Part shown: piece after piece, positions 1 through 44,163 of the stretch
Numbering within the stretch: position 1 is the stretch's first letter
Layout: each line of letters opens with the position of its first letter
Source of the DNA: a virus
Taxonomy: Duplodnaviria > Caudoviricetes
DNA length: 44,163 nt
Virus record (IMG/VR): IMGVR_UViG_3300025610_000042
Coordinates: 1-44,163 of that record
Strand: one strand, 5' to 3'
Position numbers and translations under genes: made by a program
The notes under the pieces: generated by a model
Database searches by the model: none
Seen by the model: only the letters and a program-made list of their open reading frames with translations
What the model was told of the DNA's origin: nothing

Positions 1-649
1 CTTCTCTAAATATTCCAGGAAACTTATCTTTGTATGCTTGTGTACCTCTCATTGTACGTAACGCTTCATCTACGTCACCACCATTAGAATTGTATTCACC
101 TATAAATGTTTCAAGTAACTCTTCACCTAAATAGCTGTAGTTAGCTTGTGCAAACTCTCTAGCATTAAATCTTTCTTGTGGATCTCCTGGAACTGGTGCA
201 GGAGGTGGAGGATCTGTTACACCTGGATCACTTGGACCTCGATCTAGTTCTTCAATTGTTCCATCACTGTATATAGTTTGAAATACAATTCTTCCATTTT
301 TAATTATTGTTTGTGTTGATACTACTTCTTTACCTGTTGGTTCTTGACTTCCAGTGATAGTGCTAGCAGTGCTAGTGCCATTAATACCTGTACCACTTGT
401 GTCACCTGTATCACCTTTATCACCTGTATCACCTACTGCGGCTGCTGCGTCTGCTTTAGCTTTTGCTTCTCTTGCTGCAATAACTGCAGGATCATTATCT
501 AATGAACCAAGCAATGCTTCAATATCTGTATCTGCTGATAACTCTTCTATAACTCTTTCAGGTTCTGGTTCTGGAGTACTTGTCGGTGGACTTCCATAAA
601 TACCATCTATTGTTGGTCCTAATTGCATAATTCTAGCTAGTATGCTCAT
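1..649 (-). CDS. 5' part of a second, diverged allele of the 435-aa putative internal virion protein (truncated by window edge)
   Basis: Manual translation from ATG at 649 gives MSILARIMQLGPTIDGIYGSPPTSTPEPEPERVIEELSADTD..., collinear with ORF 42766-44073. Confidence 0.85.
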   Translation of the reverse strand, partial: MSILARIMQLGPTIDGIYGSPPTSTPEPEPERVIEELSADTDIEALLGSLDNDPAVIAAREAKAKADAAAAVGDTGDKGDTGDTSGTGINGTSTASTITGSQEPTGKEVVSTQTIIKNGRIVFQTIYSDGTIEELDRGPSDPGVTDPPPPAPVPGDPQERFNAREFAQANYSYLGEELLETFIGEYNSNGGDVDEALRTMRGTQAYKDKFPGIFRE

Positions 650-739
650 AACCCAAACCTTCCTCCGCCAGTTGATCTAGCGCCTGCTTTACCAAATACT
701 CTCTCCATGTCTGATTTAAATTGATCTCTATATGTTTGT
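1..739. repeat. Imperfect terminal direct repeat, left copy
   Basis: Position 1 aligns to 43443 and 739 to 44163; flanks near-identical, about 240-560 diverged, net 18-bp length difference. Confidence 0.95.
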
Positions 740-1878
740 GAACCTGTCTCTGCTGCTGCAGCAAATGCAATATCTTTACGTTCTGCTACATCATTAGTTG
801 CAATAAATTGATTCCATTGTGCAGATCTTTCATCTGGTGCTGCACCTGTAATGTTTTGCCATTCTCTTCTAAACTCTGGTGCTATGTCTTCGTATGCTTT
901 AACATTAGTTCCTGCATACTGTGTAAACTTTGCTTGGAACTGATCTTGTAGTTTAGGTAAAAACTCTTGTGTAAATGCTGTAGGATTATCCTGGTAGTTA
1001 GCAAGTAATTGATCTAAGTTATAATTATCTGCAACTCCTGGACCTAATATAGAATTAATTGTATTTTCCATCTGTCTTGTAAGTTCTATTGTCTCTAATG
1101 TCTTACCTTCTAATGCAGCTTTTACTTCTGGATCTAATGTATATCTAATTAAAGGATTAGCTAACTTCTGTAAAGTTTTAGTAATATCATCATCAGTGAA
1201 TGTACCATATTGATACTTTTGTGTAATAGCGTCAATGACTTTAGGATCTAACTCTGTTATACCTGCAGCCATCATTCTGCTTATAATGTCTTCTCTTTTC
1301 TTTATGCCACGTTGACTAAATGTTGCAGGATCCTGGTGTGCAAATAACATCTCCTGTCTTTCTGTAGCTGTATGTGTCTTCCACCAGGTTGTTTGTGCTA
1401 GTTCTGATTCTCTTGCAGTTCTACCTTCTAAAGCAGCTTCTACAACTACTGCTAAATAATCATATCTACCTTTTGCGTCTGTTGACATTAAGTATGGTTT
1501 GTATTTAGATTCCTGTTCTAATGCTTCTATTAGAAAGTCATAGCTCTCTGCACCAACTTCTACATTGCCTGATATTGCAGACAATTGTGTAACATTACCA
1601 AAATAAAAACTGTTGTTATAATCTTCTTCTGTTATTCCTTCAAATGATCCTGATACTATTTCAATACCATCTTCTGTTAGGTTAACTACAACGTCAGGTT
1701 TTACAACACCTGTTGTGTCTGATATTGTTTTAAGATCATCAACTTTGTATCTGTATGTTAAACCTTCAGATATTAAATCTCTTGATAATGAATAGACAGC
1801 GTAATATGCTTTATTACCGTTAGCGTCTATTTCTTCTACTATTTGCGTGTCTGTTGGTAATGTATTTAGTAATGCCAT
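646..1878 (-). CDS. Putative internal virion/ejection protein
   Basis: 410-aa ORF with stop/start overlaps to both neighbours in the portal-to-scaffold block; no recognisable motif. Confidence 0.55.
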   Translation of the reverse strand: MALLNTLPTDTQIVEEIDANGNKAYYAVYSLSRDLISEGLTYRYKVDDLKTISDTTGVVKPDVVVNLTEDGIEIVSGSFEGITEEDYNNSFYFGNVTQLSAISGNVEVGAESYDFLIEALEQESKYKPYLMSTDAKGRYDYLAVVVEAALEGRTARESELAQTTWWKTHTATERQEMLFAHQDPATFSQRGIKKREDIISRMMAAGITELDPKVIDAITQKYQYGTFTDDDITKTLQKLANPLIRYTLDPEVKAALEGKTLETIELTRQMENTINSILGPGVADNYNLDQLLANYQDNPTAFTQEFLPKLQDQFQAKFTQYAGTNVKAYEDIAPEFRREWQNITGAAPDERSAQWNQFIATNDVAERKDIAFAAAAETGSQTYRDQFKSDMERVFGKAGARSTGGGRFGL

Positions 1879-2822
1879 TATCTTTTAAACATTTTTCCTA
1901 ACTCTTTTAAGTTGTCTACTGGTGCTGCTTTTTCTGGTATTTGACCACTTCTAGTTGCTTCTTCTAGTATTTCTACAAAATTACCAATAGCTTCTTCTAT
2001 TGTAGCACCTAGTCTTGGCATATTTATAAATTGTTTTAAGTCATCAAGGTCTTCTCTTCTACGTTCTGTAGTTCTGTCTAATTGATTTTTATAATAATTA
2101 AAGCCAATATTTTTGTTTATGTTTAGATACTTTTTATAGGTTTCTAACCATTCAGTATCTTTTGTTTTGTTTATGTAATCATTGTAAGCATTCCACGCTT
2201 TGGCACCGTCATTGCCTTTTTTTTCTGATCTTTCAGCGTCATTCCACAATGTAGCTGCAATCATTAAATGATCATCTATATTTTTTGGATCTTTTAAAAA
2301 CGCATACATTTGTTCTTTGACACCATCTTGTAATAATATTTTTTTTGCGTCTTCTACATGCGTGTCTTCTTTCCATGAATTATATAATTTATCTTTATGT
2401 TTAGAATCCATTGCCATCAAGATGTATGTTAACGCAGGTCCTGTATCTATTTGGAATATAGAGTAACTATCATTACCACTTGTTGTAAGTGAAGCATTAA
2501 CATTATATGGTTGGTTATTTATATCTACATTATTTCCGTCTTTATCTATATTACTAAAACTTTCCATAGCTAATATTGCCATAAATTCGTCTACTCTTTT
2601 TTTACCTTTACTTGTAAAAGGTGTGTCTTTTCTATTTACTAAATCTGTTTCGTATTGATTATCTACAAAATTATTAATATAAAAATACAAATCTTTATTG
2701 TTCATTGTTTCTATATTATTGTCATCTGTTACTATTTCAGGAAACTCATAATTACCTGTACCGCCGCCTTCTATTTTTGGATTATTATATTGAATTGTTT
2801 TCATTCTACTTATATCAAACAT
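1878..2822 (-). CDS. Virion-associated lytic transglycosylase (SLT/lysozyme-like fold)
   Basis: Motifs AILAMES (catalytic Glu), DSYSIFQID, LKDPKN and GAKAWNAY; start moved to MFDISR at 2822, just after the upstream stop (track start 3008). Confidence 0.7.
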   Translation of the reverse strand: MFDISRMKTIQYNNPKIEGGGTGNYEFPEIVTDDNNIETMNNKDLYFYINNFVDNQYETDLVNRKDTPFTSKGKKRVDEFMAILAMESFSNIDKDGNNVDINNQPYNVNASLTTSGNDSYSIFQIDTGPALTYILMAMDSKHKDKLYNSWKEDTHVEDAKKILLQDGVKEQMYAFLKDPKNIDDHLMIAATLWNDAERSEKKGNDGAKAWNAYNDYINKTKDTEWLETYKKYLNINKNIGFNYYKNQLDRTTERRREDLDDLKQFINMPRLGATIEEAIGNFVEILEEATRSGQIPEKAAPVDNLKELGKMFKR

Positions 2823-2823
2823 A

Positions 2824-5800
2824 TTATTCTGCCTTAGCCAAAGATCCTCCACCACCGCTTCTGTTTCTGTCTCCTGTTCTAATTCGTTCGCTAACCCTAA
2901 AGTCTGTTGACAAATAATTATCAGGAATAGAACTAGACCAATTATTTTCGTAATTACCAGGTAACTCTCTTCCAAACCTATCCACTTCTTTAGGATTGTT
3001 TTCTTCATACGATTTAGTATATATATCTATATTTTCTTTTGTATAAGGTATATTATTTGAGTTCATTATAGATTCAACAACTAAATCTCTTTTAACTTTA
3101 TATACCCAATCATTTAATCCTGCTAAATTTACAATACCTTTTAACTCTTCTATTGCTTTTGGTTTTATAAATTCTACTAAACTTTGTATTCCTAATATAT
3201 TGTTGTCATATACATATTCTTTAAATATATCTTTACCAGTTTGTATTGCTTCTGTTACTGGTTTTGCAATATTAACTCCTAATAAGTTTTTTACATCTGG
3301 ATTGTTTTTATTACCATATAACATTTCTATAACTGAATCAGGTGCGTCATCTTCATATCTATTCATAGTATCTGCTAATGCACCACCTATAGTTTCATAC
3401 TGCGATCCTGGACCTGATAATCTACTAGCTAAAATGTCCATAGCTGCAGGTAGTAAAACATATTTATCAAATTTATCCATTGCTTTTCCACCATATTTTA
3501 ATGTACCTCCAACACTCTTCTTAGCATATTTGTTTACAATATTTAGTGTTCTTGATGTACCAGTAAGTATTTTTGCTCTAACATCTTCTGACGCAGTTGC
3601 TAATGTAGATACGTATTCGTTGATTGCGTCTAACAATGGTTCTATTGGTATTTGACCTGTTTGATGTGCTACGTGTAAATTGTTTATTTTATCGTCAAGC
3701 ATAAGTAATTTTACAGATGGATCTCTTCGACCATCTTCTAAACTAGTTACGCCTATATTGTTACTCCATACAACGTTTGATTTTTTTGTAACATCTATAA
3801 ATTCTTGTACTTTTTCTTCACTTATTTCTTCAAACATATTTGTAGGATCCATATATTTAGTAACTAATCTCATGTCACTATCTGTGTAATCATTAACATT
3901 TTTTTCTACTAAATCTCCAAATTGACGTGCTTCGTCACTATTCATAAAAGCTGTATTTACAACTCCTACCTGTAATGTTTTTGGTATACCTGTATTTAAT
4001 TTATCATCAGGATCTATTATTCCTATCATGTAATGTGGTGTAGCACCTACAGCACCACCTCCAGTAGATAAAACAATTTCATAACCATTCTGTGCTATTT
4101 TGTTATAAATCATATTGTCAGTTTGTTGGTGTGGTACAACTTGTTGAGTACCTGATCCTGTTATTTCTGGTGTTAAAGAAAAACGATCAAGTGTTTGCAT
4201 AAATTCTCTTAAATCATTAACACTAATTTCAGTTTGTATATTATTAGCAATTCTATAATTGTCTAAATATTTCTGATATTTAGTTACTACATCTACATCA
4301 TTAGCATTACCACCTAACGGTTGTGTTTGTCTTAAAACATTAAAAGGATTTATGCCTTCATAAAATCTTTTACCTGGTTCAAAACCTTTTGCATAGTGTT
4401 GTTCTAATATTCTATTTGGTTCGAATCTTCCTGTGAATTGTAATGAAGGTTTCATTCCTAAAAATTTTACAAAATGTTCATCTATTGATCTTTGTATGTC
4501 TTTAGTACTGCTTCTAAATTCCGATCTATATAATGCTTCAGCAGGTCCAACATTTTGTGGACTATCAGGTATGATCATTTCTGGTGCTAATCTTCTAGCT
4601 TCATCTACGTTTCCTGCTGCTAATGCTTCTGACACTCTTAATAAATTTGCTATTTCCTGTATATCTAAACTTTCTTGTACTCCGAAATAATGATGTACAC
4701 TATCTAAATAATCTGCTATTTTTGTTCTATCTCCAATATCAAATTCTTCAAACATACTAGCTTGTGGTGGTATCTTAGAATCTGTCACAGGTTGTGGAAA
4801 TAAATCGTATAAATCATTTAAAATTGTTTTATAATTAAAATCTCTTTGTTTTCTTCCTGTTACTAAACTTTCTAATTCATTACCAGAAAAACCTAATATG
4901 CTATTAAACATAGGAAAAAATCCACTAACATATTTTTCTGACCATGCAAACCATTTAGCAGGTGTAGATACGTCAGGTGCGCCAGGAATTGGTCTAGTCC
5001 TATCATAAAATGCGTATTCATCAAATCCATTTAGTAAAACAGGTTTAAGTTCTTCTTTGTCTATAGATAAAAATTTAGAATTAAATAATGGTCCGCCACC
5101 TGTAGCTACGAACAAACCACCAGGTTTATATTTACCGTTTTGTAATTGATCAGTCCACCAATCATCACCAAACATATCTAGTACTTGTTCAAATGTAGAC
5201 CTAGCTTTTGGATTACCTATTCCTGCAGACATAGATTGGTTTAATGGTAAAACATTATCTACATTCACACTACCTTCTATATTAGATATTGTACCTGCAG
5301 ACAAACCACGACCAAATAATCCATCATTAATAGCACTTATAGTCCATTTAGCATTACTACGTGCAACGTCTTTTCTGTTTGTAAATGCTGATACATCAGG
5401 TTCCTCTACACTAATTTGTAAACCTATTTTTTTAGCTTCTTCTATAAATTCATTAACAACTTCATCATTGCCCTTTACATAATTGCTCTCTAACCATTTT
5501 AAAATAGATTGTTCTATTTTGCTTCCCATACCCATTATGGTTGAACCATCAGCATTACCTTGTGCATAACCTGCTGCAACAAATGGATTAGTTGTTGTAT
5601 AAAAAACTGCACCGACTAAACCTGTTGATCCAGTGTAAAGAGGATCGATAAACTTCATGCTAGGATCAAAAAATATACCTCTTGATTTTTTTAGATCATC
5701 TGCGATACCACCAATGTCTGGATCATCTGCGTATTTATCTTGAAAACTTCTAAGCAACTCTAATACTTCATCTGTTGGACCTGCTGATCCATGATTAGTT

Positions 5801-8166
5801 TGAAAAAATAATTTATTGTCTTCTATGTACGCACCTTTTTGATTAAGAGTATTGTTTTTGTCTGCGTTATTTAAAAAGAACTCCGCAGGTGTTTCAGTAT
5901 TAAAACCTTCAAATAAGTCATCAACTAATTCCTGACTGTTAGACAAACTTAATTGATCACCTATTATGTTATATATTCCAGAGTTTTTAACATTTAAATC
6001 TGTAACAATACCTCTTTGGTTGTATACAGTATTAAACCTAATTGTGTTTGTGTTTTTATCGTAAAATGGTCTAATTTCCATTTCTGTATTATTTAAGATA
6101 TTTATAATTTGATTTGTAAATTCTTCTTCTTGTATTACAGCAATATAATTATCTGCCCATTGTTTTAAAAATACAGGATCTTTTACTCTTGAATTTGCTT
6201 TTATAAATTCTACTTGGCTATTAATAGCTTGTACAATATTGTCTTGTATTTCTTTTGCTATTTTTTGTTTTCCATATTCATTTACACTTATATTATCGAG
6301 AGATCCACCATTAATTAAACCTGGATTATCATACGAACTTGGATTTATAATGTTTCCTATATCCATATTTTTTGGTTCAGATATTCCTTCAAACATTGCA
6401 GAGTTTTTAATACTACTATTTAATTTGTCTACTAATTCTGTTTCATCAAAATCGTTATAATCAAAAGTAAAATTTGTGTATTTTTCTAAATAATCATCAA
6501 CAGTTTTTTCTAAATTATCTATACTTAAAATTTCTTTTACCATTGTTGGATCGCCATCATTGAGACGTATTTCTTTGTATAATTTTTCTTTAGAACCTAA
6601 TACATTAGAAGTATCAACTGGTATTAAATTCATACCTTTAGCTTCTCTTGCAATATTTACTGCAGTAATTAATTGTGTAATATCGGATTTATTAGTTGCA
6701 TTTATATTTTTTATTTTATTTAAAACTTCATCATAGGTTCCTAAAGTATTGTCAGGTTTGTCTACACCATATAAATATGCAGGATTGTCGTCAAATAAAA
6801 TTGATAAGTGTTTGTTAACAATATCATTGTCAGTTAATATATCTTCAATCCATTCACCATGACCAAATGCTAATGTAGTTTCACCATCTAATATAGATTT
6901 AAGTGATTTCCATTCGGCTTTTACAGCGTCATCACTAGCTGTTGGTTCCCATGTATTATCTGACATAAAATAAAAATGACCACCTACATCAACACCATTT
7001 GTAGCTCTTGCGTCCCAATCAAACCTATTTATTTTAGTTCCTAAATATTTGTTGTCATACCATTCATCTATTTCAGGTAAAGGTAATCCTGTTTCTTCTA
7101 CAAGCTCTTTTAATATAGTGTATCTAAATATACCTCTTGGTCCACGTTGATATGTTTTAGTAAATGCTCTGTCTTTACCTTGCCAATCTAATTTATCAGT
7201 AGGTCGTTGTGCTAATTCATCATATTCTGCTTGCGTAGCTTCGTCTATAATTCCACCAGGCAATGCCCAATCTCCTCTATGTGGACCACGTTTTCTTTTT
7301 ATTAATAGTATTTCTGGATCACCTTGATCATTTATTCTCATTACAATACCGTCTGCTGTACTCTTATGATCTTGCCAATTATTCTTTACATAATCATTTG
7401 TAACTTCTTCTACGTCATCATTTGTAAATGGTAAAGCACCTTCTACAGTATCTGGTACTATATCTGCTGCTGCAGCTTCTACTGTATCTGGTGTATCTAC
7501 ATCACCTAACAATTCTCCATATTGTTCGTACTGTTCTTTATCAACTTGTTCCATTGCTTTGACTATATAGTCAGGTGCAAATGATCGATTTAAATTGGTA
7601 CGTATTCTTTCAGATATAACAGGACCTTTATTGGATAATGCCATTTCTATACTGCCAATACTATTTGGAAATATCTCATCTAACTTATCACCAACTAATG
7701 AAACTACAGCAGTTCTACCGTCAACATCTATTGTTTTTGTAAATAAATTATTTGCTTCTTCTGCGGTCGCAAACTCTCCTAATTCTAAAAAAAATATTTC
7801 ATTGTCTTGTTTTCTAAAAGGATTTAATCCACCTACTTCTACTGTGCTTTGATCTCTTAAAGATAAACGAAAACCTAACAACTCTTCTGTTTCATCACCT
7901 ACAATAGGTTCTATAGCTAAACTTAAATCATTTCTTGCTAATGATCCTTTTCCTGCTACTGATTCTAAATCGTATGGACCATAAACTAATAAACCATCTT
8001 CTCTTCTTGTAAAACCTTCTGCTAGTAAATCAAGATAACTGTTTTCCCCTGCATTAACATAATCCAATAAAGGAACCCCACCGTATGTTTTTTCTATTGT
8101 TTGTTCAATAGCAGATTTTATTAACCTATCTAAGTGTTGTATTATTAAAGTAATTCTAGGATCCAT
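2824..8166 (-). CDS. 1780-aa multidomain (polyvalent-type) virion protein with Nudix hydrolase and ADP-ribosyltransferase-like motifs
   Basis: TADGIV..ILLIKRK..WALPGG..KELVEETGL..ASDDA..LAFGH (Nudix); NHGS..TGLVGAVFYTTTNPFVAAGYA and GYEIV..IIDP (ART-like). Confidence 0.7.
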   Translation of the reverse strand: MDPRITLIIQHLDRLIKSAIEQTIEKTYGGVPLLDYVNAGENSYLDLLAEGFTRREDGLLVYGPYDLESVAGKGSLARNDLSLAIEPIVGDETEELLGFRLSLRDQSTVEVGGLNPFRKQDNEIFFLELGEFATAEEANNLFTKTIDVDGRTAVVSLVGDKLDEIFPNSIGSIEMALSNKGPVISERIRTNLNRSFAPDYIVKAMEQVDKEQYEQYGELLGDVDTPDTVEAAAADIVPDTVEGALPFTNDDVEEVTNDYVKNNWQDHKSTADGIVMRINDQGDPEILLIKRKRGPHRGDWALPGGIIDEATQAEYDELAQRPTDKLDWQGKDRAFTKTYQRGPRGIFRYTILKELVEETGLPLPEIDEWYDNKYLGTKINRFDWDARATNGVDVGGHFYFMSDNTWEPTASDDAVKAEWKSLKSILDGETTLAFGHGEWIEDILTDNDIVNKHLSILFDDNPAYLYGVDKPDNTLGTYDEVLNKIKNINATNKSDITQLITAVNIAREAKGMNLIPVDTSNVLGSKEKLYKEIRLNDGDPTMVKEILSIDNLEKTVDDYLEKYTNFTFDYNDFDETELVDKLNSSIKNSAMFEGISEPKNMDIGNIINPSSYDNPGLINGGSLDNISVNEYGKQKIAKEIQDNIVQAINSQVEFIKANSRVKDPVFLKQWADNYIAVIQEEEFTNQIINILNNTEMEIRPFYDKNTNTIRFNTVYNQRGIVTDLNVKNSGIYNIIGDQLSLSNSQELVDDLFEGFNTETPAEFFLNNADKNNTLNQKGAYIEDNKLFFQTNHGSAGPTDEVLELLRSFQDKYADDPDIGGIADDLKKSRGIFFDPSMKFIDPLYTGSTGLVGAVFYTTTNPFVAAGYAQGNADGSTIMGMGSKIEQSILKWLESNYVKGNDEVVNEFIEEAKKIGLQISVEEPDVSAFTNRKDVARSNAKWTISAINDGLFGRGLSAGTISNIEGSVNVDNVLPLNQSMSAGIGNPKARSTFEQVLDMFGDDWWTDQLQNGKYKPGGLFVATGGGPLFNSKFLSIDKEELKPVLLNGFDEYAFYDRTRPIPGAPDVSTPAKWFAWSEKYVSGFFPMFNSILGFSGNELESLVTGRKQRDFNYKTILNDLYDLFPQPVTDSKIPPQASMFEEFDIGDRTKIADYLDSVHHYFGVQESLDIQEIANLLRVSEALAAGNVDEARRLAPEMIIPDSPQNVGPAEALYRSEFRSSTKDIQRSIDEHFVKFLGMKPSLQFTGRFEPNRILEQHYAKGFEPGKRFYEGINPFNVLRQTQPLGGNANDVDVVTKYQKYLDNYRIANNIQTEISVNDLREFMQTLDRFSLTPEITGSGTQQVVPHQQTDNMIYNKIAQNGYEIVLSTGGGAVGATPHYMIGIIDPDDKLNTGIPKTLQVGVVNTAFMNSDEARQFGDLVEKNVNDYTDSDMRLVTKYMDPTNMFEEISEEKVQEFIDVTKKSNVVWSNNIGVTSLEDGRRDPSVKLLMLDDKINNLHVAHQTGQIPIEPLLDAINEYVSTLATASEDVRAKILTGTSRTLNIVNKYAKKSVGGTLKYGGKAMDKFDKYVLLPAAMDILASRLSGPGSQYETIGGALADTMNRYEDDAPDSVIEMLYGNKNNPDVKNLLGVNIAKPVTEAIQTGKDIFKEYVYDNNILGIQSLVEFIKPKAIEELKGIVNLAGLNDWVYKVKRDLVVESIMNSNNIPYTKENIDIYTKSYEENNPKEVDRFGRELPGNYENNWSSSIPDNYLSTDFRVSERIRTGDRNRSGGGGSLAKAE

Positions 8167-9965
8167 TATCCTCCGATCATACGGTCAAATTGATCTATAG
8201 AACTAAACAAATAACTTAGATCGTTACGTTCTTGTATACCTCTCTGTTGTGCTTGTAGCTGTGGTTCAAATTTTTCTTCTGCAAATGCAGCAAGCTCTTC
8301 ACCTGCTGTTGATGGTATAGATATTTCTGTTGGCGCACCAGGAAATAATCTTTCAGCTAAATCTAAATTCTTTTGATACTCTGCAGTAGCTGTATCGTAA
8401 TCTTTATCTGCTTGTATGTAAAAGTCAGAAAACGCTACAAGTTCTGCGTCTGTAAGTTTACGTGTAACACCTGCAGATTTAAGTGCTGCGTCTATCTGAT
8501 CTTTAATAAATCCTGGTGATGGTGTTTGATACACTTTAGGTGTAAGTGGTGGTTTTTTAAAGTAACGTTCTTTTTCTGCATTTAGTTGTGTATATACATC
8601 TATCATGTTTAAGTTAGCGTCAACCATTGCACTATACATTGCACCTGCTGTTTTATCTTGCCATGCACCTTGCTCTAAGAAAAAATCTTCTACTCCTAAA
8701 TAGCCTGATTGCATAAGATCTGTTTGTACTGCTTTTATTTCTTGTGGTGCTAATGAGATCCAGGATATTTTTTGTGTATTGTTTAGTCCTGGACCTTGTC
8801 CTGATATGTGATCTGTTGCGCCATAAAACTGTTCTTCTGGAATACTACCTGCATATATCTGTTCTGGAAGTAATGCGTCTTTCATCTGTGACGCTGTTGG
8901 TTCTCCATCTTTAAATGCGTCTGCTAAATCTGGTTGTTTATATATTGCATAGTCTGGTGTAATACCACCGAATATGTCATACTCTGGTGCAGCAGCTAAA
9001 CTTGTATTGTAATCTAACCAACCATCTAATGCTGCTTGTGCAGAGTCTTTAGTACCTCCTGCAAATATCAATTCTTTTGTAGGATCTTCTGCTATCTCAT
9101 CTTCTAGCAATAACAATTCATCTCTACTTAAAGTTTTCACTTCACCTACAGATGAACCGTCTGGTGTCTTAGTTCCTATTGCTACACTAAATGTATCTCC
9201 TATATCTAAGTCTGTATTAAATTTACCTTCAGAACTATACGATTCTACAGCTTTTAAGTACTCACCATCTACTGGTTCCCATGTATTTGTTTCTTCATTA
9301 AGTCTCATTGCAGGTCTTGTTAATATAGTTGGTTTTGCAAAACCAGGATATTTTCTATAGTTCTTACCTTCTATAGGATAAAAACCTTCGCCTAAACTAA
9401 CAGGTGCATTGTTTCTAAAGTATTCATCTAAATCCTCTGTAACATATATTGTTCCGCCTTCACCTTGTGGTGGTCGTATAACAACACCTAATAAACCTGT
9501 ATCTTCGTATATCTTATCTAGTTTTATATTTAAATATTCATAGTATTTTTCTGAAGCACCTGGAGAACCTGCACCTTTTAAACCTGCTGCAATATCTAGT
9601 CCTGCGTAAATATCTTCATTTCTTTTTTTGTCTTCATCAGTCTGTGCTGTTTTCCAATCTGATACGCCATATAATTGTGACACTGCATTGTTTAATGCTT
9701 TGTTAAAAGTATTAAGTGGTGTACGTGATGTTCTTCTTCTATCTACTTCTCCATAAGGCATATTAAATTGTATAAGATCATTAGACATATTTGCACCTAC
9801 AGTGTCGTACACATTAAGTTCTGTGTAAACTTTTGCTATAAATACTTGATCTGGTATTTCTTGACTAACTAAATCTTGTAATATATTTGTTATTTCTTCG
9901 TCTGGTGCAAAACCTCTAAGTGCAATAATGCTATCTACAAAACCTTGCTTAAAATCTTTGTCCAT
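8166..9965 (-). CDS. Putative internal virion protein with peptidoglycan-binding-like segment
   Basis: EIKAVQTDLMQSGYLG..QGAWQDKTAGAM resembles the PG_binding_1 pattern; TAATG coupling on both sides. Confidence 0.5.
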   Translation of the reverse strand: MDKDFKQGFVDSIIALRGFAPDEEITNILQDLVSQEIPDQVFIAKVYTELNVYDTVGANMSNDLIQFNMPYGEVDRRRTSRTPLNTFNKALNNAVSQLYGVSDWKTAQTDEDKKRNEDIYAGLDIAAGLKGAGSPGASEKYYEYLNIKLDKIYEDTGLLGVVIRPPQGEGGTIYVTEDLDEYFRNNAPVSLGEGFYPIEGKNYRKYPGFAKPTILTRPAMRLNEETNTWEPVDGEYLKAVESYSSEGKFNTDLDIGDTFSVAIGTKTPDGSSVGEVKTLSRDELLLLEDEIAEDPTKELIFAGGTKDSAQAALDGWLDYNTSLAAAPEYDIFGGITPDYAIYKQPDLADAFKDGEPTASQMKDALLPEQIYAGSIPEEQFYGATDHISGQGPGLNNTQKISWISLAPQEIKAVQTDLMQSGYLGVEDFFLEQGAWQDKTAGAMYSAMVDANLNMIDVYTQLNAEKERYFKKPPLTPKVYQTPSPGFIKDQIDAALKSAGVTRKLTDAELVAFSDFYIQADKDYDTATAEYQKNLDLAERLFPGAPTEISIPSTAGEELAAFAEEKFEPQLQAQQRGIQERNDLSYLFSSIDQFDRMIGG

Positions 9966-12900
9966 TAAATATCCTCTGTATCAGGTAACTGTGGTAAGTA
10001 TACACCGTATTCTTTAAGTGTATCATAATCGTATTGCAAATCCTCTAAGAAATCTGTACGTTCCTGGAATAATGGAAGCAATACACGTTCAGCTACAACC
10101 TGGAAATCTGGATTACTATTTATCAATGTACCTATAAGATCACGTAATTGTTGTCTTTCTTTTAATAATGTACGTGATGTACGCCAACCATTCTTGGATA
10201 ATCCTGCTCTAAGTGATCTCTTTTCTAATGTATTAATTAAACTAAACACTACTTGTAAGTCTTTACCTACTGGTGTACCAGATAACTTAGAACTGTTTTT
10301 CCAATCTTTTAGTTCTTCAAACTGCATTTCTAATGTAGATGTTTGCGGTAATCCTGGTATTGTAGCGTCAAATCCAGGAAACTTTTGTTTAGCTAAATCT
10401 CTATGGAATGCTAACTCTCTATTACGTACTAAGTTTTGATAAGGATCTGTTATATCGTATGTCTGTAATGTAGATACACGCTTTTCTTCCATATAAAACT
10501 GACCTAGTCTTTGGTTACGTTTAGCTAACCATTCTTCTGGTTTGAGTGGCTCTCTTTGTTCATTAGCAATAGTTCTTACGTATGCTTCATAATCAAAAGG
10601 ACCACCACCGCCTTGTGGTATTGCATACTGTGCAGTAAATGTATACTGTTCAAATATCTCTGGATTTTCTTTTTGAAACTTAACACCACGTTCATCTACT
10701 GGTCTAGGTTCTACTACAACTGTTTTAGGTGTAGCAATGTCAATAGGATTAAATCCAAACTCATCTATAAAATATTTAGTAGCAGAATAATTATCGCCAG
10801 GTGCATATAAGAATCTACCTGTAATTGGATCTTTAGGTGGTGTCTCTAATAACTCTCTATACCTATCTGATAATATTTGCATAGAATAAATATGACCTGC
10901 ATTCTTTTCATTACCAATATCAAAACGTGGATTAAGTCCTACTGGACCAACAAACTGTGATATAGCTTTTATAAGTGTTAAACCTTTTGCAATAGATCGT
11001 GCTTCTTTCATTAACTCATCTTGTTGTCCTGCGGTTCTGTCATCTCTACCATCAGCTTTGAGTATTCTGTAAACATCAATAGTTGTGTTAGAAGCAATAC
11101 GTGTTATTTCGTTTTGACCTACATCTTCGTTATATGCGTACAATGCCTGGTATGTATTACGTAACCATGCAGGTACACCTGCTGCAGCAATAAGATCTCC
11201 TGCAGATCGTACATCTGGCAAACCATAAGGAAACAAAACTTTTTTAGCTTCATCAAAGTTAGGACTTGCGTTTACAAAAAAGCTAGCAGGTATAGCAACT
11301 GCAGGTCCAATACCTGGTACTACTTCTAATGCTAAGTTAAGTGATCCTGCATAACCTGGTAATCTGACACCAACATTCCTATCTTCACCAAATAATCTAT
11401 CGGATACAAGATCATCTATAAGCGGATAATAAAATACTTCTTCACCAGTAACTTCATCTTCTCCCAAAAATCCTTCACCTTCTACTGGACTAAATGGATT
11501 ACTAGCACGTGCAGCGTTAACTGTCACTTGACCTCTACGTAATATCTCTGGGTTTTCTTTTAATAGCTTTGCCCATGTAGTCATAATCTCTATATATGCT
11601 TCACCGAATGGGAATATACCACGTAAGTTATATGCTAGTTTTTTACGTTTAGTTAAGTCATACAATAGCTCTTGCACTTCTGTCAAAGCTCTAGCTTTTG
11701 CTATTCTATCAATTAAATCAACGTCACCAGATTTATCTGTAAATCCTAGTAACTCTGCTTTTTCTTTCATGTTGTTGTTAAATACTTCTTGTACATCATC
11801 TATCTCTGATTCTATGTCAAATATATCTTCTGCTAAATCATCTACACGTTTTTTAACATTTGCAGGTACTATGTCATCTTCGTATGTAACTCCTGATCCG
11901 TATGTACCAGTTATATCAAGTTCTAGTTTCATAAGTTCTTCTTGTTTGTCTGTTAACTTTTCTTCTAGTCTTGATCGTTTTCTATTTAGTGCTAGAGATA
12001 AATTCTCAAACTCTTCATCAAGATCTTCAAATCCTAAACCTAATGCTGTATCTTTTTCATTAAGTTCTTTAACTTTACGTTGAAACATATCTATGTTTAT
12101 CTCTGTATCTGCTTTACGTAGTTTTTGTGCAGGCAATCCTATGTCAGCTCTAAATGTAGCTAACATGTTTTCTCCAGGTAAACTTGCATTTAATGCACCT
12201 GCAACTTTTATTTCTTTACCATCAATAGAATATGTACCACCTTCTAACATAACTTGTCTCATCTTGCCTGACATGTATGGAAGAAGATCGTATATAGTTC
12301 TCCAATATGCTTGTCTAAATACTGGTGATCTTGACGCGTTATCTGTTCTTTGTCCCATTAATGCGTCGAATGCTTTGTTTGTATAAAACTCTAATTTACC
12401 AACATTGTCTATATAATCTGTTTTACCAACAGCAACTACGTTAGGAAGATCGTTAATGTATTCATCAGACATTAGTGTTTTCTTTACAGATTTATATAAT
12501 GTTTGATCACCATTTTTTATGCTGTCAAAAAAATCATCTAATGTTTCATCAACATATTGCTTACCGTCTAATCTGTTTAATCTGTTACGCAACAACATTT
12601 CAAGTATGTTGTTATTTGCTGTTTTTTCTACTGACAATGGGAATGGAGTTTTAGCAAAATCTAATTCATCAATGTTTATTCTTTTACCTAAATCCTCTAA
12701 TACATCTAAGTTTTGGTCAAAAGATCCACCTGCTAACTGATTTACTCTAGCTGTAATAGATTCTGCATAAGCATATCTACCACCTGCAGTATTCATTCTT
12801 GATCTATATGTAGGACCACCTGCACTATATGCTTCTATAATTTCTGTAGCACGTGAACTAGATCCTTCAACAAACTCTTTTAATCTAGCGTCTCTTTGTT

Positions 12901-15349
12901 TTTTAGTTAAGGCACCTCTGTATAAAAAGTTAAATAATCTGTCATAGTGTAAATGTGCTATCTCACGTACAATACCATCATCAAAATATTTTTGTATAAG
13001 TCTAGGTTGTGTCTCTTGGTTACGTAATGCGTCTTCTTTTGTAACAACGTCCATAGGGTGTACACCAGGTTTTTTACGTCTCCTACCTGCTTTGTATGCA
13101 CCACCAAATAAATAGTCAAAGTTGCTAGATCCATATCTACGTGAACTAGCTTGCTGCCACTCTAATGCTTCATCTAGTGGATTACCTAACAAATCTGCAA
13201 ACTTTACATTTTTGCTAGTCCATCTTGCAGCTTCTGTCGTGTTAGGTTTTTTAAGTAATCCCAGTGACAATACTGACAATGGTCGTGAAAATATATTGTC
13301 ATAACCACGTGTGTACATACGTAGCTGCTCTTCTCCTACAACACGAAGTAACCAGGCACCACGTAACAATACAAATGGTTTCCAAAAGTCTGAATAATAA
13401 CTATCTATAATTTTAGACATTGTACCTGCACGTATATTGGCAGGTAACTTACTAAACATATCTATTCCTGCTTCTGACGCTTTAGCTCTTATTAATGACA
13501 TAGAGTTCATAGCTTTTGCTAATTGTCCAGGATCAGGTAAAGGTATTGTTCTGTTAATAAACTCTGTAAGTAAATGTGGATCTGGATTTACAAATGCTTT
13601 GTTATCTACAATTGTTTGACTAATCTTTGCACCTGGATTAGCAACATTGTTACCTGTAACTGCGTCAATAAAATATGCGCGTAGCTCTGGTAGATAATCT
13701 TCAAAGATTCTACTAAATGTAAATGCGTCTTCTTTATTTACACCATACTTTTCTACTAAATCATCAGTAGCGTATGTAACCATATCTTTTACAACATTAA
13801 ATAATCCTGTCTGATCACCATCTTCAAGTCTTACTGCTCTGTTAATTATCTGATCTTTAGCAACAGGATCTACAGTTGTTTGATCTAGCCAACCTTTTAT
13901 GTTTGTTACTGCGTCATCTAACTGGTTACTATCTACGTATCTGTATGGAAACTCACCTGCGTATGTAGATAATATTCTTGCTGATCTATTAGGACTATCC
14001 ATAAGTTTTGTCTTAATAACTTTTTTTGCACCAAATAATTTACCAGTACCTTTAGGTACGCCACCTAATAATTCTTCTGTAGCACCACCTAAAAATCTAC
14101 CTATAGCACCTACTGTTGGTGCTTGACCTGTACCAAAAGGACCAAAAGGATCTTCTAAAAATTCTGTAATAAGATTAGACATAAGTTCACGTTTTTCATC
14201 TGCAGATTTTGTAAAATCTTGTGATATATCCATAAATGAAGCAATAGCTTCTCTGTCTGTTATGCCAGTAAGTTCTATAAATTTATTAGGACTATCTAAT
14301 TCTGACATGTAATTTATAAGTTGTTTACCACCAGGATCTTTAGATAAATAATTAGAAATAGATCTACCAGACATAAATGGTAGTCCCCAACCTTTATTAA
14401 CTGCACCTATGTATTCTTTTTGTGCTTTAGTTAACTTGTCAGGTTCTATCTTCTGTAATTCTTTTACAAGATAATCTGGTACTTTTAATGCTTTTCTACT
14501 TTTAGCAAAAGCACCTAATCCTAATGTCATATAGTTTGCAGGATCTAAGAACAATGCTTTACCTGCGTCTAATACACCAGATATAACATTAAATGGTCTA
14601 CTGTTTGGTTCTGCAACTTGTAATGCAATAGTTCTACCTAATGATATAGGTGCAGTACCGTATTGACTTGTAATAGTAAAGTTCTCATTACCTTCTTGCA
14701 TACTTCTGTCTATGTCAGTTATTGGTGTACCTAAGTAATTTTGTATAACTTGTTGCGCTCTACCTTGATCAAAACCAGAACGTATCATGTACTGGTACTC
14801 ATCATAAAATTTAGATTGTGGATTCTCTGGATCAAATACTTCTGATACTGGCAAAAATCCTTCGCCTAAATTTACTTTTGAACCTTTATTAAGTTCTCCT
14901 ATAAGTTGTTTAACTGTTGACTTACCTGATTGTTTGTATGCTTCTTTAAATGTTAAATTTTCTGCATTGTCTCCAAACGTAGAAGCAATAAAAGAGTTGA
15001 TAGGTCTATCTACTGTTGTTCTGTATAAATCTTCTAAACCTAAAAATCCTAAACGTACACCTGCTTGCAACGGATCAAAAACTTTATCTAATACTGTTTT
15101 ACTGTTAGATTGTGCAATCATCTTAGATATGTCATTTAACACGGTTGCTTCTGGTTTAACTTGTAATGTTGTTAATGCAGTAATAACATCTGGTGAAAAG
15201 TTAGGATATGCTTGTGAAATAGAACTTGCACGCATAGCGTCTTCTTTAGTTATAGATTGTTTAGCACGTTTATATGTTGCTTGTCTACGTTGTAGTTCTT
15301 GATAAAACTCTTGCTCTTGTGCAGGATTATCTCTATGAAATTCTGCCAT
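9965..15349 (-). CDS. 1794-aa putative internal virion (DNA ejection) protein
   Basis: Size, helical-looking composition and position in a short-tailed phage structural block. Confidence 0.6.
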   Translation of the reverse strand: MAEFHRDNPAQEQEFYQELQRRQATYKRAKQSITKEDAMRASSISQAYPNFSPDVITALTTLQVKPEATVLNDISKMIAQSNSKTVLDKVFDPLQAGVRLGFLGLEDLYRTTVDRPINSFIASTFGDNAENLTFKEAYKQSGKSTVKQLIGELNKGSKVNLGEGFLPVSEVFDPENPQSKFYDEYQYMIRSGFDQGRAQQVIQNYLGTPITDIDRSMQEGNENFTITSQYGTAPISLGRTIALQVAEPNSRPFNVISGVLDAGKALFLDPANYMTLGLGAFAKSRKALKVPDYLVKELQKIEPDKLTKAQKEYIGAVNKGWGLPFMSGRSISNYLSKDPGGKQLINYMSELDSPNKFIELTGITDREAIASFMDISQDFTKSADEKRELMSNLITEFLEDPFGPFGTGQAPTVGAIGRFLGGATEELLGGVPKGTGKLFGAKKVIKTKLMDSPNRSARILSTYAGEFPYRYVDSNQLDDAVTNIKGWLDQTTVDPVAKDQIINRAVRLEDGDQTGLFNVVKDMVTYATDDLVEKYGVNKEDAFTFSRIFEDYLPELRAYFIDAVTGNNVANPGAKISQTIVDNKAFVNPDPHLLTEFINRTIPLPDPGQLAKAMNSMSLIRAKASEAGIDMFSKLPANIRAGTMSKIIDSYYSDFWKPFVLLRGAWLLRVVGEEQLRMYTRGYDNIFSRPLSVLSLGLLKKPNTTEAARWTSKNVKFADLLGNPLDEALEWQQASSRRYGSSNFDYLFGGAYKAGRRRKKPGVHPMDVVTKEDALRNQETQPRLIQKYFDDGIVREIAHLHYDRLFNFLYRGALTKKQRDARLKEFVEGSSSRATEIIEAYSAGGPTYRSRMNTAGGRYAYAESITARVNQLAGGSFDQNLDVLEDLGKRINIDELDFAKTPFPLSVEKTANNNILEMLLRNRLNRLDGKQYVDETLDDFFDSIKNGDQTLYKSVKKTLMSDEYINDLPNVVAVGKTDYIDNVGKLEFYTNKAFDALMGQRTDNASRSPVFRQAYWRTIYDLLPYMSGKMRQVMLEGGTYSIDGKEIKVAGALNASLPGENMLATFRADIGLPAQKLRKADTEINIDMFQRKVKELNEKDTALGLGFEDLDEEFENLSLALNRKRSRLEEKLTDKQEELMKLELDITGTYGSGVTYEDDIVPANVKKRVDDLAEDIFDIESEIDDVQEVFNNNMKEKAELLGFTDKSGDVDLIDRIAKARALTEVQELLYDLTKRKKLAYNLRGIFPFGEAYIEIMTTWAKLLKENPEILRRGQVTVNAARASNPFSPVEGEGFLGEDEVTGEEVFYYPLIDDLVSDRLFGEDRNVGVRLPGYAGSLNLALEVVPGIGPAVAIPASFFVNASPNFDEAKKVLFPYGLPDVRSAGDLIAAAGVPAWLRNTYQALYAYNEDVGQNEITRIASNTTIDVYRILKADGRDDRTAGQQDELMKEARSIAKGLTLIKAISQFVGPVGLNPRFDIGNEKNAGHIYSMQILSDRYRELLETPPKDPITGRFLYAPGDNYSATKYFIDEFGFNPIDIATPKTVVVEPRPVDERGVKFQKENPEIFEQYTFTAQYAIPQGGGGPFDYEAYVRTIANEQREPLKPEEWLAKRNQRLGQFYMEEKRVSTLQTYDITDPYQNLVRNRELAFHRDLAKQKFPGFDATIPGLPQTSTLEMQFEELKDWKNSSKLSGTPVGKDLQVVFSLINTLEKRSLRAGLSKNGWRTSRTLLKERQQLRDLIGTLINSNPDFQVVAERVLLPLFQERTDFLEDLQYDYDTLKEYGVYLPQLPDTEDI

Positions 15350-15804
15350 TAGATATTACGCTGCGTTCTACCTATCTGCCTATCAGAAGCAAATTTTAGT
15401 AAACCTAAAAGCTCTGCAGTAGGGTTAACTTCTGCCATTGCACGTATTAACATTACGTCATCTGGTTCTAAAAATTGATCTTCCATTGGTGGACGTGAGT
15501 ACGCATTTAAATCATCTTCTCCTGGTGCAAATACATCTGCGATACCAGGTGATACTCCACCTAATTGTTGTGGCTGCGGTTGTGGTGCAGCAAACGTAGT
15601 TTGTGGTTGTTCTATGTTTCCTTGTCTAACTTGTTCTACAAGTGCAGCTTCTTCACCTGCTGACTCATTAACCATACCTCTTACATCATCTATTGTTGGT
15701 GCGGCACCGTCAGTTCTTCTAGCTAATCTACCTGGACCGCTTACTGCAGCAGGTCTCTTAACTCCACCTCTTCTACCACGACTTCTACTACTGCCATTCG
15801 CCAT
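15349..15804 (-). CDS. Hypothetical structural-module protein, basic Gly/Arg-rich N-terminus
   Basis: Start MANGSSRSRG at 15804 follows CAGGAGG (track start 15825); directly downstream of portal. Confidence 0.6.
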   Translation of the reverse strand: MANGSSRSRGRRGGVKRPAAVSGPGRLARRTDGAAPTIDDVRGMVNESAGEEAALVEQVRQGNIEQPQTTFAAPQPQPQQLGGVSPGIADVFAPGEDDLNAYSRPPMEDQFLEPDDVMLIRAMAEVNPTAELLGLLKFASDRQIGRTQRNI

Positions 15805-16018
15805 TAAAGCCCTCCTGTTGTCCAAAAAATATAATTAAGCCATTTGGTATGTATTGTACAGTCATTCCTTGTGGCATGTCAGATATTATTGGTTCATCTG
15901 TGTATATTTCATCTTCGTAATCAGCAATTGCTTCTTGTGTTTTTTGCCATACATCAACTAAGCAGTTGTTGACAATATCGCTAAATTCGTAATCTAATGG
16001 TTTAGGCACCTTGCACAC
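15788..16018 (-). CDS. Small acidic hypothetical protein
   Basis: 76-aa ORF filling the gap after portal; true start may be GTG at 16009 after AGGAGG. Confidence 0.55.
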   Translation of the reverse strand: MCKVPKPLDYEFSDIVNNCLVDVWQKTQEAIADYEDEIYTDEPIISDMPQGMTVQYIPNGLIIFFGQQEGFNGEWQ

Positions 16019-17750
16019 CTCCTAAGAGTAATGATCTTATATCTGGTGCAGGACCTTGTGGTACTGGTTGTCCACCGCCCATCATTTGTTCAAGTAACGC
16101 AGCTTCACCTTCTGGTACTTCTGGTTCTTCTGCTGTATAAAATTTATCTAGTATTGATTGCATAGAGTTAGGATTTTTATAAATCTGTACTAACGCCATT
16201 GTTGCTTTAGGATCACCTTGACTTGCTTGTACCTTTAATGTTTCAAACAAAGTACGTTCTGCTTCGTCTTTTAATATTCTGTCGTTGATCTTTTGTACAT
16301 TATCAAGTCCGTCCATGTTTTCTTGTAATGTCTCTTTGTCAATTATTCCTGCTTGCAATAACTGTAAACCAGAGACAATCTTTGTTGGTTCATCAAATCC
16401 TGCCATGACTCCATACACACGTCTAGTCTTGTACATACCTTGTATGTCTGTGCTAGGTGTATATTGTTCTGCATACGCTGTGCCTTTAAGATAACCTGCT
16501 AATGGTTTTTTCTTGTTACCATTTAATACTTCGTCCATCTCTAAACGTTTATAATCTAGTTCTTCTATTGCTGTTTTAAGTGCTAACTGATATTCTTTTA
16601 CGTTTAGATCAACGGACGATAGTAACTCTTGTAATCCCCTACCTGTAACAAATGAGTTAGGAGATATAGCGTCATCACTAACTGGATAGCTTGATCCAAC
16701 ACGAAGTTGTCGTTCTATCCTGTCTATCTGTTGAAACAACTGATATGGAACATTGTTTGGTGGTTTAGCGACTTGTGAACCTGGTGTTAAATAGTTGACT
16801 GCAAATCTACCGCGCTTGTAGTTCCCACTCTCTAATTCACCAATAATATTCGTTTCTGTGAATACGCTGTCTTCCATAGCAATTATGGACAAGACGTTAA
16901 TCTTTGCCATAGCTGCCATCAAACCTAGTACATGATCATACTGACCAGATAATCTATCAAAGCTAAATCTTTTAGATATAACAAAACGTGGACCTGATTT
17001 AAGAGGATTAGGTGTAAAGTCCAGAATTTGTTTTTGTTCTGGTAAAAATACGTAGGTACCATCTTCATCATAAAACTCTACAAGTTCTGTACCGTCAGCT
17101 AAATGATTATCCCAACTTCTTTGAAATCCGTCATGGTATTTAAACTTACTATAACCTGATGGGAACTGACTTGACTCATCAACCATAACTTGTGCTTGTG
17201 GGTACATCTGTTTAATAACAGCGTTAGGTACAAGTCTTATAAGTGCTAATTCTTTTGGATCTTGATCTGGTCCGTAATATCCTGGATAACAATCATAAGG
17301 ATCACGTAGTTCTGCGTGTGGGTACATAATGCCATCTGGTGACATTTTTTGTCTTATGATCCATACACAAAAACCATAACCAGGCAACCATCTAGCTGCT
17401 TGTGGTAACTGCATATCCATTTTAGAATTGCTATCTAAGTTAGTAACTATACGTTCTAACTTCTCTGCTTTGTTTTTAGCACGTTCGCTATCTGCGTAAG
17501 CGTCTACCTTTATGTCTGGCATACGTCCTAATTTTTGTGCTAAGTGTTCTAAACCTGAATTTATAAGATTAGGTATTGGTAAATCAATGTCGTAATTCTT
17601 TGCGCTCTCACCTAACAGTGCAGCAATACCATTGCTACCACCGTTCATAATGGATCTGACTCTATCACGATATTCATAGTGTCCACTATGTTCGTGCATT
17701 CCTTTTAGGTCGTCAGTCTTAATTAATAATTCGTCTGGGGTATACACCAT
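16002..17750 (-). CDS. Portal protein
   Basis: About 580 aa directly after terminase with TAATG overlap at 17750; Pro/Gln/Gly-rich C-terminus typical of podovirus-type portals. Confidence 0.8.
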   Translation of the reverse strand: MVYTPDELLIKTDDLKGMHEHSGHYEYRDRVRSIMNGGSNGIAALLGESAKNYDIDLPIPNLINSGLEHLAQKLGRMPDIKVDAYADSERAKNKAEKLERIVTNLDSNSKMDMQLPQAARWLPGYGFCVWIIRQKMSPDGIMYPHAELRDPYDCYPGYYGPDQDPKELALIRLVPNAVIKQMYPQAQVMVDESSQFPSGYSKFKYHDGFQRSWDNHLADGTELVEFYDEDGTYVFLPEQKQILDFTPNPLKSGPRFVISKRFSFDRLSGQYDHVLGLMAAMAKINVLSIIAMEDSVFTETNIIGELESGNYKRGRFAVNYLTPGSQVAKPPNNVPYQLFQQIDRIERQLRVGSSYPVSDDAISPNSFVTGRGLQELLSSVDLNVKEYQLALKTAIEELDYKRLEMDEVLNGNKKKPLAGYLKGTAYAEQYTPSTDIQGMYKTRRVYGVMAGFDEPTKIVSGLQLLQAGIIDKETLQENMDGLDNVQKINDRILKDEAERTLFETLKVQASQGDPKATMALVQIYKNPNSMQSILDKFYTAEEPEVPEGEAALLEQMMGGGQPVPQGPAPDIRSLLLGGVQGA

Positions 17751-19657
17751 TACCAAAAAACCTCGTTGTATTCACTTTGCTTATAATAGCTATACGAAGG
17801 AGTATAGTCGCTTTCTGCTTCAGCTAACATCATTTTTACATTGGTACGTATACGTTTCATTGGAAACCAACTTGCCATAACTAAGTCAGTTTTAGTTTTT
17901 ACATTACGTGAATTACTTGCACCTGCTTGTGAAAAGTAAATTAACTGTTGTCTAAATATATTGACAAGTCTTTGTGTCTTAGAGTCTGAATACGGTATGT
18001 TTATCTTTTCTTGTTCATACATACCTACCATACTGGTTACACCAAATGTAGGATCCCATTTATTTTTATAAGTCTGGTGTCCTTCTATACGTACACCATG
18101 ATTAGCTGCCCACATTTTTATATCTCTGTCTTGACCAATAGCACGTTGGAATCCGTTTTCTTCTATGATCCAGTGACTTAACCAATACTTGTCATACCAT
18201 TCCTTCATTAAGTTATGTGCTTTTTGTATACCACCACCTTGATCGTTCTTCATATCTACAAGCCATACTTGTTGTGTTTTAACGTTATATGCCCAAAGAA
18301 CTGCTGCCTGATAACCTGTACTAGCAGGATCGAGTCCTGCAATAAGACTTGTGCCTGGTGGTATGTCTCCTAGCTTCCTTGATTTATCTAAACACTTATC
18401 AATCATCTCTGCTGTAAATAACTCCATACCTTGTGGTATAGCTTTGTTTAGATAGACCATCTCAAATATATTTCTACCACCTGTAGTCTCTGCTGCAGCT
18501 AACTGTTCCATTAACCATTTATGTGTACGTTTATTTGACCATAACATGTGTTTTGTATGATCTATAGATTCGTCTTCTAGCGGTACTTCTAAGTCATGCG
18601 CACGATCAACAATAGTCTCCCATGCTTTGTTTTCTAAGAGATGATGGTAAAGATCGTCTGGGTGTTGTCTTGATCCAATGACGACCATTCCTGTATGTTC
18701 CTCTTTTCTTGACTGTAATGTTGTGGTCCACCAGTTCCTGGTGTTTTCTCTAGCACTTGGTTGCACAGTACTTCCATGATCTTCGATGTCGTCTGCAATA
18801 ATAAGGTCTGCGTCTCTGGAAAGGATCTTACCTCCCTTTCCAATTGCGACAAGAGTTGGCGACTTAATACCAGAGACTGTTCTAGTTGCAACAGTAAATT
18901 GACTGGACGACCAACTTTTTCCACCTCTATTAGAAGGTCTAAATCCGTCCCAGTCTCCGTAATCTTGTATGAGTCCTTCATTATTCTCCAAATGATCTAG
19001 TACCGCACCTACGGAGTTACGTGCAATGTCTTCGTTACCACCGCACCACATGATACGTATGTTAGGATTTTTACAAATCATGTATACGCAAAAGTGTGTA
19101 AGTAGATCTGTCTTACCATGTCTAGGCGGAGACAAGATCATTAACCGTTTACCGTGCTTTATACTATCTAAGATAGCACCAATCCACTTCTTTTGAAAGT
19201 CTGGTGTCTCATAATTTTTACCTTGTTCTGTTAAGAAATATTGATCACGAAAATCAACAAAGGAGTTTACGTCAGCTTGCAACTCGAAGGGGTCCCCACG
19301 CTTTTCGAGCTTTGCTTCTTTTTCTACATCTTCGAGATATGCTGCTACTGCACGTGACACTGTTGATGGACTGCAGCTTAGTATGTTTGCTACTTCCTTC
19401 TTTGTCTTCTTACCTTCTAAAATGTCGTTGAAAAAATTTTTTTTCTTCATAATGGCGTAGTAATCTCCTCTACGCTTCTGTACATTTTCATCTACAGTCT
19501 TTTCTACCTGGATCTCTTTAGTAGGTTTGTTTGCACGCCATGCACGTTGTCGTGTTCTTTTAGAACACCTCTCACTACAATACTTTTTACGACCTTCTGG
19601 TAAGGGGACTAAACAGTTGTCTGCTACGCAGATTGTGATTTTTTCATTATTTGACAT
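17750..19657 (-). CDS. terL: Terminase large subunit with N-terminal Cys-rich and HTH extension
   Basis: Walker A SPPRHGKT, Walker B LIIADDIED, IGSRQHPDDL, nuclease GLDPA, IEENGFQ, DLVMASW. Confidence 0.95.
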   Translation of the reverse strand: MSNNEKITICVADNCLVPLPEGRKKYCSERCSKRTRQRAWRANKPTKEIQVEKTVDENVQKRRGDYYAIMKKKNFFNDILEGKKTKKEVANILSCSPSTVSRAVAAYLEDVEKEAKLEKRGDPFELQADVNSFVDFRDQYFLTEQGKNYETPDFQKKWIGAILDSIKHGKRLMILSPPRHGKTDLLTHFCVYMICKNPNIRIMWCGGNEDIARNSVGAVLDHLENNEGLIQDYGDWDGFRPSNRGGKSWSSSQFTVATRTVSGIKSPTLVAIGKGGKILSRDADLIIADDIEDHGSTVQPSARENTRNWWTTTLQSRKEEHTGMVVIGSRQHPDDLYHHLLENKAWETIVDRAHDLEVPLEDESIDHTKHMLWSNKRTHKWLMEQLAAAETTGGRNIFEMVYLNKAIPQGMELFTAEMIDKCLDKSRKLGDIPPGTSLIAGLDPASTGYQAAVLWAYNVKTQQVWLVDMKNDQGGGIQKAHNLMKEWYDKYWLSHWIIEENGFQRAIGQDRDIKMWAANHGVRIEGHQTYKNKWDPTFGVTSMVGMYEQEKINIPYSDSKTQRLVNIFRQQLIYFSQAGASNSRNVKTKTDLVMASWFPMKRIRTNVKMMLAEAESDYTPSYSYYKQSEYNEVFW

Positions 19658-19663
19658 ATCTAT

Positions 19664-19679
19664 ATGGTATAGTGTAGCA
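19664..19679 (-). promoter_or_regulatory. Extended -10 promoter for terminase
   Basis: Minus-strand TGC-TACACT (19679-19671), 13 nt above the ATG, no Shine-Dalgarno. Confidence 0.5.
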
Positions 19680-19961
19680 TATCAGGATAAGCATTGTGGT
19701 GTTCCTGCCTACACAAGCACCACAAGATAACGATTCGTTAATAGGGTTGGCATAGCAGGACCGCCTTAGTCGTGGGTTGAGCCACATTCCTCACATTTTA
19801 TTTATTAGAGAGAGAGCGCATTTACTGTTACTAGACTTAATAAACTGGTTTGGGTTGGGAGTGACACAGGGATCGAACCACCTACTACTAGAACTCGACA
19901 TTTAAAAAGTACAATATATAGTACTACTACATATAGTACCTTTAGACTACACTATATATAG

Positions 19962-19967
19962 TATACT
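19962..19967 (+). promoter_or_regulatory. -10 element for the tRNA-like RNA
   Basis: TATACT separated by 7 nt from G19975. Confidence 0.5.
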
Positions 19968-19974
19968 GTAGACT

Positions 19975-20051
19975 GGGGGTGATCTGGTCAGGGTTAAATG
20001 CTTATCCAAATACTCATCTAACCAACGTGGGTTCGACTCCCACCACCTCCA
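19975..20051 (+). ncRNA. tmRNA-like tRNA-like domain (Ala identity) lacking the mRNA-like domain
   Basis: Acceptor GGGGGTG/CACCTCC with G3:U70 and discriminator A; T-arm GTGGG-TTCGACT-CCCAC; no D-stem; central helix GGTTAAATG/CATCTAACC; CCA not encoded. Confidence 0.75.
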
Positions 20052-20301
20052 CAAATTGCCAGGTAAACATTGACGTATTCATCTATATTTTCTGCGCGCC
20101 GCGATTAAGGTATGGGGGTTTGTGTTTGCGTGTGTTTATGCGTGTGTGGTTGTGTTGCGCGGTGCTGCGATTCGTAGGCGGTTTGCGTCGTACTGTCTCG
20201 ATATGCGTTCGACAACTAGAAGACCAGGCGCTGCTTTAAATCTTCCAGGAGTACCTGGTTTTAAAATGGTGATCTAAATTATTTTGCGCACGTGATACAA
20301 A

Positions 20302-20324
20302 GAAAAAGCGGACCGTAGTCCGCT
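20302..20324 (-). terminator. Intrinsic terminator ending the early operon
   Basis: AGCGGAC-N4-GTCCGCT followed by T5 on minus strand. Confidence 0.8.
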
Positions 20325-20354
20325 CTCTCTCTTCCTGGTTATTCGTACGTTACG

Positions 20355-20567
20355 CTAAGGGCTGCGCGTCTCCAGGATAGATTTGTCAACGTCTTCATAA
20401 CTGACGCCTCCAACCTCTTCTTCTTTGAGATAATACATATCCCAACAAGTTTGACTACAAAATTGTTCCACTTCCCATTCGTCAATGTCTATAACAACAT
20501 CGTAGTTAAATGTTTCTTTACAAGTAACACACTTGCCAACACATGATAATAATCTTGCTCTAGGCAT
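20355..20567 (-). CDS. Small zinc-finger-like protein
   Basis: CVTC...FCSQTC; likely start MPRARLL at 20567 (track start 20642). Confidence 0.55.
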   Translation of the reverse strand: MPRARLLSCVGKCVTCKETFNYDVVIDIDEWEVEQFCSQTCWDMYYLKEEEVGGVSYEDVDKSILETRSP

Positions 20568-20892
20568 TGTTACCACCTGGAACCAATTGCTTTTGTAAGT
20601 AATGAAGACTAACAAATATGTGATTTGTGTCTTCTTGCTCAACGTGTAAATCTAAATCGCTATCAATGAAGAGATAATTATTTGATTCCTCGCCAAAGGT
20701 CTCAATATAATGTTCTCGTTCTGTGTCATAACAATAATTTAACACGTGTGTAATTGCTGCATAGAGTTCTTCATCTAAGCGGATAGTATTCTTGGCTTGG
20801 TAACCTTTAGCAGCATAACCTGAAACTATCCAGGCAGTGCTTACAATCCACAATAGAAGTAGAACACCAATATAATTAATTTGCATATTCAT
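20560..20892 (-). CDS. Hypothetical protein with N-terminal transmembrane helix
   Basis: YIGVLLLLWIVSTAWIVSGY; RBS AGGAG. Confidence 0.65.
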   Translation of the reverse strand: MNMQINYIGVLLLLWIVSTAWIVSGYAAKGYQAKNTIRLDEELYAAITHVLNYCYDTEREHYIETFGEESNNYLFIDSDLDLHVEQEDTNHIFVSLHYLQKQLVPGGNNA

Positions 20893-21082
20893 AACTCCTG
20901 TTTATTTTTTCCACTAGCTTATTATATTTTACTTTTTGCTCAGAATCAACAACTATTCTTATTTCTCTATCGAGAATCTGTATAGCTTTGCCTACTCCCA
21001 ATACTTGCTCTGCAATGGTTGTATCAGCTTTGACTCCTTTAGCAAAGTTCATCATCAACTTATATACTTCGTTTCTATCCAT
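20876..21082 (-). CDS. Hypothetical protein
   Basis: 68-aa ORF with GGAGGAG RBS, tiling the operon. Confidence 0.65.
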   Translation of the reverse strand: MDRNEVYKLMMNFAKGVKADTTIAEQVLGVGKAIQILDREIRIVVDSEQKVKYNKLVEKINRSYEYAN

Positions 21083-21083
21083 T

Positions 21084-21659
21084 TTATATACTCCTCCACA
21101 AATATATTTTTCCGTTTACTTCTGCCCTTTGCATATCCATAAGCATATCGTGGCGCACTGCGGACCAATCAATATAATGATATAATCTATCTGTCTCGCT
21201 CACGTCATAGATTTCCATAAACTCATATTCCAGGTGCGTGTTCTGTTCGTCTATGTTGTCGAATACCTGGACGGAGTAAGCAAATTCTTCGAACATCTCG
21301 CTTGGCTCTTGATTAATGTCTAATTCATCATTCATTAGATAAACATCTTTAAACGCTCTAATGTAATCAAAATTTGGAACGAGTTTTAAAAGTTCAACAT
21401 ATCCAAATAATTCTTCGGCTAGCATATACTCGCCGCCTCCAAAATCATTATCTTGTATGTGAACTTCTTCACCGCCACAAACGAACGGAGTTTTGGCTCT
21501 TCTGTGTATCTCTTCCACGTCAAGCGCTCTCTGTATCTGTTCAAGCGTTGTGTCTTTGTTTATTTGGAACCAGTAGAAAGTCAAGCGCCCTTGATTGTAA
21601 CAAGCAAGGCAGCCAGGACAAATTTCTATAAAGTTCTTGGTCTCTGTTTGTTGTGTCAT
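21084..21659 (-). CDS. ardA: ArdA-family antirestriction protein (DNA mimic)
   Basis: CLACYNQGRL..W, GEEVHIQDND, C-terminal YIDWSAVRHDM; strongly acidic. Confidence 0.85.
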   Translation of the reverse strand: MTQQTETKNFIEICPGCLACYNQGRLTFYWFQINKDTTLEQIQRALDVEEIHRRAKTPFVCGGEEVHIQDNDFGGGEYMLAEELFGYVELLKLVPNFDYIRAFKDVYLMNDELDINQEPSEMFEEFAYSVQVFDNIDEQNTHLEYEFMEIYDVSETDRLYHYIDWSAVRHDMLMDMQRAEVNGKIYLWRSI

Positions 21660-21660
21660 C

Positions 21661-21849
21661 TTATCTTATTCCCTTCAAATAATCTCTAAACATTCTTTTT
21701 GATTCCTGGATAGAGTAACCCATATAAACTTGCTTTGTCGCAAAGTCTTCCGCGTCATGCAAGATTAAAGAACCATTAACAACGTTCTTATATACTGATA
21801 TTTTGTTAGTACTGTGTTTGTCTAATCTTTGGGGATATTCCCATGTCAT
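21661..21849 (-). CDS. Hypothetical protein, first gene of the ardA operon
   Basis: Strong RBS AAGGAGG with promoter directly upstream. Confidence 0.7.
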   Translation of the reverse strand: MTWEYPQRLDKHSTNKISVYKNVVNGSLILHDAEDFATKQVYMGYSIQESKRMFRDYLKGIR

Positions 21850-21872
21850 AATAACAACCTCCTTCTAAATCA

Positions 21873-21900
21873 ATTGTACCTGGAATAATTAAGTAATCAA
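21873..21900 (-). promoter_or_regulatory. Sigma70-type early promoter
   Basis: TTGATT-N16-TACAAT just downstream of a terminator. Confidence 0.55.
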
Positions 21901-21906
21901 GAACAT

Positions 21907-21940
21907 AAAAAAAAAGCTGCAACGATTCGGCGCTGCAGCT
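21907..21940 (-). terminator. Intrinsic terminator
   Basis: AGCTGCAGCG-N6-CGTTGCAGCT plus a long T run on minus strand. Confidence 0.8.
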
Positions 21941-21965
21941 CTTCCTTTACTTTTACTTTAGTTAA

Positions 21966-22175
21966 TTATGTATTGCTTAATTTCTCCTCCTCTTCCGCTA
22001 ATACTTTTATAATTTCCTCTTCGTCTGCTGCAAGCGTGTAATCAAATAATATTTCTTTCGCTCTCTCGTTATAAATGCGGAGATCAATTTCTTTTTTCAA
22101 TCGACCACGCAGCAGCGCGACTTCGTCACGACTGTGTCCTGTAATCTTTACGCCTTTGTATTCAAACAAAATCAT
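21966..22175 (-). CDS. Hypothetical protein
   Basis: Likely start MILFEY with ATGA overlap (track start 22193). Confidence 0.6.
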   Translation of the reverse strand: MILFEYKGVKITGHSRDEVALLRGRLKKEIDLRIYNERAKEILFDYTLAADEEEIIKVLAEEEEKLSNT

Positions 22176-22450
22176 ATTGTCACTCCTATACATTCTTCGC
22201 AGTAATCCATGTCACAATGAGTAAACAAGATAGAGTCAAACTTATTGTCCGCAGGTGTGTATACGTGGTCAGCTATTTGCAAATCACAAATATTTACGTA
22301 AAGCACTACGTACATACCTTCTTTTCTTATCCAGTTGTTTTCTATTGAGACTTTAGTCCAGAACTTACGCGCCTTGTCATACTCTTTTTGTAATATTTTA
22401 TAGCCACCTATTGCAGCAATAAAACGTACAAGCAATTTAGAGCTATTCAT
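22172..22450 (-). CDS. Hypothetical protein
   Basis: 92-aa ORF, RBS AAGGAG, ATGA overlap. Confidence 0.65.
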   Translation of the reverse strand: MNSSKLLVRFIAAIGGYKILQKEYDKARKFWTKVSIENNWIRKEGMYVVLYVNICDLQIADHVYTPADNKFDSILFTHCDMDYCEECIGVTI

Positions 22451-22659
22451 TTTAACTCCTTTAACTGACTTACTAATGATTCGTTAATAGTTTCTAATCT
22501 ATGTATCTCTGTCTCCTGGAGTCTTAACTGTTGTGTAATAGACTTCCATTCCCACATACGATTATGTCTCCAGGACTCATTAGCAAAGTAATATCCAAGC
22601 AGCACGCCTGCAATACTAAACATGAGATGACTTATTACGTTAAAGTGATACGCAATCAT
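22447..22659 (-). CDS. Small membrane protein with coiled coil
   Basis: LMFSIAGVLLGYYFA; likely start MIAYH (track start 22677). Confidence 0.6.
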   Translation of the reverse strand: MIAYHFNVISHLMFSIAGVLLGYYFANESWRHNRMWEWKSITQQLRLQETEIHRLETINESLVSQLKELK

Positions 22660-22919
22660 CTTGTCTCCTCGTAACAAGTGTTGCAGCGTTCTAATTCTCC
22701 GTCACCTTTAAAGTGCATGTTGCACCAGTCACATAAAGTTGCGCCGTCTAAGTCATCTCCTTCACCTATGCGGTCACCTAACTGTACTAACTGCACTCCT
22801 TCAGTAAAGTTCTTAGCTTTAACAACTATTAATCTAGCTTTTACATACGCTTGTATGTCAAGCAATAGTTCTTCGTCATCAACTTTATCAATTTCTGTTA
22901 ACCAATCATAAAGTATCAT
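22656..22919 (-). CDS. Hypothetical protein with C-terminal zinc ribbon
   Basis: CDWC...CNTC; RBS GGAGGAGG. Confidence 0.65.
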   Translation of the reverse strand: MILYDWLTEIDKVDDEELLLDIQAYVKARLIVVKAKNFTEGVQLVQLGDRIGEGDDLDGATLCDWCNMHFKGDGELERCNTCYEETR

Positions 22920-23755
22920 TATTCCTCCTCCAATTCACTGCGCTGCGGCATTATCCATACATGCTTTGCAGTTGCATTGTCAGTGCCGCTGCATGTTTTC
23001 TGAAACAATACTGCGTCAGCTAAATTGCCGTCGTAGTTATACATGTATGTAAAGTGTTCATCTTTATTAAAAGTTAAGAATGTCATAACTCTTTTAAGAT
23101 GTACTGGAGAATATTGTATATGAGTAATTGGTCTGCGCTTGTCAGGTCCAATAGCACCACGTGCGTCACTCCAAAAGGTTCTAAACATGTCTCTTGCACT
23201 TGTAATGTTATCAACCTTATTCAACATTGTGAAGACTCCTGCGCCGTCTATCTCAATACTTACCCAGTCAGTAGTAATCTCTTTGCCGTCAGGCATAGGA
23301 TACTTTGCGCCAGTTATCTTATCTGTGACAACACGTGGCTGCAATACCTGTGTATGTCCTTCCAATCTAAGATACATGTGTCCGTCCAGTTGTTCTTTGT
23401 TGTAGTGTTTACTTATATCTACTACATTAGTATTGAACTCTTTAACATCAACACTTGCATATACTCTATCAACGTACGCATTAAAAAACTTAGGATCATT
23501 TTCTTTATACTGCACCATGATAGATTCTTCACGTCCTGGACGAGAGAACTCTGTTATACCAAGAACATAACTGTCCGTTGTCCAGGCATACCATACGTTT
23601 TGTTGTACAACAAAAAATATTCTACTCAATTTATTTGAATGGAATGTTTTCTTGCTGCTTGCTAATGTTGTCATATTTTTAAGCAGCTTTAAATCTGCTA
23701 AGGTAATAGGAACTCTAACCTGTATTTTGCCGTCATGAATATCTAGTTTATCCAT
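22919..23755 (-). CDS. DNA polymerase III beta sliding-clamp-like protein (divergent)
   Basis: LSRIFF...YAWTTDSYVLG resembles the clamp LxGV...ATDxxRL segment; start MDKLD after AAAGGAG (track start 23770). Confidence 0.45.
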   Translation of the reverse strand: MDKLDIHDGKIQVRVPITLADLKLLKNMTTLASSKKTFHSNKLSRIFFVVQQNVWYAWTTDSYVLGITEFSRPGREESIMVQYKENDPKFFNAYVDRVYASVDVKEFNTNVVDISKHYNKEQLDGHMYLRLEGHTQVLQPRVVTDKITGAKYPMPDGKEITTDWVSIEIDGAGVFTMLNKVDNITSARDMFRTFWSDARGAIGPDKRRPITHIQYSPVHLKRVMTFLTFNKDEHFTYMYNYDGNLADAVLFQKTCSGTDNATAKHVWIMPQRSELEEE

Positions 23756-23775
23756 ACAACTCCTTTCCACTATTA

Positions 23776-23804
23776 AATTTAGTTTATAAGAGTTATCTAG
23801 TCAA
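23776..23804 (-). promoter_or_regulatory. Sigma70-type early promoter
   Basis: TTGACT-N17-TAAATT upstream of the clamp-like gene RBS. Confidence 0.5.
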
Positions 23805-24011
23805 GTTCTTATTCCAACGATTGTGTTTAATTATTTTTTTCCTGGAGTTATCTGATTCGCAGGGGAGTCCGTCAATGTGGTGCATAAATTTTTGTTTGCA
23901 TACTAAACATGGTTCATGTCTGTTGTATTTGTATTCAACTTTAGCCATTAAAGATTGCAGCGCAAGTGCAGTTTTGCGCGCAGCTTTGTCTATATCCTGC
24001 GTACGACTCAC
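23793..24011 (-). CDS. Hypothetical protein with CxxC-H-C metal-binding motif
   Basis: CLVC..HH..LPC; GTGA overlap. Confidence 0.6.
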   Translation of the reverse strand: MSRTQDIDKAARKTALALQSLMAKVEYKYNRHEPCLVCKQKFMHHIDGLPCESDNSRKKIIKHNRWNKNLTR

Positions 24012-24385
24012 GGCAATTGTTTCCAGAAGGGATCATCATAAAAACTATTTCCAATTTTAGATTCAACGATCTCCAAAAAAGTATCAAGAGTTAAACAAAC
24101 TATGATTGGTACACCATCTGGCTGCCGCCGACTCTTGTCAGTTTTTACCAGGCGTTTCCATACCAGTGCTGTAAATTGCGACTTCGACTTCTTTATAGAT
24201 TTAGCAAGCTCACGTGTAACATTGAGTGACTGTCTTGCCTTACACTCAACGTAAAAGTCTTGACCATTCCAATTAAATAGTACATCTCCCTTGTCATTGA
24301 TACCACCTTCCGCAATCCTAGAACCATTCAACATTTTTGCTACGAATGTCTCTAGCTTTGTACCCTGTTGTTTTTGTTTTGACAT
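24008..24385 (-). CDS. Holliday junction resolvase (PD-(D/E)xK, Hjc-like)
   Basis: KQQGTKLE...KGDV...VECKA. Confidence 0.8.
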   Translation of the reverse strand: MSKQKQQGTKLETFVAKMLNGSRIAEGGINDKGDVLFNWNGQDFYVECKARQSLNVTRELAKSIKKSKSQFTALVWKRLVKTDKSRRQPDGVPIIVCLTLDTFLEIVESKIGNSFYDDPFWKQLP

Positions 24386-24822
24386 TAGTCTTCTTTCTTA
24401 AATAGTTTTCTACCTTTCAATGCTTTAGAACTATTAAGAACTTTAGCTACAGCTTTTATGTAATCAATCATATCTGCACGCGGCAACCTACCATAATCTA
24501 TTTGTGTACCACGTGTAATAAAAGAATAACTAAAGTAATCATACATATCATGCACGACTTCAAGTTCGCCGACTCCTTTGTTAGTAACGATACCGACTCT
24601 AACCCCACCATAGTGTGGTCCAGGATCAGTTGGGAATGAAGGATCTATTTTAAGTATTGTTTGTACTAGATTAGATTCACTAGCACTATCGTATGGAAAA
24701 AAATCTATCTTCTTTGATTCATCTTCCTCTATACAGTATGTGATAGCTTCAAGAAATCCATTACATTCGTCCATCATATCCCAGACGTTAAGTGCGCCTT
24801 TGCTCTGTAATATTTCTCTCAT
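24385..24822 (-). CDS. Hypothetical protein
   Basis: 145-aa ORF, TAATG coupling. Confidence 0.65.
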   Translation of the reverse strand: MREILQSKGALNVWDMMDECNGFLEAITYCIEEDESKKIDFFPYDSASESNLVQTILKIDPSFPTDPGPHYGGVRVGIVTNKGVGELEVVHDMYDYFSYSFITRGTQIDYGRLPRADMIDYIKAVAKVLNSSKALKGRKLFKKED

Positions 24823-24824
24823 TA

Positions 24825-25082
24825 CTATAACTGTAGCTGAATTTGATCTTCAAGTCTATTCAACAATTGCTGTTTTTTCTTTTGATCATTCAACTTATAC
24901 ATGCTGACACCACCTCTGTGAGTGTGCATGTTGCACTTCTGACCTAAGATATAATCTTCGCCATGATCTGCACGTATCTCTGATATTCTATTGCGTGCTG
25001 ACCAACCAAACTCTATAAGTTCTGTTGCACAATGCCACTTGTCATCATCAAGTAGCTGCAATATATCATCTCTCATTGTCAT
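24825..25082 (-). CDS. Winged-helix/HTH DNA-binding protein
   Basis: ILQLLDD.KWH.ATEL...ARNRISEIR...MYKL pattern. Confidence 0.6.
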   Translation of the reverse strand: MTMRDDILQLLDDDKWHCATELIEFGWSARNRISEIRADHGEDYILGQKCNMHTHRGGVSMYKLNDQKKKQQLLNRLEDQIQLQL

Positions 25083-25204
25083 TTGTTAAGATCAAAGTCT
25101 TCATCAGGATCATTATGCTTGTTAATCATAACTTCCATAACCATCTCTTTAAATTCTTTTGAACCAACCTTTATACTTGGTCCATCAAACGGATTCTTGC
25201 TCAC
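25079..25204 (-). CDS. 41-aa hypothetical protein (not in ORF track)
   Basis: GTG start, MSKNPFDGPSIKVGSKEF...; ATGA overlap with next gene. Confidence 0.5.
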   Translation of the reverse strand: MSKNPFDGPSIKVGSKEFKEMVMEVMINKHNDPDEDFDLNK

Positions 25205-25310
25205 CTTCCACCTCTTCCCTTACATTTATTGGTATGTGCTTTGGTGCATTTTCAAACTCAATGTCCTGGAATACACCTGCACTGTCAACTTTTATTATTA
25301 TTGTAAACAT
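25185..25310 (-). CDS. 41-aa hypothetical protein (not in ORF track)
   Basis: MFTIIIKVDSAGVFQDIEF...; TAATG coupling to upstream gene. Confidence 0.5.
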   Translation of the reverse strand: MFTIIIKVDSAGVFQDIEFENAPKHIPINVREEVEGEQESV

Positions 25311-26071
25311 TAGAACGGTGCTTCGTCTTCGCCAATATCCTCTATTGCTTTTGCTTCAGGCATTGCAGGCATAAACCATTCTTCTGGTGCTTGTTTAGCT
25401 GCGTTGAATGATTCCATGTAATATATACGTGGATTACCATTGTCACATTCTTTGTTCTTACACTTCCAGTCAGGATAAGTATTTTTAATTTTACCGCTAG
25501 CTTTATCTACTCTGTTATCCCATAACTCACTGTTGCAGCTTAAACATCTTGGTTCTGTTGTTCCATTAGTTACTACAACTTTTTCCTCAACCACTACACC
25601 AATCTCTTCTAATGCTGCTTTAGTATCTTCTACTGGACCAGTCGGTACATCTTTAATTTTTTCTTGTACAGACGGTGAAGGAGTATAGCTATTGCTGTTG
25701 CCAGTTTTAGCTACACTCTTGGTAACTTGACTGTCCGACAAGTTCTCCACCTTCTGCATTTCTGTGACTGATGGTCTTGCTTTTGCTGTATAGCCGAACC
25801 AGTTTGCAAGTCCACGTCCTATCGCAGATGTCTCTGCGTTTTCAATCCATGATGTTAAGTTAGCACCTTTAGGACCTTGTTGATCCTGTGCTATACCTGT
25901 TGCTACAGGATTTATATCTTCTATATCTTTATATATCATAGCTCTAACAACTATGCTTTGATGATCATCTGATATAGATAGATGTTCTGTATAGACTCTA
26001 CCATTAGGATTGTTCTCCCAAAACTTTGCTAGTCTATCTTCTACTTGATCGTATTCTTCTTGCCAACCCAT
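25310..26071 (-). CDS. ssDNA-annealing protein (Rad52/Sak3/ERF-like) with C-terminal zinc ribbon
   Basis: YDQVEDRL, ATG, ENAETSAIGRGLAN; CLSC..WDNR..PDWKC..C; acidic SSB-like tail EDEAPF. Confidence 0.7.
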   Translation of the reverse strand: MGWQEEYDQVEDRLAKFWENNPNGRVYTEHLSISDDHQSIVVRAMIYKDIEDINPVATGIAQDQQGPKGANLTSWIENAETSAIGRGLANWFGYTAKARPSVTEMQKVENLSDSQVTKSVAKTGNSNSYTPSPSVQEKIKDVPTGPVEDTKAALEEIGVVVEEKVVVTNGTTEPRCLSCNSELWDNRVDKASGKIKNTYPDWKCKNKECDNGNPRIYYMESFNAAKQAPEEWFMPAMPEAKAIEDIGEDEAPF

Positions 26072-26316
26072 CAGTCGTTATCCTCCTCGTTAATATCTTG
26101 TTCTTTATCTATATGGTATTCTACCCATACTTTTGTTTGTTTACCAACACTATATTGTTTTAAAATATCTGTAATACTTTGTTCCATGTGGTTAAATATT
26201 ATATCAAATATTTTTTCTGCTTCTTCAACATTACTTGCAGTAATTATAAAGTCTCTTGTACTGTGATCAGTAAACATTACTTTTACATCTCTGTCCATTG
26301 GATGAGGTGCGCTCAT
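26071..26316 (-). CDS. Hypothetical protein
   Basis: 81-aa ORF with start/stop overlaps. Confidence 0.65.
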   Translation of the reverse strand: MSAPHPMDRDVKVMFTDHSTRDFIITASNVEEAEKIFDIIFNHMEQSITDILKQYSVGKQTKVWVEYHIDKEQDINEEDND

Positions 26317-26513
26317 TCTTGTTCTCCTATAGCTATAGCAGTATTCATCATCTCGTTGTAATCAGTTACAAACTTTGTTGTTAAATCTTCTACTTTTTTT
26401 GGATTAATTTTATTAAGTTTAATAGATGTCTGTGACACTTCTTGTCCACCGCATGCGTTAGCCATAGCTATCGCCCACTTCTTCATCTCCTTTTGACTTG
26501 TAAATAAATTCAT
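26313..26513 (-). CDS. Hypothetical protein
   Basis: 66-aa ORF tiling the operon. Confidence 0.6.
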   Translation of the reverse strand: MNLFTSQKEMKKWAIAMANACGGQEVSQTSIKLNKINPKKVEDLTTKFVTDYNEMMNTAIAIGEQE

Positions 26514-26516
26514 AAC

Positions 26517-26753
26517 TTAGTCGCCGCCGCGTTCTGATCTAACAAATACATAATGTATAACGTTATTCCAGTTTTCAAAATGGTGTATGTTTAAACCATG
26601 TCTGTGTAACCAGTCACGTAACTCACCTGTGCTGTCTATGTACTTAGGACTGTTCTTATGTATTACAACAAATCCTCTACCAGTTTCTCCAACTGATTGT
26701 ACAAGTTCTGACAACATAAAGTTATCATCAAACGTAGTATTAATTGCAGTCAT
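26517..26753 (-). CDS. Hypothetical protein, first gene of early operon
   Basis: RBS GGGAGG; TATAAT upstream at about 26773-26778. Confidence 0.65.
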   Translation of the reverse strand: MTAINTTFDDNFMLSELVQSVGETGRGFVVIHKNSPKYIDSTGELRDWLHRHGLNIHHFENWNNVIHYVFVRSERGGD

Positions 26754-26811
26754 TACTACCTCCCACTATTAATTATATAGCATAAATACAGAATCGTAAA
26801 GAATTTATAGT

Positions 26812-26890
26812 AAAAACACCAGATCGAAGTTATGATCTGGTGACAAGGATCAGAGTAAAGGAGGAAACCTCTGACCAATGAATTGACTTG
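26812..26890 (-). ncRNA. Candidate small RNA with anti-SD loop
   Basis: Extended -10 TGCTATAAT (26905-26897); hairpin GGTCAGAG-GTTTCCTCCTTTA-CTCTGATC; terminator CACCAGATC-N8-GATCTGGTG-T5. Confidence 0.65.
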
Positions 26891-26916
26891 ACAACTATTA
26901 TAGCATGCAGTAATCT
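26888..26916 (+). promoter_or_regulatory. Sigma70-type promoter overlapping a divergent extended -10
   Basis: TTGACA-N17-TAATCT. Confidence 0.6.
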
Positions 26917-26922
26917 GTGGAT

Positions 26923-27001
26923 ATAGTTATCTTACGTGTCATAACGTTAGACAACTCCTTCCCACAAGCAATAAAGCGGACCTGTGAGTCCGCTTTGCTT
27001 T
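26923..27001 (+). ncRNA. Candidate trans-acting antisense small RNA against early-gene RBSs
   Basis: Lies between promoter and terminator; 26951-26965 matches 14/15 nt of the strand opposite the RBS at 23756-23770. Confidence 0.65.
26973..27000. terminator. Bidirectional intrinsic terminator
   Basis: AAAGCGGAC-CTGTGA-GTCCGCTTT, T-rich on both strands. Confidence 0.8.
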
Positions 27002-28220
27002 ATACTATCTCTTTATTATTGTGTCCTTTATGATCTATAACCATAGTCATAACACCTTGTTTTGTTTTCTTACCTGCTTGATGTTCAAACCATGTTGACT
27101 CATCTAAGCTAGGTACCTGGATCCAGGTGCGTCCATCATGTACTTCTCTGTGGTGGTGGTAATGTCCTGTAACCAGGATCTCGCTTGATCCTGCATGAAA
27201 GCCACCGAATGTTTGGTTCTTCCACCAGTTCATTAGTTTATTTTCTACCGATCCACTGTAACCTGCAAGATGTCCATGAGTAAAGCTCATGTTTGTGCCA
27301 CATACATTTAATGATAAGTGTGGTTCATCTGGTATAACAAACTTTACATGTTTGTACTGTGGTTTATCTGCAAATATTTCTGCAATCTGTTCAAACACTT
27401 CTATGTCATAGTTGTCCATCTCACCTGTTGGTGCAAGATTCTTTGCAATTCTTTTAGTTCCATGATTACCTGGTACTGCACCTACTACAACTACATCAAA
27501 GTCTCTTGACCATTCAACTAATGCTTTAGCAATAAGTCTTCTAGCTAACTTCATTTGATTACGATAATCGAGTTCGACTCCGTTAGGTCCCATAGCTTGT
27601 GGATAAAATCCTACGCAGCCCTCGACTATATCACCGAGTCCTACAACTGTTAACTGATCTAGCTGCACTCCTGCTTTACGCAAGAAGTTATAACGATCAC
27701 GTACTGTATCTATCTTTTCTAAAAATCTATTAACAATAGCTTCAGTACCACCGCCATCACGCTTGCCTAACTGTAGGTCAGATATAGCAACAAAGAAACT
27801 AGCTTTAGGTTTTGTTACTTTAGGTTTAGCTTTACGCTTGTAAGTCTGGATCCACTTAGATATACGATCATAATCTTCTTTGTCTAGTGCATGTTCTTTG
27901 TACACAATCTGTGCTTTGTATGCCCATGCTTGTTGCACGTCTCCTTTGCCCATATTCATATCCCACGTGCTTACACGGATAGTGTCATTAAGAATAGAAT
28001 ACTTGTCAGGATCGAATCCCCAAGATTGTAAAAGATCATTAAACTCTGGACTAGCGTTGTCCATAGGTCTTGTAGTTATAGTTCCAGTCTTAGTTTTGTA
28101 ATCAAAAGTAACGCCTGGTTCCCAACCATTAGGGTGGGATTCTACATCTTTAGTTTCGTTGTGTGCTACGTCCTGTTGGGTTGCAGTAAGTTTACTTACC
28201 TGCGAGTTGTTTTTTTGCAT
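27000..28220 (-). CDS. Calcineurin-like metallophosphoesterase (MRE11-like nuclease family seen in actinophages)
   Basis: SDLQLG, GLGDIVEG, VPGNHG, THGH, TGHYHH. Confidence 0.85.
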   Translation of the reverse strand: MQKNNSQVSKLTATQQDVAHNETKDVESHPNGWEPGVTFDYKTKTGTITTRPMDNASPEFNDLLQSWGFDPDKYSILNDTIRVSTWDMNMGKGDVQQAWAYKAQIVYKEHALDKEDYDRISKWIQTYKRKAKPKVTKPKASFFVAISDLQLGKRDGGGTEAIVNRFLEKIDTVRDRYNFLRKAGVQLDQLTVVGLGDIVEGCVGFYPQAMGPNGVELDYRNQMKLARRLIAKALVEWSRDFDVVVVGAVPGNHGTKRIAKNLAPTGEMDNYDIEVFEQIAEIFADKPQYKHVKFVIPDEPHLSLNVCGTNMSFTHGHLAGYSGSVENKLMNWWKNQTFGGFHAGSSEILVTGHYHHHREVHDGRTWIQVPSLDESTWFEHQAGKKTKQGVMTMVIDHKGHNNKEIV

Positions 28221-28383
28221 ACTCTTTTAGTACTACTATTACTGATCCACCACCTGCAATTGCTGCAGCTTGGATTGCTGTAATGTCTAAGTCGAGTGCA
28301 GGACCTACAAGTAAAGCAGAACCAAATGCTTCAATGAATGTCCATACAACTTTTTCGATAAGTGCTTTGAGTTCATCACTCAT
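28192..28383 (-). CDS. Holin (r1t-like)
   Basis: EKVVWTFIEAF, two hydrophobic segments, basic tail; adjacent to lysin. Confidence 0.7.
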   Translation of the reverse strand: MSDELKALIEKVVWTFIEAFGSALLVGPALDLDITAIQAAAIAGGGSVIVVLKEYAKKQLAGK

Positions 28384-28395
28384 ATTATCTCCAGT

Positions 28396-28959
28396 CTATA
28401 TTATTGGTCTTCCCTTTAGTTTAGCGTCAATTCGTGTCACTTTTTCGTGAATAGAATCCAACGTTTTACTATCGGAACTTTGTTCTGGTGCGGCAGCACC
28501 ATCTAAATTTATCTTACTTACTTCTAATGTAACTGGTTTACCTTGTAGTAATACTTTTGCAACCTGGTCATACATTTTTTTGTACGCTTTTTGTGATGAT
28601 CCAATAAATCCGTCTTTGCTTACATCTAACACTTGCTGTGTAGATCCTGTAAGCACACAACCTTTGGTATCTTCATCAGTATTCCCTCCATGAAATAAAA
28701 TCCATTGAAAATTAGGTACGTCTTTTATTTCTAACATACCGTAGTGTGAATTTTGATAACGCTTAGAATAATTATTGTGAAAGCCACCTTCTTTTCTAAA
28801 CTTTATAGGATATGTACCTTCAGGTATACAGGTTTCACCATATACTTTGGTTACTTGATATTGGTCTTCAAGTGTATAACACTCAAACTTACCGTTGATA
28901 AACAACATTCCATTGGTTGCGTCAATTCCAAATTCATGTCTAACTAATTGTATCTTCAT
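28396..28959 (-). CDS. DUF5675-family protein, putative endolysin
   Basis: T.G.L...CYTLED..GETCIPEGTY..VPNF..ILFHGGN...T.GCVL.G; next to holin. Confidence 0.75.
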   Translation of the reverse strand: MKIQLVRHEFGIDATNGMLFINGKFECYTLEDQYQVTKVYGETCIPEGTYPIKFRKEGGFHNNYSKRYQNSHYGMLEIKDVPNFQWILFHGGNTDEDTKGCVLTGSTQQVLDVSKDGFIGSSQKAYKKMYDQVAKVLLQGKPVTLEVSKINLDGAAAPEQSSDSKTLDSIHEKVTRIDAKLKGRPII

Positions 28960-29075
28960 TTAGACTCCTTGTTTACATCATTATAGTCTAAACAATCAGG
29001 ATTTGTACAGAATAATTTATAAGGTTTTATCTGTACGCCAAGTGGTTCTCCACATTTAGGACAAGATACTTTCAA
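28956..29075 (-). CDS. 39-aa zinc-ribbon peptide (not in ORF track)
   Basis: TTG start, KVSCPKCGEPL...FCTNPDC; ATGA overlap with lysin. Confidence 0.55.
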   Translation of the reverse strand: MKVSCPKCGEPLGVQIKPYKLFCTNPDCLDYNDVNKESK

Positions 29076-29081
29076 AATATA

Positions 29082-29243
29082 CTATCTGCTAGCTGCCCAC
29101 ATGTTGTCGATCATATTAGGATACTTACGATTGTTTGCTTTAGCTCTAGCTTTTGCTTTAGCTTTTTGTGAAGGTGTAAGTTTTTTAGATTTTCCTAGAT
29201 CTTTGGGACGTGGTTTGTCCCATACTGGTTTACTTTTTGCCAT
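29082..29243 (-). CDS. 53-aa highly basic protein (not in ORF track)
   Basis: MAKSKPVWDKPRPKDLGKSKKLTPSQKAKAKARAKANNRKYPNMIDNMWAASR; TATAAT 5 nt upstream. Confidence 0.7.
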   Translation of the reverse strand: MAKSKPVWDKPRPKDLGKSKKLTPSQKAKAKARAKANNRKYPNMIDNMWAASR

Positions 29244-29255
29244 ACTATATTATAC

Positions 29256-29321
29256 CTACTTCATTTTTTTAATTCTCTTAGAAGAGTATCTTTTTTTCTT
29301 ACCTTTTTTATCGTATGGCAT
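29256..29321 (-). CDS. 21-aa Lys-rich peptide (not in ORF track)
   Basis: MPYDKKGKKKRYSSKRIKKMK; TAATG coupling. Confidence 0.5.
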   Translation of the reverse strand: MPYDKKGKKKRYSSKRIKKMK

Positions 29322-29545
29322 TATCTGCTCACTTTCTTTTTCGGTTGATCGTCTTTATCTTTACGTAGTCCTATAGTTAACAACCATAAAACTATACTTA
29401 TTATTATAGCAACTCCAACTATGTCCTTAGCTGTGCCAGTTAATGTTAGCCATGCTATAAAAAAACCTAGCAAAGTAAATGTTTGTGCTATTGTCTCTTT
29501 AATTATCTCTGATAACCAATTAAAAAATTTCTTTATGTATTTCAT
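29321..29545 (-). CDS. Two-helix membrane protein
   Basis: FTLLGFFIAWLTL and IVGVAIIISIVLWLLTIGL; ATGA overlap with upstream gene. Confidence 0.7.
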   Translation of the reverse strand: MKYIKKFFNWLSEIIKETIAQTFTLLGFFIAWLTLTGTAKDIVGVAIIISIVLWLLTIGLRKDKDDQPKKKVSR

Positions 29546-31284
29546 ATTCTACGTCTCATTCTAACTGGTGCGACTTGCACACTAGCCACAATTTGCGAAG
29601 CTATGATAACTGGTACTACAACCTCTTGTGCTTTTTCTTTTTGATCGTTAGTCATATCGTTACCAATAGCACCTAGATCTATCTCTTGTATATTTATATC
29701 TACAAAAGATCCTATTGGATCTGCTAGAAATTGTTCTGTCTGTACCTCTGTTACTACGTCAGCAAGTGTGTAATTCTCTACGTCTTTATTCTCTACAGCT
29801 TTAGCTACGTATACTTCTACTGCTTCTGCAACTGCTTCATCTTTTTCTACAGCTGCAGCAATGATCTCTACGTCAGCTGCTTCTACTTGTAATACTTTTG
29901 CAACTACTTCTACTTGTTCTTCTGTTAGTTCTTGTACATCAGCAATAGCTTCTTCAACAACAGCTTGCACAACTTCCTGTATTTCTTTTGTAGCTTTATC
30001 AAGATTTTGTACACCAATGTCATTTACTTCTTCAAGGACTTCGACAACTTCTTCTTCGGTAAGGTCCTGTACATATCCTTGTATTGCTTCTTGTTTAGAT
30101 TCTTCATTAGTCTCCTCTGTTATTGGTAGATTCACAATCTTTTCTATTTGTGCAATCTCTATCTCTACTTCTTCTTCAGTAAGCTCTATGGGTTCTTTAA
30201 TCGGTGCTTCAAGTATCTCTCTGTCGATATCCTCTTCAATAATTTCCTGTATTGGCTCATCCAAAACTTCCTTGACATTCTCTTTAACTTCTTCATCTTT
30301 AATCTCCTCTATTTCATCTTGTATTGGTATCTCATCCACGATTTCGGTAACAATATCTTCCAAATCAAATTCAATAATCTCGAACTCAATAGGGAGTTCT
30401 TCAAACTCCACAACTTCTTCTTCAATAACTTCCTCTTTAGGTGTGTCGAGTAAAGGATCATCATTCTTAGGAAGGATGTCATCCACATCTTCTTTAATTT
30501 CTTCTTCAATTATTACCTCTTCCTTAATTATATCTTCTTCTTCTATAATCTCAATGTCTTCTTCAGGTATAGGTATGTCACAATCACCACGCTCTATCTG
30601 TGCGTTAGTCATAAAGCAACCATATTCTTTTTCATTATCAACACGCTCTTGGTCACGCTCTATAGTGCCATCATTGACATCTGCTTGTGTATAGGTCTTA
30701 TCAACACCTTCTACTTTTACATCAACAATAATTTCTTGTGGTGTTGGTGGTGGAGGTGGAGGTGGTATGTAAGGTTCTGGTTCAGGTTCTGGCTCAGGTT
30801 CTGGCTCAGGTTCTGGCTTTGGAGGTACAGTTGTAGTAGGAGTAGAACCATAGTCACAATCAATACTTACAATAGAAGTCCACTCTGAATAACTTTGATC
30901 TGTGTCATTATCAGATCGGACTTTTGCATAAAACGTATCTGCTGTTGTACCAAATACATTTTCTCTATAGCTAGCAGTAAAAACATAACTCTTATAAGAC
31001 AATGCTTCTTCCCAACCAGTACTGTTAGCTACTGCATAATTAGTTTCTACAAAGTTATCATTACTAAATGCTATAGCGTATCGTTCAGGTGGACTATCTT
31101 CAAAACCATCACTCTCTTGCCATGTAACAGTTATGTCACCTTTAGTTGTGTCTCCATCACTATCACAAGCAATAGATATATCGTATGGTGTTTGTGTAGG
31201 TACGTGATTTGCCAATACAGGAAAAGGAATTATTAAGAACGCAACAATACATAAGCGAACAAGTGTATTAAATTTGTGTAGCAC
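29542..31284 (-). CDS. Exported, C-terminally anchored acidic protein
   Basis: Signal peptide, beta-rich (FN3-like) N-domain, PE and poly-Pro linker, Glu/Ile/Val-rich stalk, hydrophobic end plus RMRRRI. Confidence 0.7.
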   Translation of the reverse strand: MLHKFNTLVRLCIVAFLIIPFPVLANHVPTQTPYDISIACDSDGDTTKGDITVTWQESDGFEDSPPERYAIAFSNDNFVETNYAVANSTGWEEALSYKSYVFTASYRENVFGTTADTFYAKVRSDNDTDQSYSEWTSIVSIDCDYGSTPTTTVPPKPEPEPEPEPEPEPEPYIPPPPPPPTPQEIIVDVKVEGVDKTYTQADVNDGTIERDQERVDNEKEYGCFMTNAQIERGDCDIPIPEEDIEIIEEEDIIKEEVIIEEEIKEDVDDILPKNDDPLLDTPKEEVIEEEVVEFEELPIEFEIIEFDLEDIVTEIVDEIPIQDEIEEIKDEEVKENVKEVLDEPIQEIIEEDIDREILEAPIKEPIELTEEEVEIEIAQIEKIVNLPITEETNEESKQEAIQGYVQDLTEEEVVEVLEEVNDIGVQNLDKATKEIQEVVQAVVEEAIADVQELTEEQVEVVAKVLQVEAADVEIIAAAVEKDEAVAEAVEVYVAKAVENKDVENYTLADVVTEVQTEQFLADPIGSFVDINIQEIDLGAIGNDMTNDQKEKAQEVVVPVIIASQIVASVQVAPVRMRRRI

Positions 31285-31289
31285 GGAAC

Positions 31290-31334
31290 TTACTTAGTTC
31301 CGCAACAACCACCACCGCAGCATGGATCTGCCAT
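31290..31334 (-). CDS. 14-aa Cys-rich micropeptide MADPCCGGGCCGTK
   Basis: TAATG overlap with upstream stop; fills the intergenic gap. Confidence 0.45.
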   Translation of the reverse strand: MADPCCGGGCCGTK

Positions 31335-31606
31335 TATATTTCTCTCCCATTCATATCATTATGTGTCTTGCTATCTAAAATACCAAATGCTTGATTGACT
31401 TCCTCGATTGTAAGTTTGCCATCATTGAGATATTTTCTAGCAAGTATTTCTAGTACATTAGCTACACCTAATAGACCTGCAAGTAATGATGATTGTATAA
31501 CATCAATACCTACAAGTGATCCTGCACCTATAACACTTAATGCTTGTGCTATAAATACAGCAATCATGCGTTTAGATATATTCCAATATAAAGAGTAACC
31601 TTGCAT
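31334..31606 (-). CDS. Holin-like membrane protein
   Basis: Two hydrophobic segments then DGKLTIEEVNQAF. Confidence 0.6.
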   Translation of the reverse strand: MQGYSLYWNISKRMIAVFIAQALSVIGAGSLVGIDVIQSSLLAGLLGVANVLEILARKYLNDGKLTIEEVNQAFGILDSKTHNDMNGREI

Positions 31607-31609
31607 AGG

Positions 31610-31795
31610 TTACATTATACTATTAAGGAAAGCTGCGCTGCTCGTAATTGCAACAAGCCAACCTAAAATCTCCTGACGTGTTGGTGATTTATTTATTTTT
31701 TCATGGAGTTCGTCAATGCGCTTATTAGCAATATCAACTTCTTCTTTAATTAATTGCAAGTATTCCTTCGTTGTGAAGCCGTTACCGTTAGACAT
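31610..31795 (-). CDS. Small coiled-coil protein with C-terminal membrane anchor
   Basis: KRIDELHEKIN then ILGWLVAITSSAAFL. Confidence 0.65.
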   Translation of the reverse strand: MSNGNGFTTKEYLQLIKEEVDIANKRIDELHEKINKSPTRQEILGWLVAITSSAAFLNSIM

Positions 31796-31813
31796 TATGG
31801 AAGATCATCCTCA

Positions 31814-32056
31814 TTAACCTTCACCATTTAATGAATAAAAATGTTTTGTTTTATTTACAAATAAAGTAGTGCTTGGTCCTGGTACAGTGCTGCTAATAGT
31901 AAAGTAAGAACTGTTGTAATAAATCATATCAAATAAACTTAAAGATCCAACAGCACCACCTGCGTCAGGTAATAAATCTATATCCTCATCTATAGGTAAA
32001 CCTATACTATCTATTAATAAAGATCCGCCCTCTTTTAACATAATTAACATTGACAT
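31814..32056 (-). CDS. Hypothetical protein, probably leaderless
   Basis: TGG-TACAAT 6 nt above ATG. Confidence 0.6.
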   Translation of the reverse strand: MSMLIMLKEGGSLLIDSIGLPIDEDIDLLPDAGGAVGSLSLFDMIYYNSSYFTISSTVPGPSTTLFVNKTKHFYSLNGEG

Positions 32057-32083
32057 GTAATTATTGTACCAGACTAGCTATGT

Positions 32084-32839
32084 TTATTGATTAAATTTAT
32101 CAGGATAAGTTTTATAATTAACCCTAGCTGTTTGTGCTTTTAACAATTCTATTTGATTGTCTTTATATTCTTTTTCTGTGCCATTACGTATTGTTAAATC
32201 TATTTTTTCTTTTTCTCTTTTGTAAGGTATGACTTGAATTAATGGCGTTCCTGCTTCTAATATAAATTCTTTTTGTTGTATGCTAAATGGAAAAGTAATG
32301 TAGCCCCATTTGTCTGCTTCTACTAAACCTTCTAATAGTCTTATTTCTTTTCTAAAATGATAAAACGGATCTACGTACAAAAGATTGTATCCTTCTGGAA
32401 CTATTATTTTATAAGGACTTTCTAATTTTAAAATAGATTTGTTCATACGTCCTAAATCTGCAAGACCAACGTCCATACCTTTAACCTGTTTTTCAAAATG
32501 AGAACCAAAGAAATTATAGTTTAATGCTTTATTAGTAGTCATACCGTAGTATGTTTGCAATGGATTACCTTCATCATCATACTCATGTCCCATATACATT
32601 TTTCCCCACAAAGGTATAATTATTCCTTCTGTCATTAAGTCTTGTATAGCAGGACATTTCTTAGCAGTAAAAGCATTCTCTGTCCATACGTCATGGAACT
32701 CCTCTAAAAATGAAGCCATTTCATTTCCTAATTTCATTTCTTTAAACCATTCTGGTATAAATCTATTTGCATGCTGCGGTGGATAAGCAGCAATTAAATC
32801 TTCAAATTGTTTGTATCTCGGTATAATTTCTATCTTCAT
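32084..32839 (-). CDS. Uncharacterised phage protein, dUTPase-like/DUF6065-like fold suspected
   Basis: IPEWF..KKCPA..G..IP..P.GY.L..G.V..D..GTPL.QVIPYKRE; paralog of 33302-34006. Confidence 0.55.
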   Translation of the reverse strand: MKIEIIPRYKQFEDLIAAYPPQHANRFIPEWFKEMKLGNEMASFLEEFHDVWTENAFTAKKCPAIQDLMTEGIIIPLWGKMYMGHEYDDEGNPLQTYYGMTTNKALNYNFFGSHFEKQVKGMDVGLADLGRMNKSILKLESPYKIIVPEGYNLLYVDPFYHFRKEIRLLEGLVEADKWGYITFPFSIQQKEFILEAGTPLIQVIPYKREKEKIDLTIRNGTEKEYKDNQIELLKAQTARVNYKTYPDKFNQ

Positions 32840-33312
32840 GTTTTTATATAGTAACTAGGTATTTTCATTTCTCCAACTAAAGTATTTGTATACATATCAT
32901 CATCTCTTAATCCATAGTAATCTTTGCAAAAGTAATTATCTTGCAAATAACGTTGACTTTCAACATTCCATAAACCATTATCTAATATTAATTTACATTG
33001 ATCATTACTATATTTATGTGCCATTTTAATAAGAGATAATCTAGTAATAAACTGTGGATCGTTATCTATAAATATATAATCTACTTTTTTCATTTCTTCT
33101 TTATATACTTTATCTTTTAAAGTAAGGAGTTTATATTCTACATTTTTGTACTTAGGTAATTTATCTTGATACTCTTTATTGTTATCGTATGAAATAACCT
33201 TTTTAAAATTTTTAGAAAACAATTCTGTAGATAAACCTGCACCAAATTCTAGGATTGTTTTATTTTTTGTGTCAGCTTTATTTATATATTGTACAAAAGA
33301 ATTAATCAACAT
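32836..33312 (-). CDS. Class I SAM-dependent methyltransferase-like protein
   Basis: ILEFGAGLST, VISYDN, DYIFID, LILDN. Confidence 0.7.
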   Translation of the reverse strand: MLINSFVQYINKADTKNKTILEFGAGLSTELFSKNFKKVISYDNNKEYQDKLPKYKNVEYKLLTLKDKVYKEEMKKVDYIFIDNDPQFITRLSLIKMAHKYSNDQCKLILDNGLWNVESQRYLQDNYFCKDYYGLRDDDMYTNTLVGEMKIPSYYIKT

Positions 33313-34006
33313 TACGTGAATAACCTGCTTTAAATTTATTGACTACTTTGTAATGTCCTTTACGAATTTTTCTACCTAATTTTGGAGTTATCTTTTTAAA
33401 TTCATAATTAAAAGTTTCCCTTTTGTAAGGCACTACATAACATAGCGGCGTTCCTTGTTTAATTAATATTTCATCTTGATCAGATGTATAAAATATTTGC
33501 ACTGACAATTCATGTAATTTATCTGTATGGACTATACCGTAGTTTGCTTCCCAATCTTTATTAAAACTAAAAACCATAGGAATGTATCTAAGACTATACC
33601 CTTTAGGTGTAATACAAAACCAATTAGTATTTATATTTACCGTTGCTCTTATATTTGTTCCAGTAGGTATGTGATCTAAAAATTGTTTTGGATCATGTGT
33701 TCTAATTATAAATTCATCATTAGAAGGATTCATTTGAAATTCACCATTATGAAAAAACAAATGTATATCACAAGGTGCTACTAACACATAACCTTCTCTA
33801 AAAACTTCTACAAAACTTGGACAATGCCTAGCACCTTTATAGTTTGGAACTATTTTAGAAACAAAACCATATTTGTTTGGAATAGGTAAATCCATTGGCA
33901 TTTTAGTAAACCATTCAGGAATAAAATTTTTAGCTGGTTGTGGTTTTGTAAACTCTATATCGTCATAACCTGTACTATCAGTAGTAAATATTATTTTTTT
34001 ATTCAC
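33302..34006 (-). CDS. Uncharacterised phage protein, paralog of 32084-32839
   Basis: IPEWF..HCPS..GY..TPKGYSL..GIVHTD..GTPLCYVVPYKRE; likely GTG start 34006 (track start 34057). Confidence 0.55.
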   Translation of the reverse strand: MNKKIIFTTDSTGYDDIEFTKPQPAKNFIPEWFTKMPMDLPIPNKYGFVSKIVPNYKGARHCPSFVEVFREGYVLVAPCDIHLFFHNGEFQMNPSNDEFIIRTHDPKQFLDHIPTGTNIRATVNINTNWFCITPKGYSLRYIPMVFSFNKDWEANYGIVHTDKLHELSVQIFYTSDQDEILIKQGTPLCYVVPYKRETFNYEFKKITPKLGRKIRKGHYKVVNKFKAGYSRNVD

Positions 34007-34025
34007 AGTATTATTATAACTAGAT

Positions 34026-35036
34026 ATGAAAAATTTGCACATACAAATATTAGGCAACGGTTTACCATCGCATTTGTCTTTAGTAAAATTTTATAAAAAT
34101 AATAAAATAAATTGGGATTATGTTGAAAGCAATTTTGAATTACCTATGTCATCTACACTAGATCTTATACCATTTTTAAAAGAAGGAATAAATTTTGATT
34201 GGTCAGATTTAAATTTAATTAACGGTAGTTTAAAAACTGGAGTTCAAAAAAGAAATTACAATAACAAAGTATTTAATTCTAATTTTCACGCACCCTACGT
34301 TGCTTTACACTTTGATACTTTAAGTATGTGTAAATATTTGTACGATCAATGTGGATATACAAAAACAAAAAAGTCAGATATTATTATTAATACAAGCAAA
34401 CCAGAAACATTTGAAACGTATAAATTATTAAATCATGTACCAACTAATTGTGGTGTTGGTTATAAAATAAAAGAAAAACATAACATAACACATACAACAA
34501 TAGAAGCTGTTGAACACGGTTGGTTGCAAACAATACCAACAAAAGATTATATTTATGTTTATTATATATTTAATTCTGATTTAAATACACCACAAGAAAT
34601 AGCGAACTCATTACCATTGCGTAATTATAATTATCAAGTTATTAATTTTTCTAGTTACTATTATCAAGATCCATTTTTAGATCAAGAATTAAAATTAGGT
34701 CTTAATTCTTTTTTTATAGAACCATTTGACGCTACATCTATATCTGGAAACATAAGGTTGTTAGATCTATACACAGAAATAAAAAATAATTTTATTAAAA
34801 AAGAAGAGGGATTGTATTTATATTATGATTACATTAAAGAAGCAATGGAAGTATTAATGTTGCATTATGTATCTGATGTACCCTACAAAAGTAAATTCTG
34901 GCAAGAAGCAAAAGATAAAGCAGTTGATTACTTAACAAACACTGGTGTAAAAAAAAGAGATGTAAGTAATTTTTATACTAAAGAAGGATACAATAAGTTA
35001 TATAAAAATTTAAATGTTTTTAATTATATTCAATAA
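34026..35036 (+). CDS. Flavin-dependent tryptophan halogenase-like protein (divergent)
   Basis: ALHFD, GWLQTIP, GLNSFFIEPFDATSI, LHY..SKFW. Confidence 0.7.
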   Translation: MKNLHIQILGNGLPSHLSLVKFYKNNKINWDYVESNFELPMSSTLDLIPFLKEGINFDWSDLNLINGSLKTGVQKRNYNNKVFNSNFHAPYVALHFDTLSMCKYLYDQCGYTKTKKSDIIINTSKPETFETYKLLNHVPTNCGVGYKIKEKHNITHTTIEAVEHGWLQTIPTKDYIYVYYIFNSDLNTPQEIANSLPLRNYNYQVINFSSYYYQDPFLDQELKLGLNSFFIEPFDATSISGNIRLLDLYTEIKNNFIKKEEGLYLYYDYIKEAMEVLMLHYVSDVPYKSKFWQEAKDKAVDYLTNTGVKKRDVSNFYTKEGYNKLYKNLNVFNYIQ

Positions 35037-35295
35037 TTTCTGTATAATTTCTTGCTTCATTAGAAGTAGGTTGTGCATATCCGTCTGAAGCACTACGTAT
35101 TGTTGTAGCGTCCTCTAAATGCACGTGTGCTTTTCTATCACCTGCTGCTGAAGTTGATGAAGCTGATTGATATAAAACTGTTTTATTAACATCTACTGCT
35201 GATATAGTATTTGTTCTATTGTATGTGTTATTAGATTGTGCAAGAAATTGTTTTGATACAATAGCACCTCTACCATGTCCCATAAATCTACCCAT
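35020..35295 (-). CDS. Small tail-associated paralog 4
   Basis: MGR start, TISAVDVNKTVL, ends EIIEYN. Confidence 0.7.
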   Translation of the reverse strand: MGRFMGHGRGAIVSKQFLAQSNNTYNRTNTISAVDVNKTVLYQSASSTSAAGDRKAHVHLEDATTIRSASDGYAQPTSNEARNYTEIIEYN

Positions 35296-35574
35296 TAGTA
35301 ATACTCCATTACATATACTGTCATACTTCCTCCTCCTAAACTGTTGTAATTATTTCCAGAAAAATTTACATTAGTACTTGTTGTTAATTGACATACTGGT
35401 GAGTTGCTTTCTCGTCTGTTGTTACCGTCTTGTGCGGTGTCATATAAAACTGTATTAGCCATGTCAACAGCAGCTATAGTTACATTAGTATTTGTTGCAT
35501 TACTTGCAGCAGATATAACTTGTCTGCTTTTAATAACACCACTGCTCATTCGTCTACCCATTAGTAATACTCCA
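35287..35574. repeat. 22-bp direct repeats at gene junctions
   Basis: TCTACCCATTAGTAATACTCCA at 35287-35308 and 35553-35574; degenerate copy at 35873-35894. Confidence 0.85.
35295..35561 (-). CDS. Small tail-associated paralog 3
   Basis: MGR start, IKSRQ, TIAAVDMANTVL, ends VMEYY. Confidence 0.7.
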   Translation of the reverse strand: MGRRMSSGVIKSRQVISAASNATNTNVTIAAVDMANTVLYDTAQDGNNRRESNSPVCQLTTSTNVNFSGNNYNSLGGGSMTVYVMEYY

Positions 35575-35881
35575 CAACTTGTACTGACGCTTTATTCCAC
35601 CTTCTATTTGAATTGTTAATACCTACTCTTTGTATTTGTAAATTTGTTGAACTGTCTAACTTTGCACCCATTTGCGGTGAACTTTGAAAATTATAATAAT
35701 AGTTTTCCCATGCAGAAATACCACGAGTATGACCATTGCTAGAGTTATGAACTAACACTGTTTGTTCTGTATTTACAGCAGATATTGTTTGATTAATTAA
35801 AGTTGAACCTGATGTAGCACTATTTTGATATACAATTCTTTGTATAGATTTAATTGTACTTTGAGGTCTAGTTCTACCCAT
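35561..35881 (-). CDS. Small tail-associated paralog 2
   Basis: MGRTRP start by TAATG overlap (track start 35914), IKSIQR, TISAVN, ends VVEYY. Confidence 0.7.
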   Translation of the reverse strand: MGRTRPQSTIKSIQRIVYQNSATSGSTLINQTISAVNTEQTVLVHNSSNGHTRGISAWENYYYNFQSSPQMGAKLDSSTNLQIQRVGINNSNRRWNKASVQVVEYY

Positions 35882-36231
35882 TACATCATCTCCACTACTT
35901 GATAACCTACCCATTGTTTTTCGCTTTGACCAAAGCTAGATATTCTATAAGCTATTCGTATAGTAGTTTCATCTTGTAAAGTTACTTTAGCTTGTGGTGC
36001 AGGATATACACGATTATCAGTAACACCGCCACCTTCGGTAGTAACTGGATAATTCATAGCTTCGTTAACTACCATATATGTTTTATTAACGTCAACTGGT
36101 TCTATTGTTCTATCAATATTTTGTTGTGCTGTTGAACCATTTGCGTGGTCATTAGCACCATCACCATATTGACCTCTTTGTATAGATTTTATACCTGCAA
36201 CAGGTGCGACATTCACTCCGTATCTGCCCAT
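35881..36231 (-). CDS. Small tail-associated paralog 1
   Basis: MGR start, IKSIQRG, TIEPVDVNKT, ends VVEMM. Confidence 0.7.
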   Translation of the reverse strand: MGRYGVNVAPVAGIKSIQRGQYGDGANDHANGSTAQQNIDRTIEPVDVNKTYMVVNEAMNYPVTTEGGGVTDNRVYPAPQAKVTLQDETTIRIAYRISSFGQSEKQWVGYQVVEMM

Positions 36232-36233
36232 TG

Positions 36234-36530
36234 CTACTCCGTAATTTCTATAGTGCCAGTAATATTTCCATCATCATCATAGGTATTGCCATACAAAACA
36301 CCTTCAAACCAAAAATAATCATTGCCTTGTGCGTCTTGTCCTGGACTTGTCCACACACCGTCAATTAATTTTTTTCCAATTAGATCCTCATCAAATTCAT
36401 CAATTTCTACATGATCAGTTAGGTTTGAAAATAATTGCTCTACACCGTCAACAACTTGTATTAAGTCTGATGTTACTTGCTTTACAGCAAAGCACACTTC
36501 ATGTTCATCTTTAACTGCAAAGAATTTCAT
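36234..36530 (-). CDS. Putative tail fibre assembly protein
   Basis: Small acidic ORF with LIGKKLIDGVW in the fibre region. Confidence 0.45.
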   Translation of the reverse strand: MKFFAVKDEHEVCFAVKQVTSDLIQVVDGVEQLFSNLTDHVEIDEFDEDLIGKKLIDGVWTSPGQDAQGNDYFWFEGVLYGNTYDDDGNITGTIEITE

Positions 36531-36844
36531 TAGGCAGTACTTTCCTCAATACCCCAAACGTTTGTAACAGTTCCTGCTGTAGCGTTAACTGATATAAAAG
36601 AACCTGCGTCCAGAACAATATTAGTTCTTTCTAATACGTTTTTACCGCTTAAACTTAAAACTTCTATTTTATGTTCAGTTCCTAATGTTGCGCCAGAAGG
36701 TGCTACATAAACTGTAACGTCATCTGCTGTCGTAGTTGTATTGACTATGTTTAAGTTAACTACAGACAATGTGTCAGCAGGTGCAGTATATACTGTACCG
36801 TCTGTATCATCACCGTCTCGTCTTGCCAATAATCCGCTAGCCAT
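36530..36844 (-). CDS. Small beta-rich virion/tail protein
   Basis: VYTAPA..VVNLNIVN..LERTNIVL..VWGIEE; RBS GGAG. Confidence 0.6.
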   Translation of the reverse strand: MASGLLARRDGDDTDGTVYTAPADTLSVVNLNIVNTTTTADDVTVYVAPSGATLGTEHKIEVLSLSGKNVLERTNIVLDAGSFISVNATAGTVTNVWGIEESTA

Positions 36845-36892
36845 TAATATTCTCCAATCTTATATCATTACTATAACACATAATTTTTTATG

Positions 36893-37603
36893 TTATCCAT
36901 TTAATGCAAAGAACAACTTGCTAGAATTTAAACTTACTGGTGTAGCAATCTGACTTGTGTAAACTTTTTTAACTTGTAATGCGTCAGCGTCATAAACTAA
37001 AACAAAGTCTGCTGATCCGTCTATAGTTATACCTGTTCCATCATTAGCGCCATTTATATCAACAGAAATTGTAGGATTGGTGTAATCAATTCCATTTCCA
37101 CCAACTAAAGTAGGTGTCGCATTATCTACGTAACTTTTATTTGCTGCGTCTCCATTAGCTGTAGGTGTTGTAAGATTTGTGATTTTATTATTATTAGCGT
37201 TTAAATCTGCTGCTAACTTAGGTGTACCTGCGTCTCCTGAAGCATAACTTACATCTACTACTTGACCTAATGCGTCAAAAATATCTTCAAATACTTGTTG
37301 TACAGGCACCATACGAACTTTTGAGTTTTGTGGATGTGATAAACCTGAAGCTGCTGCAGATCCTGTAAGGTATCTATTATCTGTTGTAGTTGTGTTTAAT
37401 TGTGTAGCTGTAAATGTTCCATCAAAAAATACATACTCTCTTTGTGTAGCACTGTCTGGTTCAATAACTAAATAACATGGACTTGTTAATCCAGATGTAG
37501 AAGCTACTGTTGCTGTAGTATCACTAGCACCAAACGTACTTGACAATGTAGTTTCAAATGCGTTACGTGTAAATGTTTCTGCTGCTTTTCTTGTATCTGC
37601 CAT
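36893..37603 (-). CDS. Short tail fibre/spike protein
   Basis: Ser/Thr-rich; ITNLTTP..DAANKSYVD fibre repeat motif. Confidence 0.65.
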   Translation of the reverse strand: MADTRKAAETFTRNAFETTLSSTFGASDTTATVASTSGLTSPCYLVIEPDSATQREYVFFDGTFTATQLNTTTTDNRYLTGSAAASGLSHPQNSKVRMVPVQQVFEDIFDALGQVVDVSYASGDAGTPKLAADLNANNNKITNLTTPTANGDAANKSYVDNATPTLVGGNGIDYTNPTISVDINGANDGTGITIDGSADFVLVYDADALQVKKVYTSQIATPVSLNSSKLFFALNG

Positions 37604-37628
37604 ATTCTAAATTCTCCTTGTCAGTATA

Positions 37629-39617
37629 TCACACACCATATTGGTGTATTCCTAATCTTCCAATACCAAGTGCGCCTAATGAAGAGATCTCACCAGTACC
37701 TGCTGCTTGTCTCTGACCTCTTACTTGTATTGTACAAAACACCATAGTAGATCCTAACTTAGTAATTTCTTGTACAGGTAACGTAACGTTTTCTACAATA
37801 CCTCTTATAATTTCATCAGGTTTGAATAAAGTTAAAGTAACTGATTTACCTTCTAGTTTTTTTACAGCGTCAAATAATTTCTTACCAATACCAGGTATAT
37901 TTTTTGCACGTTTACCTGGACGCTCTATACGATCAGATACGTTTATAGGTATTCTTGCAATAATATCTTCTGGTTCTGGGAAAGCACGATAACTATAAGA
38001 ATAAACTTCAGGACTAGCTGTTCTACCACTGTCTGCATTAATTGTTAATTTAGCAACTAGCCATCTATTTATAACATTGATCATAGGTATTTCGTTACCA
38101 CTTTGTGATGTCTCAATTCTAGTTAAAGTAGAGTAACTTGAAGCGTTTGGGTTTTCTAATGCGTCAAGTTCTGTACTAAATTCTGCTAACACGCTTGATC
38201 CTGCAGGTATATCGTTAGTATATACACGACCACCAATCCATTGTTTTGCTTGTGATGTATAAAAATCTGCAGCAGGAAGTATTAGATAACCATTACTTAC
38301 TAATGTTGCTGCTTCTTTTATTAAACCAACACCTGTAACTAAAAAGAATAATTTACCATTAGCAACAGCAATACCTTTTACTTTGCCTGATGTACCTGTG
38401 TAATAAATATTTCTAGCGTAACCTAATGTTGGTAAGTAAATAGAATATAGATCAGTTTCACTAGCGCTGTCTATAACACCAAAATATATTTGGTCTCTTG
38501 TATTGAAAAATGCAGTAGGACTTTTATCTACTGTTGTCTCGTTATCTCCAAACTCTTTTATTAATTGTCTTTCATCAAGTGTATACAGCACACCATCTGT
38601 TGCGATAGTTCCTCTATACACTCTTCCTATTCTTCCACCGCCTGCTGATGTTTGTGATGAAGAGAAAAATATAATACCGTTACTCTCTGTCATATCTACA
38701 ATTTCTTCACCTTCTATGTATGTTTGTCCTGCAAGCACTAGACCAGATGTTTGATCATCTTTAATTGCATATATATATCCGTCATCTGCTGCTGCAAGTA
38801 TTACAGATCCACCGTCAATAACAGTTGTCCATAAAGATCCTGAAGGTAAATCTTTTATAAGGGGAGGACTGCTAGTTCCGTCTAGTTCGTGCAAGTGTCC
38901 GTCATCATCAACAGCTAGCAAATAATTTTTTACATTAAATAATCCTGTGTAGAGATGTGATGAATGTAAATTCATATAGTTAGACCAACCACTTGCAATG
39001 TCATCTGCGTCTAATTTTCTTACAATACTATCTGTTCCGTCATTCATAGACACATACAATATATGTCCTTCTAGCGCCATGCCTGTTACATCAAATCCTG
39101 GTCCTGCTAAATATGGATCTGTTTGTGTCCAGGTATCTCCATTATCAGATGAATAATATATGTCATGTCCTTGTGCAACATACAACACATCTTCGTGTGC
39201 AATAATGTGTTGCTCTGTCTCTGTACTTGCTCTTGCAGTTACAGCAGTAGTTTCACTAAGTAACTCTATGCTATATGCTTTACCACTATCATCTGCATTC
39301 TTAAATACATCAATACCTTTGCTATCAAAAAATCTTCTAAAGTCATTGGTGCCTTGTATTCTTTGGTGTGCTTGATCTAAACCTGCGCCACCAGAAAAAT
39401 CAGATCTTGCAAAAGATTGACCAAACTCTGCTCTAAACTCTTCAGGTACTTGTGCTGTGTTAACTTGTTGCGCAGATAGTGGTGCAGTAGTAATAGATAA
39501 TTCTCTACCTGGTGCTACTGCAAGTCTAAGTAAGATGTCTGTAATACCATCAGATATTTGTGCCTGGTAGCCAAAAGCTAACGGATTTGTAACGTTAGAA
39601 GTTGAAGGTAAAGGCAT
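37629..39617 (-). CDS. Tail nozzle/tubular protein B-like
   Basis: 662 aa, beta-propeller-like, SDFSGGAG motif, follows the adaptor gene. Confidence 0.6.
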   Translation of the reverse strand: MPLPSTSNVTNPLAFGYQAQISDGITDILLRLAVAPGRELSITTAPLSAQQVNTAQVPEEFRAEFGQSFARSDFSGGAGLDQAHQRIQGTNDFRRFFDSKGIDVFKNADDSGKAYSIELLSETTAVTARASTETEQHIIAHEDVLYVAQGHDIYYSSDNGDTWTQTDPYLAGPGFDVTGMALEGHILYVSMNDGTDSIVRKLDADDIASGWSNYMNLHSSHLYTGLFNVKNYLLAVDDDGHLHELDGTSSPPLIKDLPSGSLWTTVIDGGSVILAAADDGYIYAIKDDQTSGLVLAGQTYIEGEEIVDMTESNGIIFFSSSQTSAGGGRIGRVYRGTIATDGVLYTLDERQLIKEFGDNETTVDKSPTAFFNTRDQIYFGVIDSASETDLYSIYLPTLGYARNIYYTGTSGKVKGIAVANGKLFFLVTGVGLIKEAATLVSNGYLILPAADFYTSQAKQWIGGRVYTNDIPAGSSVLAEFSTELDALENPNASSYSTLTRIETSQSGNEIPMINVINRWLVAKLTINADSGRTASPEVYSYSYRAFPEPEDIIARIPINVSDRIERPGKRAKNIPGIGKKLFDAVKKLEGKSVTLTLFKPDEIIRGIVENVTLPVQEITKLGSTMVFCTIQVRGQRQAAGTGEISSLGALGIGRLGIHQYGV

Positions 39618-40561
39618 TAGGTAAAGCTGATTCCATATAACTCTACGCCTTGTGGAAAGCGTGATCTCTGTTCTCTTCTTGCTCTATCTAATAATACTCC
39701 GTAGTATCTTAACAATGCGTTACGTAATCTCTCTCCAGATCCTACAGGTATTCCTCTTTGTTCTAAGTTTTCTGTAATGTAATCTTGTGTTGTAGCGTCA
39801 ACATCTAGCTCTGATAGTAACTGTGCTACAGCACCAACCATAACTATTTGCTCATGGAAATCTTCTAATCCAGATACAGAATTTAAATCATCTGTTTCTG
39901 CACTAGGTCTTGTAAATTTTGAAGCATAAACAACATATACAGTTTTACCTGATGTAGGTGCAGTAGGAAATTGTACTGCTGCTTCTGTTGTTGATCCTGC
40001 AAAATCTGTAAGTAACTCTAATGCAACGTCACTGTATACAGTAGTAGAAGATCCAGATGTTGAGTTATCCATTTTTGCTTGTAATATTCTTTGTGTACCT
40101 GCAGGCATTTCTACAAATTGTGTAGATGATGTAGTTATAGATGTTTTCTTTACGGCATATAAGGCAGGATATAAACCTATGACTTGATCACCAATAGCAT
40201 TAGCTACATTTAATCTAGGATATTTAGGTTTTAAAATTATATCTGTATCGTTAGTATGTTCTGCTGCAATAGATCCTAACCTACCACGTTCTACAGTTAT
40301 TTCACGTGATACTGTATTAATGTTTTCAACCATTAAAAGTTCTTGATCTATTTCTAATACAGAACCTGCACCAATAAGCTCTTCTTCTTCTGGTGTAAAG
40401 AGTCCTTCTTTGTACTGTAAAGTTGTGCCGCTTGATGTTAAACCTTGCAAACCACCAGATATACTATCAAGATTAGCAACTTGTGTTAACGGTTCTTGTT
40501 CCTCTACAGGTCTAAGATACTCTCTATAAGTTCTGTCGATAAGTTGACCAAATGTTGACAT
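39617..40561 (-). CDS. Head-tail adaptor/tail tubular protein A-like
   Basis: MSTFGQLIDR start; position between capsid and nozzle. Confidence 0.55.
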   Translation of the reverse strand: MSTFGQLIDRTYREYLRPVEEQEPLTQVANLDSISGGLQGLTSSGTTLQYKEGLFTPEEEELIGAGSVLEIDQELLMVENINTVSREITVERGRLGSIAAEHTNDTDIILKPKYPRLNVANAIGDQVIGLYPALYAVKKTSITTSSTQFVEMPAGTQRILQAKMDNSTSGSSTTVYSDVALELLTDFAGSTTEAAVQFPTAPTSGKTVYVVYASKFTRPSAETDDLNSVSGLEDFHEQIVMVGAVAQLLSELDVDATTQDYITENLEQRGIPVGSGERLRNALLRYYGVLLDRARREQRSRFPQGVELYGISFT

Positions 40562-40569
40562 TGGTCCTC

Positions 40570-40914
40570 CTAAGCAGTTCTAAATAATAATTTAATTTTT
40601 CTGTCAGCAGCTTCTGTTCCGTCAGATGTAACTCTTATATATCCATTGGAAGCAAATGCCCAACCACTAGGATCTATACGTACTACATTACCTGCACTTA
40701 CACTATAAGATACTTCAGTTCCGTCAGTTTCAAATACATCTACCCAACTAGAGTTATCTACTGAATAGTCAAATGTAATTGCTGTTCCTGTCATTGTTGC
40801 AGGAAAAACAACACCACAGAGTAACATATTTTCTACGTTAACACCTACGCTGTTGCTTGCGTCTGCTGAAACATCTATTAAAGCTACTTCGCTTTTACTC
40901 ATTCCGTATGCCAT
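40570..40914 (-). CDS. Small beta-sandwich virion protein
   Basis: 114 aa after capsid terminator; beta-rich. Confidence 0.55.
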   Translation of the reverse strand: MAYGMSKSEVALIDVSADASNSVGVNVENMLLCGVVFPATMTGTAITFDYSVDNSSWVDVFETDGTEVSYSVSAGNVVRIDPSGWAFASNGYIRVTSDGTEAADRKIKLLFRTA

Positions 40915-40932
40915 GATGTCCTTATTTTAACA

Positions 40933-40973
40933 TACTCTAAAGACCGCTAAGGTGGATTAGCGGTCTTAGAGTA
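40933..40973 (-). terminator. Long hairpin after major capsid gene
   Basis: TACTCTA(A)AGACCGCTAA-GGTGGA-TTAGCGGTCTTAGAGTA; weak U tract. Confidence 0.65.
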
Positions 40974-40989
40974 TTAATAATTAGTAGGA

Positions 40990-42036
40990 TTAACCTACTA
41001 CGTTGTCGATTGCACAGTGATATTGTTGTGGTCCGAAATCGAAAGCCATTTCCATATATACTGCTTTTGCAATTCTTGCTTGATCGTTTTGATCTAAGTC
41101 TCTTACAAACATAGTTCCATAACCTGGAATGTTAAGGAATACTGGTTTGACAAAACTAAGGTCAACGATAAATGCTTGCTTAGAACCAGATATAGTTCCT
41201 GCAGGCAAGTAGTCAGATAATGCCATTCCGAGTGAACCGAATGGTGTGACGATTGTATCAATGTCAACACCTCCGACATTTCTGTCTCTTGGTATAATAC
41301 CGTAATTTACGTCTCCAACTGAAGCACTAATTAATTCTTTGTTAAGATCCAACAACATTGTTGGAGAAACAAAAAGCACTGGTTGTCTCATTGGTGCGCC
41401 TGCGTCATACAACGATTTCATAGCGTCAGCTATGATTGCCCAGTTTAATTTTTGTGCTGCAGCAGGATCTCCTCCGTCATCATTGTTGACAGAGTTTCCG
41501 CCTGATAAGTCTTGGTGTTCTTTAAGACCTCTCATCTGACGATTACCTGTAGTACCGTCATTGTAAGAAGCGTTAAATGCTGACCATTCGACTTTCTTTG
41601 CTACTTGCTCTAATACTAATTCCATCTGATAAGCTAACTCATCAGTAATTGGATTGTTACCTGCTAATGCTAATGCAGGATCGGAGTTCTTATAGTTCCC
41701 TGATAATTGAAACGGTACAATTTCTCCAGAAGCTGCTTGTGCAGTATAAGATACTTGCGCTGCTTCATGGAAAATTTGTAGTGTACCCTGTTGTGAACTT
41801 CTGCTTCTTCCAGAATAGTTAGGTGAACCACCTTCATCATCTGGTGTAACAGAAGTCACTACGGCGTTATCTTGTGTTTGGAACTGGAAGAATGTTGAGT
41901 TGATCGCAACTCCTCCGTTAAGTCCGCCTGCAGCAGCTAGCAATGGTGTTCTATGAGGTGTGATTTTAAATAATTCACCAGTAAAGTTATTAACGTCACT
42001 AGCAACTATTGGATTAGCACCTGATATTGCTGCCAT
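40990..42036 (-). CDS. Major capsid protein (DUF5309/SU10-like)
   Basis: TPLL, QIFHEAAQVSYT, ELAYQ, RQMRGL, IVTPFG; follows scaffold and precedes hairpin. Confidence 0.85.
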   Translation of the reverse strand: MAAISGANPIVASDVNNFTGELFKITPHRTPLLAAAGGLNGGVAINSTFFQFQTQDNAVVTSVTPDDEGGSPNYSGRSRSSQQGTLQIFHEAAQVSYTAQAASGEIVPFQLSGNYKNSDPALALAGNNPITDELAYQMELVLEQVAKKVEWSAFNASYNDGTTGNRQMRGLKEHQDLSGGNSVNNDDGGDPAAAQKLNWAIIADAMKSLYDAGAPMRQPVLFVSPTMLLDLNKELISASVGDVNYGIIPRDRNVGGVDIDTIVTPFGSLGMALSDYLPAGTISGSKQAFIVDLSFVKPVFLNIPGYGTMFVRDLDQNDQARIAKAVYMEMAFDFGPQQYHCAIDNVVG

Positions 42037-42068
42037 ATTCTACTATTTCCCTTCTCTCTTACGAGATA

Positions 42069-42515
42069 TTATTTTCTTTTAAGTTCTTCTTGTAAAGCTA
42101 ATTTTGCTCTTAGACTATCTCTAACAGAAGTGTCTCCACTTGCTATAACGTCTTGCATTTTCTGTGTCCAATCTGCAGGTTGTGCAGCTACAGAGTTTTG
42201 TTGTATCTGTGTTAACTTATTGTCACTTTCAGCGATCTTCGCAGCAGCTACTTCGTTGTTCTGCTGTACTTCAGTATCGATATTGTAAGTTTCTTTAAGC
42301 CATTGTCCTAGTTCTGCAGTATCTGGTTTTCCATCATAAAGATCAAAAGCCATCTTACCTGTGCCAGAGTGAGGATCTAATCCAACATCTTTAAATAAAG
42401 AAGTCTTTACAACATTCTTTAATTCTTTATTCTCTTGTTCTACAGATTTAAGTTTTTCTCTTAAACCTTTTATACCTTCGTTGGTTTCTATGCTTTCCAT
42501 TGTTTCGTCTGTCAT
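42069..42515 (-). CDS. Capsid scaffolding protein
   Basis: Coiled-coil, acidic, immediately upstream of capsid. Confidence 0.7.
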   Translation of the reverse strand: MTDETMESIETNEGIKGLREKLKSVEQENKELKNVVKTSLFKDVGLDPHSGTGKMAFDLYDGKPDTAELGQWLKETYNIDTEVQQNNEVAAAKIAESDNKLTQIQQNSVAAQPADWTQKMQDVIASGDTSVRDSLRAKLALQEELKRK

Positions 42516-42739
42516 TGATATTCTCCATTTCTCACACTATTACACTAATCTCCAATAAGGTGTGGATCATATTGGGAGTGATTACAGTATTTGTTTACAT
42601 GCTGAATCGGCGCTGTAATTACGCATACAACACCTCTACGAATTTAATACGTGGCAAGGACGTAGGAACCCTATGCCAGAGTTGTCGATCTATTATTTAC
42701 TTGGCGGATTCTGACCACGCCAATACAAATAGTATAGCA
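42516..42739 (-). promoter_or_regulatory. Extended -10 promoter and about 210-nt structured 5' leader of the scaffold/capsid operon
   Basis: TGC-TATACT at 42739-42731; several hairpins and a possible pseudoknot. Confidence 0.6.
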
Positions 42740-42765
42740 CATAAAATGACTGTTTTAGATTTTTT

Positions 42766-44073
42766 TTATTGTTCGACTAATCCTGTTACGCCTGCTTGTG
42801 TTTGTGCAGCGCCACCTTCACGTGTGAACACTGTAGCTTGCTCTGCTTCTAGTTTTTCACGTACTTGTGCAGCTACTCCTTCACCAAATACTTCTGATTC
42901 AATAAACTCTGATAAACCAAATATATCTTCTCTACCTGTAAATCTTCTAGCAAGTCTTTGTAATCTTGGTAGCTGTGTCTCTGCTCTAGCTGCTAACTGT
43001 TGCGCACCAGTACCAGATAAACCTGCACTAACTAATCGTTGTGCTTGTTGTGCTGATACTGCAAAGTCTTCTTCTTTAAATGCACCACCAATCTGTGATA
43101 CTTTGACTCTTTGTGAAATAATATCTGCTGATACATCTTCTGATATAAAGCTAGCAAATATAGCTTCATCAGATATGTCATCAGTTGTAGGAAACTGTCC
43201 AGGATAGTTCTCTACATAGTATTGTTTTACTGCGTCAAACTGATTAAACAGTGATGTATATGCAGTATCTAATCTTGTACCAAATGTTTGTGGATCAACA
43301 TCATTTTCAAACAATTGTGTAATCTTGTCTTCAAAGTAACTAGGATTTAAATTGTAATCTTCTAATGCGTTAAAGTAATCTTCCTTCATCTTAATGTAAT
43401 CTAGTTCTGGTGTCTCTGTAGAAAATCTAAGTGTTGTACCATCTTCTCTAAATATTCCAGGAAACTTATCTTTGTATGCTTGTGTACCTCTCATTGTACG
43501 CAATGCTTCATCTACGTCACCACCATTAGAATTGTATTCACCTATAAATGTTTCAAGTAACTCTTCACCTAAATAGCTGTAGTTAGATTGTGCAAACTCT
43601 CTAGCATTAAATCTTTCTTGTGGATCTCCTGGAACTGGTGCAGGAGGTGGAGGATCTGATACACCTGGATCACTTGGACCTAAATCTATTTCATCAGTAG
43701 TTCCATCATTATAAATTATTTGTAGTACAAGTCTTCCATTTTTTATAATTGTTGATCTTGATGTTTCTTTTTTACCTGGTTCACGATCTGGTTCAGGAAC
43801 TATAACAGTGTCATCAACACCTGTATCACCTTCGCCACCGCCGCCGCCTGCTGCTGCAGCTGCTGCTATTGCGCCTAGTTTTGCTTGTTGTTCTTTAGCT
43901 GCAATAACTGAAGGATCTTGTGCTGCTGCTGCACGTAATGCTTCAAAGTCTGTATCTACCGATAGTTCTTCTATAACTCTTTTAGGTTCTGGTTCTGGAG
44001 TACTTGTAGGTGGACTTCCATAAATACCATCTATTCTTGGTCCTAATTGCATAATTCTAGCTAGTATGCTCAT
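42766..44073 (-). CDS. 435-aa putative internal virion protein with low-complexity variable N-terminus
   Basis: Last gene of the portal-to-scaffold block; ATGA overlap with the 410-aa gene. Confidence 0.65.
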   Translation of the reverse strand: MSILARIMQLGPRIDGIYGSPPTSTPEPEPKRVIEELSVDTDFEALRAAAAQDPSVIAAKEQQAKLGAIAAAAAAGGGGGEGDTGVDDTVIVPEPDREPGKKETSRSTIIKNGRLVLQIIYNDGTTDEIDLGPSDPGVSDPPPPAPVPGDPQERFNAREFAQSNYSYLGEELLETFIGEYNSNGGDVDEALRTMRGTQAYKDKFPGIFREDGTTLRFSTETPELDYIKMKEDYFNALEDYNLNPSYFEDKITQLFENDVDPQTFGTRLDTAYTSLFNQFDAVKQYYVENYPGQFPTTDDISDEAIFASFISEDVSADIISQRVKVSQIGGAFKEEDFAVSAQQAQRLVSAGLSGTGAQQLAARAETQLPRLQRLARRFTGREDIFGLSEFIESEVFGEGVAAQVREKLEAEQATVFTREGGAAQTQAGVTGLVEQ

Positions 44074-44163
44074 AACCCAAACCTTCCTCCGCCAGTTGAT
44101 CTAGCGCCTGCTTTACCAAATACTCTCTCCATGTCTGATTTAAATTGATCTCTATATGTTTGT
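43443..44163. repeat. Imperfect terminal direct repeat, right copy
   Basis: Aligns to 1-739. Confidence 0.95.

Follow-up and report, generated by a model that had tools for sequence, protein, structure and literature searches.

The window analyzed here, the whole 44,163-nucleotide stretch of IMG/VR virus record IMGVR_UViG_3300025610_000042, carries a small plus-strand RNA gene that is, by its anatomy, a real "TLD-only" tmRNA, i.e., the tRNA-like domain (TLD) alone, of the type of Mycobacterium phage DS6A. A conserved, covarying structured sequence of about 200 nt lies 290 bases upstream of this mini-tmRNA; together they are predicted to make up a bipartite RNA. While TLD-only phage tmRNA of the DS6A type is already known, the novelty, as judged by sequence comparison, is a covarying docking partner for it.

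The body of the mini-tmRNA is 77 nt long (19975-20051, with G1 at 19975), inside the range of roughly 65 to 95 nt taken for RNAs of the DS6A type. Its sequence and its ViennaRNA fold (-24.4 kcal/mol) agree on what the first-pass annotation had described: an acceptor stem with G3:U70 and the discriminator A73, an unpaired D region, one arm, an AAC connector, and a T arm (Table 1). The fold energy alone is not strong (z score, -1.8 to -2.0). A73 is followed by CAA, so that CCA is not encoded, and the D loop, which is shorter, lacks UCGA/UUCGAC; both peculiarities had already been pointed out. Of the SmpB-contact positions, the connector A is present, while the D-loop U17/C18/G19 run lacks the canonical UCGA, one G being possibly equivalent to G19. 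The "long helix" reported earlier (GGUUAAAUG/CAUCUAACC) has to be revised to segments of 5 and 3 bp separated by an A.C mismatch, of which the outer 5 to 6 bp alone are kept in relatives. Its inner 5' strand is the docking strand, which together with an 11-nt return linker makes up the 22-nt arm loop.

Table 1. Features of the RNA island and of related sequences (window positions, unless preceded by a locus name)
Feature	Position	Strand	Remarks
Terminase large subunit gene	17750-19657	-	Divergent from the RNA cassette; phrog_38, E 1.5e-67
Extended -10-like site before partner	19665-19680	+	TG-N-TATAGT, then 7 nt; 41/41 cassettes; putative promoter
Partner RNA (predicted)	19681-19871	+	Docking strand, hairpins H1 to H4, invariant G-rich block
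Partner docking strand	19685-19695	+	4 nt after presumed start; mostly unpaired in partner's own fold
Partner H1	19694-19703/19716-19725	+	8/10 pairs with compensatory change
Partner H2	19744-19750/19761-19766	+	4/6 pairs with compensatory change
Partner H3	19772-19775/19782-19785	+	3/4 pairs with compensatory change
Partner H3 + H4 region	19772-19816	+	H4: no compensatory change
Partner G-rich block	19842-19871	+	Nearly invariant; no covariation support for structure
Three 15-nt palindromic repeats	19910-19964		Spacer between partner and mini-tmRNA; in window and relatives
-10-like hexamer TATACT	19962-19967	+	7 nt before G1; putative promoter
Mini-tmRNA (tRNA-like domain alone)	19975-20054	+	Sequence, predicted fold, Rfam match, structural scanner
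Acceptor stem	19975-19981/20044-20050	+	GGGGGTG/CACCTCC; 7 bp including G3:U70
D region	19982-19991	+	No stem
Arm in place of message ring	19992-20023	+	5-bp closing stem 19992-19996/20019-20023; 22-nt loop
Docking strand in loop	19997-20007	+	Complementary to 19685-19695
Connector	20024-20026	+	AAC
T arm	20027-20043	+	Stem 20027-20031/20039-20043; loop TTCGACT
Discriminator A73	20051	+	Followed by CAA (to 20054)
Unannotated TLD-only genes of cultured phages	L199:1141-1228, L202:1148-1225, L324:1491-1568, L325:1491-1569		In tRNA arrays
Stand-alone TLD-like sequences	L261:4001-4085, L275:4001-4068	-	Chloroflexota and Peribacteria assemblies

The Rfam tmRNA model (RF00023) aligns to the mini-tmRNA from model position 1 to 374 with about 300 middle positions absent (E 1.2e-16; 45.3 bits, just below the gathering score of 47). 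This match of both ends with the middle deleted bears out the earlier description as a message-less tmRNA; the tag frame, resume codon, and pseudoknot ring of standard tmRNA are absent from the mini-tmRNA in the same alignment. Run over the window, ARAGORN calls no gene, and Rfam at gathering scores returns no match. A purely structural scanner finds the mini-tmRNA as the sole site in the window and finds nothing in 200 second-order Markov copies.

The U-CCA-A in the window's loop would allow another reading, namely, a tRNA that lacks the D arm and has a long anticodon arm, with CCA as a Trp anticodon. We find this barely credible: a 7-nt loop occurs in only 1 of the 64 hairpins of the wider family (30 have 4-nt loops), the CCA triplet is not kept in relatives, and neither ARAGORN nor Rfam tRNA calls the mini-tmRNA. 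The broader alternative of a canonical tRNA, which had been named at the outset, falls on the checks with ARAGORN, Rfam, and family loop sizes.

The mini-tmRNA sits in a non-coding island that extends from the terminase start (19657) to a terminator-like hairpin near 20301-20330. The minus-strand genes of the window (terminase, portal, SU10-type capsid, RusA, exonuclease, and ArdA) indicate a tailed phage. The nearest cultured terminases and capsids, at 25 to 32% identity, are mostly those of actinobacteriophages, from which we weakly infer a low-GC aquatic actinobacterium as the host. The terminase is extended at its N terminus by a zinc-finger-like part (weak Pfam zf-CGNR). Directly upstream of its gene there is no small-subunit gene but the RNA island. 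An ArdA antirestriction homologue (21084-21659, minus strand; PF07275, 30.6 bits, above the cut-off) is encoded 1 kb from the cassette, and the sole long plus-strand gene, which is tryptophan-halogenase-like (34026-35036), lies in a low-GC stretch.

We collected 79 terminase loci, 65 of which contain the gene start. Counting relatives with enough flank, the mini-tmRNA occupies the same place in 33/33 at a terminase (TerL) identity of at least 90% (some of them near-copies of the window), in 22/23 at 80 to 89%, and in 0/6 at 56%. The first-pass annotation had cautioned that only the 3' half might be conserved; in the relatives, both halves are. That the site is an attP remnant or another DNA-level feature, with the upstream complementarity being a DNA inverted repeat, we consider very improbable. 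tmRNA 3' ends are common integration sites (as in Shandong1, with a match beside the integrase), and the island may hold a genome end, but both mini-tmRNA halves are present and covary, no integrase was found among the open reading frames scanned (52 by Pfam, 40 by PHROGs, and 16 by NCBIfam), and the position is fixed in 55/56 relatives with at least 80% TerL identity and enough flank.

The clade relatives also record covariation within the mini-tmRNA. At 80 to 87% identity, most have the T loop UGCAA. Throughout the 18 distinct clade sequences, a D-loop GG goes with a T-loop UUC (nine sequences) and AG goes with UGC (nine sequences), which is the contact expected at a tRNA elbow. This swap is probably one event. 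Unrelated UGCAA-loop RNAs have AG in 17 of 18 cases (by eye). G3:U70 and A73 are kept in all 25 aligned clade copies.

Read in a 25-sequence alignment, the upstream sequence behaves as structured RNA: 98.9% of the alignment cells in its hairpins pair, versus 41 to 50% in slid controls, as scored on the same 25 sequences from which the structure was derived. No Rfam family, tmRNA included, matches the partner. The H1 loop (19705-19711) is complementary to the H2 loop (19753-19758), but a loop-loop pair is unproven because both loops are nearly invariant, and the G-rich block could act as DNA. The conserved upstream motif is present in 59 viral stretches (60 with the window); 56 of the 60 have a mini-tmRNA downstream, three are cut by contig ends, and one has a 3'-deleted copy. 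In this last relative (L331, from the same contig as L186), the partner is kept and the 3' half of the mini-tmRNA is deleted, by real loss or by assembly error. Among metagenome contigs, a set that overlaps the viral one, a mini-tmRNA is present at 59/59 motif matches. In addition, a GA repeat in the partner (19807-19818) is complementary to a CT repeat (20321-20332) 500 nt away, by the terminator-like hairpin. The CT repeat is kept in 46/48 relatives while the adjoining hairpin varies, and the flanks seem to covary in some; since the repeats are of low complexity, cognate pairing (10.3 bp) barely exceeds non-cognate pairing (9.5 bp).

The partner's docking strand is the sole site in the window complementary to the loop strand of the mini-tmRNA. 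An 11-bp complementarity arises by chance in 14 of 500 shuffles and is weak evidence alone; it is the comparison across relatives that makes the case for docking strong. A helix of 8 to 12 bp can form in 41/41 distinct cassettes of the clade, in three sequence types with compensatory changes. Among the 14 partner/loop types, pairs 1 to 7 hold in all 14, and two-sided changes occur at pairs 4, 5, 7, 8, and 9; as the types fall into three sequence groups (eight, five, and one types), these represent few independent events. The mean duplex energy is -14.8 kcal/mol for cognate and -7.8 kcal/mol for between-group combinations. The docking G.U pairs fit plus-strand RNA only, which speaks against a DNA inverted repeat. 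In metagenome contigs with both ends readable, 9 to 12 bp are found in 55/56, the remaining one (L620) being mismatched inside the helix. For the window, docking is calculated to gain -14.0 kcal/mol at an opening cost of 3.4 kcal/mol, leaving an 11-nt linker to span the helix.

The hexamer TATACT, which had been noticed 7 nt before G1, is found there, and TATACT, TATAAT, or TACAAT stands 6 to 8 nt before the mini-tmRNA in 41/41 distinct cassettes. Because a -10-like hexamer precedes both RNAs with similar spacing in all 41, two transcripts are suggested. An alternative, sigma70-like reading before the partner spans 19651-19680. Across the genome, the promoter-like motif common to both shows no enrichment (9 matches versus 16.9 expected). 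Elsewhere in the window (31606-31622, minus strand), the start codon ATG of a 90-amino-acid gene is preceded at 7 nt by TATAAT, with the same spacing as before the mini-tmRNA; the transcript may be leaderless. The 15-nt palindromic repeats of the spacer, which are present in both clades described here and overlap the promoter region of the mini-tmRNA, resemble NrdR boxes.

This arrangement also bears on the idea that the partner is an antisense-like off-switch, or one strand of a long-range pair that controls processing within a single precursor, the free mini-tmRNA being the active form. The docking strand is unpaired at the partner's presumed 5' end, docking would open the inner arm of the mini-tmRNA, and both RNAs lie on one strand, where read-through could yield a precursor of about 370 nt whose predicted fold contains the helix. 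Nevertheless, each RNA has its own conserved -10-like site, and the helix covers the loop only; with the acceptor, elbow, and T arm left free, it would make a poor switch. We regard this idea as improbable.

RNA contigs from eight Logan runs cover the flanking protein genes, but the island is represented only by scattered low-depth pieces (19714-19912, 19835-19989, 19835-20006, and 19996-20150). As assembled contigs from which strand, ends, and level are unreadable, and in which DNA carry-over is possible, they neither support nor refute expression. Pieces of 31 nt at 20025-20055 in three runs (X1 to X3) were rejected, as their unlike flanks assign them to another sequence. RNA contigs of the minus-strand small-gene cluster end at 20335 in three runs (X2, X3, and X4) and at 20318 in one (X1). 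Since they stop beside a minus-strand hairpin with a T run (20301-20335), there is a weak hint that this is a real terminator.

TLD-only genes are common yet invisible to annotation. A pattern scan of viral contigs yielded 119 loci in 19 of 64 parts (about 420 are estimated in all), which form 70 clusters at 85% identity; ARAGORN calls overlap only 10 of these. We dropped seven clusters, of which three are the 3' ends of full tmRNA of the actinobacterial type and four are called tRNA-Ala by ARAGORN, and retained four other ARAGORN-overlapped clusters on structure, leaving 63. The pattern itself fixes G3:U70, A73, and most of the acceptor, which are thus uninformative for selection. The free pairs (acceptor pair 5 and T-stem pairs 1 to 3) are each paired in 63/63 clusters with four to five pair types, a variation that, at the sequence level, shows selection on the family fold. 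The middle connector A is found in 61/63 clusters, both canonical motifs (D loop and connector) in 27/63, and an encoded CCA in 17/63. Another 56 loci came from a scan directed at the variant with a UGCAA T loop.

Cultured phages share the gene: Microbacterium phage Franklin22 and Streptomyces phages Genie2, LuckySocke, and Shaeky have unannotated copies inside tRNA arrays, and five cultured-phage copies have G3:U70 and A73, both of which the scanner requires. The structural scanner found no copy in five other cultured-phage loci. The Franklin22 query is covered to at least 80% by 26 phage records. Streptomyces phage Braelyn has an annotated full tmRNA together with an 80%-identical match across a whole mini-tmRNA. 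A scan of GTDB gave 120 loci in 5 of 64 parts, and the resulting estimate of about 1,500 is not a family count: 115 of the 120 were rejected as false 5' ends inside full-length actinobacterial tmRNA, because these tmRNAs have an internal GGGGCTGAGAAA, situated about 85 nt from the 3' end, that mimics a 5' end. ARAGORN tmRNA calls overlap 106/120 loci, and three of seven loci checked with Rfam are full tmRNA. Only one Chloroflexota and one Peribacteria sequence (L261 and L275) look like stand-alone copies. A plasmid search returned only 3'-end matches.

Docking does not extend to this family in general. Complementarity of at least 11 bp upstream is rare beyond the two clades (2/46 loci versus 2/184 non-cognate pairs), and 18 further UGCAA-type RNAs show no general docking (best, 6 to 9 bp). 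A loose kissing-loop pattern gave 119 loci (21 with a small RNA, 5 cut, and 93 without) and no new distant homologue.

The layout recurs in a sister clade whose terminase is 71% identical. Of 46 loci examined, 37 have usable flank; a small RNA of 91 to 93 nt is present in 18/18 loci at 81 to 100% identity to the sister-clade terminase and in 0/19 at 50 to 53%. In 16/18 loci it can form a 10-bp helix with an equally placed site, and a central double mismatch breaks the helix in the other two. The loop of the small RNA (L389 and L408) contains a 6-nt palindrome that is still palindromic after the double change, so that self-pairing would be an alternative in the two mismatched copies. The RNA upstream of the terminase in L389 and L408 is a different multi-helix, covarying RNA with no Rfam match, and nhmmer finds no homologue of the clade 1 partner in the 18 sister loci. 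A motif of the sister-clade partner resembles RNase P; this identity was rejected for want of an Rfam match. Seven of the 18 sister-clade copies have G3:C70 instead of G3:U70. Since G3:U70 is described as the AlaRS determinant and as conserved throughout tmRNA (PMC3985003), some docked forms may do without charging.

We favor a reading, to which we assign a probability of roughly 45%, in which the docked pair acts as a two-RNA device, competing for SmpB and stalled ribosomes with the tmRNA of the host. Each RNA would be made from its own promoter. The host would add CCA to the mini-tmRNA, which AlaRS would charge via G3:U70/A73 and SmpB and EF-Tu would carry to the A site; there it would accept the stalled chain and offer no tag frame, so that unfinished proteins would escape the host degradation tag. 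The loop would dock on the partner by the 11-bp helix, and the partner likely occupies the place of the lost ring, where it would stabilize the small RNA or control when it is active. The competition reading rests on the inhibition reported for the DS6A form, the kept elbow, and the kept connector A. The middle A of the connector is the equivalent of A334, which lines the SmpB Trp122 pocket in Escherichia coli (PMC8363625).

Several observations run against it. The D loop of the mini-tmRNA lacks UUCGAC, and its connector is AAC. Because of these two features, and with 27/63 family clusters keeping both canonical motifs, SmpB binding by the mini-tmRNA is uncertain. The alanine determinant is lost in the 7/18 sister-clade copies with G3:C70, and the co-occurrence in Braelyn of a full tmRNA and a match to a mini-tmRNA would be odd for a pure inhibitor. 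Against docking itself stand the few independent events, the L620 mismatch, the 2/18 broken sister-clade copies, and the restriction to part of the family.

These observations leave room for a somewhat unlikely alternative in which the mini-tmRNA is a tRNA-shaped handle or decoy that is independent of SmpB and perhaps uncharged. Its tRNA fold would protect, present, or localize the partner, or would soak up host factors or elbow-reading defence nucleases. Compensatory changes preserve the elbow, whereas the D-loop motif that faces SmpB is gone, the alanine determinant is changed in the sister-clade copies just cited, and the partners that go with the same small RNA in the two clades are unrelated (nhmmer, 18 sister loci). 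Furthermore, defence systems are predicted to bind tmRNA via SmpB-like folds (PMC11090510), and the ArdA gene is 1 kb away. On the other hand, G3:U70 and A73 are present in 25/25 aligned clade 1 copies and in the five cultured-phage copies (where the scanner requires them), and no target or partner protein was identified for such a handle.

It is also conceivable, albeit unlikely, that the pair is a tmRNA split into two genes, with the partner as the message in trans, encoding a short phage-chosen tail and a stop but no host degron. The order of the partner (H1, single strand, H2, and more hairpins) echoes PK1, message, and H5. A UAG lies in the H2 loop in 24/25 partners, the frame after H1 in the window reads DNDSLIGLA*, and a 9-codon frame to UAG exists in 9/25 aligned copies. 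Stops are mildly depleted in the UAG frame (8/22 linkers versus 16 and 13 in the other frames). However, counted from the invariant G, UAG follows at 25, 26, 27, 28, and 29 nt in 5, 1, 10, 2, and 7 of 25 copies, respectively, and the peptides have 1 to 57 residues. Because of these five spacings and variable lengths, there is no conserved tag, and we do not count DNDSLIGLA* as one. In tmRNA, moreover, the resume point is fixed by positions -6 to +1 (PMC3985003). The partner's 3' continuation would leave the helix by the elbow, not by the far end as in tmRNA, and no Rfam tmRNA match covers the partner. The same degree of doubt attaches to the functional form of this idea, a two-gene phage rescue machine in which a closed, alanine-charged RNA plugs into a separately made RNA that replaces the message ring. 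The phage would then free stalled ribosomes with a short non-degron tail, and partners would be swappable between lineages.

The copies in cultured Streptomyces and Microbacterium phages, unannotated as they are, make it testable whether, and why, phages target trans-translation. With the docking partner comes a modular RNA-RNA device for which compensatory variants exist in nature; if the partner does prove to be a message in trans, this would be a new form of tmRNA.

In our searches of the openly accessible main-text literature, phage TLD-only RNA is mentioned only in two tmRNA-database papers (PMC4131195 and PMC11915505), and no description of a docking partner for such an RNA was found. 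The first-pass annotation had named message-less tmRNAs of some protist mitochondria; the phage precedent, DS6A, and the upstream partner had been overlooked. CDS-less tmRNAs occur in jakobid and oomycete mitochondria and in Mallomonadaceae plastids (PMC11915505). They likewise have a tRNA-like domain without a tag frame; in the organelles, however, the RNA is described as the sole tmRNA, with a nucleus-encoded SmpB (PMC11915505), whereas the mini-tmRNA is a phage extra. The bacterial Y RNA YrlA is another anticodon-less tRNA mimic joined to a second RNA module, but it depends on Ro60, and its acceptor stem is closed by a loop and so has no CCA end (10.1101/312249), while the acceptor end of the mini-tmRNA is free and none of 52 window open reading frames matches Ro60/TROVE (Pfam).

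Within the tmRNAs proper, the mini-tmRNA shares the 5' and 3' ends of standard tmRNA (SsrA, RF00023) and lacks about 300 positions comprising the pseudoknots, the tag frame, and H5. Permuted two-piece tmRNA (RF04321) likewise consists of two RNA pieces joined by base pairing, but there the acceptor stem is split within one permuted gene and one piece bears the tag (PMC11915505). Here, the tRNA-like domain is one closed piece; the partner lies before it, has a promoter-like site of its own, and carries no conserved tag. The RF04321 model reaches only 19.8 bits on the window. The closest counterpart is the "TLD only" tmRNA of DS6A (Hudson, Lau, and Williams 2014; PMC4131195). A TLD-only-like molecule is reported to be a strong inhibitor of tmRNA, with titration of SmpB as a possible cause (PMC4131195), and Nawrocki et al. 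2025 (PMC11915505) report that in E. coli the DS6A form inhibits the endogenous tmRNA; both papers cite Mao et al. 2009. Read directly from the genome, the DS6A RNA measures 80 nt (record positions 28478-28557), versus 77 nt for the mini-tmRNA, and has the same layout: G3:U70, A73, an unencoded CCA, a stemless D region, one arm, a 3-nt connector, and a T arm. Both are phage borne, unannotated, and not at an integrase (that of DS6A is 9.6 kb away). The DS6A loop has no comparable docking match (best, 8 bp upstream and 10 bp downstream). The two RNAs differ in that DS6A retains UCGAC in its D loop and has an inner hairpin that is closed (AAAACC-GCAC-GCGG), whereas the mini-tmRNA lacks UCGA and instead has an open loop complementary to the sequence upstream.

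Follow-up and report, generated by a model that had tools for sequence, protein, structure and literature searches.

What is known of how lytic phages bring early protein synthesis to an end comes mostly from the T4 proteins RegB and RegA. The intergenic region analysed here raises the question of whether a phage could achieve such a shut-off with a small RNA of its own: an initial annotation had proposed that it encodes one RNA, antisense to the translation starts of several early genes, that coordinates the silencing of the early programme. The window, by which we mean the whole stretch of DNA analysed, is an entire phage record of 44,163 bases with 35% G+C, and its genes lie nearly all on the minus strand. 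The proteins recognised with PHROGs include a terminase, portal, capsid, holin, RusA-like resolvase and exonuclease. We refer to the block of small genes at 26753-20560 as early and to the structural, lysis and exonuclease side as late; this assignment was made from gene content and from host-type promoters at 26800, 23804 and 21900, and the timing is thus a predicted one. Many late genes in the window overlap the preceding stop codon, and the sole large plus-strand gene with a family match (34026-35036, tryptophan-halogenase-like, PHROG 2928) lies amid tail-associated genes.

An actinobacterial host is a guess. The closest cultured terminases are those of Streptomyces phages (~26%), a host genome scan returned one 1.5-kb contig with 34% identity that was not usable, and the accessible parts of PMC7771536 contain no link to an actinobacterial host. 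RNA runs containing the cassette region are labelled freshwater and marsh. We also noted an 80-nt RNA at 19975-20054 (plus strand) that resembles the tRNA-like domain of tmRNA only, with the mRNA-like part absent (Rfam RF00023, E=2.9e-13, 36.8 bits, under the gathering score of 47). It is kept, with variation, in the related loci L064, L081, L091, L097, L119, L122, L123 and L124, and could possibly act as a decoy for SmpB or alanyl-tRNA synthetase.

Anatomy and conservation of the cassette

As judged from its sequence, the region 26810-27003 is a real and conserved cassette of two divergent small-RNA-like genes with overlapping promoters, RNA-A on the plus strand and RNA-B on the minus strand. 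It is larger than the element initially annotated, which did not include RNA-B. The cassette is flanked by a gene of an exonuclease family (27000-28220, minus strand, PHROG 284), which served as the query for finding relatives. Eighty loci were collected via the exonuclease and 88 via the RNA-B pattern. We identified the cassette in 124 records of at least 2 kb, many of which are duplicates of the same contig, with 26 distinct RNA-A variants and eight seed types.

The predicted RNA-A promoter, TTGACA-N17-TAATCT (26888-26916, plus strand), the core of the match region (26936-26965) and the terminator (26972-26997) all lie where the initial annotation had placed them. The promoter was absent from the consensus scan list because its -10 box agrees in only three of six positions; a promoter of the form TTG..-16/17-TA...T is nonetheless present in 26/26 variants, 23 of which were found by the pattern with a 17-nt spacer and three by eye with a 16-nt spacer. 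RNA-A would be ~80 nt long (26923-27003, with the start placed from the promoter), and the z-score of its fold is -5.6. The predicted fold consists of a 5′ hairpin with CAU in its loop (26925-26956), the unpaired seed CUCCUUCC and the terminator; within the seed region at 26949-26965, the CCUUCCCAC part is unpaired according to the unpaired probabilities. The terminator hairpin is bidirectional, being listed on both strands, and is common to RNA-A and the convergent exonuclease gene. Like RNA-B, RNA-A shows compensatory stem changes among relatives: double changes occur in 11 of 14 consensus pairs (21 sequences), mainly in the terminator, and the poorly aligned 5′ hairpin contributes only four of the compared pairs. 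Partial pairing of the seed is predicted in six of the 26 variants, among them L113, L127 and the two T6 variants. We regard the promoter-hairpin-seed-terminator anatomy and its conservation as established at the level of sequence. The RNA-A variant of L031 and L055 folds otherwise, with the anti-SD stretch mostly inside a hairpin loop, in an RNA-B-like manner.

RNA-B is predicted to start from an extended -10 promoter, TGnTATAAT (26897-26905, minus strand), located between the -35 and -10 boxes of the RNA-A promoter. This motif occurs in 23/26 variants, and one-base variants of it in the other three, which the locating pattern permitted. The putative RNA of ~80 nt (26810-26891, minus strand, fold z=-4.2) comprises an 8-bp hairpin with a 13-nt loop containing CCUCCUUU (26848-26876) and a terminator (26842-26817). 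In the stem, 93% of the cells are paired and 11 of 15 pairs show double changes (18 sequences), a result reached in 0/500 shuffles, and the G-U pairs point to the C-rich strand as the RNA. Part of the locus selection used the RNA-B loop, so that its constancy is partly built in; the loop is constant also in the loci chosen by the exonuclease protein.

Inversion of the cassette in L039, L040, L047 and L048 fits an action in trans. In the sister exonuclease clade (79 loci), the cassette was mostly absent beside the exonuclease among the output listed. In three loci of that clade (L275:10050-10550, L276:17050-17550 and L302:10500-11000) we observed about three clustered units with C-rich anti-SD stretches, one of which is a variant of the RNA-B loop. 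In L041, the L064 group, L028 and L059, more units of small-RNA size with promoter and terminator lie between the exonuclease stop codon and the cassette, and the site downstream of the exonuclease looks like a small-RNA island. No Rfam family matched at its gathering score, or in the vicinity of the locus with E up to 10; in cultured phages, the best matches to the cassette reached only E ~8.

No conserved ORF was found opposite RNA-A across the 26 variants and eight seed types. On that strand an ATG follows GGAG by 4-14 nt in 21/26 variants and 5/8 seed types, so that RNA-A often mirrors a complete gene start, from which it may be derived. The anti-AUG, present in 5/8 seed types, is hence common and not constant. 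Contig data covered eight of the 19 listed runs (seven RNA runs and one of unrecorded type) as assembled contigs only. In the RNA runs, the contigs of which are unable to show 80-nt RNAs, none lay over 26766-26960 and one reached 26961 from the exonuclease side; a contig of the untyped run spans the cassette region.

Complementarity between RNA-A seeds and early gene starts

The five matches quoted in the initial annotation were all recovered in place. In comparison with 300 controls in which the CTCCTT core was kept and the rest shuffled, the control fraction was 1/300 for gene 23755, 10/300 for 21849 and 25/300 for 26753, and under the same design 57/300 for 20892 and 234/300 for 22450. The first three are the best early sites, with 23755 clearly above the controls; the matches at 20892 and 22450 are chance-level, ordinary SD complementarity. 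The mean across the 17 early starts was reached by 0/300 core-keeping shuffles. As claimed at the outset, the first genes behind all three early promoters are hit: they are the top three early targets of the 17-nt seed, following the promoter-like sites 26800, 23804 and 21900 on the minus strand.

The best predicted target, with a 14/15 match, is the start region behind promoter P2 (23753-23804, minus strand), which belongs to gene 23755-22919. Its 278-aa product had been called clamp-like, for which we found weak hints only (PF02767 on 17% of the members of its Atlas cluster; a profile match to the beta clamp at E=0.058). At P1 (26749-26800, minus strand), gene 26753-26517, the first of the early genes, has a start region that ranks second of 18 by predicted duplex. 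RNA contigs end at 26749-26765 in four runs, which hints weakly at a 5′ end near P1. The predicted target at P3 (21844-21900, minus strand) involves both SD and AUG of gene 21849-21661, the first gene of the ArdA operon; the identity of ArdA given in the initial annotation was confirmed by Pfam PF07275 (30.6 bits, cut-off 27). The predicted targets are thus scattered 0.2-5 kb from the cassette over three operons. In the genome-wide ranking the 23755 site is the best non-self site, and the other two take the 10th and 11th places, interspersed with sites in coding and antisense DNA, so that of the predicted targets only 23755 stands out genome-wide. After a crude correction with opening energies, the three window targets score -7.3 to -9.0 and are not separated from the late starts 44073 (-7.8) and 42036 (-6.8).

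The stronger evidence comes from relatives, in which start codons were called with a simple script. The RNA-A seed varies by lineage, and the early-gene start sites change along with it. For the co-variation test we took one genome for each of the eight seed types, averaged its four best early duplexes and added up the means. The true seed-genome pairing gave -145.1 kcal/mol vs. a permutation mean of -118.6 kcal/mol and was the best of 40,320 orderings; the seed permutation of a second genome set gave 2/40,320, although the eight seed types are related and permutation p-values therefore overstate independence. Seeds with scrambled flanks equalled the true matching in 0/300 cases. The unpaired part of the seed (p=0.0056) and its stem-arm part (p=0.0002) each co-vary with the starts when taken separately. 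When the best 40 sites were taken from 10 early regions on both strands, 28 of them fell at start regions vs. ~3% expected. The gene behind P2 was among the top five targets in 13 of 14 loci and ranked first in seven (a 15th locus had no anchor), even though the P2-driven gene differs among loci, from 58 to 300 codons. The exception is L055, where it ranks 14th of 15.

Closely related phages gave the clearest contrasts. Several proximal early proteins of L266 and L267 are 97-99% identical; the seeds of the two phages differ, and the sites match each phage's own seed. The two best sites of L266 score -19.5 and -19.3 with its own seed and about -13 with the seeds of its sisters, and the GTTAAGGAG sites of L264 score about -19 with their own seed and -11 to -13 with that of L266. 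Because the distal early genes of L266 are a different module, its contrast shows co-segregation rather than point-by-point compensation. In the early region of L266 there are also apparent second, diverged copies of two early genes.

The matching has exceptions. In L028 the own seed ranked fifth of eight; L028 and L081 have a window-like seed and early starts better suited to other seed types, perhaps reflecting a recent cassette swap. Among nine held-out loci, the own seed was clearly first in two; in L370, L381, L392, L398, L406 and L410 a similar foreign seed equalled or slightly outscored it, and in L396 three foreign seeds outscored it.

Late starts behave differently. Foreign seeds pair better with them than the own seed does (p(worse) 0.006-0.039 in 9/9 overlapping representative sets), and in 12 genomes cognate duplexes of -15 kcal/mol or lower were formed by 48/217 early vs. 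0/179 late starts. Since early starts generally have stronger SD motifs (strong motifs at 76/217 early vs. 5/179 late starts in the same number of genomes), the early/late split in pairing is by itself weak evidence. Taken with the shuffled controls, early starts came out ahead both of late starts and of shuffles, and RNA-A is kept in relatives with compensatory changes, which speaks against a decayed gene-start duplication unique to the window. The initial proposal of an sRNA aimed at early starts is thus supported by co-variation of the seed with its cognate early start sites and by the sparing of late starts. We consider the evolutionary evidence for the putative RNA-A targets unusually good.

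Proposed mechanism and alternatives

RNA-A probably is a trans-acting sRNA that pairs with several of the phage's own early ribosome-binding sites and shuts off their translation while sparing late mRNAs. As is typical of trans-acting base-pairing sRNAs, it has its own predicted promoter and terminator without a conserved ORF, a conserved structure with a seed predicted to be accessible, and short, imperfect and evolutionarily maintained complementarity to several distant mRNAs. The best reading, in our opinion, is that of an RNA timer for the early-to-late switch. We infer the following course of transcription, pairing, repression and timing. The host housekeeping polymerase would transcribe RNA-A and RNA-B from phage entry, and as the stable RNAs accumulate, a delayed repression would result, which is what would make them a timer. 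The unpaired CCUUCC toehold would first bind the SD, which lies exposed on the short leaders of early mRNAs, with the pairing extending into the 3′ arm of the hairpin and at times across the AUG. Binding of the 30S subunit would thereby be blocked and ribosomes released for late mRNAs, most of which lack strong SD motifs.

The same pairing might be directed mainly at other phages. RNA-A would then block early translation of superinfecting kin or silence a latent genome, and the seed types would be RNA-defined immunity groups, diverging for mutual escape. At least eight seed types with matched targets exist inside a close clade, cassette and early modules have apparently been swapped among lineages, and the first-expressed genes and the ArdA operon are among the predicted targets; phage antisense RNAs are also described to function in superinfection exclusion and immunity in the accessible parts of PMC12197685 and PMC8198154. 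We nevertheless hold this main role to be unlikely, as neither an integrase nor a repressor was found among the 53 proteins scanned with PHROGs, and self-timing explains the avoidance at late starts with no need of a second phage. Self-timing and kin exclusion are compatible with each other and not exclusive.

A second possibility is that the repeat is bound by a protein, as a DNA operator or a RegA-like mRNA site, with the cassette copy being one more such site. A lineage-specific protein would likewise yield co-variation, the SD-bearing cassette strand and the early genes have a common orientation in most genomes, and the G-U asymmetry test of RNA vs. DNA was neutral, not favouring RNA pairing (26 vs. 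23). We find this reading quite improbable, since the cassette copy sits among its own conserved promoter, compensated hairpin and terminator, the matches require bulges and fall at SD positions, and the matching holds despite inversion of the cassette (L083, L040). Moreover, no regulator family was found among the scanned proteins.

RNA-B likely acts like RNA-A, which is much less certain, with a broader and constant specificity for GGAGGA-type starts and perhaps for host mRNAs. CCUCC is the core of the 16S anti-SD. In the window, the start of gene 26071-25310 (26072-26091, minus strand) is a weak candidate target, as is that of gene 22919. RNA-B pairing was predicted for 53/217 early vs. 4/179 late starts, a preference that is fully accounted for by the generally stronger SD motifs of early starts. 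In a survey of the 17-mer, in which 118 of ~130 stretches were examined, the loop recurred in 8-13-bp hairpins in six of 23 unrelated phage lineages holding it (grouped by eye), with G+C contents of 28-61%. Among these unrelated phages, L203, L210, L202, L227, L262 and L164/L184 carry the loop in long hairpins, some of them beside tRNA-like sequences. Four of the nine records with the RNA-B loop, including a complete 111-kb genome, lack an AGGAGGA-ATG start of their own, so that the partner of RNA-B may be a host mRNA or something else; such starts are present in the remaining five, at 5-9 per record in three.

Could both RNAs then be chiefly tools of host takeover that block strong-SD host mRNAs? 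The clade-wide constancy of the RNA-B loop, its recurrence in unrelated hairpins, the four records without a start of their own and the avoidance of strong SD motifs at late starts agree with this; the seed of RNA-A follows phage genes and not a fixed host motif, and five of the nine loop records do contain AGGAGGA-ATG starts. As a common account it is very improbable, being unlikely for RNA-A and a serious option for RNA-B. It is barely credible that the match is a leftover or active minus-strand gene start (a decayed duplication or mini-ORF), as the GGAG-ATG arrangement opposite RNA-A might suggest, or a genome-wide or host-rRNA-driven RBS style, as the strong SD motifs of early starts regardless of RNA-A and the extended SD motifs of some bacteria (in the accessible parts of PMC13009471) might, given that the ORFs span 1-50 codons, have no sequence common across types and are missing in 3/8 types, that the stems are compensated, that late genes of the same genome lack the style and that near-identical sisters carry different sequences.

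A broader scheme, which we put forward tentatively and with more doubt than confidence, would combine both RNAs in the early-to-late switch: a private, fast-evolving RNA-A, which also defines kin immunity groups, and a universal RNA-B, which silences strong-SD mRNAs including those of the host. Late genes would have lost their strong SD motifs and thereby evaded both RNAs, and the reverse SAS copy of the cluster K mycobacteriophages would have the same explanation.

Comparison with known systems

The comparisons below draw on the accessible parts of the cited sources. The outcome proposed for RNA-A is like that of the T4 RegB endoribonuclease, of which it would be the RNA counterpart. RegB inactivates early mRNAs at GGAG SD sites, spares late mRNAs and has been suggested to make ribosomes available when early expression gives way to late (PMC3014915); it is a protein nuclease that needs S1, whereas here an RNA, whose seed varies by lineage, would play this part. 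No RegB-family nuclease gene was found among the 53 proteins scanned with PHROGs and 21 with Pfam.

Repression of a phage's own genes through RNA pairing is described for C4 of phage P1 (PMC8198154) and for sar and OOP (PMC12197685). These RNAs control a single regulatory transcript, which belongs to the lysis-lysogeny switch, and their genes lie within or opposite it, unlike RNA-A with its predicted targets dispersed over three operons. C4 is located in an operon with its icd/ant targets; its Rfam model gave no match here, and no antirepressor family was found among the proteins scanned (PHROGs, Pfam). A cis-encoded antisense RNA of the sar or OOP type was rejected, RNA-A being intergenic with targets 0.2-5 kb off. 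Type I antitoxins show long complementarity to one adjacent small toxin ORF; this identity was rejected as well, there being no conserved opposite ORF and the best target being the 278-aa gene 3 kb off. Trans-acting, multi-target phage sRNAs are exemplified by PreS of lambda and VpdS of VP882, which are Hfq-bound and have mainly host targets (10.1101/2024.10.31.621285; PMC12197685). No sequence link to RNA-A has been shown, and early-gene shut-off is not described for them in the accessible parts of these sources.

The loop display of RNA-B resembles the 6C sRNA of high-GC Gram-positive bacteria, whose single-stranded C-rich stretches pair with numerous mRNAs and need no chaperone to do so (PMC6486639). 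6C is host-encoded, and the RNA-A seed lies between hairpins, not in a loop. With the 6C Rfam model there was no match at the gathering score, and none around the locus even with E up to 10. By its different sequences and the lack of an Rfam match, the cassette is not a member of RegB, 6C or SAS. We found no published account of an RNA timer or cassette like this one in the literature, which was covered in part. Six motif strings had no match in six supplementary files of Fremin et al. (2023) (PMC10690425), with three further files outside the search, and the cassette RNAs may be among the unnamed candidates of that study.

If the proposed role of RNA-A is true, a small RNA co-evolving with its own set of start sites would constitute a protein-free timer, and the seed/site pairs of sister phages would provide natural compensatory controls and orthogonal regulator parts. 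The parallel in cluster K mycobacteriophages is the SAS, an extended SD-like repeat ahead of non-structural genes, present as a near-exact 13-mer in 11-19 copies; a lone reverse copy lies off gene starts in four genomes, and an RNA or protein partner was considered possible (PMC3203893). Both systems have an extended SD motif restricted to non-structural genes and one reverse copy. They differ in sequence (the 13-bp SAS consensus was absent from the 49 window start regions, read by eye), in the 1-7 imperfect sites per genome found here, and in the RNA-gene anatomy of the reverse copy, which co-varies with its sites. For the mycobacteriophage SAS motifs, left open in 2011, our results also suggest a direct hypothesis.
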